Source: Candidatus Eiseniibacteriota bacterium
GTDB lineage: Bacteria > Eisenbacteria > RBG-16-71-46 > CAVPCR01
Reading direction: 5' to 3'
NCBI GenBank assembly: GCA_963823555.1
Contig: CAWGMA010000001.1
Coordinates: 1,344,001 to 1,408,000 of the forward strand
DNA: 64,000 nucleotides
The notes below the pieces were generated by a model. The model had not been told where the DNA came from. It saw nothing but the letters and a program-made list of their open reading frames with translations, and did no database searches. The position numbers and the translations under genes were made by a program. Shown one piece after another: positions 1 through 64,000 of this stretch (position 1 is its first letter; each line of letters opens with the position of its first letter).

Positions 1-636
1 GATGACGCGGGCGCCGGGATCGAGCCCGAGCAGAGCGCGCCCACGGGCGCGATCGCCCCTGGCAGGGCGGTCGACGTCGATGCCGTTGGGGATCACCCGC
101 ACCGGACCGAGGCCCAGCTCGGCGGTAAGGAAGTGCTGAATGTCGCTGGAGACGGCAACGATCCTCGTGCCCAGGCGGGCGGCGAGCTTCAAGGCCTTGA
201 TCCGCCTCCCCGCTTCGGCGTAGTAGCCGCGCCCGTGCACGGTGGCCACGGCCGGGACGCGGGCGCAAGCTGCGGCGAGTCCGCCATAGACATTCATGGT
301 GAATTCATGAGCGTGCACGATATCAACGCCGGCGCTACGGATGTGGCGGGCCAGGCGCCAGGCCAGTGCGGGGTCGATGGCGCGGCGCAGCGTGAAGAAG
401 ATCGGTTCCCGTCCCTGGGCGCGGATCTCTCGCGCCACCCAGCCCTCCTTGAGGAGGCCGACGGTGCTTCGATACTCCCCCGCTTGCTCGAGCGCGAGGG
501 CCAGGTTGATCAGGACACGCTCAGCCCCGCCCGGTCCCCCGGTCTCGATGAGATGCAGAACGTGAGTCGGCCGGACATGAGCTCGCGGGTCCGGCGTAGA
601 TGCCAGCCGCGGATGGGTCGGGCCCGCCGCGCTCAT
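1..636 (-). CDS. GT4-family glycosyltransferase, N-terminal part; runs off the window start
   Basis: Manual translation from the ATG at 636 (ATGA overlap with the upstream stop): ...HVLHLIETGGPGGAERVLINLA...DIVHAHEF...TVHG...IVAVS...RVIPNGID. Not in the ORF track because it is truncated. Confidence 0.9.
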   Translation of the reverse strand, partial: MSAAGPTHPRLASTPDPRAHVRPTHVLHLIETGGPGGAERVLINLALALEQAGEYRSTVGLLKEGWVAREIRAQGREPIFFTLRRAIDPALAWRLARHIRSAGVDIVHAHEFTMNVYGGLAAACARVPAVATVHGRGYYAEAGRRIKALKLAARLGTRIVAVSSDIQHFLTAELGLGPVRVIPNGIDVDRPARGDRARGRALLGLDPGARVI

Positions 637-2651
637 GACGCATCTCCGGCATTCGCGCGGCGCGAAGTCGCAGTGCGGCGGCGAAGGGTGTCGCGGCCGG
701 AGCGCAGGTGCGCGTACGTATGGCTCAGAGCGCTGAGCGTCCAGGCCGTGGGTCCCGGGGGCGGTGCGGCGCCGCTGAGTCCGAGGAAGCGCCCGCGTAG
801 CTCGAAGCGGCCGGCGCGGAGCGCGGCGAAGATCGCCGCCTGCGACCGCTCGCCGGCCTCGACCAGGAGCTCGAGATCCGCCGGCGAGTCGAGGGCATGC
901 AGGTCGAGGGCGGCGAAGCCGCGGAGCTGTGGATTCGCCTTCCACCAGCGGTGCCACAATTCCATGGCATCGGCCCCGGGGGCGAGCCAGCCGTCCTTGG
1001 TGATGTTCCAGACTTCGATGCCGTCGACGGCGGCAGCGAGTTCGGTCGGGTGATCCGTCCCATAGGCAGCGGGATGAGCGACCACCGCCAGGCCGTCGTG
1101 GCGACGGACGTGGGCGGCGACGACGAAGGGATCGTCGGATGCGGTCGGTACCGGGACCCCGAGGCCGAGAATGTGGAGGCGGCGACGGCAGGAGAACTCG
1201 ACTCCTGGAATCACGAGAAACGACTCGCTCGAGGCTTGAGCCGCGTCGCGGGCCATGGCCTCCAGATCGGCTGCCTCGAGCCCGTCCGAGTGCTCCGTGA
1301 TGCAGATGAAATCGAAGCCCCGCCCGCGGAAGAACCGCGCGAGCTCGGCCACCGTCACCATCCCGTCGTAGGAGTAGCGCGAGTGCACATGGATGGCGCC
1401 GCGGAGCCGGCGCCCCTGCCCCATCGCTGCCGGGGTCTGGCCCCGAGCGTGGGCGGCGGGTGCTGGCGCGCGCAGATCGCGGACATACGCCGTGAGCTCG
1501 CAGAGCGCCGGCCCGGGATCGCTCGCGCGAAAGACCTCACCCTGTCCAGCGAACGGATTGAGGAAGGCGGCCACGGCACGGAGACGAGATGGAGTATCGG
1601 GCGGCAGGTCGCGGCTGTCACGGGCGCGGAGACGGATGAGGAGGTGATCGAGATCACCGAGCTCCCAGCGCAGGCGCGTGCCCACGCGGTAGTTCGTGAC
1701 AGGGAGCGGCGTCTCGCCGACCGCGAGCTGGTAGAGGAGCCACGGGAAATCCACACCGGCGGCGATGGCCAGGGCCAGGGAGCCCCAGAACCGCGGGTTC
1801 ATCTCCATGAGCCGCGGTCGCCCATCACGCGCATCCACCTTGAACTCGATCATGCAGACGCCATGCCACTCGAGCGCCGCCAACAGCCGCTCCGCGGCCG
1901 CGGCCAGTTCCGGGGGAACCGCGATCGACTCGGAGAGCACGCTGACTCCACCGGAGGGAGGCTTCTCGCGCAGGCGCCGGTGAGCGAAGCGGGCGAGCAC
2001 ACGGCCGTGATCGGCCAGGAGGAAGATCCCCATCCCGTAGCCGGGTATGCGCTCCTGGATGAGCGGATCGGGAATGCGAGCGCTCAGCGTCTCCCATGCC
2101 GGAACGAGCTCGGCGGCGGAGTGCACGTAGGCGACTCGTCCCTCGATGAGGCCGTGTGCTGTCCGGTGGCGAGAACGTCGCGGTTTGAGGACGACCGGGT
2201 AATCGAGTGCCGGAGCCAGGGAGCGTACCTGGTCCACATCGCCAGGGCTCCACGTGCGCGGCGACTCCACGCCGACGGTACGGGCCACCTCCAGGAGTCG
2301 GCCCTTGTCCCAGGCCTGAGCCAGAGCCTCGGCGCTGGGTATGGGCAAGAGGGCGCCGGCCAGCCGGTCGCGCGCGGCATCGACCACGGCCAGGCTGGCA
2401 TCGGTCAGTGGGAACCAGACCTGCCCTGGCTCGCGACGCGCCAGCGCCTCGAGCTCGGCGGCGAGTGCGTCAGGCGCGCTCATCGGGCTCGGCATGAGAA
2501 TCCGGCGGGTGGCATGGCGGGAAGCACCCGCGAGGGGATCGCTCCGAGCGGCAGCCACCGAGACCGGTACGCCGCGCCGGCCCAGGCTCCGGGTCACGGC
2601 GAGAGCGACTCGCTCTTCCCCGTCGAGAACGAGCGCGGGGGGCCGCATCAT
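633..2651 (-). CDS. ATP-grasp carboxylate-amine ligase fused to a C-terminal PHP metal-dependent hydrolase domain
   Basis: N-terminal ATP-grasp motifs (YPVVLKP, LIQERIPG, IEFK, LMEMNPRFWGS); C-terminal PHP motifs (GAIHVHSRYSYDG, ITEH, GVEF, HIL, AHP, IEVWN, DLH). Confidence 0.85.
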   Translation of the reverse strand: MMRPPALVLDGEERVALAVTRSLGRRGVPVSVAAARSDPLAGASRHATRRILMPSPMSAPDALAAELEALARREPGQVWFPLTDASLAVVDAARDRLAGALLPIPSAEALAQAWDKGRLLEVARTVGVESPRTWSPGDVDQVRSLAPALDYPVVLKPRRSRHRTAHGLIEGRVAYVHSAAELVPAWETLSARIPDPLIQERIPGYGMGIFLLADHGRVLARFAHRRLREKPPSGGVSVLSESIAVPPELAAAAERLLAALEWHGVCMIEFKVDARDGRPRLMEMNPRFWGSLALAIAAGVDFPWLLYQLAVGETPLPVTNYRVGTRLRWELGDLDHLLIRLRARDSRDLPPDTPSRLRAVAAFLNPFAGQGEVFRASDPGPALCELTAYVRDLRAPAPAAHARGQTPAAMGQGRRLRGAIHVHSRYSYDGMVTVAELARFFRGRGFDFICITEHSDGLEAADLEAMARDAAQASSESFLVIPGVEFSCRRRLHILGLGVPVPTASDDPFVVAAHVRRHDGLAVVAHPAAYGTDHPTELAAAVDGIEVWNITKDGWLAPGADAMELWHRWWKANPQLRGFAALDLHALDSPADLELLVEAGERSQAAIFAALRAGRFELRGRFLGLSGAAPPPGPTAWTLSALSHTYAHLRSGRDTLRRRTATSRRANAGDAS

Positions 2652-3724
2652 GGCGTTCTCCCCCGGCGTGTCCGGCGCAACTCATCGAAGAACCCGAGCA
2701 CCTCGCAGGCGAAGATGGATGTCGAGAAGCCAAAGAGCCCACGGGAGCTGCCTTCACTGATGTTCTTGCGCCGAATCGCAAAGTCCTGAAGGCAGCCGGG
2801 GTCCGGTGCCTCGTCGGTGACGACGGCGAGCGCGAAGCCGGCGTCGCGCACGGCGCGGGACAGCTCCGGACTGGCGTTCCCGTTCGGATAGGCGAAACAG
2901 GACGGTGGTTCACCGAACTCGTCGGCCAGGCGTTGCCGCGACCCTCGAATCTCGGTCGAGGCCCGCGCCGGCTCCAGTCGGGTCAGGATGGCATGGGTGG
3001 CGCCGTGGGCGCCGATCTCCACCCCCGCCGCGCGGATCTCCGCCACCTGGGTCCAATCGAGGAGGCGGGGGGCAAGACCTTCGGCCCGGCATCCGGTCTT
3101 CTGCTCGATCAAGGTGAGCATATGGTCCCGTTCCTCGTCCGTCATGTCCTTGGCGGCCTCGATCAATCGATCGAGCGCGGAAGGCAGCACCTGCTCGCCC
3201 GTTCCGGCGACCTCGAGGAGCGCCGACATCACGGGCGCCGGAAGGCCGTCGAGCGCGCCGGAATCGAGCCTTTGCCGTTCGTCCCGCGACAGCATGTAGA
3301 TCAGGCGCTCGGGCCAGAACAGGTGGTTGGTACCGAGCAGCTCGGTGACGACGAAGAGCGTGGCCGGCAGGCCCGCGGAGCGCAGCACCGGCAGGGCGTG
3401 GGCATGGTTGTCGGCCCAGCCATCATCGAACGTGATGGCGCAGAGGCCGGGATCCTGCGCGCTGGCCGCCCGGACCAGAGGCACGACGTGAAATAGGCGG
3501 CTCAAGAGCCGGATCTGGCGCGCAAACGTCGCGGTCGAGACCACGATGCCGGCCTGGGAGAGGTCCGTGCCGAGGCTGGGAGGCAGAACGCGGTGATAGG
3601 TGACGATGAGGGGCCTGCCCCGCAACCGCCGGCCCTGGGCGCGCCACCACAGCGTGAGAAGTCCGGTTCGGTAGAGGAGTCCGGCGATCAGCTGCTTCAG
3701 CGCGCGCGCAGCGAACGCGATCAT
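2648..3724 (-). CDS. polysaccharide deacetylase (NodB/CE4 family)
   Basis: YHRV, ITFDDGWADN, EIGAHGATH and FAYPNG motifs. Confidence 0.9.
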   Translation of the reverse strand: MIAFAARALKQLIAGLLYRTGLLTLWWRAQGRRLRGRPLIVTYHRVLPPSLGTDLSQAGIVVSTATFARQIRLLSRLFHVVPLVRAASAQDPGLCAITFDDGWADNHAHALPVLRSAGLPATLFVVTELLGTNHLFWPERLIYMLSRDERQRLDSGALDGLPAPVMSALLEVAGTGEQVLPSALDRLIEAAKDMTDEERDHMLTLIEQKTGCRAEGLAPRLLDWTQVAEIRAAGVEIGAHGATHAILTRLEPARASTEIRGSRQRLADEFGEPPSCFAYPNGNASPELSRAVRDAGFALAVVTDEAPDPGCLQDFAIRRKNISEGSSRGLFGFSTSIFACEVLGFFDELRRTRRGRTP

Positions 3725-5163
3725 GAGCCCACCGTCCGGGAGGAGGGTCGAGTTGCCTTGAGATCCCCGGCAGCTGGTTCGGGACCAGACGGCGGAGCCG
3801 CGGCCTTGACCATGACGGAGGAAGGAGTCCGGAGCAGCTCCGCGAGCGTTCGCGTCATCACCTCGACTTCGCGCTCGCCGATGTGCGGATACGTGGGCAG
3901 ACAGAGCAGTCGCTCGGCCAGCTGCTCTGCTCTTGGAAAGCGCGCTCCGGATCGCGGTTGGTTTCGGGTCAGGGCTGGGATCGCCGTAACCGGGGCCGGA
4001 TAGAGCCGGCTGGCGCCGATGCCGGCGGCTCTGAGCGCGCGGTAGGCGCGCTCGCGAAGCGCTGCCGTTTCGAGCAGGACCGGGAAGCGCAAGTGGATCG
4101 CCTCGCTGTCGGGTGCGTTCGCAAGGAACGATAGGCCGCTCAGCGAAGTCAGCCTCCGGGCGAGCTCCTCCCCGATCCGCCGCCGCGCTCGATTGGCGGC
4201 CTCGAGCCGGGCCAGGCCGCGGGCGGCGAGCGCGATGCGAAAGGAGTCGAGGCGCCGGATGGGAAAGGCCGGGTCATAGGTGGTCGAGCCGAGCTTGAGG
4301 AATGGGAGCCGGGCCGGAAGCCAGTAGAGGCCGGGACCGAGCAGGGGCGACATCGCGACGGCCTCCAGTACCCGGGCCGCAGCCGGGATGGCGGGAGCCG
4401 GGGCGAGATCTCCGAGCGCCGGTTCGAGCAGAGCAGCGATCTGCGGATCGGCGCTGGTAATGGCGCCACCGCCCAGTGCGCTGAGCGGCTTGCCGCGGCC
4501 GAAGCTCAAGATACCGAGATGTCCCCCGCTGCCGACCGCCCGCCCGCGATGCCGGGCCCCGAGGGCCTGCGCCGCGTCGTCGATGACGAGGGTCCTCGAG
4601 TTCTCGGCGGCGCGTGCGATCGGTTCGAGGTCGATGGGAAATCCGAGGAGGTGCGGCACGATCACGGCCAGGGTGTGCGGCCCGAGGTGGGGCGCCACCG
4701 ATTCTGCATCAAAGGAGAGGCTTGCCGGCGCGCAGTCGACGAGACGGAGCTTGAGTCCCGCCCGGACCACGGCTGCGGGCACGGTGAAGCAGGTGTAGGC
4801 CGGCACGACGACCTCGTCGCGTCCGGGCCGCGCGGCATGCAGGGCGGCGAGAGCGACAGCGAGGGCGGCGCGCCCCGAGATGACAGGGGCGGCGAGTTGC
4901 ACTCCCAGTTTTGTGGTGAACGCAGTCCGGAAGTCGGCGTCCGCTCGGTTCGCATCGATCGACGCCGCCAGCGCCTGCAAGATGTGGCCGGCCTCCACCG
5001 GGAAGCCCACGGGGGGTGTGAGCGGCCTTCCCCAGGATGGCACCACTTCATCTCCAGGACCCAGCACGAAGGGCTCCTCCCCTTCGAGCTCACTGCTTCC
5101 GGGCAATCGAGGCCCTGAAGTGGAGCTGAGCGGCTCGGGTCGGGATGAGCGTTCGGTCGTCAT
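3721..5163 (-). CDS. DegT/DnrJ/EryC1/StrS-family PLP aminotransferase
   Basis: DEVVVPAYTC, IDDAAQALG, SFGRGKPL (PLP lysine), LCLPTYP. Start set at ATG 5163; the ORF track extends to 5289. Confidence 0.85.
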   Translation of the reverse strand: MTTERSSRPEPLSSTSGPRLPGSSELEGEEPFVLGPGDEVVPSWGRPLTPPVGFPVEAGHILQALAASIDANRADADFRTAFTTKLGVQLAAPVISGRAALAVALAALHAARPGRDEVVVPAYTCFTVPAAVVRAGLKLRLVDCAPASLSFDAESVAPHLGPHTLAVIVPHLLGFPIDLEPIARAAENSRTLVIDDAAQALGARHRGRAVGSGGHLGILSFGRGKPLSALGGGAITSADPQIAALLEPALGDLAPAPAIPAAARVLEAVAMSPLLGPGLYWLPARLPFLKLGSTTYDPAFPIRRLDSFRIALAARGLARLEAANRARRRIGEELARRLTSLSGLSFLANAPDSEAIHLRFPVLLETAALRERAYRALRAAGIGASRLYPAPVTAIPALTRNQPRSGARFPRAEQLAERLLCLPTYPHIGEREVEVMTRTLAELLRTPSSVMVKAAAPPSGPEPAAGDLKATRPSSRTVGS

Positions 5164-5504
5164 CTGGTTCTTGAGCTGGATCGGACTGGCGCCGATCTCG
5201 ATAGGGTGCCGAAGGCCAGCAAGCCTTGGTGCGGTAGCGTCAGGACGAGGATCCAGCTGCCCACGGACAGCGCGATCGGGGGGCACCACCGGCAGAGCCT
5301 ATCCTGGCCGCCCGGACTGCTCAAGGTCCGTTCGCCGGGATTCTCCGCCCCCATCGCCGGGTTATCGGCAGGTCGGTGCTCCTTCTCGCGGTTCGGCGCC
5401 GGAGACGGCATGGAGCTGGAAGCGGTGGCCTGCTAACCTACAGCCCGCTCGCCGTCGATTCATCATCCAGAAGCCGGGAGGCATGCGGTGGTCCAATCCG
5501 AGGC

Positions 5505-6677
5505 ATGACGGGCTCCTCCAAGAAAATCCTGCCGATTTCCCCCCGCCGCGTCGCCGGGGACTCGCGAGCCGCCCTCACCGTGCGGATCGCCGATGATCGT
5601 GAAGCCTGGGACGCGTTTGTCCTCGCGCATCCGGACGCGACCGTGGCGCATCTCTGGGAATGGGCTCTGATCATTCGCGAGACCTATGGTCACCACACGC
5701 ATCATCTGGTGGCATCCGACGCGACAGGTCTGGCTGGGATCCTGCCTCTCACCGAGGTGAGAAGCAGGATCTTCGGTCAGAGCCTCTGCTCCCTTCCCTA
5801 TCTCGACTACGGTGGAGTGCTCGCCACCTGCTCGCCGGCCTGGAGCGGGCTGGTCACGGCGGCTGCCGAGATTGCGGTCGGGCGCCGCATCCAGCATCTC
5901 GACCTCCGCCAGTCTCAGCGTCCGGCTCTGGTGCTGCCCGTCCGTTCGGACAAGGTCACGCTCGTGCTCGACCTGGCCGGCGGCCGCACGTTCGCTCGCG
6001 CCGGCAGCACAACGGCTCAAGTTGAAGGCATGTGGCAGGCGATTGGGGCCAAGACGCGTAACCAGGTCCGCAAGGCTGAAAAGTCCGGCCTCGCCGTCGA
6101 GCAGACGGACGGTCGCGGCGTACGTGATTTCTATCGGGTCTGGCGGGTCAACATGCGGGATCTCGGCTCTCCGGCGCATAGCGAGCGTTGGTTCGAGGCG
6201 CTCTTCGCTCACCTTGGCGGAAGGGCGCAGCTGTACCTCGTCCGCCGTGGTGCAGAGGTTGTGGGTGGTCTGGTCGCGCTCACGTTCCGCGATACGGTCG
6301 TCGTTCCCTGGGCCTCTTCGGATCGGCGCTACTTCAGCATGAGCCCCAACAACCTGCTCTACTGGACCGCCATTCGCGATGCGATTCTGGCCGGTCGCCG
6401 TGCCTTCGACTTCGGCCGCTCCTCCGTCGGCTCCGGGACCTACCATTTCAAGCGGCAGTGGGGAGCGACCGCGGAGCGTCTCTACTGGCAGGAGTTCACG
6501 GCGGCCCAGGCGGTCGCGCTGCTCGAGCTCCTGGGTCCGGACGAGGAGCCTCCGGCGATCACCGGTCCGCCCGCGGGGACCCGCGGACGCGCCCTGGCGG
6601 AACGGATCTGGCGCCACTTGCCGGTACCGGTCGCCACCTGGGCTGGCAGTCGCCTTCGGGGCGGGATCACGTTGTGA
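5505..6677 (+). CDS. FemAB-like / GNAT-family protein of the type found in PEP-CTERM-associated EPS loci
   Basis: SLPYLDYGG, RNQVRKAEK, NMRDLGSP, PWASS, NNLLYW, FDFGRS..GSGTYHFKRQWGA. Start set at ATG 5505. Confidence 0.85.
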   Translation: MTGSSKKILPISPRRVAGDSRAALTVRIADDREAWDAFVLAHPDATVAHLWEWALIIRETYGHHTHHLVASDATGLAGILPLTEVRSRIFGQSLCSLPYLDYGGVLATCSPAWSGLVTAAAEIAVGRRIQHLDLRQSQRPALVLPVRSDKVTLVLDLAGGRTFARAGSTTAQVEGMWQAIGAKTRNQVRKAEKSGLAVEQTDGRGVRDFYRVWRVNMRDLGSPAHSERWFEALFAHLGGRAQLYLVRRGAEVVGGLVALTFRDTVVVPWASSDRRYFSMSPNNLLYWTAIRDAILAGRRAFDFGRSSVGSGTYHFKRQWGATAERLYWQEFTAAQAVALLELLGPDEEPPAITGPPAGTRGRALAERIWRHLPVPVATWAGSRLRGGITL

Positions 6678-6707
6678 GCGGCCATCACAACCAGGTTGCC
6701 GGCGGGA

Positions 6708-7901
6708 CTAGAGAAGGACGGCCCGCAGCGCGCTGACGACCTTGTCGACGTCCCCCTCGGTCATGGCCGGATAGAGCGGAAGCGAGAGGCTCCGCGCGTA
6801 CACCTGCTCGGCCTGCGGCAGGTCGCCGGGCCGGTAGCCGAAGGCCCGGGCATAGAACGGCATCAAGTGCAGGGGGCGGAAGTGGATCGAGGTGCCGATG
6901 TGCCGGTCCTTGAGCTCCCTGGCCAGGGCATCCCTCGTGATCCCGGCACCGGGATCGATGAGCAGGATGAACAGGTGATGGCCGGCGCGACCACCCGCCA
7001 CCGTGAGCGGCTGGAAGCTCACGGGCAAACCACGGAGTCTCTCGGCGTAGGCCAGCGCCAGCCGTCGCCGCTCCGTGTAGAAGGACTCCAGTCGCTCGAG
7101 TTGCACGAGGCCGAGCGCGGCCTGGAGGTCGGTCAAGTTGTACTTGAACCCGGGTTCCAGCACGTCGTAGTGAGCGCTGCCTTCCTTGGTGTATCGCTTC
7201 CAGGCGTCCTCTGAGAGACCGTGAAGCGAAAGCAAGCGGCCCCTGGCTGCAAGGTCCGCCTGGTTGGTGACGAGCATGCCGCCTTCCCCGGTCGTGATGC
7301 TCTTCGTCGGGTAGAAGCTGAAAGCGCCGATGATGCCATGCGCACCGGCATGTTTTCCCGCGATCTCGGTTTCGATGGCGTGCGCGGCATCCTCGATCAC
7401 ATGAAGCCCGCGCTCGGCGGCGATGGCCAGGAGTTCCGACATGGCGCAGGGATAGCCACCCAGGTGCACCGGGATCATGGCTCGCGTACGGGCGTTCAGG
7501 CGAGTCCTGACGTCCCCGGGGTCGAGGGTGAGCGTCTGGGGATCGATGTCGCAGAGCACCGGGCGCGCGCCGACGTGCACGACCACGTTGGCGGTGGCGG
7601 CGAACGTCGTGGTCGGGACCAGGACCTCGTCACCCGGACCGATCTCCAGCAGGCGAAGGGAAAGGTGAAGCGCTGCCGTACAGGAGCTGACCGCGATCGC
7701 GTGGTCGGTCCCGACGAGATCGGCGAAGGCGCGCTCGAAGGCCCTGGCGCGAGCTCCCGTGGTGAGCCATCCCGAGCGCAACACCTCGATCACCGCCGCT
7801 TCTTCCGCCGGTCCCAGCGTTGGGCGGTGGAAGGGCAGGAACTCGTCCTCGGAGATGGCCTCGGCTCTGCTCGGATCAGTCTTCGGCTGTTCGCTGTTCA
7901 C
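6708..7901 (-). CDS. DegT/ArnB-family nucleotide-sugar aminotransferase
   Basis: LRSGWLTTG, SSCTAALHL, EDAAHA, FSFYPTKSITTGEGGM, GFKYNLTD, LSLPLYP. Confidence 0.93.
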   Translation of the reverse strand: MNSEQPKTDPSRAEAISEDEFLPFHRPTLGPAEEAAVIEVLRSGWLTTGARARAFERAFADLVGTDHAIAVSSCTAALHLSLRLLEIGPGDEVLVPTTTFAATANVVVHVGARPVLCDIDPQTLTLDPGDVRTRLNARTRAMIPVHLGGYPCAMSELLAIAAERGLHVIEDAAHAIETEIAGKHAGAHGIIGAFSFYPTKSITTGEGGMLVTNQADLAARGRLLSLHGLSEDAWKRYTKEGSAHYDVLEPGFKYNLTDLQAALGLVQLERLESFYTERRRLALAYAERLRGLPVSFQPLTVAGGRAGHHLFILLIDPGAGITRDALARELKDRHIGTSIHFRPLHLMPFYARAFGYRPGDLPQAEQVYARSLSLPLYPAMTEGDVDKVVSALRAVLL

Positions 7902-7971
7902 GATGATTCAGGCCTCGAATGGGTTGATACATCGCAGGGCGGGTGTCCTGGATCCTCCATAGAATGACAGA

Positions 7972-9066
7972 TCAGGGGGGCGTGCGCGATGGCTGGTCGT
8001 TGGTGTTCGCAGCGGTCGTCGAGGGGCGATGGTGGCTGTGGAGCAGGAGCCGATGTTCCCTCTGCCATCTCAGGAAGGTCATGAGAAGACCCGCGAACTT
8101 GGCGTTCATGGCCCTGGCCGACACGCTCACGGGTTCGCGGCGTGTGGCCATCCGGACCAGGTACATCGGGAGCATGAGCGCCGTGAGGTCGGGATCGAGC
8201 TCGAGGCGATCCACGTAACGCGTGAACTCGGAACGCAAGAGGCGCGAAAACCAGTTCTCGATGAAGTAGGTGGCGATGAGCGAGGCCTCCGGCTCCGCTC
8301 CCCGAGCGTCCTTCGATACGCTGAAGCTCGACATGAAGGTGTGGATGTCATGGTAGGAGGTGTCGCGCTCGCGATAGCCGTCCCAGTCGATGACCCGCAG
8401 GCGGGTGCCGCGGACGAAGATGTTCCCCGGCCAGAGATCGCCGTGCAGGGCCAGCGCGTTGACGGTCTGGCCGCGGAACCTGGCGAGTTCGGCGGTGAGC
8501 TCGGCGAGCAAGGTCGATTCCTCGCCCTCGAAGTGGTGCCAGGTCTTGAGCCGTGCGACCGGCTCCTCCACTGCGTGGCGGTAGATCTCGTCATCGAACT
8601 GGACCGGAGCCAGACCGCTCTGGCCAAAGGCGATGAGCCAGTCCACGACGCTCCGCACGTAGCGCGCGACCGGTGCTTCCCGGCCGTGCCGATCGAGCAT
8701 GACGGCGGGCACGAAGCGCCGGCCGCCGGCGTACTCCTCGAGTCCTACCCAGTGCGATCCGTAGGGGACCCCGGCGAGCGGAGCAGGGATGGTATGGGCG
8801 AGCTCGAGCCCCACGCGGTGCCGGAGTCGCTGCACCTGGTCGAACTCGCGCACGAGACGGGCGCGGGCGGCGCGGTCAGCCGTGACCTTGGCGACGAGAG
8901 CCGGTTCGCCTTCGCCATCGAAGAAGAGATAGAAGTAGGTATAGGGGCGCGGAAAATCTCCGACATGGCCGAACTTGAGCCAGTGCACGGCCCGGGGTCG
9001 CGGCCAGCGGCCACCGACCAGCGCGTCCCAGTGCTCGAAGAGGTGCTCGGTCAGGCCTTGGATCAC
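7972..9066 (-). CDS. aminoglycoside-phosphotransferase/choline-kinase-like kinase
   Basis: Brenner motif HGDLWPGNI and VIDWD; GTG start at 9066 overlaps the upstream stop (GTGA). Confidence 0.75.
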   Translation of the reverse strand: MIQGLTEHLFEHWDALVGGRWPRPRAVHWLKFGHVGDFPRPYTYFYLFFDGEGEPALVAKVTADRAARARLVREFDQVQRLRHRVGLELAHTIPAPLAGVPYGSHWVGLEEYAGGRRFVPAVMLDRHGREAPVARYVRSVVDWLIAFGQSGLAPVQFDDEIYRHAVEEPVARLKTWHHFEGEESTLLAELTAELARFRGQTVNALALHGDLWPGNIFVRGTRLRVIDWDGYRERDTSYHDIHTFMSSFSVSKDARGAEPEASLIATYFIENWFSRLLRSEFTRYVDRLELDPDLTALMLPMYLVRMATRREPVSVSARAMNAKFAGLLMTFLRWQREHRLLLHSHHRPSTTAANTNDQPSRTPP

Positions 9067-9725
9067 GCTGCCTCCGCGATCGCGCCTTCGCCGCGGCGGG
9101 TGGCGATGATCGTGAACTGGGGAGCCAACCATGGCAGGAGGCCGAGACGCGCCACCGCGGCGAGCAGGGTGCGCGCGATGCGTCTCTGGCCGCTTTCGAT
9201 GAAGAAGGGCGGCTCGAAGTGAAAGGCGGAGGCGCGACGGCTGTCCAGTGGCAGCATGATGTGCGGTTCAGCCAGGCTCGGCAGGCAGATGAAACCGCTC
9301 ACCGGGGCGAAGCCGGCGCGCCGAACGAGCCGACGCACCTGACCGTAGAGGCTACCGCCCTCGGCATCGGGGGCGATGTCCACTCCCTCGTAGGTCAAGA
9401 GCAAGCGCGAAAGAGCGGCTGTCGTGGACGGAAACTCGGCGGCGAGGACCCCGCCTGGAATGAGCGCGCGGTGGGCGGCGGTCAGAGCCAGCGATCGAAC
9501 GCGAGGGTCGGCGGCGCAGCCCCGCGCGAGGACGGCCACATCCGCGCTGGCGCGGGCCGCATCTCGACCGTCGCGGCTGTGCTGGACATCGCCGCCGCCT
9601 GCCCGGGAGAGCGCGGCTTCGAGGACGATATCGCCCTCTCCCAGGATCAGGATGCGAGTCGAGGGATCGAGGCCAAGGATGGCGGAGAGCGTGCTCAAGA
9701 CCGTCTCCGCGACGCGCTCCAGCAC
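9063..9725 (-). CDS. class I SAM-dependent methyltransferase-like protein (divergent)
   Basis: RILILGEGD, AHRALIPGGVLAAE and VRRLVRRAGF resemble methyltransferase motifs; GTG start at 9725 is inferred. Confidence 0.55.
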   Translation of the reverse strand: MLERVAETVLSTLSAILGLDPSTRILILGEGDIVLEAALSRAGGGDVQHSRDGRDAARASADVAVLARGCAADPRVRSLALTAAHRALIPGGVLAAEFPSTTAALSRLLLTYEGVDIAPDAEGGSLYGQVRRLVRRAGFAPVSGFICLPSLAEPHIMLPLDSRRASAFHFEPPFFIESGQRRIARTLLAAVARLGLLPWLAPQFTIIATRRGEGAIAEAA

Positions 9726-11122
9726 GCGCCCAGACCGGCGAGCAAGCCGAGGCTGGCGAATGCCGGGGGCGTCAGACGGGAGCCCAGGGTGGACTCCCCC
9801 ATCCCCGTGACGAGGAGAGCGACGATCGCCCCGGTCAGCCCCAAGGCCTCGATGGCTCGATCCCCGCCGCCGCGAGGAGCCTTCGCGCCGCTCGCCATGG
9901 CCACGAACACGAGCCACAAGAAGGGCACGAGAATCGGGAGCCCGCTCGCCACGGCCAGCCCGAGAACGATGTTGTAGGGGTTCCTGGGGTCGAGACGACC
10001 GAAGAGGGGATGCTCGGCGATGCTCTCGATACCCAGTGCCCAGTCCGCACGCCGATCGCCGAGGATGCCGAGGCCGCCGAGGGAACCCAGGCGATCAGCA
10101 TAGGCTCGTCCGGTGTCGCCGCCGACCGCACCGAGCACCAGGGCACCGACCACGGCAGCGCCGATCAGCACGAGGGCGAGCACGAGCAGGCGGGTCCCGA
10201 GACGGCGATCGATCTTGAAGCCCAGAAGTCCCATCGCTAGGATGGCGGCCCACCCCCCCAGCCATCCGGAGCGCGAAAAGGAAGCTCCGAGGGCGACTCC
10301 GGAGATTCCGATAAATGACGCAATAACAAGCGATTGTCGTGGTCGCTTCATGATCCATGCGAGGCCGGGCGGGATCAGAAGAGTCAGATGAAGCGCGAGC
10401 AGCTCGGGCCCGCCCACGAGGCTCCCGATAGCCTGAACCCCGCGGCCTCGATCGAGCACGGCCTCGGCGAGGGCAGCCAGGCCGATGACTCCAGCGGCCG
10501 CCGCGCTGCCCCGGATCCAGGCCATGGCCCCGGTGCCCTCGCGGCCCAGGGCGTATCCCAGGGCGAAGAGGGTGGCGGCCAGGAACCCGGTACGAACGAG
10601 CCGCAGGACGGCGGGTCCGACCGCCGTCTCCGAGGCGCCGAGAGCACCCACCAGGGCGGCGAGGGCCATCCAGGCCCCGTAGGCCAGGGCGACGCCTCTC
10701 ACCCCCGAGAATCGGAACAGAGACGGGCGGCGTGAAGCCAGGGTGGCGATCATGGCGAGGAGGAGGACCTCGCTCGGATAGATGGTGGTAGAACCGAACA
10801 GCGACTCCTGATTGGCGATGGTGACCAGAGGTACACTGGCCAGAAGGAGAGGCGCCGGGGCGCGGAAGGCCAGGGCCGCGGCGGCCACGGCGAAGAGGAC
10901 AAGGAGGCTGGCCGGACGAACAGGTGTCCCGGCGAGACTCATGACAAGCAAGATCAATGCAAGGACAGTGATCGCCCAGGCTCCGATCCGCCGCCGGGGC
11001 TCGGGATCACGAGAGGATTCATGATCGAGACGCTCATCGGCATCGCGCGTGCTGTGCGCTCCACCATGTACCGAGTGTCGAGCTCCCACATTCTGGGCGT
11101 GGATTTCGACATCGTGCTTCAT
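9695..11122 (-). CDS. O-antigen ligase/polymerase (Wzy_C)-family membrane protein
   Basis: Multiple TM helices, SFSRSGWLG, R..W...IAEHPLFG, PYNIVL. Start is uncertain (11122, 11089 or 10942). Confidence 0.75.
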   Translation of the reverse strand: MKHDVEIHAQNVGARHSVHGGAHSTRDADERLDHESSRDPEPRRRIGAWAITVLALILLVMSLAGTPVRPASLLVLFAVAAAALAFRAPAPLLLASVPLVTIANQESLFGSTTIYPSEVLLLAMIATLASRRPSLFRFSGVRGVALAYGAWMALAALVGALGASETAVGPAVLRLVRTGFLAATLFALGYALGREGTGAMAWIRGSAAAAGVIGLAALAEAVLDRGRGVQAIGSLVGGPELLALHLTLLIPPGLAWIMKRPRQSLVIASFIGISGVALGASFSRSGWLGGWAAILAMGLLGFKIDRRLGTRLLVLALVLIGAAVVGALVLGAVGGDTGRAYADRLGSLGGLGILGDRRADWALGIESIAEHPLFGRLDPRNPYNIVLGLAVASGLPILVPFLWLVFVAMASGAKAPRGGGDRAIEALGLTGAIVALLVTGMGESTLGSRLTPPAFASLGLLAGLGACWSASRRRS

Positions 11123-11374
11123 TTCGTGGTCAGTCTCGTCATCTTCGCCTGGGCCGAACGCCGCTATGGGGTGAAACGAGCAGCCTGGATCCTCGCTGTT
11201 CTGATCATTGCCAAGGAAATCGTCGACATCTTCCTCAAGTCACAGCTCGCCTACATCCGGCGGCCCACACCGCCCATGGTCATCGACATCGTGACCGACG
11301 TCCTGACCGGCCTCGCCGGCGGGTTGACCATGTGGCTCATCATTTATTTCCGCCGCCGGGCCACTCCGGCCTGA
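11021..11374 (+). CDS. small VanZ-like membrane protein
   Basis: GAGAGG RBS before the ATG; three hydrophobic segments; D..LHF, KE..D and D...D...G..GG patterns. Confidence 0.7.
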   Translation: MIETLIGIARAVRSTMYRVSSSHILGVDFDIVLHFVVSLVIFAWAERRYGVKRAAWILAVLIIAKEIVDIFLKSQLAYIRRPTPPMVIDIVTDVLTGLAGGLTMWLIIYFRRRATPA

Positions 11375-11389
11375 TTCCGGCTCCGCACT

Positions 11390-12657
11390 TCATCCCGCAT
11401 GGCCCATGGCCGGCTCGTGGCCGGCATGTCGAGCCGCGAGCTCATCGTAGAGCCGAAGCATGTTGTTGGCTACTCGCGGCCAGGCATAGTCCGAGGCCGC
11501 CGCGCGCCCGTCCCGCTGCGCCCAGCGCCCGGCGCCGGGCCGGATCGGCGAGCAGGGCGAGCACGGCGGACGCGAAGGCCTCCGGATCATCGGCGATCTC
11601 GATGTCGCGCCCGGCAGTTGCCCCGAGTCCCTCGCAGCCGATCGAGGTGGAGACCACCGCCTTTCCCATCGCCCAGGCATCGAGGATCTTGAGCCGGGTC
11701 CCGCCGCCCACACGGAGCGGGCAGACATAGACTGCGGCGTCCCGCACGAAGGGCCGGATATCAGGCACCAGTCCCGGCGCCTCGACGCCGTGACCGCCCA
11801 CCTGCGCGCGCTCGACCTCGGGTGAGGGATGGGCGCCGACGACCGCGAACCGAGCTTCCGGCCGGACGCGCCGAATGAGCGGCCAGATGCGATCCAGGAA
11901 CCAGGCCATGGCGTCCCGGTTGGGATACCAGGACATGCCCCCGACGAAGACGAGACGATCCCCACGTCCCTCCAGGTCGTCCGCCGGACTGAAGTAGTCG
12001 ATGTCCACGCCGTTTACCACGACCTCGAAGCGCGCATCCGGGATCCGGCTCTGGAAGCTGTCACGATCGGCGGCGGAGACCGTGACATTGACATCTTGCT
12101 CGCGGCAGACTTGCTCCTCGTAGCGGGCCAGCTTGCGTGCCTGTTCGCCGATGTAGAAGCGCGCCAGCCGTCCCTTCTCGCTGGTCGCCCGGCGCTTGAG
12201 GAGCTCGGATTCCACGTTCTGGTGCACGAGGATCGCGGGAAGGTCGCGCGCCAGGGCCCCGTAGTGAGCCATGGCAATGGTCTCGTACTGGAGGATGCGG
12301 ATCGGCCGCCGGGCGAGGAGGTCGATCATGGCGTGCTCGAGTGCGGGCGATGAAAAGCGCGGGACCGAGTACGGTAGCTCGGAGGCCAGATTGCGCAGGA
12401 GGAGCGCGGCATACGCAGCCCGTGACGAGCTCGCCGGCAGCGGGAAGATCTCAACCTCGGCGCAGATCTCGGCGAGATGGCGTCGCGAAGCCTCGATCTC
12501 CCCCGGAGGCAGGAGCACATCCTGGTTGAAGGCGTAGAGGTAGACGCGGTGGCGGCGGGCCGTCTCCCGGAGCAGGTTGTAGCAGCGGAGGAGCACGCCG
12601 CTCGTCGTGCGGCCAGGGGACGACATGCGAGAGAACCAGGATATCGAGGCTGTTCAC
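11390..12657 (-). CDS. GT4-family glycosyltransferase of the PEP-CTERM/EPS-associated type, with two apparent frameshifts
   Basis: N-terminus (MNSLDILVLSHVVPWP), body (HQNVES, NGVDIDYF, GGGTRLKILDAWAMGKAVVST) and C-terminus (YAWPRVANNMLRLYDEL) lie in different frames; shifts near 12610 and 11495. Confidence 0.8.
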
Positions 12658-12681
12658 CGGCCATCGCGGATGCTCCCCGCG

Positions 12682-14609
12682 TCAGGCGTACTGCGCATCG
12701 GCGACGTCGGCGCGCCCGACGATGTAGTCGCGATGCCAGAGCATGAAGGTCGATGAGCCCCCAGATCTGGTTGTCGTGGTTGGCGCGCAGCGGCGAAGTG
12801 GTCGTCCAGGACGCGCCGCACCTGCCGGATAGTGGAAGACGCCCACGTCGCGAATCGCGGGCTCGGCGAGCACGTCCTCGACGAACGGCGGAGCTCGCCC
12901 CGGAACCAGACCGTGAGCGGCACCGAGAAGCCCATCTTGCGCCGGTTGAGGATCTCGGGCGGCAGGAGGTCGCGCACCGCGCGCTTCAGGATGTGCTTGC
13001 GCTCCATGCCGCGCAGCTTGAGCTCCGGCGGGATGGTCGCCGCGTACTCGAGCAGACGGTGGTCGAGGAAGGGCACGCGCACCTCGAGCGAGTGCGCCAT
13101 CGACATGCGGTCGGTGAGGGTCAGCAGGTCGCCGGGCAGGTAGAGCTTGAGGTCTGCAAATAGTGCGCGATGCAGCGGATCGGCGGCCCGGGCGGGGGCG
13201 ATGGCCGCCTGGAAGTGAGCGCGGGGCTCGTCGAGCGCGATCTGCTCCTGCATGTCCGGGGTCAGGAGCGCGTGCGCGCTCCGCGCTGGAAGGCGGAGAT
13301 CAGGTCGAAGTAGCGGTCGTCGAAGTCGAGATCGATGCGTGCGCAGGAAGCGCTTGAGCCGGCCCGCGAAGTGCGAGCCGCTCCGCGAGTCGGGGAGCCG
13401 TTCGACCAGCGGCTGCAGGAGGCCATTGCGCAGGAAGCCGGGGATCCGCCGCGCCCGTTCCGCGAGGAGCGCCCCGCGGTAGCGTTCGTAGCCGGCCGCC
13501 AGCTCGTCGCCGCCGAGCCCCGAGAGCGCGACCGTGACGTGACTGGCGGGTCATCTGCGAGAGATACCAGTTGGGAATCGCCGATGAGTCGGCGAACGGC
13601 TGGTCGAAGGCGCGCACCAGGTGCGGCACGAGCTCCGTCAGGTCCGGGCGGACGACGAACTCGTGGTGCCGGGTGCCGTAGCGGCCGGCGACCGCGCGGG
13701 CCGGGACCGCGCTCGTCGAAGAGCTCGCCGCCGTCTTCGTAGCCGATCGAGAAGGTCTCCACCGGCCCCGAGGCGTGTCGTGCCATCAACGCGACGACCG
13801 ATCCCGAGTCGATGCCGCCGGAGAGAAAGGCGCCGAGGGGAACATCCGCCACCATGCGGATGCGCACCGCCTCATCGAGGCAGGCGCGGAAGCCGTCCAC
13901 CGTCTCGGCCTCGCTTCGCCCGCCGTCGATGGCGTAGTGGAGCTCCCAGTACCGCTCCGGCGGACCTGGCCGTTCTCGGCGATGAGGATGTGGGCGGGCT
14001 CGAGCTCATGAATGCCGTCGAAGATGGTGAGCGGCGCCGGCACGTAGAGGAAGGTGAGGAAGTGATTGACGGCCGCCGGGCTCAGCCGGCGCTCGACCGC
14101 CGGGTGCGGAGCAGGCACTTGAGCTCGGATCCCCAGAGGAGCTGGCCCCCGGCCACTGTGTAGAAGAGCTGCTTGATGCCGACCCGGTCGCGGGCGAGGA
14201 CGAGACGCTCCCGCCGCGCGTCCCAGATCGCGATCGTGAACATGCCGCGAAGCTTCTCGACGCAGCGCGGGCCGTACTCCTCGTAGGCGTGGATGATGAC
14301 CTCGGTGTCCGACCGGGTGCGGAAGCGGTGGCCGTGCGCTTCGAGCTCGGCGCGGAGCTCCCGGAAGTTGTAGATCTCGCCGTTGAAGGTGACCCATGCG
14401 CTCCCGTCCTCGTTGGCGATCGGCTGGCTCCCGGTCTCGAGATCGATGATCTTGAGCCGGCGCATGGCGAGGCCGACCCGACCGGGGTCGACGTGGAAGC
14501 CGTCCTCGTCGGGCCCGCGGTGGGTGATGACGCGGTTCATCTCCTCGAGCGTGGCGCGGTCGATGGGCTGGCCCGCCTCGAGGTTCCAGATCCCGGTGAT
14601 GCCGCACAT
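12682..14609 (-). CDS. asnB: asparagine synthase (glutamine-hydrolysing)-family amidotransferase, broken by about 9 frameshifts (sequencing errors or pseudogene)
   Basis: MCGITG, HRGPD, RRLKIIDL, NGEIYNF, FLSGGIDS, VALSGLGGDE, DRMSMAHSLEVRVPFLDH and RRKMGF can be assembled across frames. Confidence 0.85.
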
Positions 14610-14635
14610 ATCGGTCGGCTCCCGTTCGCGGCGCG

Positions 14636-15776
14636 CTAGCGCCGCGAGGGCTCCCATGTCACCTGACGGGTTCCGGACAGATAGCGGATCCAGGCCACCA
14701 GGATCGACGAGATTGGCGTTGGTGAAGAAGAGAGGAACGCGGAACAGGAGCCGGGCCTCGAGCCGGCGGTCGATGAATGCGGCGAGCGCCAGCGCGTAGA
14801 GCGCGACCTGGGCGGCGAGGGCGAGCGCAAAGACCGGGTGCCGGCCGGCCAGAGCCGCCGAAGATACCAGGAGCGAGAGCAGGAAGAAGGGGACCGTCCA
14901 GCGCAGGATCTTGTGGCTCCACAGCTGCCAGGCCACGAGCGGATGGGCCAGCGGATTCAAGAGCGATCGCATGTGGAAGAGCACGGCCATGCCGCGCATC
15001 ACGGTGCGCACCTTCCGCCGGAACTCCGCCTCCGGTTCGGCCAGGGCGCGATAGGCTCCGATGGCGCGCGGTTCGTGGACGGTGCGGAGACCGGCGGCGG
15101 CCACCTTGAGAGGGGTGAGGAAATCGCGCTCGAAGCCGGCCTCCCAGACATCGGCGAGGTGACGGCGGACGGCGTAGAAGGAACCCGAGGCGCCAACCAG
15201 CGATCCGAGGCGGGCTTCGAGCCGGCGCAGCGCCATCTCGTAGCGTACGTAGAACCCCTCCCCCGCCTCGGCATCCGGGCTGCCGTCGGCAGCGACAATC
15301 TGATCCTGGCTCGAGACACAGCCCACGGTGGAATCGGCGAAGTTCTCCATCATGGCGCGCAGCGAGTCCGCTGAGATCATGATCCGAGCGTCGGAGAAGA
15401 CCAGGATCTCGCCTGTTGCGCGCGCGATCGCGGCGTTCTGGCAGGCGACCTTCCCGCCCCGCTCCGGAAGGCGGATGAGCTCGATGCCGTGGGGCGCGTA
15501 CTCCGAGATGATGGCATCGGTCGAGTCGGTCGAGGCATCGGAGGCGGCCAGGATCTGGAGTTTCTCCCTTGGATAGTCGATCTGGAGCGTGTTGTCGAGC
15601 TTCCGCCTCATGTTGGCCGCTTCGTTATAGGCGCTGATGACGAGGGTGACGGTGGGCTCGAGCGCGTTCTTGGGCACCGACCGCCCGATGAGCGGGATCA
15701 GCAGGCGCAAGGCGAGCGGATATCCCACGTAGGGATACGCGATCAACGCGGCCGAGATCCAGAAGAGGAGTTCCAT
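14636..15776 (-). CDS. GT2-family glycosyltransferase (IcaA/biofilm-type), one apparent frameshift near 14710
   Basis: ISAYNEA, SDASTD, GGKVACQN, FSDA, GASGSFYAVRR, EFRRKVRT, SHKILRW; the true C-terminus ILVAWIRYLSGTRQVTWEPSRR is in another frame. Confidence 0.85.
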
Positions 15777-15936
15777 CGTCAGCGCCGTTCGAAGTTCGTT
15801 CCTGCACTCGGATTCGGGCCCAAGCCGTGGCGACCGATTCCATCAGGGAATATCGTCCTTCTCCAGCACGGGCTCAAGGAGCCATCCCGGGACGCGATCC
15901 GGCCGGCGCCGGCCGCGCGGTGCGAGACGCACGCAT

Positions 15937-17754
15937 TCATCCGGCCGCCACCGGGTCGAGGCCATCGCCCGGGCGATGGCCGTCTCGGAGCTGCCGCCGC
16001 AACAGGGCGAGCGTCGCCACCGCCGCCAGACGGTCATGGGCATCCACTTTCCGGTCGAGATGCGCCTTGAGCAGATCGGCGACTGCTTCGACATCCACGA
16101 GGTCATCGATCACGCTCCGATCCTCGATGAGTTCGGAGAAGAAGGCGCGAGCCCCGGTGCGGATCCACTCGTCGTAGTGCGCGTACTGCCGGTAGTCGTG
16201 TGGGCTGAAGTGGCCGCGAGTCAGCGACCGCAGGCCTCGCCAGCGGACCCACTCGATGGCGCGATGCATGGCGAGCACCGGGGCCGGCCCGGCCAAGGGG
16301 AGCCCGGTGGAGGTGTGCGGCACGCGGGCCAGATCGGGGAAGAAGCGCTTGATGAAGTGCGTGTAGGCCCGCTGGCCGTGGCGCGCGGCGACCGGTAGCG
16401 TGAGGCCGGCATCGATCACCTCATGATCGGCGAAGGGTGTGCGCACGAGAGCGGCGGCGCCCAGGATGACGGCCTGATAGGCGGTGAAACGGTGCATTCG
16501 AAGTTCGAGGTGGGCCCGCTCGGCCCCGCCGTAGGCGCCGTCACCCCGGTTGTAGACCTGCAAGTAGGCGTCATAGGCAGCTCCCTCTGCCTCCTTGAGA
16601 ACAGGGCGGCGGAGGATCCGCGGCAGCTCCTCGTCCTTGAAACCGGTCAGGTAACGGCGCTCGAAGAGAGCGCGGGCCCGGACCTCGCGCCGGGCGTGGA
16701 CTTCTTCCGGCCGGACCCGAGCCAGGTGGGCGCCGGAGTAGATCTCACCGAGGAGTCCGGAAAGGACCAGGCTCGGTCGCAGCGCCAGGCGCGGGTTCAG
16801 GCTCAGGATATGGAACATCGTCACCAGGGCCTGGCCGTCCGTCAGGTGCACGCCGCGGGGGCCGTACCGAGCGACGTACTCGGGACCGAGGGAGATCCGG
16901 TGGTGGCGCGTTCCAGCGATCCGAGCCATCTCGCTCGCATAGCGGCGATCGCGCGAATGCCCATGTCCGTAGGCCATGGTGACGAGTGGGCGGTGGCGGC
17001 TGGCGAGTCCGAGGAGGGCCCTGGAGTCGAGGCCTCCGGAAAGGGGCAGGCAGATTTCCAGCGGCGTGTCGATGGCCCGCGCCACGGCCGCGGCCAGTGC
17101 CTTCTCCATCACCTCCGAGGCGTGATCGAGGTCCGGAGGGGCGATCACCGGCACCGGCGGCTCCCAGACGCGCCGGATCAGAAGCTGCCCCTGGTGCCAT
17201 GTGGCCAAGCTCGCCGGGGGCAGCAGGCGGACGCCGGGGAACAGCGTGCGGTCGCCGAGCGGGAAGCCGGTCTGGAGCACCTGCCCGACCGCAGCGGCGT
17301 CGAAGTCGGCCCCGCTCGCCAGGGCCCGCGCGCGGCTGGCGATCAAGAGACGGCTGCCGTCGAGGCGATAGTAGAGACGGGCGATTCCCAGCCGATCGTT
17401 GACCAGGGTCGCGGTGGCGTCCCGTTCGTCGAACAGGCAGGCCGCGATGTTGCCGTTCAGATCAGACAGCGCTTCCGGGCCCTGCTCGGTCACGCGATCG
17501 AGCAGATGCTCGACAAGCGGGCGGCCGCCCAGCCCGAGTCCGGGGATATCGCCGGCGACGGCCAGCACGTGCGGTCCGCGGCGGGCAACACCGCCGTCCT
17601 CTCCCCCGATCCCGAGCGAGACATGGCCCAGCCAGGCTTGATCGGAGCCGGCCCTGGTGGCGATCGCGGTCGGAGCCATCAGGTGCGACCGGAGCAGCGA
17701 CTCGAGCGCGGGTTCCTGAACTCCGCCGCCGATCACTGCGGCGATGGCTGCCAT
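15937..17754 (-). CDS. asparagine-synthase-related amidoligase lacking the N-terminal catalytic Cys
   Basis: Starts MAAIAAV at ATG 17754; NDRLGIARLYY, LPLSGGLDSR and RTPFADHEV motifs. Confidence 0.8.
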   Translation of the reverse strand: MAAIAAVIGGGVQEPALESLLRSHLMAPTAIATRAGSDQAWLGHVSLGIGGEDGGVARRGPHVLAVAGDIPGLGLGGRPLVEHLLDRVTEQGPEALSDLNGNIAACLFDERDATATLVNDRLGIARLYYRLDGSRLLIASRARALASGADFDAAAVGQVLQTGFPLGDRTLFPGVRLLPPASLATWHQGQLLIRRVWEPPVPVIAPPDLDHASEVMEKALAAAVARAIDTPLEICLPLSGGLDSRALLGLASRHRPLVTMAYGHGHSRDRRYASEMARIAGTRHHRISLGPEYVARYGPRGVHLTDGQALVTMFHILSLNPRLALRPSLVLSGLLGEIYSGAHLARVRPEEVHARREVRARALFERRYLTGFKDEELPRILRRPVLKEAEGAAYDAYLQVYNRGDGAYGGAERAHLELRMHRFTAYQAVILGAAALVRTPFADHEVIDAGLTLPVAARHGQRAYTHFIKRFFPDLARVPHTSTGLPLAGPAPVLAMHRAIEWVRWRGLRSLTRGHFSPHDYRQYAHYDEWIRTGARAFFSELIEDRSVIDDLVDVEAVADLLKAHLDRKVDAHDRLAAVATLALLRRQLRDGHRPGDGLDPVAAG

Positions 17755-17768
17755 GCTTCGCCTTTCAC

Positions 17769-19265
17769 CTATACCGGGGGCAGGGGCGCGGCCTCTCTCT
17801 GCCTGCCCAGCCGACGAGCCTGAAGGTCGCGCGCCAGCTCCGCCCGCAGGGCATCGACGCGCTGGAACCGGATCAGCACGAAGAAGATGATGTACGTCGC
17901 GGCGCCGATCGCCGTCGAGGTCCCGAGCATCGCCGGGGACAGGGTCTCCAGCCAGCGCCTCGCCACATGCTGCCAGCCGAGGACCATGCCGCTCATCACC
18001 AAGACGCCGGCCAGGGCCGGAGCCAGGGCTTGGAGGTAGGTGCGCCAGCGCATTCCAGTCATCCGGCCGAGCAGCGTCTGCATCATGATTAGCATATTGA
18101 GGGAGGCGATGACCACCGCGACGGCGACACCGGTGGTCCCGTAGCGGCTGCCGACGATCGTGCCGACGACGAGAACAGCGAGGTTGATGAGTTGGCGCCG
18201 GATCTCGGCGCCGATCTGGGCTTTGGCCTCGACGATCGCCCCAACGAAGGTGGAAACGGATTTCATCATTCCGGCCACGCACATGATCTGCAGGGGCAGC
18301 ACGGTCGGCAGCCACTTCTCGCCGTAGATGACGACCACGAAGGACGGCGCCACCAGGGCGAGGCCGGTCAGGAACGGAAAGCTGACGAGCGAGGTCGCGG
18401 TCACGATGCGCGAGTACCCGCTGATGATGCGCGCGTTATCGTCCTGGATACGAGCGAACGCCGGAAAGAGGACCTGCATGATGACCCGCGAGACCTGGGT
18501 CAAGGGCAGGGTCATCAGGCTATAGGCGCGGGTGTAGTAGCCGAGGTCGGCGGTGCCGAGCCGGCGCCCGATCACGAAGTAGTCGACGTTCGCCGCCATG
18601 TAATTGATGATCCGCTTGAGCGTCAACCCGGCCCCGAAGCCGAGGAGGTCACGAAGCGCTGCCGTGCTCCAGGCGAGACCGGGCCTCCAGTCGGAGATCG
18701 TGAGTAGGATGACGGCACGCGTCACGGACTGGGCGATCCCGGCCCAGGCGATGGCCCACACCCCGAAGCCCCTGAAGGCTAGTGCGATGGCCACGGCGCC
18801 ATGCACGACTGCGGCCACCATTTCGACCTGGGCGATGGAGCGGAAACGCAGGGCGCGGCTCATCATGGAGAAGGAGACGGAGCTCATGGAATTGATGAAG
18901 AAATTCCATGCGGTCACCATCAGTACGGGCCCGGCGAGCGGGTTCTTGAAGTAGCGGCTGATCCAGGGCGACGCCACGGAAAGCGCCAGCACGACCCCCG
19001 CCGAGGTGAGGAGGTTCATGGCGAGCATCGAGCGGCAGTGCGTGTCGGTGACCTCCTTGCGCTGCACGAGGGCCGACCCCAGTCCGATGTTGGCGACGGT
19101 CGCGGCCAGCCCGGTGAAGATGCTGGTCACGGCGAACACGCCGAAGTCGGTCGGAGAGAGCAGCCGCGCCAGGACCACGCCGACCCCGAACTGGAAAGCC
19201 TGGATCAGGATGTTGGAGGACAGGGTCCAGGCGATGCCCCGCTTGGCCGAGGCCGCCACACTCAT
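17769..19265 (-). CDS. wzx: Wzx/PST-family flippase (WzxC-like)
   Basis: VLARLLSPTDFG, LGSALVQR, DYFVIGRRLG..DLGYYTRAY, VLFPAFARIQ; ATG at 19265 overlaps the upstream stop. Confidence 0.9.
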   Translation of the reverse strand: MSVAASAKRGIAWTLSSNILIQAFQFGVGVVLARLLSPTDFGVFAVTSIFTGLAATVANIGLGSALVQRKEVTDTHCRSMLAMNLLTSAGVVLALSVASPWISRYFKNPLAGPVLMVTAWNFFINSMSSVSFSMMSRALRFRSIAQVEMVAAVVHGAVAIALAFRGFGVWAIAWAGIAQSVTRAVILLTISDWRPGLAWSTAALRDLLGFGAGLTLKRIINYMAANVDYFVIGRRLGTADLGYYTRAYSLMTLPLTQVSRVIMQVLFPAFARIQDDNARIISGYSRIVTATSLVSFPFLTGLALVAPSFVVVIYGEKWLPTVLPLQIMCVAGMMKSVSTFVGAIVEAKAQIGAEIRRQLINLAVLVVGTIVGSRYGTTGVAVAVVIASLNMLIMMQTLLGRMTGMRWRTYLQALAPALAGVLVMSGMVLGWQHVARRWLETLSPAMLGTSTAIGAATYIIFFVLIRFQRVDALRAELARDLQARRLGRQREAAPLPPV

Positions 19266-21406
19266 CGGGTGGGCCCATCTTCGGTCACCGTCTCCGTGCC
19301 GGCCGCTGTATGGACGGCAACGCACGTCACCCCATCCCTTCCCAGATGGACTGGCGGAGCGGCGATCTCGAGGAGGCGGGCCTTCATGTCCGGTGAGAAG
19401 TAGCTGTTGTCGGGAGCGAGGACATTGAGGTCGGAGAAGACCCACAACCGGTGGCCACGCTCGGCGGCCAGTATCTGCTCCAGATCGGCGAGGGTCACGA
19501 CCCGCCGGGCACCGGTGATGTGATGGCGGACAGGGATCCACCCGCCAAAGTCCTCGGTCCGTTCCGATACCACGTAGTCGACCTGGCCCATGTAGTAGTC
19601 GTAGATCGACGACCAGTACGGCGGCCCCACGACGAGGACGCGATCTCCGGCGGTGAGCCTGGCGGCGACGAAGGCTGCCGGATCCTTGTGATCCTGGTGG
19701 AAACGGGCATAGGGCTCCCAGCTCAGGATGGAACGGATCGGGTCGCGTGGAGTCGCATAGTCGCCCCCGACAACGGTTGCGATCTGGCGGGGGGCGAGAT
19801 CGGGCGAGATGAGGACGGCGAGTGCCACCACCAGCGCTCCCTCGACGAGTGGGCGGAAGCGAAAGGCATGGCCGAGCAAGGCGGCGCCCACGTCGAGGAT
19901 GGCCCCGATGGCACGCCCGGCAACGGCGAGGGCCGCGGCCAGGAGCGTGACGATGAACGGGTAGAGGTGGAAGTGGTAGCGCGATTCATTGTGGATCTCA
20001 CGGGTCGCCGTGATCGCCAGGAGCGGCAGCAGGAGCGCAGCCACGGCGAACAGATCACCGCCCCGGCGCCGATCGGCCGCGAAGCGGACCAGGAGAACGA
20101 CGATCGTGATGCCGACGAGAAGACTGGGAATCGGCCACGCTTGAATGAACCAGCTGAGCGCGCGTTCGGCGACCGGCGGGTAGCCCAAGAGAACGTCGGC
20201 GGTCGAACGCCGGGCACCCCACGAGGTCTCGAGCAGCTGCGGATGGAGGATCACGTACAGCAGCCAGTAGCCGGCCAGGATGAGGGTGGCGGCGAGCGCC
20301 GGCCCAAGCGGACGTTTTCCGAGATCGCGCCGTCCGCCGCGCAAGAGGATCATGTAGGCGAGGACCAGTCCCAGAGCCAGGCCGATCAGGTTGAGAAAGG
20401 CGGCAGCGACGATCCCGAGCGCCCACAGGGCGCGCAGGCGTCGACCCGGCCTGCGGAGCGCAAGGATGATGGCTGCGGCGGCGACGGCGGCGAGTAACGC
20501 GGCACCGAGCACGATCCCCGGATCCTCGGCGCGGATCTCCAGTGGCAGTAGCACCGGCGGCACGAGGAGGTAGGTCTTGACGAGGCGCGCTGCCGGGCCG
20601 TCCGCTTCGACCGTGGCGGTCGCTGACGGAACCGATGGCGTCTCGCGCATCAGGAGCCGGGCCTCGTAGCGGTGGAATCCGAACCAGAGGATGGCGAGGG
20701 CGATCACCGGCAGGAGCAAGCTCAGGGTGCGTCGCGGGCTGCGGTCCGGCGAGGTCGCTGCCGGTGGTGATACGAACAGCGGAACGGCATAGAAGAGAAG
20801 GGCGAAGATCCCGAGCTGATGCGTGGCGACGGCAACCGCACCAGCGAGGAAGGCAAGCCAGCGGTCGCGCCGGCTGCCCCCCGCCAAGTAGCCCCGATAG
20901 AACGCCGCCGCAAAGGCCAGGAAGGCGAGCGCGAGCAGGGTGTACATGCGCGCATAGCGAGACAGCGAGAGCTCCCAGACCGAGAAGGCCATCAGGAAGG
21001 CGGCGATGAGCCCCGTCCGCCGGCCGAAGAGCATGCGGGAGTAGATGAAGACGAGGATGACCGCCAGCGCACCGAAGATCGCAGCAGGCAGGCGCAGGCC
21101 CCACTCGGTGACGCCGCTCAGGGCGCAGACCAGAGCTTCGCAGTAGATGAACGGGCCGCCCCGCAGGTAGATGTTCCCCGAAGGGACGAGGGGAACGCCG
21201 GTGGCGAGCACACCCTCGACAGCCAGAGCCTGGTGGCCCTCATCGGCGATCAAGCCCAGTCGGCCGAGATCGTGGAGACGAAGGATCAGGGCGACCGCCG
21301 TGAGCGCGATGACGACGAGCCAAGCCCGATCGAGCCGGCGCTGCTGGCGCCGGGCATGCGGCCCGGTGTCGGCAGGTCGTGCGACTGCCGTGGATGTCAC
21401 CGCCAC
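19262..21406 (-). CDS. GT-C (ArnT/PMT, GT39/83-like) lipid-donor glycosyltransferase
   Basis: LRLHDLG..GLIADE, EWGLRLP, SRYARMY; many TM helices and a C-terminal soluble domain. Confidence 0.8.
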   Translation of the reverse strand: MAVTSTAVARPADTGPHARRQQRRLDRAWLVVIALTAVALILRLHDLGRLGLIADEGHQALAVEGVLATGVPLVPSGNIYLRGGPFIYCEALVCALSGVTEWGLRLPAAIFGALAVILVFIYSRMLFGRRTGLIAAFLMAFSVWELSLSRYARMYTLLALAFLAFAAAFYRGYLAGGSRRDRWLAFLAGAVAVATHQLGIFALLFYAVPLFVSPPAATSPDRSPRRTLSLLLPVIALAILWFGFHRYEARLLMRETPSVPSATATVEADGPAARLVKTYLLVPPVLLPLEIRAEDPGIVLGAALLAAVAAAAIILALRRPGRRLRALWALGIVAAAFLNLIGLALGLVLAYMILLRGGRRDLGKRPLGPALAATLILAGYWLLYVILHPQLLETSWGARRSTADVLLGYPPVAERALSWFIQAWPIPSLLVGITIVVLLVRFAADRRRGGDLFAVAALLLPLLAITATREIHNESRYHFHLYPFIVTLLAAALAVAGRAIGAILDVGAALLGHAFRFRPLVEGALVVALAVLISPDLAPRQIATVVGGDYATPRDPIRSILSWEPYARFHQDHKDPAAFVAARLTAGDRVLVVGPPYWSSIYDYYMGQVDYVVSERTEDFGGWIPVRHHITGARRVVTLADLEQILAAERGHRLWVFSDLNVLAPDNSYFSPDMKARLLEIAAPPVHLGRDGVTCVAVHTAAGTETVTEDGPTR

Positions 21407-21410
21407 CCTC

Positions 21411-22451
21411 CTAGGCGGAACGTCCGCTGTTTTCGAGGTTCACGACTTTGGCCGGATCGGAGCCGAAACCGAGCGTTTCGCGAACGGCGTAGATCGGCTT
21501 GTCCTGGGATTCGTGGTATGTGCGCGCCATCATCTCGGCCAGGAGTCCCATGGAAATGAACTGGACTCCAGTCGAGATGAGAAGGACACCCAGGAGGAGG
21601 AGCGGCCGGCGGGATAGCTCTTCCTTGAACAGGATGCGCATGACGGCCAGATAGCCGGAGATGAGGACGCCGGAGAACAGGCACAGCGCGCCCCAGAACC
21701 CGAACACATGCAGCGGCTGCGTGGAGAAGCTGAGCAGGAACTTCACCGTGATGAGATCGAGTAGCACGCGAAAGGTGCGTCCGATGCCGTACTTGGTGTG
21801 ACCGAAGCGTCGTGGATGATGGTTGACGGGCAACTCGGCGATCCGCGAACCGTACCAGCTGGCAAGAGCCGGTATGAAGCGGTGCATCTCTCCGTAAAGG
21901 TGGACGTTCTTCACGACGTCGGCGCGATAGGCCTTGAGCGAGCACCCGTAGTCGTGGAGCCTGACGCCGGTGACCTTTCCGATGAGCCAGTTGGCGAGCA
22001 TCGAGGGCAAGCGCCGGGACACGAGATGATCCTGGCGGTCCACCCGCCATCCCGACACCACATCGTAGCCCTCCTCGAGCTTGGCCACCAGGCGCGGGAT
22101 GTCCGCCGGGTCATTCTGCAGATCGGCATCCATTGGAATGATGATCCGACCCCGGGAGTAGCGGAAGGCAGCGGACATGGCGGCGGTCTGCCCGAAGTTG
22201 CGGCGCAGCCGCACCACCCGTACGTGGGGGTCGCGTGCCTGGATCTCGGCGAGCACGGCAAAGCTGCCGTCGGATGATCCATCGTCTACGAACAGGATCT
22301 CGTAGGACCGGCGGTACTCCACCAGCGTCTCGGTGATCGCCGCGTGCAAGGTCGTCAGGCTCTGCTCCTCGTTGTACACGGGAACGACGATCGAGATGTC
22401 GAGGAGCGGCGTGACCGCGGCAGCGGCGTGGGCGGAGCGCTCGGGAGGCAT
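21411..22451 (-). CDS. GT2 polyprenol-phosphate glycosyltransferase (ArnC/GtrB-like)
   Basis: IVVPVYNEE, VDDGSSD, RNFGQTAA, MDADLQNDP, LHDYGCSLKAYR, LYGEMHRFIP; two C-terminal TMs. Confidence 0.9.
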   Translation of the reverse strand: MPPERSAHAAAAVTPLLDISIVVPVYNEEQSLTTLHAAITETLVEYRRSYEILFVDDGSSDGSFAVLAEIQARDPHVRVVRLRRNFGQTAAMSAAFRYSRGRIIIPMDADLQNDPADIPRLVAKLEEGYDVVSGWRVDRQDHLVSRRLPSMLANWLIGKVTGVRLHDYGCSLKAYRADVVKNVHLYGEMHRFIPALASWYGSRIAELPVNHHPRRFGHTKYGIGRTFRVLLDLITVKFLLSFSTQPLHVFGFWGALCLFSGVLISGYLAVMRILFKEELSRRPLLLLGVLLISTGVQFISMGLLAEMMARTYHESQDKPIYAVRETLGFGSDPAKVVNLENSGRSA

Positions 22452-22461
22452 GGCATCACTC

Positions 22462-23439
22462 CTACGGGCGTTGGCCCTGGGCGGAGGCGACTTCGCTCAT
22501 CGATTGAAACCAATCGAAGGTCCGCCGCAGTCCCGACTCGAAATCGACGTTGGGTTCGTAGCCGAGGAGCTTCCGCGCGCGGCTGATATCGGCCTGGGAG
22601 TGCTTGACATCGCCGGGCCGCGGATCGTCATGATGGGGCTGGAGCGAAACGGCGGCGAACTCGACGAGCTTGCGACAGAGGGCCCCGACCGAGGCGCGTC
22701 GACCGCAGGCGATGTTGATGGCCTTCCCGACCGCCTCGGGCGCGTCGGCCGCCAGCAGGTTGGCGGCCACGACATCCGAGACAAAGGTGAAGTCGCGGGA
22801 CTGTTCGCCGTCGCCGTAGATGATCGGCTGCTCACCGCGAAAGATCCGGGAGAGGAAGATCGGAATCACTGCCGCGTACTCGGAGTCGGCCGTTTGCCGT
22901 GGGCCGAATACATTGAAGTATCGCAGTGTCACCGTCTCGAGTCCGCACACGTGATGGAAGACGCGCATGTACTCCTCGCCGGCGAGCTTGGTCACGCCGT
23001 AAGGCGAGATCGGTAGGGGGCGTTGCTCCTCGTGCTTGGGGAGGTCGGGTGCGTTGCCGTAGACCGAGGAGGAACCGGCGAATACGACGCGACGCACCCC
23101 GCCCGCCCGTGCCGCCTCGAGAACGTGGACCGTCCCGCCGACATTCACCGCATTGACGACTGCCGGCTCGTCGATCGAGCGCTGCACCGAAGCCAGCGCC
23201 GCTTCGTGGAAGATGACCTCGATGTCCTCGGCAGCGCGATGTACGGCGTCAACGTCGCGCAGATCCCCCTCGACGATCTCGAGCTGTCCGGCCTGGGCCG
23301 CGGCGGGAAAGACCAGGTTCGAGCGCTTACCGGTCGAGAAGTTGTCGAAGACCCGCACCTGATGGCCGTCGGCGAGTAGCCGTTCGACGAGATGGGAGCC
23401 GATGAAGCCGGCGCCGCCGGTGACCAGATAGCGCTGCAT
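22462..23439 (-). CDS. NAD-dependent epimerase (UDP-GlcNAc 4-epimerase, WbpP-like)
   Basis: VTGGAGFIGS, ISPYGVTK, LRYFNVFGPRQ, GDGEQSRDFT. Confidence 0.9.
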   Translation of the reverse strand: MQRYLVTGGAGFIGSHLVERLLADGHQVRVFDNFSTGKRSNLVFPAAAQAGQLEIVEGDLRDVDAVHRAAEDIEVIFHEAALASVQRSIDEPAVVNAVNVGGTVHVLEAARAGGVRRVVFAGSSSVYGNAPDLPKHEEQRPLPISPYGVTKLAGEEYMRVFHHVCGLETVTLRYFNVFGPRQTADSEYAAVIPIFLSRIFRGEQPIIYGDGEQSRDFTFVSDVVAANLLAADAPEAVGKAINIACGRRASVGALCRKLVEFAAVSLQPHHDDPRPGDVKHSQADISRARKLLGYEPNVDFESGLRRTFDWFQSMSEVASAQGQRP

Positions 23440-23514
23440 GCCCTTCCTCGTGATGTTCAGGTGGCGTCCCGCTCTCCCCGCGGCTGGGGGGTGAGCGGTC
23501 ACGCCGGCTTTCCC

Positions 23515-24816
23515 CTAGATGCGAACGATATGCGGAGCCCGGGTGCCCTTGAGCGAGTTTCGGGTATCGAGGATCAGCCGGGCATGGCGGACGATCGTCC
23601 CATAGTCGAATGCGCTATGGGCAGTCGTGATGATTGTGCAGTCGGCCTCCTTGAGCAGCTTCGGAGTGAGCCGATGACCGGTTACGACCGCTCCGGCGCC
23701 ATGCCCGAGCTCGAGCTCGGTGACGAACGGATCATGGAACTTCACCTCCGCTCCACGGTCGGTGAGCAGCTTGTAGATATCGATCGCCGGTGACTCGCGC
23801 GTGTCGTCGATGTCGGCCTTGTAGGTCACGCCGAGCATGAGGACCTTCGAGCCATTGAGGCTCTTCCGGCGCTCGTTGAGCGCCTCCATGACCTTGCTGA
23901 CGACATGATGCGGCATGGAGCTATTGACTTGCCCCGCGAGCTCGATGAAGCGAGCCTCGAATCCGTCTTGCTTCGCCTTCCAGGATAGATAGAAGGGGTC
24001 GATGGGGATGCAGTGTCCGCCGAGCCCGGGTCCGGGATAGAAGGGCATGAAGCCGAAGGGCTTGGTGGCCGCCGCGTCGATTACCTCCCAGACATCGATG
24101 TTCATCTTGTCGCACATGAGCGCGAGCTCGTTGACCAGTCCGATGTTGACGGAGCGAAAGGTGTTCTCGAGGAGCTTCACCATCTCGGCGACGCGGGTCG
24201 AGGACACCGGGACCACGGTCTCGAGCGTATGGCTGTAGAGGAGCTGTGCCAGCTCCGTGCACTGGGGCGTAACGCCGCCGACCACCTTGGGAATGTTGTG
24301 GGTCTGGAACCGCTTGTTGCCGGGGTCGACGCGCTCAGGAGAGAAGGCCAGGAAGAAATCCCTCCCGACCTTGAGGCCGGTGGACTCGAGGCGCGGCAAG
24401 ATCAGCTCGTCCGTCGTGCCCGGATAGGTTGTGCTCTCGAGGATGATCAGCTGGTCCTTGTGCAGTCGCGTCCGGATCTCCTCCACCGCAGCGACGATGT
24501 AGGAGACGTCGGGGTCTCGCGTCTTGCGGAGTGGAGTCGGCACGCAGATGTTCACGGAATCCACCTCGGCGAGGTGGCTGAAGTCCGTCGTGGCGCGCAG
24601 CTTCTTCTTGACGCTGCGCAGGCGTCGGGTCGGGACGTCGCCGATGTAGGAATCGCCGCGCTCGAGGCGCGCCACCTTGTCGGGATCGACGTCGAACCCG
24701 ATGACGTGGAATCCGGAGCCTGCGAACTCGACGGCGAGCGGTAGCCCGACATAGCCGAGCCCGATGACGCCGAGTGTGGCGGATTTATTTGCGAGTTTCT
24801 GCTTGAGGCGTGACAA
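23515..24816 (-). CDS. nucleotide-sugar (UDP-GlcNAc) 6-dehydrogenase, WbpA/WbpO-like
   Basis: GLGYVGLPLA, CVPTP, ESTTYPGTT, FSPERVDPGN, KLLENTFR, GGHCIPIDP. Confidence 0.93.
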   Translation of the reverse strand: MSRLKQKLANKSATLGVIGLGYVGLPLAVEFAGSGFHVIGFDVDPDKVARLERGDSYIGDVPTRRLRSVKKKLRATTDFSHLAEVDSVNICVPTPLRKTRDPDVSYIVAAVEEIRTRLHKDQLIILESTTYPGTTDELILPRLESTGLKVGRDFFLAFSPERVDPGNKRFQTHNIPKVVGGVTPQCTELAQLLYSHTLETVVPVSSTRVAEMVKLLENTFRSVNIGLVNELALMCDKMNIDVWEVIDAAATKPFGFMPFYPGPGLGGHCIPIDPFYLSWKAKQDGFEARFIELAGQVNSSMPHHVVSKVMEALNERRKSLNGSKVLMLGVTYKADIDDTRESPAIDIYKLLTDRGAEVKFHDPFVTELELGHGAGAVVTGHRLTPKLLKEADCTIITTAHSAFDYGTIVRHARLILDTRNSLKGTRAPHIVRI

Positions 24817-25540
24817 GGGTCACCTCACCGCGAGCCGGGCCGCGATCCTTGAGCCGCGGGACTTCTTCTTCATAACCGTAGTACTTGTAGTCGTAGTAGT
24901 ACGGCAGGGCTTCAGAGGCGTTGTTGACGACGACGCCGAGGACATTGGCCTCGACGTTGGAAAGCAGGTCGCGGGCACGTCGCACCACCTGGCGCGGCGT
25001 CTTGCCGGCGAGGACGACGAGGATGACGCCGTCCATCTCCGGGGCCAGGAGGAGCGGATCGGACACTGGTAGGAGCGGCGGGCTGTCGACCAGGATGAGA
25101 TCGAACTCCGTGGCCAGCTTGGCGAAGGTCTGTTGAATGACATCCGTCTGGAAGAGCTTCGAAGGGCCCGAGACGACTCGACCTGACGTGATCACCTTGA
25201 GGTTGGGTTGCGGCGTGTCCTTGAGCACGGCCTTGAGCGGCAGGATGCCACGCATGAAATCGGTCATGCCCCTTGCTTGCGGGACCCCGTAGAGCTCGTG
25301 GACGCGTGGCTTGCGCAGGTCGCAGTCCACCAGGGCGATCCGGCCCTGATTGTGGCGGGCGACGGTGAGGGCCAGATGGGCGCAAGTCGTCGATTTCCCC
25401 TCGCCGCGGCGCGAGCTGGTGATCTGCAGGGTGCGCAGGGGATTGCCGGCAGCCTCGCGCTCGATCCGGACCTGAAGACGCCTGAACTCGGTCCCGGCTG
25501 GCGACTCGTCGGCGAATTTCTCGAAGATGTTGTGGTTCAT
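24785..25540 (-). CDS. CpsD/CapB-family bacterial tyrosine kinase
   Basis: Walker A GEGKST, A' LVDCDLRKP, B ILVDSPP; C-terminal Tyr cluster YYYDYKYYGY. Confidence 0.92.
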   Translation of the reverse strand: MNHNIFEKFADESPAGTEFRRLQVRIEREAAGNPLRTLQITSSRRGEGKSTTCAHLALTVARHNQGRIALVDCDLRKPRVHELYGVPQARGMTDFMRGILPLKAVLKDTPQPNLKVITSGRVVSGPSKLFQTDVIQQTFAKLATEFDLILVDSPPLLPVSDPLLLAPEMDGVILVVLAGKTPRQVVRRARDLLSNVEANVLGVVVNNASEALPYYYDYKYYGYEEEVPRLKDRGPARGEVTLVTPQAETRK

Positions 25541-27243
25541 GGCGCCGCATCTCTGCCGGGCGCAGGCTCATGCACTCCCCCGCCGGGAGCGATCAGCGGC
25601 GCGGCGTTCGCAGCCGGGTTGAGAGCGCAGAACACGCACAGTACCCATCCGGCCGCCCCGGCCTGCTTGGTCCTGGACCGGGAGCGGCGCTGCCGGCCGG
25701 GGCGCAGGTTGGCGGACACCAGCCGCGGGATCGTGCCGAGCACCGGGAGCCCGAGTTCGTGCTCGATCTCCTCGACCGTGCGCAGCGAGTTGTCAAGGTA
25801 CTCGGCAAGGATGATGGCACCGACCCCCAGCAACGGGCCGGCGAGGAAGGCGAGCAAGAGCACACGGAAGCGGTCGGGCCATGCCGGGCGGATGGGAACC
25901 GCGGGCTGCTCGATGATCTTGACCCGTGACGTGACGCTGGCCTCCTGAGCCGTCCGCTTGAGGGCGTCCGACATCCGGCGCTCCTGGATGTTGGTGACCA
26001 CGTTCCGGTAGCGATCGACGTCTTCCTGGAGGCGCCGGAGCTCGAGCTCCTGCTCGGGACCGGAGACGACTCCAGCGGAGTACTGATTCAGGAACTCCTG
26101 GATTCGCGAGCGGCGCGCACGGACGGAGCTCAGCGTGTATCGGTCGTAGAGGATGTCGCGGATCTGCTTCTGGTCGATGGCCGAGGCCTGCGGGTACTTC
26201 TTCTCGACCTGCGTCTGGATCTCGTTGAAGAGCTCGGTGCGCGTGTTGGTGACCTCTGATCCGGCGATCTGCGGCACCGTGCCGCCGTCCCCGAGTCCCT
26301 GGATGATGAGAGGCACCTGGTTCAGCTCGGCCTGCGTGAGGGCGGCGGCCAGGGATGAAATGCGGCCCGAGGCGGTGCCGGCTTCGAGCGTCGCCAGACC
26401 GCCCATCGCAGCCGGCAAGCGCTCGAGGCCGCGCTGGATCCTCCGCTCGATGCTCGCGATCTCGACATCGGCCTGATCGACGAGCCGTCTGGTATCGGTC
26501 AGGTTCTCCCCCGACACCGGGTTCTGTGAGTAGAGGCTGCGGCTGGAGATTTGGCGTTGCTTGGCCTCCAGCGCGTCCTCGGCGTCGGCGAGGAGCATCT
26601 GGTAGCGTTCGAGCTGCTCGTCCGAGAACTCCTGTGTGCGGTCGACGACCTCGATACCCTCGCTGAGCGTGAAACCCAGGTACTCGTCGGACACAGCCTT
26701 GGCCAGCGCGTAGGCAAAGGCCGGATCCTCGTCCCGGCTGTTGAAGCGATACTGGGCGATGCCCGCCGGCTCCACGGAGAGCTTCTCCTTGAGGCGAGCG
26801 GTATAGGCGTACACAACGAGCTGCTCGAGGTTGAGATCGGGAAGTCGATTCTGCAGGTTGACGGCGGCGGCACGGATGTGCGGGTCCTTGTCGAGGCCCA
26901 GCCGCTTCCCCACCGGCTCCAGGAAACGTTGGCCGGTGATCTGCTGGTTGATCTTCCCTACCTGCTGCCGCTCGTAGTCGCGCGGAACGTCGCGGCGCCC
27001 ACCGCGCCGGCCCCCACTGGTGAAGTCCTCGGCCATGCTCTCGACCGCATCCTGGTCCAGGATCTGGACGACCGCGGAGGAGACGTAGACCGGCGTGACG
27101 AAGTGCAGGCCGATCCACGCCGTGGCCGCGACCAGCACGGTCGGCACGAGGATCATCCACTTGCGCTTCCAGAGGATGCGCCCGTACTCGCCGAGCTCGA
27201 TCCTGTCCTGCTGCTCTGCGTTCATTCCCCTGGTTCCTTGCAC
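25537..27243 (-). CDS. polysaccharide co-polymerase / chain-length determinant (GumC/Wzz-like)
   Basis: N-terminal TM after ILWKRKWMI, coiled-coil periplasmic region, P..P..P TM, EYLDNSLRT...LGLPVLGTIP. Confidence 0.88.
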   Translation of the reverse strand: MQGTRGMNAEQQDRIELGEYGRILWKRKWMILVPTVLVAATAWIGLHFVTPVYVSSAVVQILDQDAVESMAEDFTSGGRRGGRRDVPRDYERQQVGKINQQITGQRFLEPVGKRLGLDKDPHIRAAAVNLQNRLPDLNLEQLVVYAYTARLKEKLSVEPAGIAQYRFNSRDEDPAFAYALAKAVSDEYLGFTLSEGIEVVDRTQEFSDEQLERYQMLLADAEDALEAKQRQISSRSLYSQNPVSGENLTDTRRLVDQADVEIASIERRIQRGLERLPAAMGGLATLEAGTASGRISSLAAALTQAELNQVPLIIQGLGDGGTVPQIAGSEVTNTRTELFNEIQTQVEKKYPQASAIDQKQIRDILYDRYTLSSVRARRSRIQEFLNQYSAGVVSGPEQELELRRLQEDVDRYRNVVTNIQERRMSDALKRTAQEASVTSRVKIIEQPAVPIRPAWPDRFRVLLLAFLAGPLLGVGAIILAEYLDNSLRTVEEIEHELGLPVLGTIPRLVSANLRPGRQRRSRSRTKQAGAAGWVLCVFCALNPAANAAPLIAPGGGVHEPAPGRDAAP

Positions 27244-27268
27244 CCTACAGCCGATCCGAACGGTGGTT

Positions 27269-28213
27269 CTAGTTGCCGATCTGGTCGACGAGGAAAATGA
27301 TACCGAGGATCAGCGTCGCAAAGGTCGCTGCGGTGCGGATGGCCCCCCACACGCTCACCCCCGCGCCGTCGATGGTCACCGTGTCGCCGGCGACGAGCAC
27401 CGGGTTGGCGACCTCATCTCCTCGCTGCAAGAAGTCCTCGAGATTCACCTCGATCGTCTTTGGGGATGCGGGTCCGCGGCGGACGATCGTCACTTGTTTC
27501 AAGTTGGCTCCCTGGGATGGTCCGCCAGCCAGGAGGATGGCGCCCGCCAGATCCACGGCGGCCTCCTTCTGATAGACGCCGGGATTCACAACGTAGCCGA
27601 ACACATAGATCACGTTGGGCCAGGTCTGCTCGATGACCTTCTTGGGGACGACGATCGTGTCGTCGGGATCGAGGGTCGGCAGATCGGTGGGCAGGCCTCG
27701 CCCCCAGATCTGGTTCAGGTCCACGGTGATGATGTTGCGCTCGTCGGTGGCATCCCCCCGGCGAATGATCTGGACTCCACCCAGGTAGGCGCTCTCCGTG
27801 GGGCCGCCGGCTTCTCGAATCAGATCCCATACCGAAGGCATGGGCCAGCGCGCGTACTTCCCCGGCGCGGCCACCTCGCCCAGAACATAGACCGCCTTCG
27901 AGTTGTACGCCGTCACTTCCAAGGATATCTGGGTGATCTGCCGGTCATAGAGCGAGAACTTGCGAGCAAGTTCCTCCTCCAGCTGACCCGGCGTGGAACC
28001 GGCCACCTTCACCTCGCCGACCAGTGGCAACGTGACCGTGCCGTCGGCCCGCACGTTAACGGTGCGGGTCAGCTCGGGCCTCTCCCAGACCTCGATCCTG
28101 ATCTCGTCCTCGGCCTCGATCTCATAGGCGGTCTGGGCCCAGGTCTTGCCGGCCATCAGTCCCAGCGTCGCGACGACGCACGCCGCAGCGAGGAGCCAGC
28201 GGTACTCCATCAT
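27269..28213 (-). CDS. wza: polysaccharide export protein (Wza/OPX family) with SLBB domains
   Basis: Signal peptide; PES motif VRADGTVTLPLVGEVKVAG; VYVLGEVAAPG; two SLBB repeats. Confidence 0.9.
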   Translation of the reverse strand: MMEYRWLLAAACVVATLGLMAGKTWAQTAYEIEAEDEIRIEVWERPELTRTVNVRADGTVTLPLVGEVKVAGSTPGQLEEELARKFSLYDRQITQISLEVTAYNSKAVYVLGEVAAPGKYARWPMPSVWDLIREAGGPTESAYLGGVQIIRRGDATDERNIITVDLNQIWGRGLPTDLPTLDPDDTIVVPKKVIEQTWPNVIYVFGYVVNPGVYQKEAAVDLAGAILLAGGPSQGANLKQVTIVRRGPASPKTIEVNLEDFLQRGDEVANPVLVAGDTVTIDGAGVSVWGAIRTAATFATLILGIIFLVDQIGN

Positions 28214-28469
28214 CCCCTATTACCCTCTTTCGGACCGGGGCACTCCACGGACTCGGACTTGGCGCCCTCCGCCCAACGCCAGCGGGGGGCAATCGTTATG
28301 GAGCGCCGGACATTAGCAAGGAGTTGCAGATGGGGCTAGGGGAGGCTCGACCGGTTCAAGAGCCTGGTTTCGGCGCTCGAGCCCTGGAGTCCAGATCATG
28401 GCGCCCACCACGCCAAGATACACCATTCCCGATTGCCGGTCGCCCCCCGCAACTCCTTTTCACTACTAA

Positions 28470-28497
28470 GTATCGGGGCTGGGGTGGGGCAGCTTGA
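28470..28497 (-). promoter_or_regulatory. putative sigma28 (FliA/SigD)-type promoter for the wza operon
   Basis: Minus strand TCAAG-N15-CCCGATAC. Confidence 0.5.
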
Positions 28498-28532
28498 GAT
28501 CTAACCCTGGTCCCCCCGGTCCGGGCGGATCG

Positions 28533-29525
28533 CTAGGCAGCCCGGGCGGAAGGAGCGACGGCCACTCGATTGCGTCCGGCGCGCTTGGCCGCAAAGAGGG
28601 CCTCGTCCGCGGCCGCGAGCAGCACTTCGGGGGATAGCCCGTGCTCAGGGAAGGTGGAGATCCCGATGGAGCACGTCATCTCCCCCGGCGTGAGCTCCGG
28701 GAAGGCGATGCCCTCCACGGCGGCGCGCACTCGCTCGGCGGCGGCGGTGGCGCCCTCCTGGCGTGTGTGCGGGAGGATCAGGAGGAACTCATCCCCACCG
28801 TACTTGGCAACGAGATCGATCTCCCGAGTGGTGTTCTGGATCACCGCCGCCACGTGTTTCAGCACCGAGCTTCCAGCCAGGTGGCCAAAGCGTTCGTTGT
28901 ACTCCTTGAGATGGTCCACATCGAGCATGCAGAGGGACAGCGGGTGGCCCAGACGGGCGGCGCGCTGGACCTCGCGGCGCAGGGCGACGCGAAGGAACCG
29001 GTAGTTGTAAGTCCCTGTCAAATCGTCGGTCACGACCTCCGCTTCGAGCTGACTGAGGACCGTGCGGTTGTGCATCGCAACACCCAGGGCAGCGGCCGTG
29101 GCGGCAACCAGGGTTGGTGCTTCGGGGGAACCGGGGTCCCAGACCGCGAGCACGCCCTGCCGGCCCTCGGCCAGCGGGACGCAAGCGGCGACGAGACGCT
29201 CCGGTTCGCGTCCGGCGATCATGTCCCATTCGGGATCGCACTCGGCTCGAGTTCCGAGCCCGACCTCACCCGAAAGGGCCTGAGCCATGAGTCCTCGCGG
29301 TGGCCCGGTTCGGGACACGCGGTCGAGCCGGGGGTCCGTACCGGGACCGATGCGAAGGATCTCCCAGCGCTTCCCGGAGGGGATGGCGGCCAGGGCGACC
29401 GGGGCCGAGGTCGTCGTCGCGAGCAAGCGCAAGACGTCGGTTACCCACCGTGCATCCGACTTGCCGTCGCGGGTCATGAGGCCGGCGGCCTCGATCAGGT
29501 TCTGGAGGTGGGTCGGCATGGCCAT
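28533..29525 (-). CDS. diguanylate cyclase (GGDEF) with an N-terminal GAF-like region
   Basis: TDDLTGTYN, DVDHLKEYNERFGH, RxxD I-site (REID), intact YGGDEF, AADEALFAAKRAGRNRV. Confidence 0.92.
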   Translation of the reverse strand: MAMPTHLQNLIEAAGLMTRDGKSDARWVTDVLRLLATTTSAPVALAAIPSGKRWEILRIGPGTDPRLDRVSRTGPPRGLMAQALSGEVGLGTRAECDPEWDMIAGREPERLVAACVPLAEGRQGVLAVWDPGSPEAPTLVAATAAALGVAMHNRTVLSQLEAEVVTDDLTGTYNYRFLRVALRREVQRAARLGHPLSLCMLDVDHLKEYNERFGHLAGSSVLKHVAAVIQNTTREIDLVAKYGGDEFLLILPHTRQEGATAAAERVRAAVEGIAFPELTPGEMTCSIGISTFPEHGLSPEVLLAAADEALFAAKRAGRNRVAVAPSARAA

Positions 29526-29624
29526 GGATGAGAGACAATGAGCCTTGCTGGCGGATGCGCCGGACGGGCTCCGCCAGGAACAGGCTCCTTGCAGCACAGC
29601 AATCTGGAGTCGTCTCGCGAGGGG

Positions 29625-29652
29625 TTATCGGCGATCTGGCCGCGGACCTTTG
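29625..29652 (-). promoter_or_regulatory. putative sigma28-type promoter for the DGC gene
   Basis: Minus strand CAAAG-N15-GCCGATAA (consensus -10 element). Confidence 0.55.
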
Positions 29653-29673
29653 CGGCAAGGGTCCAGGAGGGGA

Positions 29674-29750
29674 TGGTGCGCCCGGCAGGATTTGAACCTG
29701 CGACCTACGGCTCCGGAGGCCGTCGCTCTATCCAGCTGAGCCACGGGCGC
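29674..29750 (-). tRNA. tRNA-Arg(CCG)
   Basis: GCGCCCGTGGCTCAGCTGGATAGAGC...CT-CCG-GA...GGTTCAAATCC...CCA; cloverleaf, 77 nt. Confidence 0.96.
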
Positions 29751-29904
29751 GCGCGTCGGTAGCAAACTCGGACTATGACACAGGCCATGGGCGGGCGACA
29801 AGCCGTCCTCAGGTGAGCCGGAGCGCCGGCTCTCGTCCTGGAGAACGAGGGCGGGTGCCGTGAACGCGACCCGGCTCGGACTCGGCGCGAAGACGAGGCC
29901 CGAG

Positions 29905-30699
29905 CTAGCCGCTCCCCATCAGCCGCCCGAGGGCCTGTGCCGGACTGTCGGCTCGCATCAGGGTTTCGCTGATCAGCACGGCATCCACCGCGGATTGCTC
30001 GAGCCGGATGATGTCATCGCGGGTACGGATGCCGCTCTCCGAGACCAGCACCCGGTCGTGCGGCAGGAGACGGCTCAGACGCTCCGTGGTCGCGAGGTCG
30101 ACCTGAAAACTGGCGAGGTCGCGGTTGTTGACACCCACGACGACGGCACCGCTGGCCAGCGCGCGCTCGAGCTCGGATTCGTCATGGACCTCGACCAGGC
30201 ACTCGATACCGAGTTCCCCGGCCTGTTCGAGGAATCGCCTGAGCTCATCGGCTCCGACCAGGAGGGAGGCAATGAGCAGGATGGCGTCGGCGCCGAGGGC
30301 GCGAGCCTCGACGATCTGGTAGGCGTCGACGATGAAGTCCTTCATGAGCACCGGGCAGTCGACCACCTGCCTCACGCGCAGCAAGGCGTCGCGAGTGCCG
30401 AGGAAGAAACGTTCCTCTGTGACCACCGAGATGGCGGCGGCTCCCCCGCCGGCGTAGGTTCGGGCCAGAAGCTCGGGTTCGAACGGCTCGCGCAGGAGGC
30501 CGGCCGCGGGCGAGGCGTGCTTGATCTCGCAGATGAAGCTGACTCCGCCCTCGGGGCGGCGGCGCAGCCCCTGTCCAAAGAGGCCGCGTGGAGCAAGCGA
30601 GGAATCGATGGCTGCCCTGAGCTCGCGCAGCGGTCGTTCCCGCCGCCGACGGGCAACCTGGGCACGCTGGGATTCGGAGATACGGTTGAGTATGTTCAT
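29905..30699 (-). CDS. trpC: indole-3-glycerol-phosphate synthase
   Basis: EIKHASP, AISVVTE, LMKDFI, LVEVH, GVNNRDL, VSESGI. Confidence 0.95.
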   Translation of the reverse strand: MNILNRISESQRAQVARRRRERPLRELRAAIDSSLAPRGLFGQGLRRRPEGGVSFICEIKHASPAAGLLREPFEPELLARTYAGGGAAAISVVTEERFFLGTRDALLRVRQVVDCPVLMKDFIVDAYQIVEARALGADAILLIASLLVGADELRRFLEQAGELGIECLVEVHDESELERALASGAVVVGVNNRDLASFQVDLATTERLSRLLPHDRVLVSESGIRTRDDIIRLEQSAVDAVLISETLMRADSPAQALGRLMGSG

Positions 30700-30767
30700 C
30701 AGACGGACCAGAGAAAGCGACCGACGTAGAGCCCACGAGTCATTCTAGCCTCATTGTCGCACCAAGA

Positions 30768-31415
30768 CTATCGGCAACGCTGACCCGCCTCGGCTTCGCC
30801 CGTTACGTCTCCTGTGCGGTCGCCGGCGCAGAGGCCGAGGAAGTTCCCGATCAGGTGCTTGCCTTCCGCCGTGAGGATCGACTCCGGATGAAACTGCACT
30901 CCCCAGGTCTCGTGGGCGCGGTGCTTGATCGCCATGATCTCTTCTTCGGACGTGCGAGCCCGGATCTCGAGATCGGCCGGCAAGGTCGCCGGATCCACGA
31001 TCAGCGAGTGATACCGAGTGGCGGTGAACGGGTTGGTGATCCCAGCGAAGACCCCTCGTCCGTCATGGATCACGGAAGAGGTCTTGCCATGCATGATGCG
31101 CGACGCCCGCACGATGCGGCCCCCGTAGACCTGAGCCAGGCACTGGTGCCCCAGGCACACCCCGAGGACTGGAATCAGCCCGGCGGCGCGGGCGATGAGT
31201 GCGCTGGATATCCCGGCCGTGCTGGGGTCGCCAGGGCCGGGCGAGATCAGGATGCCGTGCGGTTCGAGGGCCAGGATCTGGTCCGGAGTGGCCGCATCGT
31301 TGCGACGGATGAGCGGCTTCGCTCCCAGCTCAGCCAGGTACTGGACCAGGTTGTAGGTGAAGGAGTCGTAGTTGTCGACGACGGCGATCCGCGGTGTGCT
31401 CATGATGGGCGTCAT
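30768..31415 (-). CDS. trpG: anthranilate/aminodeoxychorismate synthase component II (glutamine amidotransferase)
   Basis: DNYDSFTYNL, ISPGPGDP, GVCLGHQ, RYHSL, GVQFHPES. Confidence 0.93.
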   Translation of the reverse strand: MTPIMSTPRIAVVDNYDSFTYNLVQYLAELGAKPLIRRNDAATPDQILALEPHGILISPGPGDPSTAGISSALIARAAGLIPVLGVCLGHQCLAQVYGGRIVRASRIMHGKTSSVIHDGRGVFAGITNPFTATRYHSLIVDPATLPADLEIRARTSEEEIMAIKHRAHETWGVQFHPESILTAEGKHLIGNFLGLCAGDRTGDVTGEAEAGQRCR

Positions 31416-31501
31416 GCTTGGCGATGGACGAGATAGCCTCTAAGCAACTCTGTGACAGTGGCTTGCCGCTTCTATTTGGGAGCATACGGGACATGAACAG
31501 T

Positions 31502-33337
31502 CTATGCTTCTGGTGCTGAACGGCTTCCGGCTCGCAGCCTGGGCTTCCTCTTTCTCGCGCCTCCTGCCGCGGGTCTGGGTGGCTCGGGGGCGCGGGGCGC
31601 GTACCGATCCAGGAGCTCGGCCGCCAGCGCCTCGGCGCGGGGGCCGGGGGCGCGTCCAGCGAGGAGGCGCTCGATCTCCAGCAGACGCCCGCCGTGATCC
31701 AGAGGGACCACCTGGCTGGCCGTTCGCCCTTCCCTGACCGCCTTGTCCACGCGCAAGTGAACATGGGCGCGGGCTGCGATCCGAGCCTGATGGGTCACGC
31801 ACAGCACCTGACGGCTCTCGGCGAGGAGAGCCAGCCGATCGGCCACCGCATCGAGGACGATGCCACCGACACCGGTATCGACTTCATCGAAGACGAGCAC
31901 CGGTGCTCCCCCTTCGCCGCGGAGGGCGGTGCGAAGGGCCAGCATGACCCGTGCTAGCTCACCACCCGCCGCGGTCCGACTGAGGGCATGGAACCCTTCG
32001 CCCGGGTTGGGGGCCAGTTCGAAGCGAACCGTTTCCTGGCCGTCCTCGCCGATCACGCCAAGCATATCGGCCGCGGCCGCCAGGATCCTCTCTGGTGGCA
32101 CTCGCGACTGGGGCCGTTGTCTGGCCTCCACGGTGGCGCGGAAGGCGCCGTGAGGAAAGCCAAGCGCTGCGAGTTCCTGGCCGACCGCGGTGCCCAGGCG
32201 TTTGGCGGCGACGGCACGAGCGGCGCTGAGGCGATCGGCGGCGGTTCCGAGCGCGGCGGCGGCTTCCGCCAGATCCCGCGCCAGGATCTCGAGATCGGCG
32301 TCATCGGTGCCGGCGAGCTCGCGCTCGGCAGCACGGGCGGCGACCAGGGCCGCCTCGAGACTGCCATGCCGGCGGGCCAGCGATTCGAGTCGCACGAGGC
32401 GGTCTTCGATCGCCGCCAGGCGTTCGGCCGGATCGCGCTCGAACTCGGCGAGTCGGTCCTCGGCGGTGCGGACAATGTCCTCGATCAGGATGCGTGCTTC
32501 GCGGATCTGCTCATGCATGGGGGCCAGCGCCGGATCCAGGACCTCGAGATGGCGGAAGAGTCCCTCGCTCACGCCGATTCGCTCGAGCGCTGCTCCGTCC
32601 TCATCTGAGAGCAGGCGACCCGCCTGGCGCAGAGATTCCACGATCTTGTCGGCATGGCGAAGTCGTTCGCGCTCGGCTCGGAGTTCGGCGATCTCGTCCG
32701 GTGCGGGAGCGACACGGGCCACTTCGGCTACCAGCTCACGTTGCTCGGCGGCATGCTGCTCGCGCTCGTCGCGGGCCGCGGTGGCGCGAGCGAGGGCTTC
32801 GTGTGCTTCTCGGAGCCGCGCCCGGGCCGCGCGGAGGGCGGTGAGCTCAGGATCGAGACCCGCCGCCGCATCGAGGAGCGAAGCATGCCGGCTCTCGTCG
32901 AGAAGGAGCTGGTGCTCGTGCTGCCCGTGGAGATCGATGAGCTGCTCGCCGAGCCGGCGCAGGGTGGCGAGGGTCACGACCTGATCGTTGACCAGGGCTC
33001 GACTCCGACCATCACGCCCCACCTGGCGACGGAGAACGAGCTCATCGCCGATCGCAACCGGGTCCGGCGCGCCCTCCGGGATCAGGCCCAGTTCCCCCAG
33101 CAGGGGCGCCACCGAGCGGAGAGCGGACTCGTCGAAGACGGCCTCGATCACGGCCGCCTCGGCGCCGTGACGGACGAGATCCGCGTTCGTACGACCGCCG
33201 CGGAGTGCCGCGAGCGCCGCGACGAGGAGCGACTTCCCGGCCCCGGTCTCCCCGGTGAGGATACACAAGCCCGGACCGAACTCGACCGTGGCCCCCGCGA
33301 CCAGCGCGAGGTCACGGACGCTCAGACGTCTGAGCAT
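31502..33337 (-). CDS. recN: DNA repair protein RecN
   Basis: LTGETGAGKS, IDLHGQHEHQ, coiled coil, GGELARVMLAL, VFDEVDTGVGG, QVLCVTH. Confidence 0.95.
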   Translation of the reverse strand: MLRRLSVRDLALVAGATVEFGPGLCILTGETGAGKSLLVAALAALRGGRTNADLVRHGAEAAVIEAVFDESALRSVAPLLGELGLIPEGAPDPVAIGDELVLRRQVGRDGRSRALVNDQVVTLATLRRLGEQLIDLHGQHEHQLLLDESRHASLLDAAAGLDPELTALRAARARLREAHEALARATAARDEREQHAAEQRELVAEVARVAPAPDEIAELRAERERLRHADKIVESLRQAGRLLSDEDGAALERIGVSEGLFRHLEVLDPALAPMHEQIREARILIEDIVRTAEDRLAEFERDPAERLAAIEDRLVRLESLARRHGSLEAALVAARAAERELAGTDDADLEILARDLAEAAAALGTAADRLSAARAVAAKRLGTAVGQELAALGFPHGAFRATVEARQRPQSRVPPERILAAAADMLGVIGEDGQETVRFELAPNPGEGFHALSRTAAGGELARVMLALRTALRGEGGAPVLVFDEVDTGVGGIVLDAVADRLALLAESRQVLCVTHQARIAARAHVHLRVDKAVREGRTASQVVPLDHGGRLLEIERLLAGRAPGPRAEALAAELLDRYAPRAPEPPRPAAGGARKRKPRLRAGSRSAPEA

Positions 33338-34274
33338 GGCCGATCTTGAGCCCGCCCCAGTTGAGCTTGGTGCGCACGACCGAGTAGAAGGAACGACCTC
33401 GCGGCAACACCAGGCGCGTCACCGCCGTCGCCTTCTTGAATGTGACGCGATCGCCGGCCTCGACCGTCGAACCGATCGAGCCATCCACCGCGAGATGGGC
33501 GTGGATTCCCTTGGGCCCGAAGGTGAGTTGCAGGACCTCCTGATCGGAGAAGAGAAACGGTCGCACGGCGAGTGAGTGCGGGCAGATCGGCGTGGCGAGC
33601 AGCGCGGGGATCAGCGGGCGCACGATCGGACCGCCGGCCGACAGGGAATAGGCGGTGGATCCGGTGGGAGTGGAAACCACGATGCCGTCGGCGCGGAACT
33701 CCCCTACCCGCTCGTGATCGATCGTGAGAGCGAGATCCAGGAGCCTCGATGTGGATCCGGCATGGACGACGGCGTCGTTGAGCCCGACACCGGCCACCCG
33801 CGGCGCTCCTCCGGCACCCGGGATGACCGAAGCCTCGATCATGATCCGGTCCTCGACCTCGAATTGCCCGGCCAGGACGCCTTCGAGGATGAGCGACAGG
33901 TCACGATCGCGAACCTCGGTCAAGAACCCGAGTCCGCCGAGGTTGACACCGAGCAGAGGGATATTGGTCCCGGCGGTGAGACGGGCTGCTGTCAGGAGGG
34001 TGCCATCGCCGCCGAGGACGATGAGGAGGTCGGCGGCACGGCCCAGATCGGCGTCCGGGACGACATGGAAGGCACCATCGAGGAACGGGCGCAGCTGGGC
34101 GGTTCCCACGATCTCTCGCCCGCACGAACGGAGGTGTCGGGCGAGAAGTCCGATGGTTTCTGTGGCGCGGGGCTTGTCGAGGTTGGCGTAGATGGCGACG
34201 CGATTGAGCGCACCACGGGTCGAATGGGTTGCCGCGGTTCGCTCGGGGGCGGCTTCGCGCTCCGCGCTAGACAT
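33312..34274 (-). CDS. nadK: NAD+ kinase
   Basis: LGGDGTLL, GVNLGGLGFL, LND, DGIVVSTPTGSTAYSLSAGGP; ATG at 34274. Confidence 0.95.
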   Translation of the reverse strand: MSSAEREAAPERTAATHSTRGALNRVAIYANLDKPRATETIGLLARHLRSCGREIVGTAQLRPFLDGAFHVVPDADLGRAADLLIVLGGDGTLLTAARLTAGTNIPLLGVNLGGLGFLTEVRDRDLSLILEGVLAGQFEVEDRIMIEASVIPGAGGAPRVAGVGLNDAVVHAGSTSRLLDLALTIDHERVGEFRADGIVVSTPTGSTAYSLSAGGPIVRPLIPALLATPICPHSLAVRPFLFSDQEVLQLTFGPKGIHAHLAVDGSIGSTVEAGDRVTFKKATAVTRLVLPRGRSFYSVVRTKLNWGGLKIGHAQTSERP

Positions 34275-36381
34275 GGCTCGTAGCGCGAAGCCAGCTCTGC
34301 ACGCGCTCGGCGACCTGATCGGTAGTGAGCCCCGCGTCAGCGAGGCACTCGGCGCGGCTACCATGCTGGATGAAGCGATCAGGGATGCCGAATCGGCGGA
34401 CACGCGCCGAGACTCCGCGTTCCTCGAGAAGCTCGAGGATGGCCGAGCCGAAGCCGCCGGCAAGCTGACCCTCCTCGATCGTGACCAGGAAGCCGAGGCG
34501 CGCCGCGAGCCCGAGCACGAGCTCCTCGTCGAGAGGCTTGGCGAAGCGGGCATTGACCACGGTGGCGTTGATCCCTTGACGCTCGAGCGCCTCGGCCGCG
34601 CCCATGGCCACGGCGGTCATGGTGCCGTAAGCGATGAAGGCGAGATCCGCTCCCTCGCGGAGGACCTCCGCCTTGCCCCAGGCGATCGGCGTCCACTCCT
34701 CATCGAAGCCGATTCCGGTGCCGTTGTCCCGCGGATAGCGGATCGCCACCGGGCCGTCTTCATGGCCGAGAGCGGTGTACAGCATGCGCCGGAGCTCGCG
34801 CTCGCACTTGGGGGCCATGAGGGTCATGTTGGGCACGGTGCGCAGGTAGGCGATATCGAACGTGCCGTGGTGGGTCGGACCGTCTTGCCCGACCAATCCG
34901 CCGCGGTCGATGGCCAGGATGACCGGAAGCTTCTGCAGGGCGATGTCGTGAACGACCTGATCGTAGGCCCGCTGCAGGAAGGTGGAGTAGATGGCGGCGA
35001 TGGGACGCTTGCCGTCGGCGGCCAGGCCCGCGGCCATCTCGAGGGCGCACTGCTCAGCAATGCCGACATCGAGGAAACGATCGGGAAACGCATGGGCGAA
35101 TTCCACGAGGCCCGTGCCGCTCGGCATGGCCGCGGTGAGTGCGATCACGCGCGGGTCGAGACGTGCCAGGTCGATGGCGGTGCGCCCGAAGGCCTGGGTG
35201 AAGGTCATGGCCGTTGACTTGATCTTGACCTCGGCTCCTGTTGCCGGATCGATCTTTCCCACGCCGTGCATGCGCTCGATGTGCTTCTCGGCGTACTCGA
35301 CCCCCTTCCCCTTCTGGGTCAATGTGTGCAAGAGGATGGGGCCCTTGACCTGAGTCAGGTGGCGCAGCGTATGAATGAGGAGCGGTAGGTCGTGCCCATC
35401 GATCGGGCCGTAGTAGCGGAATCCGAGCTCCTCGAACAGGATGTTGGGGATGACGAGGTTCTTGAGACCTTCCTTGATGCGGTGGGCGAGGATCTGGGCC
35501 ACTCCGCCTGCTGGAAGCTTTCCCAGAAGCTCCCAGACATCGGCCTCGAAGCGGCGATAGACCGGGGCCGAGGCGACCCGCGTCAGATACTTGGAGAGCG
35601 CACCGACATTGGGCGAGATCGACATCTCGTTGTCGTTGAGAATGACGAGCATGTCGTGGCGGAGGGCGCCCGCTTGATTCAGCGCCTCGTAGGCCAGTCC
35701 CCCGGTGAGAGCGCCGTCTCCCACCACGGCGACGACCCGGTTCGAGCGGCCGGACAGATCGCGAGCCACGGCCATGCCGAGCGCGGCCCCGATCGAGGTC
35801 GACGCGTGGGCCGTGCCGAAGGCGTCATGAGGGCTCTCGCTGCGCACCGGAAAGCCCGAGATCCCGCCGCGAGTACGCAGCGTGTGAAAGCGGTCGCGGC
35901 GTCCGGTCAGGAGCTTGTGCGGATAGCACTGGTGCCCGACATCCCAGACGATCTTGTCGGTCGGGGTGTCGAAGACGTAATGGAGGGCGATCGCCAGCTC
36001 GACCGATCCGAGGCCGGCACCCAGGTGCCCGCCGGTCTGCGACACCGTGCGCACGAGCTCCTCACGGATTTCCTGGGCCAGGAGCGTCAGATCGCTCTCT
36101 GCCAGGCGCTTCAAGTCCGCGGGCGAATCGATGCGGTCGAGGATGCGTCCCGGTTCAGCGGTCCTGGCTCCATCGTCGGTGGGTGGGATCGGGTTCGGGG
36201 CCGGCGGAGCGGCGGATTCGGCCGCGGCGCGAGCGGACGATCGCCGGCCACTCCGGGCACGGGGGGAACTCGGACTGGCCGCCCGGCCCCTCCGCCCGGC
36301 AGGCGATGAGGGCTCGATATCGGCATCAAGCGGGGGCACTTTCATTCGGGCGCCGCGCGATGCGGGCGACTTGCTGCTCAT
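34267..36381 (-). CDS. dxs: 1-deoxy-D-xylulose-5-phosphate synthase
   Basis: [59 protein letters not shown]; long N-terminal extension. Confidence 0.96.
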
Positions 36382-36594
36382 CGTGGCACTGGGATCCTTG
36401 CCGATTCGCCGGGACCAGAGGCCATGTGCGAGGCTCACCTGGCCGAGGACTGGTCTGGATGCACGCCGGCCGGAGGTGGCGAACGATCCCCACCCGGGGG
36501 CGGCGCGGGCTCAAGCCTCCTCCTCCCCACGTTCCCGCCCGGAGAGTACCCCAACCGGGGATGGGATGCGACTCATAGATGGGGCCCCTGAGGG

Positions 36595-37485
36595 CTAGCT
36601 CGCGCGGAGAGCGACGTAATCGGCCAGATCGGCGGCCAGAGCGCCGACGTCGCCCCCGAACCCATGCGCGGCGGCGGCCGCCTCCTGATGCGCCTGACCC
36701 AGGGCCGAGCGAGCCTGCTTGGCGCCCAGGACCCCCGGATACGTGTCGGGAGCCCGGGAGCCGTCGGTAGCCAGGTCGAGGAGGTCGTCGGCGATCTGGA
36801 AAGCCAGGCCGAGGTGCTCGGCGTAGCGCTGAAGGCGGACGAGGAGCGGCCGGCTGGCCCCGGCAGCCAGCCCACCCGAGAGGATGGCCGCCTCGAAAAG
36901 TCTCCCGGTCTTCATGCGATGGACGCGCTCGAGCGCGGCTGGAGACGGCGTGTTGCGGGAGGCTCCCAGCACCAGGTCGCGCTCCAGGGCTTGCCCGCCG
37001 ATCATGCCGCCCGCGCCGGTGGCCGCAGCCAGGATCCGGGAGATGGCCGTGGCTGCTCCCCGCGGCCATCTCGGTAGCGGTCGCGACAGCACGTGAAAGG
37101 CGAGCGCAAGGAGCGCATCTCCCGCCAAGAGGGCCGTGGCCTCATCGAAGGCGCAATGCAGGCTCGGCTGTCCCCGGCGCTCTGCGCTGTCGTCCATGCA
37201 GGGGAGATCGTCATGGACGAGGGAGAACGAGTGAACGAGCTCGACGGCGCACGCAGCCGGGAGCGCCCCGCGACCGCGTCCGCCGGCGGCGGAAAATCCG
37301 AGTTCCGTGAGCGCCGGGCGCAGGCGCTTACCTCCCGGAAGCACGGCGTAGCGCATGGCCGCGTGCAGGCGGTGGGGTTCCTCGTCAGCGCCCGGGAGGA
37401 GGCGATCGAGCGCCTGATCCACGGCGCGAGAGGTACGCACGAGGAAGCGTTCGAGGCGCTTCGAGGGTACCGTCTCAGCGTTCAT
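36595..37485 (-). CDS. ispA: farnesyl-diphosphate / polyprenyl synthase
   Basis: GGKRLRP, FARM DDLPCMD, KTGRL, SARM FQIADDLLD. Confidence 0.93.
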   Translation of the reverse strand: MNAETVPSKRLERFLVRTSRAVDQALDRLLPGADEEPHRLHAAMRYAVLPGGKRLRPALTELGFSAAGGRGRGALPAACAVELVHSFSLVHDDLPCMDDSAERRGQPSLHCAFDEATALLAGDALLALAFHVLSRPLPRWPRGAATAISRILAAATGAGGMIGGQALERDLVLGASRNTPSPAALERVHRMKTGRLFEAAILSGGLAAGASRPLLVRLQRYAEHLGLAFQIADDLLDLATDGSRAPDTYPGVLGAKQARSALGQAHQEAAAAAHGFGGDVGALAADLADYVALRAS

Positions 37486-37780
37486 TCGGGGTTTCCAGCG
37501 CCGAGTTGCCGGGAATCTCGAAATCCTCCTCCAAGATGCGACTGGCCTCTGCGGTGAGCTTCTTGACCTGACTTTCGGCGCGCTTGAGCTCGTGGGCGCA
37601 GCGACGCACGAGCTCCATGCCCTCTTCGAAGCTGCGAATCGACTGATCGAGACCGAGCTCGCCTTCCTCCAGATCCGTGACGATCTGCTCGAGCCGCTCC
37701 ATGGCCGCCTCGAAATCGAGGGCCGATGCCTCGGGCCCGGGCGCGGCCTTTCTCGTCGGTCCTTGCTTCCGTTCAGTCAT
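37475..37780 (-). CDS. xseB: exodeoxyribonuclease VII small subunit
   Basis: FEAAMERLEQIV..LE.GEL.L..S...FEEG; adjacent to xseA. Confidence 0.93.
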   Translation of the reverse strand: MTERKQGPTRKAAPGPEASALDFEAAMERLEQIVTDLEEGELGLDQSIRSFEEGMELVRRCAHELKRAESQVKKLTAEASRILEEDFEIPGNSALETPNER

Positions 37781-39210
37781 TCCTTCTCCTCCGGGATGGA
37801 AGCAGACGATCCCGCTCCCGGGAGGGGTTCCCCGGGAACGATAGCGCAGATCTCCGCGGCCGCGCGGCCGTCGTGGAAATTGAGCTCGACGCGGTCCCCG
37901 GCCGCGAGGCTCCTGGTGCCGGTGACGGTCTCCCCATCGGGCCGCCGGACGAGAACGTACCCGCGGCGGAGCACCTGTCCGGGACCGAGTGCGTCGAGCC
38001 GTCCAGCCAGGCCCTCGACCCGCGCCTTCCGTTCGGGGGCGAGGGTGCGGGCGGTGCCGGCCAGGCGGACCAGCACGAGCTCGAGCCGTGCCTTTGCCGT
38101 CCGCTTCTTCTGGCCGAGTCCCACCGGCAAGCGGCGAGCCAGGGCGGCAAGCTGGGTTCCATGGCGCTCATGAAGGTGAGCGAGGCTCATCGCCATGGCC
38201 TCGCATAGCTCGTCGACGCGTTGCTGGCCTGCTTTGAGCATGAGAGAGGGCTGGCGTAACGCGTAGCTCGATCGCACTGCGGCGAGTCGCGCACGTTCCG
38301 CCAAGAGGCGCGAGGTCATTTCCCGGGTGAGCCGGCGGTCGATCCGGGCGAGCTTCGCCAGGAGGTCTCTCGTATCCGGCACCGCCAGCTCCACGGCGTG
38401 CGACGGTGTCGCCGCCCGTTCATCGGCGGCCAGGTCAGCGAGGGTCAAGTCCGATTCGTGCCCGACCGCGCTGACCACGGGGATCCTGGAAGCGGCGATG
38501 GCCCGCACGACAGGCTCCTCGTTGAAAGCCCAGAGATCCTCCAGGGAGCCGCCACCGCGGCCGACCAGCAGAACCTCGGCCGCTCCGTATCGGTTCTGGC
38601 GCTCGATGGCGCGGGCGATCGAGGATGCCGCACCCTCCCCCTGCACCTGGGCCGGGGCCAGGAGGATGCGAGTCCCGGGAGCACGGAGCCGGATCAGGCG
38701 CACGAAGTCGCGGACCGCCGCACCGCTGGGTGACGTGACGAGACCGACGGTGCGGACATAGGCCGGCAGTGGTCTCTTGCGTTCGCTGGCGAACAATCCC
38801 TCGCGGTCGAGCATGGCGCGGAGCTGCTCGCGCCGTGCGATCAGGTCTCCGGTGCCGGCCAGCACCATGGTCTCGACCTGGAGCTGGAGCCGTCCCTGCT
38901 TGGGGTAGACCGTGACGAGGCCACTGGCCTCGACGCGCATACCGTCGGCGGGCTTGAAGCGAACGTGGCGAGCGTGATCATTGAACATCACGCAGCCGAG
39001 CGCGGCATCACCGTCGCGGAGGGTGAAATAGCGGTGCCCGGAAGCGTGGGAGACGAAGTTGGTGATCTCGCCGGTGACGAGGATGGACCGCGGGAAGGAG
39101 ACGTCGAGGGTGCGGCGGATCGCCTGCACGATCTCGCGCACCGTGTAGGGGCGGCCGCCGGGGGCGAGCTCTGGAGCGCTGAAGACCATGGAGGTTTGGA
39201 TCTCCGGCAC
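37777..39210 (-). CDS. xseA: exodeoxyribonuclease VII large subunit
   Basis: GEITNF...SGHRYFTLRD, VTSPSGAAVRD, RGGGSLEDLWAFNEE, SAVGHESD, TPS. Confidence 0.95.
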   Translation of the reverse strand: MPEIQTSMVFSAPELAPGGRPYTVREIVQAIRRTLDVSFPRSILVTGEITNFVSHASGHRYFTLRDGDAALGCVMFNDHARHVRFKPADGMRVEASGLVTVYPKQGRLQLQVETMVLAGTGDLIARREQLRAMLDREGLFASERKRPLPAYVRTVGLVTSPSGAAVRDFVRLIRLRAPGTRILLAPAQVQGEGAASSIARAIERQNRYGAAEVLLVGRGGGSLEDLWAFNEEPVVRAIAASRIPVVSAVGHESDLTLADLAADERAATPSHAVELAVPDTRDLLAKLARIDRRLTREMTSRLLAERARLAAVRSSYALRQPSLMLKAGQQRVDELCEAMAMSLAHLHERHGTQLAALARRLPVGLGQKKRTAKARLELVLVRLAGTARTLAPERKARVEGLAGRLDALGPGQVLRRGYVLVRRPDGETVTGTRSLAAGDRVELNFHDGRAAAEICAIVPGEPLPGAGSSASIPEEKE

Positions 39211-39218
39211 GGCTCCGG

Positions 39219-40142
39219 CTAGCGGCTGCCGGGCGCGCGGGTCGCCACGGCCGCCCCCTTGGCCTCGAAACGCGCCATGGCCGCGCCGACCGTGTTATGG
39301 ACGAGGGCTGCGATCGTCATCGGACCTACCCCGCCCGGCACCGGAGTGATGGCGCCGGCGATCGCGCTCACCGCGGGGAAGTCGACATCACCTACCAGGC
39401 GCGTGGCCCCGGGCTTGGTGGAATCTGGGACCCGATTGATCCCGACGTCGATGACCGTGGCCCCGGGCCGGACCATGTTCCTCGTGACGAGGCCCGCCTG
39501 GCCGCTGGCGGCCACCAGGATGTCCGCGCTCTGCGCCACGGACTCGAGGTTCCTGGTCCGCGAATGACACAACGTGACGGTGGCATCGCCGAGTGGCCCC
39601 CGCGTCGAGAGGAGGATCGACAGCGGCCGGCCGACGATGGCCGAGCGGCCGATGATCACGGCATGGCGTCCGGCCACCGCGATCTCGTAGCGCTTGAGGA
39701 GCTCGAGAATGCCGCGCGGCGTGGCCGGGACGAATCGCGGACGGCCGAGGGCCAGAAGGCCCTGGTTCCAGGGGTGCAGGCAGTCCACGTCCTTCTCCGG
39801 CGGTACGCGCTCCTGCGCTTGCTCGGCGTCGAGCCCCTCCGGGAGGGGCAGCTGGACGAGGATGCCATCGACTTCGGGATCGGTGCCCAGCCGCTCGAGA
39901 GTGTCGTTCAGGTGGGCTTGCATCGTCTCGGCCGGAAGATGCACGACCTGAGAGCGGATCCCCGCCTCCGCCGCTGCACGGTCCTTGTTGCGTACGTAGA
40001 TCGCCGAAGCCGCGTTCTCCCCCACCCAGACGACCGCGAGTCCGGGCACGATGCCGGACCGGGAATGGAGCGCTTCGGTCTGCTTCCTGATCTCCGCCCG
40101 CCAGTGCGCGGCGGTCGCCTTGCCATCGAGGATGATCGGCAT
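39219..40142 (-). CDS. folD: bifunctional methylenetetrahydrofolate dehydrogenase/cyclohydrolase
   Basis: ILDGK, YVRNK, GILVQLPLP, KDVD, GRSAIVGRP, ITPVPGGVGPMT. Confidence 0.96.
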   Translation of the reverse strand: MPIILDGKATAAHWRAEIRKQTEALHSRSGIVPGLAVVWVGENAASAIYVRNKDRAAAEAGIRSQVVHLPAETMQAHLNDTLERLGTDPEVDGILVQLPLPEGLDAEQAQERVPPEKDVDCLHPWNQGLLALGRPRFVPATPRGILELLKRYEIAVAGRHAVIIGRSAIVGRPLSILLSTRGPLGDATVTLCHSRTRNLESVAQSADILVAASGQAGLVTRNMVRPGATVIDVGINRVPDSTKPGATRLVGDVDFPAVSAIAGAITPVPGGVGPMTIAALVHNTVGAAMARFEAKGAAVATRAPGSR

Positions 40143-40146
40143 CGAT

Positions 40147-40956
40147 CTACCTTTCAGTCGGCTCCTGTTCCCGCAGGTCCGAGGCGAGGTGGACCCGATG
40201 GATGGCCCGGGCCCGTCCCGTGTTCTCGTTGACATCGACGATGGCAGCGGAGAGGCGTGCATCGCCGCTCGCCGTCGTCAGCCGGCGCGGCGTCTGCTCG
40301 AGGAAGCGTCCGATGGCAATCTCCTTCACGACGCCGATCACCGAGTCGTAGGGCCCGGTCATGCCGACATCGGTCAGGTAGGCGGTGCCCTGGCTCAGGA
40401 TGCGCTCATCGGCCGTCTGAATATGCGTGTGCGTGCCGAGGACGGCGCTGACTCTTCCATCGAGGTAGTAGCCCATGGCCACCTTTTCCGAGGTCGCCTC
40501 GGCGTGCACGTCGACGATGATGATCGGAGTCTCGGCCCGCATCCGGGGCAGGAGCTCGTCGGCGCAGCGGAATGGGCAGTCGGTCAGGGGCATGAAGACG
40601 CGGCCCATGAGCGAGAGCACGCCGACCCGGAGACCGGCCTCGGTGGTGAAGATCCCGAACCGGGCCCCTGGCACGCCGGACGGATAGTTGGCCGGGCGGA
40701 GGATGCGCGGCTCGTGCCCGATGAAGTCGAGGAGTTCCCGCTTGTCCCACAGATGATTGCCCCCGGTGAGGGCATGAATGCCGAGGTCGAACAGGTCATT
40801 GGCCACCGCCCGCGTCAGTCCGAATCCTCCGGCGGCGTTCTCGGCATTGGCGATGACGAAGTCGATGCGCTCCTCGGAGCGCAGGCGATCAAGGTGGGTC
40901 GTGAGTGCCTGTCGCCCCGGGGCGCCCACCACATCGCCGATGAAGAGGATCTTCAT
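40147..40956 (-). CDS. ymdB: YmdB-family (TIGR00282) metallophosphoesterase
   Basis: MKILFIGDVVG, NAENAAGG, GGNHLWD, HAEATSEK, GTHTH, TDVGMTG. Confidence 0.94.
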   Translation of the reverse strand: MKILFIGDVVGAPGRQALTTHLDRLRSEERIDFVIANAENAAGGFGLTRAVANDLFDLGIHALTGGNHLWDKRELLDFIGHEPRILRPANYPSGVPGARFGIFTTEAGLRVGVLSLMGRVFMPLTDCPFRCADELLPRMRAETPIIIVDVHAEATSEKVAMGYYLDGRVSAVLGTHTHIQTADERILSQGTAYLTDVGMTGPYDSVIGVVKEIAIGRFLEQTPRRLTTASGDARLSAAIVDVNENTGRARAIHRVHLASDLREQEPTER

Positions 40957-41086
40957 CCGTTCGACCCCCGGCCCTGGCGTGCGGCGCCCTCGGATCCTGA
41001 AAGAAGCTCCGGCCGGCCGCGATCGTTCGCGACCGGCCGGGACACTGCGTCCGGAGCCGATCCCGAGGGATCGGCCCCGGAGAGGC

Positions 41087-41272
41087 ATTCCCCACCATTG
41101 TGCCGTTCGACCTGAGTGTTTTGAACCTGGATGACTCCAGGTGGGTACCCGCGGTGGGCACTTCGCGACCCCACCTGACTGGAGGTGGGTACCACTCCAT
41201 ACCCGAATACGGGTTCCCGTGTACGTAGTGTTGGCTCAAAACACCGTGATCGTGACGAACACGGCAGGGAAT
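41087..41272 (-). ncRNA. ssrS: 6S RNA
   Basis: About 186-nt rod-like structure directly downstream of zapA; terminal TTCCC/GGGAA stem, GTGTTTTGAGCC/GGTTCAAAACAC arms and central bubble. Typical 6S synteny. Confidence 0.85.
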
Positions 41273-41334
41273 TCGTCGAGCTGACCTCCTTCGCCGCGCG
41301 GCCGCGCGGCGTCGAGAGCCGCCGTTTGGCTCGT

Positions 41335-41643
41335 TCAGGCGCCAACCGGCTCGGCGTCGATAGCTGCCGCCATCAGGAGCTCCAGCTCCCGGACTCGATC
41401 AGCCACGACCGAGCTGGCGTTGTCGGTTCGCTCAAGTTCGCGATGGAGCTCGTCAGCCATGTTCAAGAGCGCGAGCACGGCAACCCGCAGCGGCGAAGTC
41501 ATGCGGTGCCGTTCGGCCACTTCCCGCATCCGCCTGTCGACATCGGTGGCAACCCGACGGGCGTAGTCGAGATTTTCAGGACTCTTGATGCGGTACTCGC
41601 TGCCGAAGATGATCACCGTCGTCAAGGTCGAATCCCCGTCCAC
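41335..41643 (-). CDS. zapA: cell division protein ZapA
   Basis: V.IFGSEYRI, VDRRMRE, RVAVLALLNMADEL. Confidence 0.9.
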   Translation of the reverse strand: MDGDSTLTTVIIFGSEYRIKSPENLDYARRVATDVDRRMREVAERHRMTSPLRVAVLALLNMADELHRELERTDNASSVVADRVRELELLMAAAIDAEPVGA

Positions 41644-41698
41644 GGCGGTGCTCCTTTCGCGCTCAACTCCAAGCTGACATTGGCCGCGGGCTTACCGC

Positions 41699-41971
41699 TC
41701 ACGGCATTCCACCCTCGAGCCACTGGAACTTGCCCAGTATCGTGCGCAGGCGATCGGCGATGGCCTCGCGCTCCGCCGTCAGTCGCCGCCAGTCCGCCTC
41801 CATGGTGACCGCAGCCTGGCTCGACTCGGCCGCCAGACTACCCTCGGCCTGGATCTGGCGCCTGAGCGCCGCATTCTCACGCCGGAGCTCGTCGATGACC
41901 TGACTGGCGCGCAGCACCTGTCGTTCGAGATCATCGAGCGCCCTGAGGGCGCGCTCGTTTGCGTGCTCCAT
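41699..41971 (-). CDS. zapB: ZapB-like coiled-coil protein
   Basis: 90-aa heptad coiled coil (LE..V.......LR.EN..L) immediately upstream of zapA. Confidence 0.7.
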   Translation of the reverse strand: MEHANERALRALDDLERQVLRASQVIDELRRENAALRRQIQAEGSLAAESSQAAVTMEADWRRLTAEREAIADRLRTILGKFQWLEGGMP

Positions 41972-42028
41972 CAGCTCACCTCACGAGCAGGAAGACCCGC
42001 GTGAGCATCCTCACGCCTGTGCGAAGTC

Positions 42029-42058
42029 AGATTAGCAAAGGCCAAAGTGCAGTGTCAA
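42029..42058 (-). promoter_or_regulatory. sigma70-type promoter for zapB-zapA-6S
   Basis: TTGACA-N18-TAATCT with an extended -10 TG. Confidence 0.65.
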
Positions 42059-42060
42059 AT

Positions 42061-42092
42061 GAACGAGCCCGGCATGACTGCCGGGCTCGTTC
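42061..42092 (-). terminator. probable intrinsic terminator after rplT
   Basis: Perfect 14-bp inverted repeat GAACGAGCCCGGCA-TGAC-TGCCGGGCTCGTTC followed by ATTT on the minus strand (weak U-tract). Confidence 0.6.
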
Positions 42093-42128
42093 CTGTTCCC
42101 GCTCTGGATTCGAAATCAGTGGATTGTT

Positions 42129-42485
42129 CTAGGCCTGCGCTCCGCGCGCGGCCTCGGCGACGCGGGCAAACGCCCCGGCATCGCGGACCGCGAGGTCCGC
42201 GAGCATCTTGCGATCGATCGTGATCTGTGCGCGCTTGAGCCCGGCCATGAGTGTCGAATAGGTCAGGCCGTTGAGGCGGGCGGCGGCGTTGATGCGTGCG
42301 ATCCAGAGCCGGCGCATTTCCCGCTTGCGCGCCCTGCGATCACGATAGGCATAGCGGCCGGCGCGGAGTACGGCCTCGACGGCGCTCTGATACAGGCGCG
42401 AGCGGCCACCGACGTAGCCGCGCGACTTGCGCAAGATCTTCCGGCGCCGGGCATGCCCGGGAACTGTGGCTTTTGCTCTCGGCAT
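42129..42485 (-). CDS. rplT: 50S ribosomal protein L20
   Basis: [37 protein letters not shown]. Confidence 0.97.
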
Positions 42486-42527
42486 CTTGGAGCTACCTCG
42501 CTAACGTCGTGGACCGGACGGTGCGCC

Positions 42528-42725
42528 TTACCCGCGGCCGAGGAGGCGCAGGGCGCGCTTCTCCTCGCTCTGAGGCAAGATCACGTTCTGGCGGAGCCTC
42601 CGCTTGCGCTTGCGGCTCTTCATGTCGAGAAGATGGCCAGCGTAGGGCCGACCACGCTTGATGTGGCCGCTGCCGGTCACCCGATAGCGCTTGGAGGCCG
42701 ATCGATTGGACTTGATCTTGGGCAT
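42528..42725 (-). CDS. rpmI: 50S ribosomal protein L35
   Basis: MPKIKSNRSASKRYRVTGSG...H.L..KS.KRKRRL. Confidence 0.96.
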   Translation of the reverse strand: MPKIKSNRSASKRYRVTGSGHIKRGRPYAGHLLDMKSRKRKRRLRQNVILPQSEEKRALRLLGRG

Positions 42726-42849
42726 GATTCCCTCTGACGGACCGGGATCGGCCGGCCCCGCCGCGCGCTAGCCGCCCCACCCGGGGCCAGGCAACCCTGG
42801 GCGCGTAGCCAAACGAAGACGGAGAGGATAGCCGATCCGGTCTAACCGC

Positions 42850-43542
42850 TCAAGCCTCTTCCTGCTGGGCCTCCCCACCTGCCTCAGCCCGGGCTCGGGC
42901 CTGGCCCCCTCCCGGGGTGGCAGGGGCTCCGCCGTCGTTGGACGGGGTAGCCGGTGGCTCTGCCTCCGTCTGCGGCTTGACCTTGGCCGCCGGACGGGCA
43001 GGTCGCGGTGCCACCACGGTGGACAGGTTGCGGCCCTCGAGCTTCGGCGTGTTCTCGGCGCTTCCGATCTCGGTCAGATCGGCGAGGATCCGATTCATCA
43101 CCCGCGCGCCCAGCTCGGGGTGAGCCATCTCCCGGCCGCGGAACATGATGGTGAGCTTGACCTTGTGGTGTTGCTCGAGAAACTTGCGCGCCGCGTTGAA
43201 CTTGACCTCGTAATCGTGGTCATCGATCTTCGGCCGCAGCTTGACTTCCTTGATCTGGAAGCTGTGCTGCTTCTTCTTGGCTGCGCGTTGCTTCTTGGAT
43301 TCCTCGTACTTGTATTTGCCGAAATCCATGATCCGGCAAACGGGAGGTCGCGAGTTGGGCGAAACCTCCACCAGGTCGAGGTCCTTGGACCGCGCCAGCG
43401 CGAGCGCCTCGCGCGTATCCATGATTCCGATCTGCTGGCCTTCGGAGTCGATCACCCGCACCTGGGGTACGCGAATGCGCTCGTTCGCCCGGATGCGCGG
43501 CTTCGTATCAGGCAGGCCGCGACCAAAGGGCCCTGCGCTCAC
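42850..43542 (-). CDS. infC: translation initiation factor IF-3
   Basis: NERIR..QVRVI, LDLVEVSPN.RPPVCRIMDFGKYKYE, KEVKLRPKIDDHD, FRGREMAH; start codon uncertain. Confidence 0.96.
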   Translation of the reverse strand: MSAGPFGRGLPDTKPRIRANERIRVPQVRVIDSEGQQIGIMDTREALALARSKDLDLVEVSPNSRPPVCRIMDFGKYKYEESKKQRAAKKKQHSFQIKEVKLRPKIDDHDYEVKFNAARKFLEQHHKVKLTIMFRGREMAHPELGARVMNRILADLTEIGSAENTPKLEGRNLSTVVAPRPARPAAKVKPQTEAEPPATPSNDGGAPATPGGGQARARAEAGGEAQQEEA

Positions 43543-43654
43543 AGGTCGAGCCCCCGCCGCGGGGGCAGCTGCTTATGCGGCAAACGTCCTCTCCATTCAA
43601 TGTGAACCAAAGTACTTGGGCGGTCGCCACCGGGGCCCGCGCCACCCAGACGGA

Positions 43655-43731
43655 TGGTGGGCGATAGTGGACTTGAACCACTGACCTCCTGCATGTCAAG
43701 CAGGCACTCTAACCAGCTGAGCTAATCGCCC
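43655..43731 (-). tRNA. tRNA-Val(GAC)
   Basis: GGGCGATTAGCTCAGCTGGTTAGAG...TT-GAC-AT...GGTTCAAGTCC...CCA. Confidence 0.96.
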
Positions 43732-43754
43732 ACGCTAAACCAAGCTGCGGACGG

Positions 43755-43782
43755 AGCCTAGCACAGGGCATCGGGAAGTCAA
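43755..43782 (-). promoter_or_regulatory. sigma70-type promoter for tRNA-Val/infC
   Basis: TTGACT-N16-TAGGCT, extended -10 TG, GC-rich discriminator. Confidence 0.55.
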
Positions 43783-43842
43783 GGGGAGGGAGCTCAAGGG
43801 CCGGGCCCGGTACCGGCCCCCGAGCTCGCTCTCCCGTCGACC

Positions 43843-46800
43843 CTACTTGACCAGGAGGAGCTTTCGGGTCCGGGAGACATCACCGACCGTGAGGCGGGCG
43901 AAGTAGATTCCCGACCCAGCCCCCTCCCCCGCCCGGTTCCGTCCGTCCCAGGTGACGGCATGTCGCCCCGCCGGGTAGCGGCCGCCAGCCACTTCGCGCA
44001 CGGCGCGCCCCGCGATGTCGAAGATCACGAGCCGCACCTCGGCCGCCGCCGGCAGGTCGAAGCTCAAGACGGTGGCCGGGTTGAACGGGTTGGGAACGTT
44101 GGGGTGCAGAGCGAGCTCGAGCGGCACCTCGAGCGCCGTGGCCGCAACCGGACCGTAGTAGACGGATTCGCCGGAGCGCGACACGGCCTCCAGACGGTAG
44201 TAGTAGGTGCTTCCCGGAGGGATCGGGTCCCGGTAGGTGTACGGACTCCGGCCCGAGATCGGTTGGGGACCGGTGAGCCGCCCGTACGAGCCATCCACCA
44301 GCTCGGACCTCCAGACATGGAAACCGAGATGATCGGCCTCGGCGGCAGTCGACCAGGTGAGAATGACCGCACCCATGTCCGCCCTCGCGCTGAACTCGGC
44401 GAGCTCGACCGTGGAGACGGCGGTCGTCCGGAAGCGGTTCCAGCCGAGCTGGTTGAAGATCGACGTCTGGCCGTCCGTGGCTCGCACCCGCCAGGCGTAG
44501 TCCGTGTTGTGAGCCAGCGGCATCGGCCACGCGAGGGTGGTGTCGGAGGCCGCGATCACGGAGTCACTGGCAGCGAACGTGGAATCGGTCCCGACATACA
44601 CGACATAGAGGACGCTGGTCGGCCCGGCCGCTCGCCAGGTCAAGGTGGGCTGGTAGACGACGCCGGTGTCGGCATGGGCGGGAGAGAGCAGGGTGAAGGC
44701 GCCCGGAGCCGGCCCGAAGCTCTGGATCAGCATGAAATCGTCGACGGCATTGGCCGACTGCCCGACGAGCCCGACCCCGGCATAGAGCGTGGCCGTGTTT
44801 CCCTGTCGCTTCCCAGGGTCCGTCAGCCGGGAGTGGAAGTCGTCCCCGATGTACACGTCGAAGTGATGGCCGGTCGGATCGGAGGAGAGAAGGACCTTCC
44901 AGGTTCCTCCCGCCCCGAGGGTGTTCGGGATGAGGCCGGCTGCGTTCGTCAAGGGGAAGCCGGAGGCTCCGGCCCGGATCTCTCCCAGCTTGCTGCGATT
45001 GGTGAACGGATCGATCGTCACCAGGTATCCGCTCGCGCTGCCCGAGGCGGCGTCCATCATGACGGCGAGACCGCCGCGGAGGATACCGTCCGGACTCGCG
45101 CCGGGGCTGAAGCGGAAGCCAGCCGCAGTCGGGTTGGGCCGTGCCTCGTAGATGCCGAGATCGAAGCTCGGCAGGGCCGAGGTGTTGCGCAGCTCGTCGG
45201 CGATGATCTGCATGGGGGCGAGGTCCCCGTTCCAATCCGGTCCCAGGGTGGGGCGGTTGAAGTCATCGACGATGACTTCAACCGGTGCCGTGACGAAAGT
45301 CCAGGACTGGTTGGACATGACCTGGGCGCCGCTGGCATCCCGGGCCTGGACCCGCCAGTAATAGGTCTCCCCGGCCGCCAAAGGCTCCCGGAACATGGTC
45401 TCGGGGAGTGTTGTCGACGGCAGCTGCTGCGGGTTCGGGAAGTCGGGGTCGGTGTCGACGCTCACCGTGTAGGTGATGAGATCGCCTGGATTGGGGTCGA
45501 CTGCTTCTTCCCAGCGCAGGAGCGGAGCCAGCGAGTAGACAATGCTCTGATCGATCGGTTGCTGCAGATTGAAGGCGGCGGGCGGCAGATTGAGACCCGC
45601 CGCCGCGACCGTGAATTCCTCGATGTTGTTGGCCTCGTTCTCTCCGAGGAGGAGCCCGACAAAGGTGAGCGAGCCGGAGCCCTGGCGCCGTTCCGGGTCC
45701 GTCATGCGAGCGTCGAAGCGGTTGTCGACGTAGCACTCGAAGTGATGGCCGCTGGCGTCTCGCACGAAGACGACACGCACCACGTCCCCGGGCTGGGGAA
45801 CAGGGTTCAAGCCCGGGACGTCGATATTGAGGCTGCCGGTGAGCTCCCCGTTCTGGACCTCCCAGACCGACCACCGCTGCTGCCCGGCCGTGTTGCGGAA
45901 GACGAAATAGCCGTTGGCGATGGTGGAGGGAGCGTCCATCCCGAGCAAGCACCCGCCGTAGCCGATGCCGGTCTGGCTCGCCGCTTCACTCCACCGCCAT
46001 TCGACCGATACGGGATTGGCCGCGCCGGTGTAGATCGCCAGATCACTGAACCCGGGCGCCGTGCAGGCGATCTCACCGTTCACGATCGCATAGCTGGGGT
46101 CGGCGATCCAGTCGGGCCCCAGGGTGGAGCGCTCGAAGTCATCGCGGATCTGGTGCAGATCCGGCGAGGTGAAGGTCCTTGTGCTGAGCGAATAGGTCGC
46201 TGCTCCTTCGGGATCTTGAGCCTTGACCCTCCAGTAGTACATCGTGTTGGGGGCCACGGGGATGCCGCGCGCGAAGTTGCTGACGATGAGATTGTCGACA
46301 CGGAGCGTGGCTTCGGACTGGAAGTCGGGATCCGGAGACATGAAGAAATCGTAGAAGACGTAGTCGCCGTCCGGGTCGGTGGTCGATTCCCAGTCGAAGA
46401 GTGGATTCAGATTGACGAGATTGGATCCAGAGGTCGGTGCGATGAGATCGAATGGCTCCGGCGGACCGTTGAACGAGACGGCCTCCACGCGCCACGCGGC
46501 CGCGTTGTTGCTGAAGCTACCGTCACCGATCACCCCGCACCAGTAGTCGTTGTTGCCGTGGCGCCGCAGGGGATCGACGAGAGTGGCATCCAGCTCGCCG
46601 TTCACGTAGATGATGAACTGATGGCCGTTGGCGTCCGAGCGCATCTCGACCGCGAAGCGGTCGCCGGCCTGCGGGGCCGGGCGCCGGGGCGAGTCGGTGT
46701 CGATGAGGGCGCCGGGGACGCCGTCGACGACTTCCCTCAGGGCAAGGGTCTGGTCGCCCGCCGTGTTGCGGTAGACGATGTAGCCATCGGCCGTGTTGGG

Positions 46801-48150
46801 ATCGGTGCTCTCGAGACGGCAGGCGAGTCCCGCCTGGTTGATGCCGGCGGCGTCCGCTCCCGCGCCCCAGGTGAGCTCGACATGGAACGGGTTCACGACG
46901 CGCGTGAAGATGGCGGTGGCGAAGCCCGGGGCGGTGTTGTCGAGTTCGCTGCCGGTCACGACATAGCTGGTCGAGGCCCAGTCGGGACCAGGGTGCGACA
47001 TGGAGCGCGTGAACGCGTCCTCGTAGATGTTGTCGTTCTCCGTGGTGGCGACGGTCGCCGGGTTGGACATCGCGGAGAGGTTGGCGGCGTCATCGAGCAG
47101 CTTGGCTGCGAAATGGTAGGTGGTTGCGGGCGAGAGCCCGGTGATGACTTCTCCACCCACCTCCCCCGCCGCCGCGAGGGCGTGGTAGTCGCCCCCCTGA
47201 TCGGCGAGCGGGAAGCTGGCGGCGTCGATCGGCGCCGGTCCATACCGGCAGTCGGCATAGCGCGGCGTGCCGCTCGTGCCGTCATCGCCGGTGTTGGTCC
47301 ACACCAGCAGCACCGAGCTCCCGTGCACGGTGCCGACGGCGAGATCGGTGATCGGGTCGGGTGGGGTCAGGTCGTTGAGGGCCTGGTCCACTGCCTCGAA
47401 GTAGACAGTCTTCATCTGATCGTAGCCGGCGTCATTGGGGTGGATGGCATCGAACATCCAGTCGTTCGCGGCATTCGGGTTGGCGGTGAAGCGGGTCCAG
47501 TGGTCGGCGATGCGCACCGGTTCCGGCGATCCGGTCACGGTGCCATGACGGTAATCGAGGGCGATGCGGACGACTTCCCGGTTGAAGTCGGCAACATCGG
47601 TCTCCCGGCCCTGGATGGGGATGATGCGGCTGACGATGACCTGGCTGCTGCCTGCCATCAGGGCTTGCCCGATAAGGGTGCCGAGGTCGCCGGTCGGGTT
47701 GGTGTCAGGCGTTCCGTGATCGGACGACCACGGGCCGTACGGCCCGGGGGCGGCAAAGACCTCCGCCGTGCCCAGGTGGATGGCCACGATGTCCGGTCCG
47801 TAGGTGGCGATGGTGGGGCCGATGTCGTGGCTGCCGCCGGCATGGTAGTCGGCGATTCGCGCCCCGGTGAAGAAGTCTCCTTCGTCCGGTTCGGTACCGG
47901 AGGGGCCCACGAAGTCGAAGCCGCCGATCGTGTTGAGAGACGTATAGAGGATGTGACGGAACCCGAGTCCGCTCGTCGAGCCCACACCTTCAGTGATGGA
48001 GTCTCCGGTCGGCATCAGGTTGGTGGCTGCCGCCGGACCGGAGGTCGCGGTCGAGACCGCGAGCAGAGCGAGGACAAGGACCTTCTCCGGGCGGAGGCCC
48101 GCATCATGCGATCTCCTGCGCTTGGAGCGAACAATGGCTGATCCGTTCAC
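43843..48150 (-). CDS. large secreted protein: SGNH/GDSL hydrolase + FN3 + three 292-aa repeats + FlgD-Ig/T9SS-like C-terminal domain
   Basis: Signal peptide; GDSIT and DAIHPN catalytic blocks; YYWRV FN3 motifs; terminal PNPFNP...IFDIAGRAVR...WDGRN...SGIYFARL...KLLLVK. GTG start at 48150 is inferred. Confidence 0.85.
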   Translation of the reverse strand: MNGSAIVRSKRRRSHDAGLRPEKVLVLALLAVSTATSGPAAATNLMPTGDSITEGVGSTSGLGFRHILYTSLNTIGGFDFVGPSGTEPDEGDFFTGARIADYHAGGSHDIGPTIATYGPDIVAIHLGTAEVFAAPGPYGPWSSDHGTPDTNPTGDLGTLIGQALMAGSSQVIVSRIIPIQGRETDVADFNREVVRIALDYRHGTVTGSPEPVRIADHWTRFTANPNAANDWMFDAIHPNDAGYDQMKTVYFEAVDQALNDLTPPDPITDLAVGTVHGSSVLLVWTNTGDDGTSGTPRYADCRYGPAPIDAASFPLADQGGDYHALAAAGEVGGEVITGLSPATTYHFAAKLLDDAANLSAMSNPATVATTENDNIYEDAFTRSMSHPGPDWASTSYVVTGSELDNTAPGFATAIFTRVVNPFHVELTWGAGADAAGINQAGLACRLESTDPNTADGYIVYRNTAGDQTLALREVVDGVPGALIDTDSPRRPAPQAGDRFAVEMRSDANGHQFIIYVNGELDATLVDPLRRHGNNDYWCGVIGDGSFSNNAAAWRVEAVSFNGPPEPFDLIAPTSGSNLVNLNPLFDWESTTDPDGDYVFYDFFMSPDPDFQSEATLRVDNLIVSNFARGIPVAPNTMYYWRVKAQDPEGAATYSLSTRTFTSPDLHQIRDDFERSTLGPDWIADPSYAIVNGEIACTAPGFSDLAIYTGAANPVSVEWRWSEAASQTGIGYGGCLLGMDAPSTIANGYFVFRNTAGQQRWSVWEVQNGELTGSLNIDVPGLNPVPQPGDVVRVVFVRDASGHHFECYVDNRFDARMTDPERRQGSGSLTFVGLLLGENEANNIEEFTVAAAGLNLPPAAFNLQQPIDQSIVYSLAPLLRWEEAVDPNPGDLITYTVSVDTDPDFPNPQQLPSTTLPETMFREPLAAGETYYWRVQARDASGAQVMSNQSWTFVTAPVEVIVDDFNRPTLGPDWNGDLAPMQIIADELRNTSALPSFDLGIYEARPNPTAAGFRFSPGASPDGILRGGLAVMMDAASGSASGYLVTIDPFTNRSKLGEIRAGASGFPLTNAAGLIPNTLGAGGTWKVLLSSDPTGHHFDVYIGDDFHSRLTDPGKRQGNTATLYAGVGLVGQSANAVDDFMLIQSFGPAPGAFTLLSPAHADTGVVYQPTLTWRAAGPTSVLYVVYVGTDSTFAASDSVIAASDTTLAWPMPLAHNTDYAWRVRATDGQTSIFNQLGWNRFRTTAVSTVELAEFSARADMGAVILTWSTAAEADHLGFHVWRSELVDGSYGRLTGPQPISGRSPYTYRDPIPPGSTYYYRLEAVSRSGESVYYGPVAATALEVPLELALHPNVPNPFNPATVLSFDLPAAAEVRLVIFDIAGRAVREVAGGRYPAGRHAVTWDGRNRAGEGAGSGIYFARLTVGDVSRTRKLLLVK

Positions 48151-48246
48151 CGATCCATCTCCCTCTGTCGTTGCGCCAACCCCGCGGCACGGCCATCGCA
48201 TGGGGTTCCTGATCCGATTGGAGGCAGACCCTGGCCTCCCACGTGG

Positions 48247-48274
48247 TTATCGGCCATCGCCATGGCATCGTTGG
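48247..48274 (-). promoter_or_regulatory. putative sigma28-type promoter for the large secreted protein
   Basis: Minus strand CCAAC-N15-GCCGATAA. Confidence 0.45.
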
Positions 48275-48440
48275 GGGAATCGACTCAGGCGGGGTGTGCT
48301 CGCCAGCGCCAGGCAGAGGGCGTGAACGAGGCTGCTTCTTGACCGGGGTGCCCCAGGGTGATACAAGGTGCCGACTCCTCATGGTGCCCTGCCGCCCGCA
48401 GTCAGCGCCACCAGGGCGAACGATCCAGCGAAACCACTCC

Positions 48441-49025
48441 ATGACCAGCTATCGCCTAGCGCGCATCCTCTCGGACGTCCTCAGTCCACCCGTCATTGCG
48501 CTCGCCGTGTTCTGGTTTCTCTCGGAGGCGACGGCTCAGGGAATGCAGTGGCCGGTCTTTCTCACGTGTGCGGCAACCCAGAGCGTGCTGCCTCTGATCT
48601 TTCTCGGGCTGGCGGTGCGCCGCGGGCACATCGGGGACATCAACATGAGCCGGCGAGAGGAGCGCCGGCACGGGATGGCGACGCTCGCCGCGGTGTATGC
48701 CGCGGGCGTTGTCCTGGTGGCCCTCGCCGGGGTCCGGGGACCGATTCTCTTCGTCTGCATCTGCTCGCTGGCGGTGCTGGGCGCGCTGTGGGCCGTGAAC
48801 CTGTTCTACAAGGCTTCGGGGCATGCCGCCGGGTGTGCCGCCTACATGACGGCGATCTCGATCTTCGTCGATCCGGTGCATCCTGGACTGGCGCTGATCC
48901 CGGCTGTCTCCTGGGCGCGGGTGCGGGTCGGCGCCCATACGGTCGCCCAGGTCATCCTCGGTGCCATCCTCGGCACCGGCGTGGCGCTGGGCTTCTACCT
49001 GCTGGCTCGCCCGGTCCTCTTCTAG
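48441..49025 (+). CDS. PAP2-like membrane phosphatase
   Basis: Several TM helices; KASGH and WARVRVGAHTVAQVILG motifs. Confidence 0.7.
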   Translation: MTSYRLARILSDVLSPPVIALAVFWFLSEATAQGMQWPVFLTCAATQSVLPLIFLGLAVRRGHIGDINMSRREERRHGMATLAAVYAAGVVLVALAGVRGPILFVCICSLAVLGALWAVNLFYKASGHAAGCAAYMTAISIFVDPVHPGLALIPAVSWARVRVGAHTVAQVILGAILGTGVALGFYLLARPVLF

Positions 49026-49038
49026 GCGGGGAAATGCC

Positions 49039-50403
49039 GTGAGCGCCGAGCATCCCCGGGGGCAGTGGCGCGAGCGTCTCGCCCGTCTCACTCACGATGG
49101 CGTGAGCGGCATGGTCGTCCGCGGCGCTGCCGGCGTGATGGCGGTCAACATCGTCGGGGTTGGCGCCGGGTTCCTGGCCCAGTTCGCCGGGGCCCGCACC
49201 CTCGGCGCCGATCGTTTCGGCATGCTGGCCTATGTCCTCTCGTGGACGACGCTGCTCATGCCGCTGGCCAAGTTCGGGCTGGATGTGGCGGCTGTACGAT
49301 TCCTGCCCGCGTTTGTTGCCAACGAGGACTGGCGACCGGCGCGCGGTCTGCTCCGGCGGTTCTTTGGGATTGCAGCCGGGATGGGTGTCCTGGTCGCGGC
49401 CGGCCTGGCCACGGCGGCATTTCTCCACCGTGGTCACGATGAAGAACTGCGGGCGACGTTCCTCGTCGGCGCCCTGGTCGTGCCCGTCCTGGCATTGACC
49501 TATGTGGTGCAGGGTTGTCTGCAAGGACTGAAGCGAGTGGTTGCCGCGCAGACCCCCCTGTCGATGACCCGCCCTCTCGTCTTTGCCGCGCTCCTCGGCG
49601 GTGCCTACGCCGCCGGCCGGCATCTGACCGCGGCGCAGGCGATGGGCCTCAACGTGGGAGCGACCCTGCTTGCGCTCACCGTCGGCGCTTTGCAGCTCAG
49701 GCGCTGGCTGCCGGCTCCGATGCGCACGGCGGTGCCGTCCTATGCCACGCGGGTCTGGCTACGCGCGTCGCTACCGATGACCGTGGTGGGTGCGATGCAC
49801 ATCCTGCTCGGTCAGGTCGATGTCGTGAGCGTGGGCGCCGCGGTCGGCACGACGTCGGCCGGCATCTACTCGGTCTGCACGCGGATCGCCCTCTTCGTCG
49901 GCTTTGGCATGGCGACAACGAGCGCCGTCGTGGCCCCGATGATCGCCGAGACCTACGCGCGCAAGGATCACGACGAGCTGGCGCGCGTCGTGCGCACCGC
50001 GACTGCGGTCGGCGTGGTCATCGCGGCTTCCGGTGTCGTCGGGCTCGCCCTATTCGGTCGCTGGATCCTGAGCTGGTTCGGGCCCGAGTTCGGCGCCGGG
50101 GCTCCGGCGCTGTGGGTGCTCGCCGGCGGGCACCTCCTCGTCACGTTGTTCGGGCCGGTCGGGTTCCTGCTCGACATGACCGGCCATCAGGATGCGAACG
50201 CGCGGGTCAATCTGGTGACGACCGCCATCACGCTCGCCCTCAACTATCCGGCGGCCAAGATCTGGGGCATGCCGGGAGCGGCCGCCGTGACCATGGGCTG
50301 CCTGCTCACGAAGCAGGTGTGGTCCTGGTTCCTGGTCGGGCGTTACGTGGGGATCCGACCGGGGCCGTTCGGGGGGCGCGCTGCGGGCACTCAGGGCGGC
50401 TAG
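49039..50403 (+). CDS. oligosaccharide flippase (Wzx/MOP family)
   Basis: ARTLGADRFG, KFGLDVAAVRFLP, AGIYSV, VVAPMIAE, L.MTGHQ; 12 or more TMs. Confidence 0.85.
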   Translation: MSAEHPRGQWRERLARLTHDGVSGMVVRGAAGVMAVNIVGVGAGFLAQFAGARTLGADRFGMLAYVLSWTTLLMPLAKFGLDVAAVRFLPAFVANEDWRPARGLLRRFFGIAAGMGVLVAAGLATAAFLHRGHDEELRATFLVGALVVPVLALTYVVQGCLQGLKRVVAAQTPLSMTRPLVFAALLGGAYAAGRHLTAAQAMGLNVGATLLALTVGALQLRRWLPAPMRTAVPSYATRVWLRASLPMTVVGAMHILLGQVDVVSVGAAVGTTSAGIYSVCTRIALFVGFGMATTSAVVAPMIAETYARKDHDELARVVRTATAVGVVIAASGVVGLALFGRWILSWFGPEFGAGAPALWVLAGGHLLVTLFGPVGFLLDMTGHQDANARVNLVTTAITLALNYPAAKIWGMPGAAAVTMGCLLTKQVWSWFLVGRYVGIRPGPFGGRAAGTQGG

Positions 50404-50472
50404 ACAGCGGTGCGGCGTCCAACGGGCAAGAGGACCGTTCGTCGGAGGTCCAAACCTGGGCTCGGGACTCGT

Positions 50473-50660
50473 TCAACGCACATCCGTACCGCGCTTGAAG
50501 CTGAAGGTCGTTGCACGCTCCTGACCGTCCATGATGCCCTCGATGCGGACGGTCAGACTGTCGTGTCCATGGCGCGTATAGACGATCCGCTGCGGGAAGT
50601 CATGCTCCTTGTTCTCGAAGACCAACTCTTCATTGCCACCTTCGAGCATGATGAATGAGA
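50473..50660 (-). pseudogene. 5'-truncated gene remnant (resembles the C-terminus of DUF6265-like proteins)
   Basis: ELVFENKEHDFPQRIVYTR...LTVRIEG is protein-like; the in-frame sequence upstream is not, and runs into the tRNA. Confidence 0.55.
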
Positions 50661-50818
50661 ACCGTACCGCCCTGGCCAGGCCTGGTGGCGCTGGGGGGTC
50701 GGAAGGCCCCATCCGGCCGCCCCCGGGAGGCTTCCCCCCGGCCGCGGTCGGCGAGGAACCCAGTCGGGCGAAACGAGGAGGCGCCGACGGATGTCTCTGC
50801 TGTCGCTGCGGTGCGGTG

Positions 50819-50895
50819 TGGTGCCCCCGGGGTGACTCGAACACCCGGCACGCGGTTTAGGAAACCGCTGCTCTATCCGCCTGAGCTACGGGGGC
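50819..50895 (-). tRNA. tRNA-Arg(CCT)
   Basis: GCCCCCGTAGCTCAGGCGGATAGAGC...TT-CCT-AA...GTTCGAGTC...CCA. Confidence 0.96.
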
Positions 50896-51093
50896 ACGGC
50901 TGGCAGTCAGTCGTGGCCGGAGGATAGCAGACGGACGCGACGGCGGGCAGGGGCGCAGGGCAAACGACTGGGTGGGGGCCGGCCCACCCTCTTGGTGGCG
51001 GTTGGCTGGCCTCACCCACCCAGCTTGCGGCCTATCTTTTCTCTCTTCTCTCTCTGCGATCTAGAATTCAATCACCTTTCCTGAGTCCCAGAC

Positions 51094-51846
51094 TCAGAAC
51101 CTCGACTTGATCGCACCCCAGGTCGTCGATTCGAGCTCGGGTGCCGTGTAGAGATCACTCGGCTTGTCGGCCAGCTTGCTCGAGGGGCTGCCGATCAGGT
51201 GACCGCTGACGACCGCGAACTGGAGCTCGAAGGTGTGGTACCGGCCTCCGGGGGTCCGCACCGTGCGGCGCACGACACCCACATCGGGCACGAGAATCTC
51301 GGAGCAGATACCCGAATCCGAGCAAGGATTCTGGTCGTAGACGATCGTGACCGACCAGGGGAATTCACCGGCCGGAACCGTGATCGGGTGTCCCTTGTTG
51401 GCGATGAATCCCTTGGTCCCATGGACGCAGTCGTCCGCCATGAGCGGCAACGACACCTTCTGCCCCTCGTAGATCGAGTGCGAGCAGCAGTACCAGGTGC
51501 CGATGAACTCGTCGTACGGAGGAGCTTTGGTCCACGGTGGGATGCTCGGCTGGAAGGTCTTGGGGTTCATCTCGCACACCCACTGACACGCGTTGTTGAG
51601 GAGATACACGTCACTGCCGTCGATGGGGAACATGTAGCCTTCCATCCGGCTGACGCGGTAGCCGTAGATGTCGATCCACTCGGCCGAGCGAACAACCGCG
51701 TTCCCCATGAACGGCGAGACATAGTACCAGTAGTTACCCGGCTGAAGAGGAAGCATGGAGCCTTCGGGAGGATCCGCGACGGCGGTCCCGAAGGTGACAG
51801 CCAGCATCGCGAGGATGGCGATGCTGGATGCGGCGGCCCTATTCAT
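51094..51846 (-). CDS. secreted Cys-rich hypothetical protein with a C-terminal TWGxIK tail
   Basis: AAGGAG RBS, Sec signal peptide (AVA-DP), ITVPAGEF..VGVV beta motif, 7 Cys, ends TTWGAIKSRF. Confidence 0.8.
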   Translation of the reverse strand: MNRAAASSIAILAMLAVTFGTAVADPPEGSMLPLQPGNYWYYVSPFMGNAVVRSAEWIDIYGYRVSRMEGYMFPIDGSDVYLLNNACQWVCEMNPKTFQPSIPPWTKAPPYDEFIGTWYCCSHSIYEGQKVSLPLMADDCVHGTKGFIANKGHPITVPAGEFPWSVTIVYDQNPCSDSGICSEILVPDVGVVRRTVRTPGGRYHTFELQFAVVSGHLIGSPSSKLADKPSDLYTAPELESTTWGAIKSRF

Positions 51847-52174
51847 GACTCAACTCCTTCTCACGTTCCCGTTGCTGCGGCCTTTCCGTCGGCCGGAGCT
51901 TCGGGGTACTGGCGGTCGCCGCACCTTGGGGGCGGCGACCGCCGCTCCCCGTTGGCGTGAACCGGTGGCGAAACCGGCGTTTCGCATCCGCTCACGTCGT
52001 TGTTGTTTACTACTCTCTCAACGATGGTGGCGATGGAGCTGAACAGGAAATCTGGGCGCCGTGGAGATTCGGCCGTGCCGAAGAAGAACAGGAGTTCGCT
52101 TTCCTACAATGAACATGACAGGTTCGATGGAGAACCTGTGCACGGCGGGAGTGTGACCGGGGGCACGATCCTCT

Positions 52175-53692
52175 TCATTCCCGGGGCGGTGGCTCGGTCG
52201 TGGTGAGGGGGTCGGCCAGCTCGTACACGCGTCCGGCTGCGACCACTCCAGCCCACGAGGCGCGGAGGTCGGGAGCACCGAAGTGACGCTTGATCAAGCG
52301 CCCGCGCAGCTCGGCCCGCGTGCCGCGCGGGGGGGCCGCGACCAGTTCCCGCCACCGGGTCTCCGTTCCCAGGGAGTCCGCTGCCGCGAGCGCTCGGTCG
52401 ATCTCGGCTCCGCTTCCGTCCGCGATCCGGGCGAGGCCGACATCGAGGCGGTAGAGGCGGTCGATGAGCTCGGCTTGGCGCGGGTAATCGCGGATCGAGA
52501 AGCCCGCCTCCTCGATCTCGTGCTGGAGAGACGCTGCCGCTTCCTCCCCGATCTTCCTCCGGACCGCGTTCCACGATGTGGGCCTCCCCTTCCCCTCTTC
52601 CCCGCAACGGCGGTATAGCTCGTCGATCATCTTCGCCCATAGCCGCGCCGTACGCCAGTCGGCACGCTCGCGGGCGAGGAAGGTGCTCAGGGCGCGACGT
52701 CGCAAGGACGACTCGATGAGGAGCGAGCATTCGTCCTCGTCACCGCGGGCGATGGCGGCGAGTCCCCGCCGCCACTCGGCGATGAGGGGCCGCGCCCAGG
52801 GCGCGATGGGATCTTTGGTGTCGGCGGCCTCGATCCATGTCAGCAATCGCTCGTTCAGTCCGAGGGCCGTGGTCACCTCACCATCCATGGTGGCGATGGA
52901 TGCTTCCGGCATCAGGCTCACGGTGCGCAGGGCGCGGAGTGGGTGACGCAGGGTGAGGTTGTCCGGCCACGGGTGTCCGCGCAGGATGAGCTCGAGAAGG
53001 AGCGCGGTCACCCCCGAGCGCACGGCGATGGCCCACGATGATGCCGTGCCCCCGGCGGCGATCACGTGCACGCGGCGCCAGCCGCGGCCGGCGTAGTTGA
53101 GGCGGCAGGTCGTGAAGACGGCGCGGTCGTGCGTGGTGTGGGGTCCCGACACGCGCGTCATGAGCTCGGCGCGGGGGGCGAGGGCGAAGCCGTCACCTTC
53201 TGGCGAGGAATCCACCACCCCGGGCTCGGTCAGGATCGTACGCGCCACCACCCAGCTGAGCAGTGCCGGCGTGAGCTGCGACGGCTCGAGGGTCGTCGGC
53301 ACGCCATAGTTCTCGTGCGTGCCGAGACTCACCTCCCCAGGTTGATGGAAGGTCGAGGCGACGGCCGGTATGACCTTGTAACCCCATTCTTCCCGGAGGC
53401 GGTCCGAGGCCCGGGTGACCAGGGCGAGGCCTGCCTTGTGGGCCGCGGCCAGGTCGAACGGGTCGGTGCACTCAGGGGTCGACAGCTCGGGCACGAATCG
53501 CGGTGGATCGAGACCGATGGCTGCCCCGTTGGCCAGGAAGAGGGTCGAGCGATGTTTCGAACCCCAGCCGAGAGCATGGGGCTGGGTCGCCCCGACGGCC
53601 GCCAGGAGGGCGCGGCCGATGGACTCGCGAACCCGGAGCAGCGGGCGGGCGCCGAGCAACGCGAGCTCGCTTTCGAGGCCCATCACGATCAC
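52175..53692 (-). CDS. divergent Pup-ligase/deamidase (PafA/Dop, PafA2) family protein
   Basis: GLESE, FLANGA...D..PE.STPEC, S.GTHENY, PRAE, WRRVHVI, PP.GTRA.LRG..I, W, DP, in the same order as in PafA. Confidence 0.85.
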   Translation of the reverse strand: MIVMGLESELALLGARPLLRVRESIGRALLAAVGATQPHALGWGSKHRSTLFLANGAAIGLDPPRFVPELSTPECTDPFDLAAAHKAGLALVTRASDRLREEWGYKVIPAVASTFHQPGEVSLGTHENYGVPTTLEPSQLTPALLSWVVARTILTEPGVVDSSPEGDGFALAPRAELMTRVSGPHTTHDRAVFTTCRLNYAGRGWRRVHVIAAGGTASSWAIAVRSGVTALLLELILRGHPWPDNLTLRHPLRALRTVSLMPEASIATMDGEVTTALGLNERLLTWIEAADTKDPIAPWARPLIAEWRRGLAAIARGDEDECSLLIESSLRRRALSTFLARERADWRTARLWAKMIDELYRRCGEEGKGRPTSWNAVRRKIGEEAAASLQHEIEEAGFSIRDYPRQAELIDRLYRLDVGLARIADGSGAEIDRALAAADSLGTETRWRELVAAPPRGTRAELRGRLIKRHFGAPDLRASWAGVVAAGRVYELADPLTTTEPPPRE

Positions 53693-53758
53693 GGGTCGAA
53701 CTCTGGAGCTGGGTGGTGGGGGGACAGGTCGGACCGGGAACGCGGAGCGGGCGGTCGA

Positions 53759-53929
53759 TCACTCGCCCGCGAGCTGCCAGAGGATCTCTCCCTGGGGGCG
53801 AGTCGTATCGTTGTCGATTCGCCGGAGAAGATTCTCCACCACCGAGGCGGCACGCGCGGGTGGGACAGCGAGCGTTGCGGCTGGAACCTCGATCTCCTGG
53901 GGAGCGGTGATTTCGAGCTTGCTGGTCAT
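53759..53929 (-). CDS. Pup/UBact-like small ubiquitin-like modifier (56 aa, ends in GE)
   Basis: Strong GAGGAGGAG RBS; MTSKLEITAPQEIEVPAATLAVPPARAASVVENLLRRIDNDTTRPQGEILWQLAGE; directly upstream of the PafA-like gene. Confidence 0.75.
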   Translation of the reverse strand: MTSKLEITAPQEIEVPAATLAVPPARAASVVENLLRRIDNDTTRPQGEILWQLAGE

Positions 53930-54012
53930 GGTGGCTCCTCCTCGGATATGGAGTGGCGGCGCGGGGCCCTGCGGACCCCGCGCCGCCCGCGGTGGTCGGC
54001 GACGACGCTTCC

Positions 54013-54041
54013 ATGATACCCGCTCGACCATTCGGAGTCAC
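54013..54041 (-). promoter_or_regulatory. putative sigma70-type promoter for the Pup-like/PafA-like cassette
   Basis: GTGACT-N17-TATCAT. Confidence 0.45.
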
Positions 54042-54153
54042 GTCGGATTGGTCGCTGGTCCGAGCTGGCCCATCGGCCCACAGCCGGGGTCGCGTCCAGC
54101 CGATGCCAAGGTGCGCAATGCGTTGGGCCAGGGCCCCATCAACTTCCGGTTCG

Positions 54154-54696
54154 TCATTCGCTGGCGTAGTCGACGAGCGCAGACACCGGATATCCCTTGA
54201 GCTTCTCCCGACCGGGCAAGAACGAGAGCTCGATGACGAAGGCGAAGCCCGCGACACGGCCACCCTGGCGCTCGATGAGCTTGCCGGCAGCGGCGGCCGT
54301 CCCGCCCGTGGCCAGGAGATCGTCGACCACGAGGACGGCCTGACCGGGGCGCACGGTGTCGCGATGCATTTCGAGGCCATCGGTGCCGTATTCCAGAGCA
54401 TAGGTCTCGCGCATGGTCTCCCACGGCAGCTTCCCCGGCTTGCGGGCCAGTGCCACCGGGAGGCCGAGCTGGGCGGCCGCCGCTCCAGCGAAGACGAATC
54501 CGCGAGCCTCGATACCGACCAGGAGCTCGGCGCCCTTGTCGCGCGCTTCGCTGGCCAGCCAATCCACCGAGCGCCGGAATGCCGGTCCGTTCAGGAGCAG
54601 AGTGGTGATGTCACGAAAGACGATACCCGGCTTTGGAAAGTCCGGAACGTTGCGGATCAGGGTGCGCAGTTCGTCCTCGAGTGAAGCTGTGGACAT
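54154..54696 (-). CDS. apt: adenine phosphoribosyltransferase
   Basis: PDFPKPGIVFRDIT, GIEARGF, RKPGKLP, YALEYG, VDDLLATGGT. Confidence 0.96.
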   Translation of the reverse strand: MSTASLEDELRTLIRNVPDFPKPGIVFRDITTLLLNGPAFRRSVDWLASEARDKGAELLVGIEARGFVFAGAAAAQLGLPVALARKPGKLPWETMRETYALEYGTDGLEMHRDTVRPGQAVLVVDDLLATGGTAAAAGKLIERQGGRVAGFAFVIELSFLPGREKLKGYPVSALVDYASE

Positions 54697-54782
54697 GGGA
54701 CCTCCTGGCAAGTGGAGTGCGAGATCGGACACTGGAGCACCCGCGCCGGGGCGCTCCAGTGTGGATGACGTGGCGACCGCCG

Positions 54783-55934
54783 CTACCCTACCACGCCGGC
54801 AGGCGGTCCGAGGCACCGGCGGGCCGCCGGGTGCGCCCCGCGGCCCGTGGTGTGACGGGTGCGGGCGACCGGCTGCTCCTCCCGGCTCGCGCTCGCATGA
54901 GCTCCGGTGAATCCCCGCAGCTTCTCCAGGGCTCGCTTCTCGATCTGACGCGTGCGCTCCCGACTGACACCGAGAAAGGCTCCTGTCTCCGCCAGCGTAT
55001 GGCAGCGCCCATCGAGGAAGCCGAAGCGGATTCGAAGCACTGCTTCCTCCTTGGTCCCGAGCCGACTGAGGAGCTGCTCCAGGCGTTCCTGCAGGCGCCG
55101 GAATTCGCTCTCCTCGGCGGGCGTGCGCGGGGGCTCGCAGCCCTCGTAGTCGATCAAGGTCTCCAGGGCCAGGTTGGGCGGGGCTGCGTCGAACGAGGTG
55201 ATGGTGGTGGCCGCCGCTCGCGTGCGTTCGACGTGCTCGACGCGCATGCCGAGAGCCGCCGCAACCTCGTCGTCATGTGGCATCCGGCCCAGCCGGTGGG
55301 ACAGGCGGCGGTCGGTCTCGATCAGGCGGCGGATGTTCTGCACGACATGCAGGGGAACGCGAACGGTGCGTACCTGTTTGGCGATGGCGCGGGTCACGGC
55401 TTGCCGGATCCACCACGAGGCATAGGTCGAGAAGCGGAAGCCGCGGCGCGGATCGAAGCGATCGACCGCGGTGATGAGCCCCAGGTTCCCCTCGGCGATC
55501 AGGTCGAGGAGTGGCAGACCGCGATCGCGATGGGCGGCTGCCAGCTTCACGACCAGGCGCAGGTTGGCGAGGATCATCCGCCGGCGCGCCCCGTCGTCGC
55601 CGCGGGCAATGGCCAGGCCCACGGCGATTTCCTCGCGTGCCGTGAGCAGGGGGACTCGACCGATCTCACGGAAGTACAGGAGCAGCGGATCTCCGGTTTC
55701 TCCTCGCCCCTGCCCTCCCCGCGCCGCTGTGAGCCGAGGACCCCAGTCAATGGAAATGTCCTCGGCCTCCGCTCGGGCCAGGAAGAGATCGAATTCTTCG
55801 AGGTCGAAGTCGGGGGACTTGACGATGCCGTCGATGATCGAGCTCGGGATCGAACCGTGCTCTCGCCCGTGATCCAGGGCGCTCTCGAGGGTGGACGAGA
55901 CGCTCGGGGCGGGGACCTCGATCGCGCTCGACAT
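54783..55934 (-). CDS. rpoS: RpoS-like (group 1/2) sigma-70 factor
   Basis: [47 protein letters not shown]....[10 protein letters not shown]; surE-pcm-sigma synteny. Confidence 0.8.
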
Positions 55935-56179
55935 GGCTACCCCCCTTGGCTAGACACGCGGGCCCGGGAACGGGTCCGGCGGCAAGACGGAGGAGCCGTC
56001 TTCCCCGCGCGGACACCGCGTGAGTGTCCTGATGGACGAGAGGACCTCGCGCCGTCAGCTGCCAGCCTGCGTCAGGCGTGAGCAGGCATGCCAGTGCGGC
56101 GGACAGGAGGGGGACTTCCTGGAGGAGGGGACTTCCACCGGCACCGCCTGGACGGTGCCGCCATGGGGAGAGGATATTG

Positions 56180-56257
<78 letters not shown>

Positions 56258-56368
56258 AACACCACATCCACTCGCCGCCCGTGGGGCTCGCGAGCGCCCG
56301 GAGCATAGCACCGAGGCTCCATGAGAAACAACATCGCCGTCCCGGCGTTTTCTTCCCCCTCGGGAGCC

Positions 56369-57082
56369 TCATGGCTCGCCATCCTGGGCTCTCTGGGCGG
56401 GCGGCTCGGAATCAGGGCTGCCGGGAACGAGGGGCACGAAACGGCACGGGCACAGGGTCTGGGCCTCGAGCTCCCGGCCGTGGCGGCTCCAGACGGTCAG
56501 GATCTGTGTTTCCGCCTCCGGGCCGAGCGGCAGTACGAGGCGGCCGCCGTCAGCGAGCTGCTCGGCCAGAGCCAGGGGCAGCTCAGGGGCGGCGGCAGAC
56601 ACGAGAACGGCATCGAAAGGGGCATCATCTGGATGACCTCTGGCGCCGTCGCCGACCAGGATCTCGCAGTGGTCGAGACCGAGAACCTCGAGACGGTCTC
56701 GCGCCGCGGAGGCCAGTTCGGGGATGCGCTCGATGCCGACGACCCAGTTGGCAAGATGCGCCAGGACCGCCGTCGCGTATCCCGACCCCGAGCCGACGTC
56801 GAGAACCGTTTCCCGTCCTCTGAGTTCGAGCGCCTCGACCATGAGGGCTACGATGTAGGGCTGCGAGATGGTCTGCCCATGACCGATCGGCAGGGCCCGA
56901 TCCGCATAGGCCTCATCCCGTAGGTCGGGAGGGACGAAGAGCTCTCTCGGGACGGCATCCATGGCGGCGAGGACCCGCTCGTCGCGAATGCCTCGGCCGC
57001 GCAGATCATGCGTGATCATCCGCTCGCGATCGGCCGCCAGGTCCGCCGCGGGCCGGTGCGGGAAGAACTCGCGGAAGATCAT
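56369..57082 (-). CDS. pcm: protein-L-isoaspartate O-methyltransferase
   Basis: VPRELFV, IGHGQTISQPY, VLDVGSGSGY, APFDAVLV, FVPLV. Confidence 0.95.
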   Translation of the reverse strand: MIFREFFPHRPAADLAADRERMITHDLRGRGIRDERVLAAMDAVPRELFVPPDLRDEAYADRALPIGHGQTISQPYIVALMVEALELRGRETVLDVGSGSGYATAVLAHLANWVVGIERIPELASAARDRLEVLGLDHCEILVGDGARGHPDDAPFDAVLVSAAAPELPLALAEQLADGGRLVLPLGPEAETQILTVWSRHGRELEAQTLCPCRFVPLVPGSPDSEPPAQRAQDGEP

Positions 57083-57098
57083 CGCCGGCGTGCCCCCT

Positions 57099-57977
57099 TC
57101 ATGGCCCGAGTCCCGTCAGGTCCCAGGCTGCGATGCGCTCCAGGCCATCATAGTCCGTCCGGTCGAGACGGAGCGGCGTGATGGACACCCTCCCCTCCTC
57201 GATCGCCGCGAAATCGGTCTCCTCGTGGCCGGCCCCGCGCTCCCAGATGGGTGTCTCGCCGCCTATCCAGTAGTAGGGCCGGCCGTGGGGATCGACCTTG
57301 GCCACGACGATATCGCGGTAGATGCGCTTGCCGAGCCGGGTCACCGCGAAGCCGCCGATCTCGTCCCGCCGCCGCGCCGGGATGTTCACGTTGAGCAGGA
57401 GCCCATTGTCCTCGGGCGGGCGCTCCGCGTTCGCCTGGCCCACGGCGCCGAGCGCGATGAGACGCGCCGCGAGGAGGGCGGTGAGCGCCCCGGCATGGGG
57501 CAGGTCGCGCTCGGGCTCGCGTCCGAGCGAGACCGCGATCGCGGGGATGCCCAGGCGATGCCCTTCGACAGCAGCCGCCACGGTGCCCGAGTAGTTGACG
57601 TCGTCGCCCAGGTTGGGCCCGTGGTTGATGCCGGAGACGAGAAGGTCAGGGTACCTCTCCAGCACGCCGTGCACCGCCAACAGGACGCAGTCGGTCGGAG
57701 TGCCGTCGACCGAGATCACGTCCGGCGCCAGCTGCGTCATGCGCAGCGGATGATGCAGGGTCAAGGCGTGGCTCTTCGCCGACTGCTCCCGATCGGGGGC
57801 CACACAGACCACGCGGCCCAGGGACGCGAGCGCATGGCGCAAGCAGTCGAGGCCCGGGGCGCTCACCCCATCGTCATTGGTGACCAGGATCAGGCGTTCC
57901 GGATCTCCGGCATGGGCGGCACGATCGCCGGCCGGTTCGCCCGGCCGGGGAAGAGGAGCTTTGGGATCAGCGGGCAC
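57099..57977 (-). CDS. surE: 5'/3'-nucleotidase SurE
   Basis: ILVTNDDG, GTPTDCV, VSGINHGPNLG, YSGTVAAA, SITPL. Confidence 0.96.
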   Translation of the reverse strand: MPADPKAPLPRPGEPAGDRAAHAGDPERLILVTNDDGVSAPGLDCLRHALASLGRVVCVAPDREQSAKSHALTLHHPLRMTQLAPDVISVDGTPTDCVLLAVHGVLERYPDLLVSGINHGPNLGDDVNYSGTVAAAVEGHRLGIPAIAVSLGREPERDLPHAGALTALLAARLIALGAVGQANAERPPEDNGLLLNVNIPARRRDEIGGFAVTRLGKRIYRDIVVAKVDPHGRPYYWIGGETPIWERGAGHEETDFAAIEEGRVSITPLRLDRTDYDGLERIAAWDLTGLGP

Positions 57978-58737
57978 GGAGTTCTCTTTCTCTCCCTTCG
58001 CGGCGTGAGGGCGTGAGGCGGAGAGCGACCGGGGTCAGCCGCGCAAAGAGCCCCAGGAAGCGGAGCGTATCGCGAAACGGCCGGATATTGCTCTTTTCTT
58101 CACCATAGATGGTCTGGATCGGTACCGAGCCGATCTCGAAGCCGCTCACCGCCGCCTTGACCAGGATTTCCGACTCCGCCTCGAAGCGATCGTAGCGAAG
58201 ATCGAGCGTGGTCAACACGCGCGAAGCGATCAGCCGGTAGCCGGATTGCGAGTCATCCACCCATTGTCCCGCCAGGAGCGAAACCGCAAGCGAGGTGGTG
58301 CGATTGGCGAAGATGCGAAGCCGGGGCATGGTGCGGGTGTCGGCCATGCGGGTGCCGACGAGGAGATCGTATCGGCCGTGGGCGGCGGTGGTGATGAATG
58401 AGCTCATCTCCCGTGGATCGTGCTGGCCGTCCGCGTCCAGTGTGAAGACCCAGTGCGCTCCCGCGCTGATGGCCGCCGTGAATCCGGTGCGCAAGGCGGC
58501 TCCCTTGCCGCGGTTCTGCGGGTGAACGAGCACGTGAACGCCGGCCGCTCGAGCGTGGGCGATCGAGCCGTCGGTGGCGCCGTCGTCGACGACGAAGATC
58601 GAATCACGACCCAGCTCGTCGGCCGCCAGGGCGACCACTTCGCCAAGAATGGCCCCTGGGTTGTAGGCGGGAATCACGGCGCACACATGTCCAATCGGTG
58701 CACGCGGGGCCGTGGAGCGGACCGTGGAGTCGTTCAT
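57967..58737 (-). CDS. GT2-family glycosyltransferase (DPM1-like)
   Basis: VIPAYN, VDDGATD, NRGKGAAL, DADGQHDP, DSQSGYR; ATGA overlap with the upstream gene. Confidence 0.88.
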   Translation of the reverse strand: MNDSTVRSTAPRAPIGHVCAVIPAYNPGAILGEVVALAADELGRDSIFVVDDGATDGSIAHARAAGVHVLVHPQNRGKGAALRTGFTAAISAGAHWVFTLDADGQHDPREMSSFITTAAHGRYDLLVGTRMADTRTMPRLRIFANRTTSLAVSLLAGQWVDDSQSGYRLIASRVLTTLDLRYDRFEAESEILVKAAVSGFEIGSVPIQTIYGEEKSNIRPFRDTLRFLGLFARLTPVALRLTPSRREGRERELRAR

Positions 58738-59654
58738 GTGGCCCCCGTCGCCGGGCCCGGGCGCTGGGTTCGCGCCGCCGAGCTCCTCTCCCGAGGCCAG
58801 AGAGGAACGAAGACGAACCACTGTTCGGGGTGGCGGCGGATGATCCACTCGAGCTCGCGGGCACAGCGGTCAACCAGCGTGGACACTCGCTCCTCCGGGT
58901 CCAGTCCTTCGAGATCGGTCGCAGCGACCGGTGGCCTCACGATGAGACGAAAGCGCCCGCGCGCCGTGCGCAGGCAGAACGCCGGCACCACGGTCGCCCC
59001 GGTCTTGAGAGCGAGGCTAGCATGGGCGCGCGGCATCATCGTCGATTCCCCGAAGAAGGGCGTGAACAGCCCCTGCCCGGCATAGTCACGATCGGCGATG
59101 AGGCCGATCACTCCCCCCGCGTGCAGGCACTCGAGCATGGCGAAGGTGGATCCGGTCAGGGGCAGCACGTCGATGCCCTTGGCTCGACGCCGCTCATCGA
59201 AGAATCGTGTGACCCGACCGGCTCCGTGCGGCAGGGCAACGGCCTTGACCTGGATGCCGCTCTGGGCGAGCCACGCGCCCCCGTATTCCCAGTTGCCGAT
59301 GTGGGCGGATAGCAGGATCACGCCGTGACCGCGGGCGAGCGCGGACTGGAAGTGAGCGAGCCCCTCGACCACGATGACGCGTTCGAGATCGCCGCGCTCC
59401 ATTCCCGGAAGGCGCAGGAAGTCAACGATATTGAACGCGAAATTGTGAAAGACATGGCGCGCGATCCGGGGGATCCGGTTGCGTTCCGGAGGCTGAGGGC
59501 ACACTCGCTGCAGGTTCGCGACCACCGCTCGCCGCGAGCGGAAATTGATGAGGAAATTGAGATCGGCGATACCGGCTGCGAAGAGATAGGTCAGGCTGAG
59601 GGGCAATACGCGGGCTATGGCGCTACCGAGCTTGTAGAGGAAGAATGCGATCAC
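58734..59654 (-). CDS. lipid A lauroyl / lysophospholipid acyltransferase family (LpxL/PatA-like)
   Basis: H(x4)E motif SAHIGNWE, GLIADRD, PFFG, IRRHPEQW. Confidence 0.85.
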   Translation of the reverse strand: MIAFFLYKLGSAIARVLPLSLTYLFAAGIADLNFLINFRSRRAVVANLQRVCPQPPERNRIPRIARHVFHNFAFNIVDFLRLPGMERGDLERVIVVEGLAHFQSALARGHGVILLSAHIGNWEYGGAWLAQSGIQVKAVALPHGAGRVTRFFDERRRAKGIDVLPLTGSTFAMLECLHAGGVIGLIADRDYAGQGLFTPFFGESTMMPRAHASLALKTGATVVPAFCLRTARGRFRLIVRPPVAATDLEGLDPEERVSTLVDRCARELEWIIRRHPEQWFVFVPLWPRERSSAARTQRPGPATGAT

Positions 59655-59696
59655 GCCGGACCGCTCCAGCGCACCTGCGATGGCCCCGGGTCGAAA

Positions 59697-59773
<77 letters not shown>

Positions 59774-59893
59774 ACCACACCGACTCGTGCAAGCAGGTAA
59801 GGCTAGCAGGAGTGGACTCGGTGACGCAAGGCCCCCGGGGGGACCGTTCACGTCCGGATTCTCTCGGGACCGGCGCGGCCGTGCCACCGGTCA

Positions 59894-60568
59894 TCAGCCT
59901 GTCTCCTGGCCCTTGCGGCTGGTTTCGGCCGTGGCGGGGTCGCCCGCTGGCTCCGGGCCCGACGATTCCTCGTCGGCCGACGTCTCCTCGGATTCCCGGC
60001 CGATCGCGACCGGCAGCGGCTCGTCCCCGGAGTCCGCGGTCACCTCCCCTTCTTCCTCGAAGGCCGTCTCTTCCTCCGTGGTATCCGCCTCGGCCCCGGT
60101 TGCGAACTCCAGATCGCGGAAGAGGCCCTTCCGTCGCCCGCCGGTCCCGGTCGTTTCCTCACGACGACTGAGTACCTCGATCGGCATCTCGCCGCGCAGC
60201 ACGGCCAGGAGCTCGGTGACATCCTGCTTGAGCATGCGCAACAGCTCCTCCCGCGAGATGCCGACGAAGTCGAGCTCGGTCTGTCCGCCACCGCTGCGTC
60301 GCTCATCCAGCAGCTTCCGCCGCGCTCCGGCGATGGTGAAGCCCTCCTCGTAGAGCAGCTTCTTGATCCGGAGCGCGATCTTGACGTCCTTGACGCGGTA
60401 ACTGCGATTGCCCGCCCGGTTCTTGCGCGGGCGGAGGGTCTTGAATTGCGTTTCCCAGTAGCGGAGGACATGCGCCTTGACGTTGAGCAGTTCCGCCACC
60501 TCGCTGATCGAGTAGTAGAGCTTTCCGCTGCCGTCCTGCGCTGATTCCCGGACCTTCCTGGTCGCCAC
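59894..60568 (-). CDS. MerR-family transcriptional regulator with an acidic C-terminal tail
   Basis: GGAGG RBS then GTG; KLYYSISEVA...HVLRYWETQF..LRP.KNRAGNR.Y, LLYEEGFTIAGAR; conserved merR-tRNA-Pro(GGG) linkage. Confidence 0.9.
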   Translation of the reverse strand: MATRKVRESAQDGSGKLYYSISEVAELLNVKAHVLRYWETQFKTLRPRKNRAGNRSYRVKDVKIALRIKKLLYEEGFTIAGARRKLLDERRSGGGQTELDFVGISREELLRMLKQDVTELLAVLRGEMPIEVLSRREETTGTGGRRKGLFRDLEFATGAEADTTEEETAFEEEGEVTADSGDEPLPVAIGRESEETSADEESSGPEPAGDPATAETSRKGQETG

Positions 60569-60626
60569 GCGAGCCTCCGTTGACGAGATCAAACGACCCC
60601 GATCGGTTGATGTCTTCCGGTGCGCC

Positions 60627-61976
60627 TCACGACTGGGCCTCCGCAGCTCGCACCCGCCGCTTGCGGCGTGGACGCGAGAAGCTGAGCTGGATGGCCGCCG
60701 GGCCCACGCCCAGAGCCGCGCGGAACTGATGCTCGAGGTAGCGCCGGTAGTGCGGCGGGACCGCTTCGGGGCGAGCCACCTCGATCGCGAAACGAATGGG
60801 ATTGACACCCTGCTGGCGAGCGCCTCTCCACTCCTGGCGACCCCGCGCCGGTGACGGCGCCGGGGTGCGCTCGACGGCCGCCTTGAGGACCTGGGTCAGC
60901 TCGGCATGGCCCCATTGCTGGCGTGCGGCGCGATAGACCTCGATCACGAGTTCCGGCACGCGGTGCTGGCGCTGACCGCTGAGGGCCGAGATGAAGGTCG
61001 CCGGAGCATAGGCGAGCTCGACCGCATGCTCGCGGAAGGCGTCTTCCATCCGCTTTGCAGTCATGGTCTCCTTCTCGACCAGGTCCCACTTGTTGAACAG
61101 GAGCACGGCTGGCTTGTGCGCGTCGCTGATGAGCGACGCGATCTTGTAGTCCTGGTTGCCGAATGGGTGCGAGGCATCGACCATGAGAATGGCGACATCG
61201 GCCCGCTCGAGCGCCTGGACCGCTCGCACCATGGAGTAGAATTCGGTCCGGGTATCGATGCGCGCCCGGCGGCGCAGGCCCGCCGTATCGACGAACACGA
61301 ATCGCTCGCCACCGAGGATGCAGGGTGAGTCAACGGCATCGCGCGTCGTGCCTGGGCGATCATCGACGATCATCCGCTCCTCGCCGAGAAGGCGGTTGAC
61401 GAGCGAGGACTTGCCGACGTTGGGGCGTCCGACCACGGCGACACGGATCCCTTCCCCGGCGGCTTCGCCGGCTCCGGCCTCCGGCAGAACGGCCACCACG
61501 GCGTCCAGGAGTTCCCCTAGCTCGCGCCCGTGAAGCGCCGACACGGTCAACGGGTCGCCGAAGCCGAGGCGGGCGAAGTCATGAGCATCGAGTTCTCGCG
61601 ACGCGGAGTCGGTCTTGTTGACGACGAGGAGGACCGGGCGCCCGCTCTGGCGCACGGCCGCCGCGATCTGTTCGTCGAGGGGCGTCAATCCGGTCTCGAC
61701 ATCGACCACGAAGAGGACCACCCCGGCGAGGCTGAGCGCTGCCTCGACCTGTCGCCGCACGTGCGCCTCCATGCCGTGCGTGGCTTCGGGAATCAACCCT
61801 CCGGTATCCACCAGCAGGAAGCGCCGGCCGTTCCAGTCGGCCTCCCCCATGACGCGATCGCGGGTGACCCCAGGCATGTCATCGACCACGGCCTGGCGCC
61901 GGCCGAGGATGCGGTTGAACAGCGTTGACTTGCCGACGTTGGGGCGTCCGACGATGGCGACGACCGGGCGTCCCAT
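60627..61976 (-). CDS. der: ribosome biogenesis GTPase Der (EngA)
   Basis: Two GRPNVGKS G-domains, DTGG/DTAG, NKTD/NKWD, C-terminal KH-like domain. Confidence 0.97.
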
Positions 61977-63292
61977 CAGGTCTTCTCCCAGACCGGATTG
62001 GTGTGGAACGGCTCGTCGCCGAGGCCCAGATGCAGCGGAGCGCCGAGCGCCGACTCAAGGTCGCTAAGGCTCATGTCATCGAGGAACAGGGACCGCCCAT
62101 TCACGCACGACGGGGGCAGGCAGATGACATCGCCCGGCCGCTGGCGCTTGACGGCCCGTTCGATGTCGCCCCCGGCCAGGAGGCCAGCCACGGTGATCCC
62201 GGGGCCGAGGAAGTCATTCTCGACGACCACCAGATCGACGGCCTTGGCGTGGCGGGTCAGGAGGCCCGTGACGAGCTCGGTGGTGATGAGCGGTGCGGCC
62301 ATCACGCCCGTGACCACGGTGGCCCGGCGCCCGCGCACCCAATCGACGATGGGAAGATGGTCGCCATCATCGGCCAGGCGATCGATGAGCTGGCGGGCCA
62401 GGCCGACGCCGTCCTCGATCTGCGGAAAATCCTCGTAGTAGGACGCCTGTGGAATGGCCGTGCCGGTGAGGAAGAACCACTCGTCGGCCAGATAGATGAA
62501 GGGATGGCCGAAGCGGCGTCTGAATGCCGCGCCGAGCTCTTCGACCTGGGACATGACGAGGCGCGCGCAATCGGGGGTGACGGGTGTGAGCGCGGCCAGT
62601 CCGGCGCGATGACGCGTCAGTCCAAGGGGCACAACGGCGATCGATTGCACGCCGGGATGGAGCTCGGCAAGGCCCTGCGCGGTCTGGGTGAGGATCTCTC
62701 CGTCGTTGATTCCCGGGCAGAGCACCACCTGAGCATGGACGCGGATCCCGCCCGCGATGAGCCGCCGGAGCTTCGGCAGGACATCAGCGATCGTGAGATC
62801 CTCGATGCCCAGGAGCCGGGCGCGCACTCCGGGATCGGTGGCATGAACGGAGACATAGAGCGGGCTCAGCCCCTGGTCGATGATTCGGTCGAACTCCCCG
62901 GGGCGGATGTTCGTGAGGGTGACGTAGTTGCCGTGGAGAAAGGAGAATCGGTAGTCCTCGTCGCGCACGTAGAGACCCCGGCGGCGGCCGGCCGGCATCT
63001 GGTCGATGAAGCAGAACAGGCACTTGTTCCCGCAGACGCGGGCCTTCATCTCCTCGGTCTCGATACCCAGGCCTTCCCCAGGAACGCGCTCGATGCGGAT
63101 GGTGAAGGGCCGCTTCGTGGCGTTCCGCTGGATCAGGAACTCGACCTCATCATCGGCGGCGTGATAGCGGAGATCGATGACATCGCGCAGCGCTTCCCCG
63201 TTGAGCGCGACGATGCGGTCTCCGGCGCGGAGGCCGGCCCGCTCGGCAAGACTGCCAGGCTCTACGCCATGGATGGGGAGTGGACGGGGCAT
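61976..63292 (-). CDS. PDZ + DUF512 radical-SAM-like Fe-S protein
   Basis: N-terminal PDZ (GSLAERAGLRAGD), CGNKCLFCF, DEDYRFSFLHGNY, PQIEDGVG; upstream of der as commonly seen. Confidence 0.9.
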   Translation of the reverse strand: MPRPLPIHGVEPGSLAERAGLRAGDRIVALNGEALRDVIDLRYHAADDEVEFLIQRNATKRPFTIRIERVPGEGLGIETEEMKARVCGNKCLFCFIDQMPAGRRRGLYVRDEDYRFSFLHGNYVTLTNIRPGEFDRIIDQGLSPLYVSVHATDPGVRARLLGIEDLTIADVLPKLRRLIAGGIRVHAQVVLCPGINDGEILTQTAQGLAELHPGVQSIAVVPLGLTRHRAGLAALTPVTPDCARLVMSQVEELGAAFRRRFGHPFIYLADEWFFLTGTAIPQASYYEDFPQIEDGVGLARQLIDRLADDGDHLPIVDWVRGRRATVVTGVMAAPLITTELVTGLLTRHAKAVDLVVVENDFLGPGITVAGLLAGGDIERAVKRQRPGDVICLPPSCVNGRSLFLDDMSLSDLESALGAPLHLGLGDEPFHTNPVWEKT

Positions 63293-63401
63293 CGAGTCTC
63301 GCGCACGCAGGAACGAAGCAACAGGGCTTCTATGCGTACAAGAACGCCCGCACCGGAGGCGGGCGATTCGTCATGTGCGGCCAATCCGCACGCATGCAAA
63401 A

Positions 63402-63476
<75 letters not shown>

Positions 63477-63600
63477 TCGACGAACCTCCGAATCATAACG
63501 CAAGCGCGCCGGACCGGCCAGCAGGCACGACCCTGGACTCTCCTGGGTTCGTGCGTTCGTTGAACCGGCGCCGGTAACTTACGTCCCATGATGGAGGTTG

Positions 63601-64000
63601 TCAAGGCCAGGGTGGGCCTGATTGAAGCGAATTCGAGCTGGACAGCAGGCGATGCGCGGTGGCCTCCGGCGACTCTTCCGGTTCCAGGTGGAACCACTCG
63701 GCGCCCTGGACACCGCGGAACCACGTCCGCTGGCGCCGGGCGAACTGGCGCGTGGCCTGCGTGGCCGCAGCGACCGCCACCGGGAGGTCCGCCTCCCCCC
63801 GCAGATGGGCAAAGGCCTCGCGATAGCCGATGGTGCGATGGCTCGCGTGTTCCGGGCCCAGTCCCCGCGCCAGGAGATCCCGGGCCTCGGCCAGGATGCC
63901 GGTGCGGAACATGAGGAGGGTGCGCTCTGCGATCCGGCGGTCCAGATCGGGATCGGCGCGATCGAGCACGATATAACGCGTTCGCGGCCGGAGCGACGGC
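63601..64000 (-). CDS. miaA: tRNA dimethylallyltransferase, C-terminal part; runs off the window end
   Basis: RIAER...M...G...E, TIGYRE, TRQFARRQRTWFR. Confidence 0.92.
   Translation of the reverse strand, partial: PSLRPRTRYIVLDRADPDLDRRIAERTLLMFRTGILAEARDLLARGLGPEHASHRTIGYREAFAHLRGEADLPVAVAAATQATRQFARRQRTWFRGVQGAEWFHLEPEESPEATAHRLLSSSNSLQSGPPWP

Follow-up and report, generated by a model that had tools for sequence, protein, structure and literature searches.

Introduction

Pupylation in actinobacteria relies on Pup, PafA and Dop (TIGR03687, TIGR03686 and TIGR03688; structures 4b0t, 4bjr, 4b0r and 7oxy). Free Pup is intrinsically disordered and becomes helical on binding. PupE and PafA are sufficient to pupylate proteins in E. 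coli according to the accessible text of PMC12288473. The same text, together with the accessible part of PMC3511204, describes Corynebacterium as having Pup, ARC and Dop without a proteasome, and in Corynebacterium glutamicum ARC disassembles pupylated ferritin with no proteasome (PMC12288473). A smaller arrangement was recognized computationally by Iyer, Burroughs and Aravind in 2008, who, in the sections of their paper available to us, report Pup with a single ligase and no proteasome linkage in Plesiocystis pacifica and Rhodopirellula baltica (PMC2588565). Single Planctomycetes homologues fall outside both PafA and Dop in the available portion of the work of Hecht et al.

In this study we analyzed a window of 64,000 nt from the genome of a soil-type uncultured bacterium (G000), which carries a small Pup-like modifier ORF directly upstream of a divergent gene of the PafA/Dop family. 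To our knowledge, all well-studied pupylation depends on the ARC/Mpa ATPase, including in organisms that lack a proteasome. Judged by its sequences, the pair would work like pupylation, yet it lies outside PafA, Dop, Pup and UBact as the models of these families define them. An earlier, sequence-only reading of this DNA had presented the locus as a minimal, possibly proteasome-independent pair; that the pair stands alone held up, but the concept was predicted in 2008 (PMC2588565) and non-degradative pupylation is known in Corynebacterium (PMC12288473). What is new is the soluble clade, a tag without a match to the Pup or UBact models, its conserved N-terminus and a remodelled active site, whereas the concept of a proteasome-less pair is already known.

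Like ours, the pairs of Plesiocystis and Rhodopirellula consist of a small protein that ends in G[EQ] and a single adjacent PafA homologue, are not linked to proteasome genes and have a proposed regulatory role. Their ligases contain a four-helix transmembrane insert (after core strand 4) and are linked to a membrane protein, whereas the ligase in the window is soluble by its model and has a remodelled active site, and the window pair has no conserved third gene or membrane-protein neighbor. With the actinobacterial system the window pair shares the fold, the GhExE motif, the catalytic Asp, the hydrophobic-x-Q-x-x-G-E tail and the predicted binding mode, but it differs in its low structural identity (19-24%), in scores of about one fifth of the equivalog cut-offs, in forming a separate clade, in a tail that reads AGE rather than GGE, and in that no Dop, ARC/Mpa or 20S genes were found in its genome. 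Corynebacterium likewise tags proteins without a proteasome but keeps ARC and Dop; neither was found in the window genome, so that the known reader is missing as well. The Gram-negative-type host and a tail of the form x-G-E rather than GG-E are features that we take to be UBact-like. The pair nevertheless differs from UBact (NF033388) in having no model match and no proteasome operon. We found no description of the window ligase clade in the literature searched, which lacked most subscription journals.

Results

A conserved modifier gene precedes the ligase-family gene

The modifier ORF (53759..53929, minus strand; 56 aa, ATG at 53929, C-terminus ILWQLAGE) is preceded by the Shine-Dalgarno-like sequence GAGGAGGAG (53935..53943, minus strand), which ends 5 nt ahead of the ATG and whose GGAGG occupies the same position in two related metagenome loci (L027 and L028). 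A gap of 66 nt separates its stop codon from the GTG (53692) of a gene for a divergent, soluble PafA/Dop-family protein of 505 aa (52175..53692, minus strand), a family of GS-fold carboxylate-amine ligases. This arrangement, proposed from the letters alone, was confirmed by our analysis of the sequence and by the Pup_ligase match of the larger gene, as was the flanking apt gene, 5' of the modifier, by a Pribosyltran match in Pfam.

The genome contains 59,868 stop-to-stop segments of at least 40 aa. A G[EQ] end is found in 342 of them and a QxxG[EQ] end in 10, while an end of the form hydrophobic-x-QxxG[EQ], a pattern picked after the ORF had been seen, occurs once, in the modifier ORF. A metagenome scan of 113 candidate stretches yielded L027 and L028, whose ligases are 64% identical to that of the window. 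Both have a small ORF ending in WQLAGE directly upstream of the ligase, and the codons of this tail show only synonymous differences across the syntenic loci. Conservation of the small ORF beside ligase homologues, on which the sequence-only reading had made its proposal depend, was thus found at 2/2 metagenome loci. A profile of the three modifiers then retrieved 23 proteins among 57 candidates (22 homologues and the window copy); since shared five-residue words were required, this search favors the WQLAGE tail and would miss variants. The 23 proteins are 56-71 aa long, and all of them end in GE, within a C-terminal WQLAGE whose terminal Glu is invariant. For 10 of the 22 homologues the longest contig has exactly the same size as that of a ligase-clade protein, a proxy for co-location that gives 10/12 when homologue contigs are at least 2 kb. 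Thus, the modifier gene is real, conserved and linked to the ligase gene. At the other end of the protein, S2, R3 and D4 are each at least 90% conserved ahead of a variable linker, which suggests that a partner reads this N-terminus; the window copy departs from it (MTSKL). Internal lysines are not conserved (0-3 per protein, none in 5/23).

None of the 23 modifier proteins matched the Pup models, with which the canonical Pup of another locus (L002), our positive control, scored 69.5. Similarly, UBact NF033388 matched no modifier, its best match in the genome (E 0.6) lying elsewhere, and searches of protein families (Pfam and NCBIfam) and the ESM Atlas returned no match and no usable hit, respectively. 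Profile-profile comparison with Pup-like modifiers gave no significant alignment (probability 0.2%). The claim that the modifier corresponds to neither Pup nor UBact therefore stands with regard to the models and to its ending in AGE rather than GG[EQ], but the tail keeps the hydrophobic-x-Q-x-x-G-[EQ] of Pup. In addition, the description of Pup in the available text of Iyer et al. 2008 (50-90 aa, a G[EQ] end and a gene adjacent to the ligase) applies to the modifier.

Several elements around the pair are consistent with a two-gene unit without proving it. The gap between apt and the modifier holds a sigma-70-like promoter match (54013..54041, minus strand; 9/12, a match to the consensus only), with one found against 0.2 expected, and its TAT[CG]AT hexamer aligns in L028. 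A weak terminator-like hairpin lies 3' of the ligase (52118..52139, minus strand), with one found against 1.0 expected by chance. A G+C-rich hairpin that may be regulatory (53954..53987, minus strand; folding z -3.3) is also present in the modifier's putative 5' leader; in L028 (5575-5663; z -2.7) its bases are changed yet still paired, whereas the L027 leader (z -1.0) has a hairpin that is not the same. In the window, L027 and L028, the pair is preceded by surE, pcm, a gene for a sigma-70 factor and apt (families named on the window copies). These neighbors could point to stress or the stationary phase, although the position may be a mere insertion site, because a genome of the same genus (G001) has the cluster without the pair. 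The 250-aa ORF 3' of the ligase had no match in Pfam, NCBIfam or PADLOC. PADLOC gave no match at the locus, and viral contigs gave 25 pattern matches and no relatives of the pair, which lends no support to a phage-borne or known defence role.

The ligase-family protein lies outside PafA and Dop

The 505-aa protein matches Pfam Pup_ligase (PF03136) with 162 bits against a cut-off of 25, and lies below the equivalog cut-offs of both Dop (TIGR03688; 113 versus 492 bits) and PafA (TIGR03686; 112 versus 551 bits). A Foldseek search with its AlphaFold2 model (pLDDT 90, pTM 0.92) recovered Dop and PafA structures at TM 0.64-0.75 by query length and 19-24% identity, with Dop slightly above PafA (best match Dop, E 1e-24, TM 0.75) and other GS-fold enzymes far below. 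No transmembrane insert follows HENY in the alignment or the model, indicating a soluble protein, and there is no Dop-loop insert.

In a midpoint-rooted tree (IQ-TREE, LG+C20) of 40 rows, comprising 10 clade members, 2 canonical PafA, 6 Dop-like proteins and sampled others but no verified UBact-operon or Planctomycetes ligases, the ligase clade has support of 100/100 and a long stem (1.29). The sequence-only reading would have been refuted in part by a ligase nested within canonical UBact-proteasome clades; the window ligase lies outside the canonical PafA and Dop clades, the branches that part it from them having support of 98/98 and 99/96. Forcing the clade together with PafA was marginally rejected (p-AU 0.041), and a FastTree phylogeny of 87 rows (every third distant representative, one under 400 aa dropped) agrees with this placement. 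The sister-group branch is weak (87/74).

The clade is rare. It comprises 14 relatives at 40-72% identity in 90% clusters, or about seven representatives at 50% clustering, two fragments among them, and it occurs in 2/206 genomes of the phylum, G000 and G001. Within the genome collection, an alignment of the close clade recovered a relative from 0/47 candidate stretches and a divergent alignment from 2/69, one clade member and one distant match of 26%. The G001 ligase is a clade member of 619 aa, 38% identical, that lies beside purM; 88 nt upstream is a small ORF ending in QPNGE, unlike the modifier, with which the modifier profile gives no significant alignment (probability 0.7%). At the apt locus of G001 the modifier-ligase pair is absent. 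Across the 206 genomes the modifier profile had a strong match in G000 only and four weak ones (E 0.002-0.008). One weak match, L047:1447-1839 in the genome G002 (E 0.0016 over the 206 genomes), does not lie at a ligase locus and was rejected as a modifier, being an ESLWQLRGE frame with no following stop, antisense to a gene and likely due to chance; no ligase was found in that genome.

Active-site residues are partly kept and partly remodelled

Residues were counted in 19 clade rows and 68 other family rows. E7 and E9 are present in 18/18 of the clade rows that cover them, position 62 reads D in 18 and E in one of the 19, E74 is kept across the clade, and E69, H126, R174, R190, R207, H209 and W480 are found in 19/19 rows, as are T186 and T187. 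The PafA counterpart of D62 in the alignment is D64 (N in 4bjr). Motifs 1-3 and 5 of Iyer et al. 2008, as given in its available text, can be recognized (E7, E9, D62, E69, H126-E-N128, R190 and R207), and T186, T187 and R190 correspond to two threonines and an arginine whose mutation slows or abolishes PafA according to the accessible part of PMC7947786. By alignment, the putative metal ligands and catalytic Asp are kept over 38-72% identity.

Other positions are remodelled throughout the clade. Position 58 is A in 19/19 clade rows and R/K in 52/68 others, and position 60 is G in 19/19 and Y in 65/68; the Dop equivalents, R90 and Y92, hold the alpha-phosphate according to the accessible text of PMC8599861. 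Position 67 reads V/T in the clade against H in 63/68 others. The [RK]-D-E motif, which has R/K at 196 in 68/68 others and at which Dop R227 holds the phosphate, is lost, and an Arg at 197, one place after the basic position of the motif, is present in 19/19 clade rows. The strand-6 [QH]x4D motif, as it appears in the available text of Iyer et al. 2008, is broken, since H209 is kept and the acid at 214 is gone (G in 19/19 clade rows, D/E in 67/68 others). Finally, position 46, which lies in a short insert at the site of the Dop-loop, is basic in all 19 clade rows; this residue and Arg 197 may be replacements for those that were lost. The unusual residues are common to the homologues, and no indel was called at the locus.

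At the positions that distinguish PafA from Dop in the accessible part of PMC7947786, the protein is mixed. It is PafA-like in lacking the Dop-loop and an equivalent of Dop His95 and in having F52 (PafA F54), L61 and an insertion after D62, and Dop-like in S71-T-P73, G183 and S479, as opposed to the A-T-A and D-W motifs of PafA; its alpha-loop region is modelled as a strand rather than the PafA helix (pLDDT ~70 in this region, with three Dop rows in the alignment). With these mixed diagnostic residues and the loss of several conserved active-site residues, the sequence-only description of the protein as a PafA-like ligase could not be established. We infer ligase activity from the Glu-ending tag and the lack of another ligase more than from the sequence of the protein, given its mixed features and the clade-wide losses.

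The modifier tail is predicted to enter the active site

Complex prediction with the ligase, modifier residues 20-56, ATP and Mg gave a score of 0.86, against 0.00 for the best control; the mark for this score is reached by 116/157 solved pairs and 2/215 mismatched pairs. At least 43% of the contacts are shared between runs, and the modifier has a pLDDT of 57-69. In the predicted interface, a modifier segment predicted to be amphipathic (residues 30-38), which shows an i,i+3/4 contact pattern, lies on ligase residues 323-338 and 416-434. The tail (49-56) also belongs to the interface, as do ligase E9 and D62, which places it, in the model, in the active site. Because Pup-PafA and Pup-Dop complexes have already been solved (4bjr and 7oxy), this result shows likeness rather than binding, and it may represent recall of the solved Pup complexes.

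Search for proteasome machinery in the whole genome

The G000 assembly (4.62 Mb, 4 contigs, 92.5% complete) contains one Pup_ligase match and no match to PF00227 (proteasome/HslV subunit) or PF16450 (ARC OB domain). The best score with the ARC model TIGR03689 (154 bits) covers an AAA core only, and a six-frame search with the canonical PafA and Dop of relatives found only the window ligase. In G001 (85% complete), PF00227 and ARC were likewise not found. Thus, the statement that the window holds no proteasome, ARC/Mpa or second paralogue can be extended to the whole 92.5%-complete genome. The assembly has ~185 putative frameshifts, scattered in patches. At G000:C1:1581500-1588500, clpP, clpX and lon are frameshifted, as they are in G001, and the frameshifts are probably long-read errors. 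A link between the pair and these broken genes was rejected, because the frameshifts lie at other places in G001 and are patchy genome-wide.

Discussion

The best reading of these data, which we hold with somewhat better than even confidence, is proteasome-independent lysine tagging by two genes. The ligase would activate Glu56 of the modifier with ATP and join it through an isopeptide bond to protein lysines, no deamidase being needed because the tag ends in Glu. Since no proteasome, ARC or Dop was found, the tag would not be a proteasome signal; the output would be tagging without a proteasome, in which the tag changes the fate of its target sterically or through a reader, probably of its conserved N-terminus. 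Ligation, the lysine acceptor, the targets and the reader are all points that we infer. That the pair represents a third Pup-type class, with a narrow or non-lysine acceptor and an MSRD[LQ]L terminus read by non-proteasomal machinery (e.g., the genome-encoded ClpX or Lon) without ARC or Dop, is conceivable but rather unlikely.

The remodelled active site bears on two alternatives to lysine tagging. There is a small chance that Glu56 is activated but joined to something other than protein lysines in general. The acceptor could then be a small amine, the N-terminus of a protein, a single dedicated target or the modifier peptide, the last resembling precursor-peptide chemistry with the conserved N-terminus as leader. 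The clade-fixed changes, which surround the catalytic Asp together with the phosphate/acceptor side (L61-D62-P63-P64, V67, 196-198 and G214), are in keeping with another acceptor, as are the related GS-fold enzymes that ligate small amines in the available text of PMC2588565 and the N-terminal MSRD, with its conservation of at least 90% ahead of a variable linker. Nevertheless, the three syntenic loci show no conserved neighboring gene for a peptidase, transporter or tailoring enzyme, and the modifier lysines are unconserved, which argues against self-cyclisation via lysine. A slightly smaller chance attaches to a protein that is not a working ligase at all. It would then be a hydrolase, like Dop, or a slow or inactive enzyme that does no more than bind the modifier (a scaffold, inhibitor or sensor pair). 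Loss of the alpha-phosphate R/Y pair and of the RDE motif, together with S71, P73, G183, S479 and the shape of the alpha-loop, all Dop-like, would fit this view, but the putative metal ligands and catalytic Asp are all kept over 38-72% identity, and the basic residue at 46 and Arg 197, each in 19/19 rows, are candidate replacements. Moreover, a hydrolase would have no substrate, because the tag is Glu-terminated from the start and the searches revealed no second ligase.

The remaining alternatives concern the gene content. The pair could belong to an ordinary Pup/UBact-proteasome or ARC pathway as its detached front end, with the other genes missed in an assembly that is 92.5% complete in 4 contigs; the genome-wide search covered G000 and G001, and full or ARC-containing systems do occur elsewhere in the phylum. 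We regard this as very improbable, since PF00227 and ARC are absent from both genomes in searches that read through frameshifts, the ligase lies outside PafA and Dop (98/98 and 99/96; AU with PafA p=0.041, marginal), and no UBact or Pup model matches. High G+C DNA is rich in spurious ORFs, and the small ORF has no family or Atlas match, so that it could be taken for a chance frame beside an orphan ligase. This possibility is negligible, being refuted by conservation: 22 homologues share the tail and the position of the stop codon without variation, third-position changes are synonymous, and the RBS and the gene position are conserved.

A conserved pair with neither ARC nor Dop bears on the role of a Pup-type tag in the absence of the known readers, a question that two small soluble genes make testable in E. 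coli. The clade-fixed changes in the active site amount to a natural experiment on the switch between ligase and hydrolase in PafA and Dop. If active, the pair might also serve as a tool for tagging that is orthogonal to proximity labelling with Pup and PafA.

Related operons and neighboring genes

A third branch of Pup ligases in the phylum (L032, L033 and L037; L008 and L035) resembles the window pair in that the ligase is immediately preceded by a small ORF with a Q-x-x-G-[EQ] end, and midpoint rooting places the window clade on the side of this branch (94/92, not starred). Derivation of the window pair from an operon of this branch is a possibility. Third-branch ligases keep the equivalents of Y60, [RK]196 and D/E214, however, whereas the window clade does not, and their modifiers do not align with that of the window.

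Three of the third-branch loci (L032:3608-13098, L033:936-10621 and L037:9224-19645) combine JAB, an ARC-like AAA ATPase, two Pup-ligase-family genes and a small RQxGG[EQ] ORF, with ThiF in the operons of L032 and L033 and a Prok-RING match below the cut-off in L037; no proteasome subunit was found in the three loci. These operons unite a ubiquitin-like cascade and a Pup-like system, and we found no description of ThiF-JAB-ARC-two-ligase operons in the literature on Pup ligase, JAB and Planctomycetes. The solo pairs L008:1092-3711 and L035:8582-11509 have an RQPSGE or RQPGGE ORF before a ligase of 771 or 832 aa; the L008 ligase carries a TPR tail, and the two form a separate long-branch clade. 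At L036:1452-2362 (genome G199), a dop-like gene is directly followed by what we presume from motifs to be proteasome-subunit-like genes and by pafA; no small ORF with a G[EQ] end lies among these genes.

Secreted-looking proteins of mutually unrelated sequence, which share a TWGxIK-like C-terminal motif that we take to be a sorting signal, are found at a shared position, following either the ligase or apt, in the window (51094-51846, minus strand), L027:7638-9499, L028:7651-8745 and L054:324-1370. The window gene adjoins a tRNA-Arg (50819-50895). Further along, the window also encodes a secreted protein of 1452 aa (43843-48201, minus strand) with a GDSL-like hydrolase, FN3/Ig repeats and a FlgD-Ig tail.
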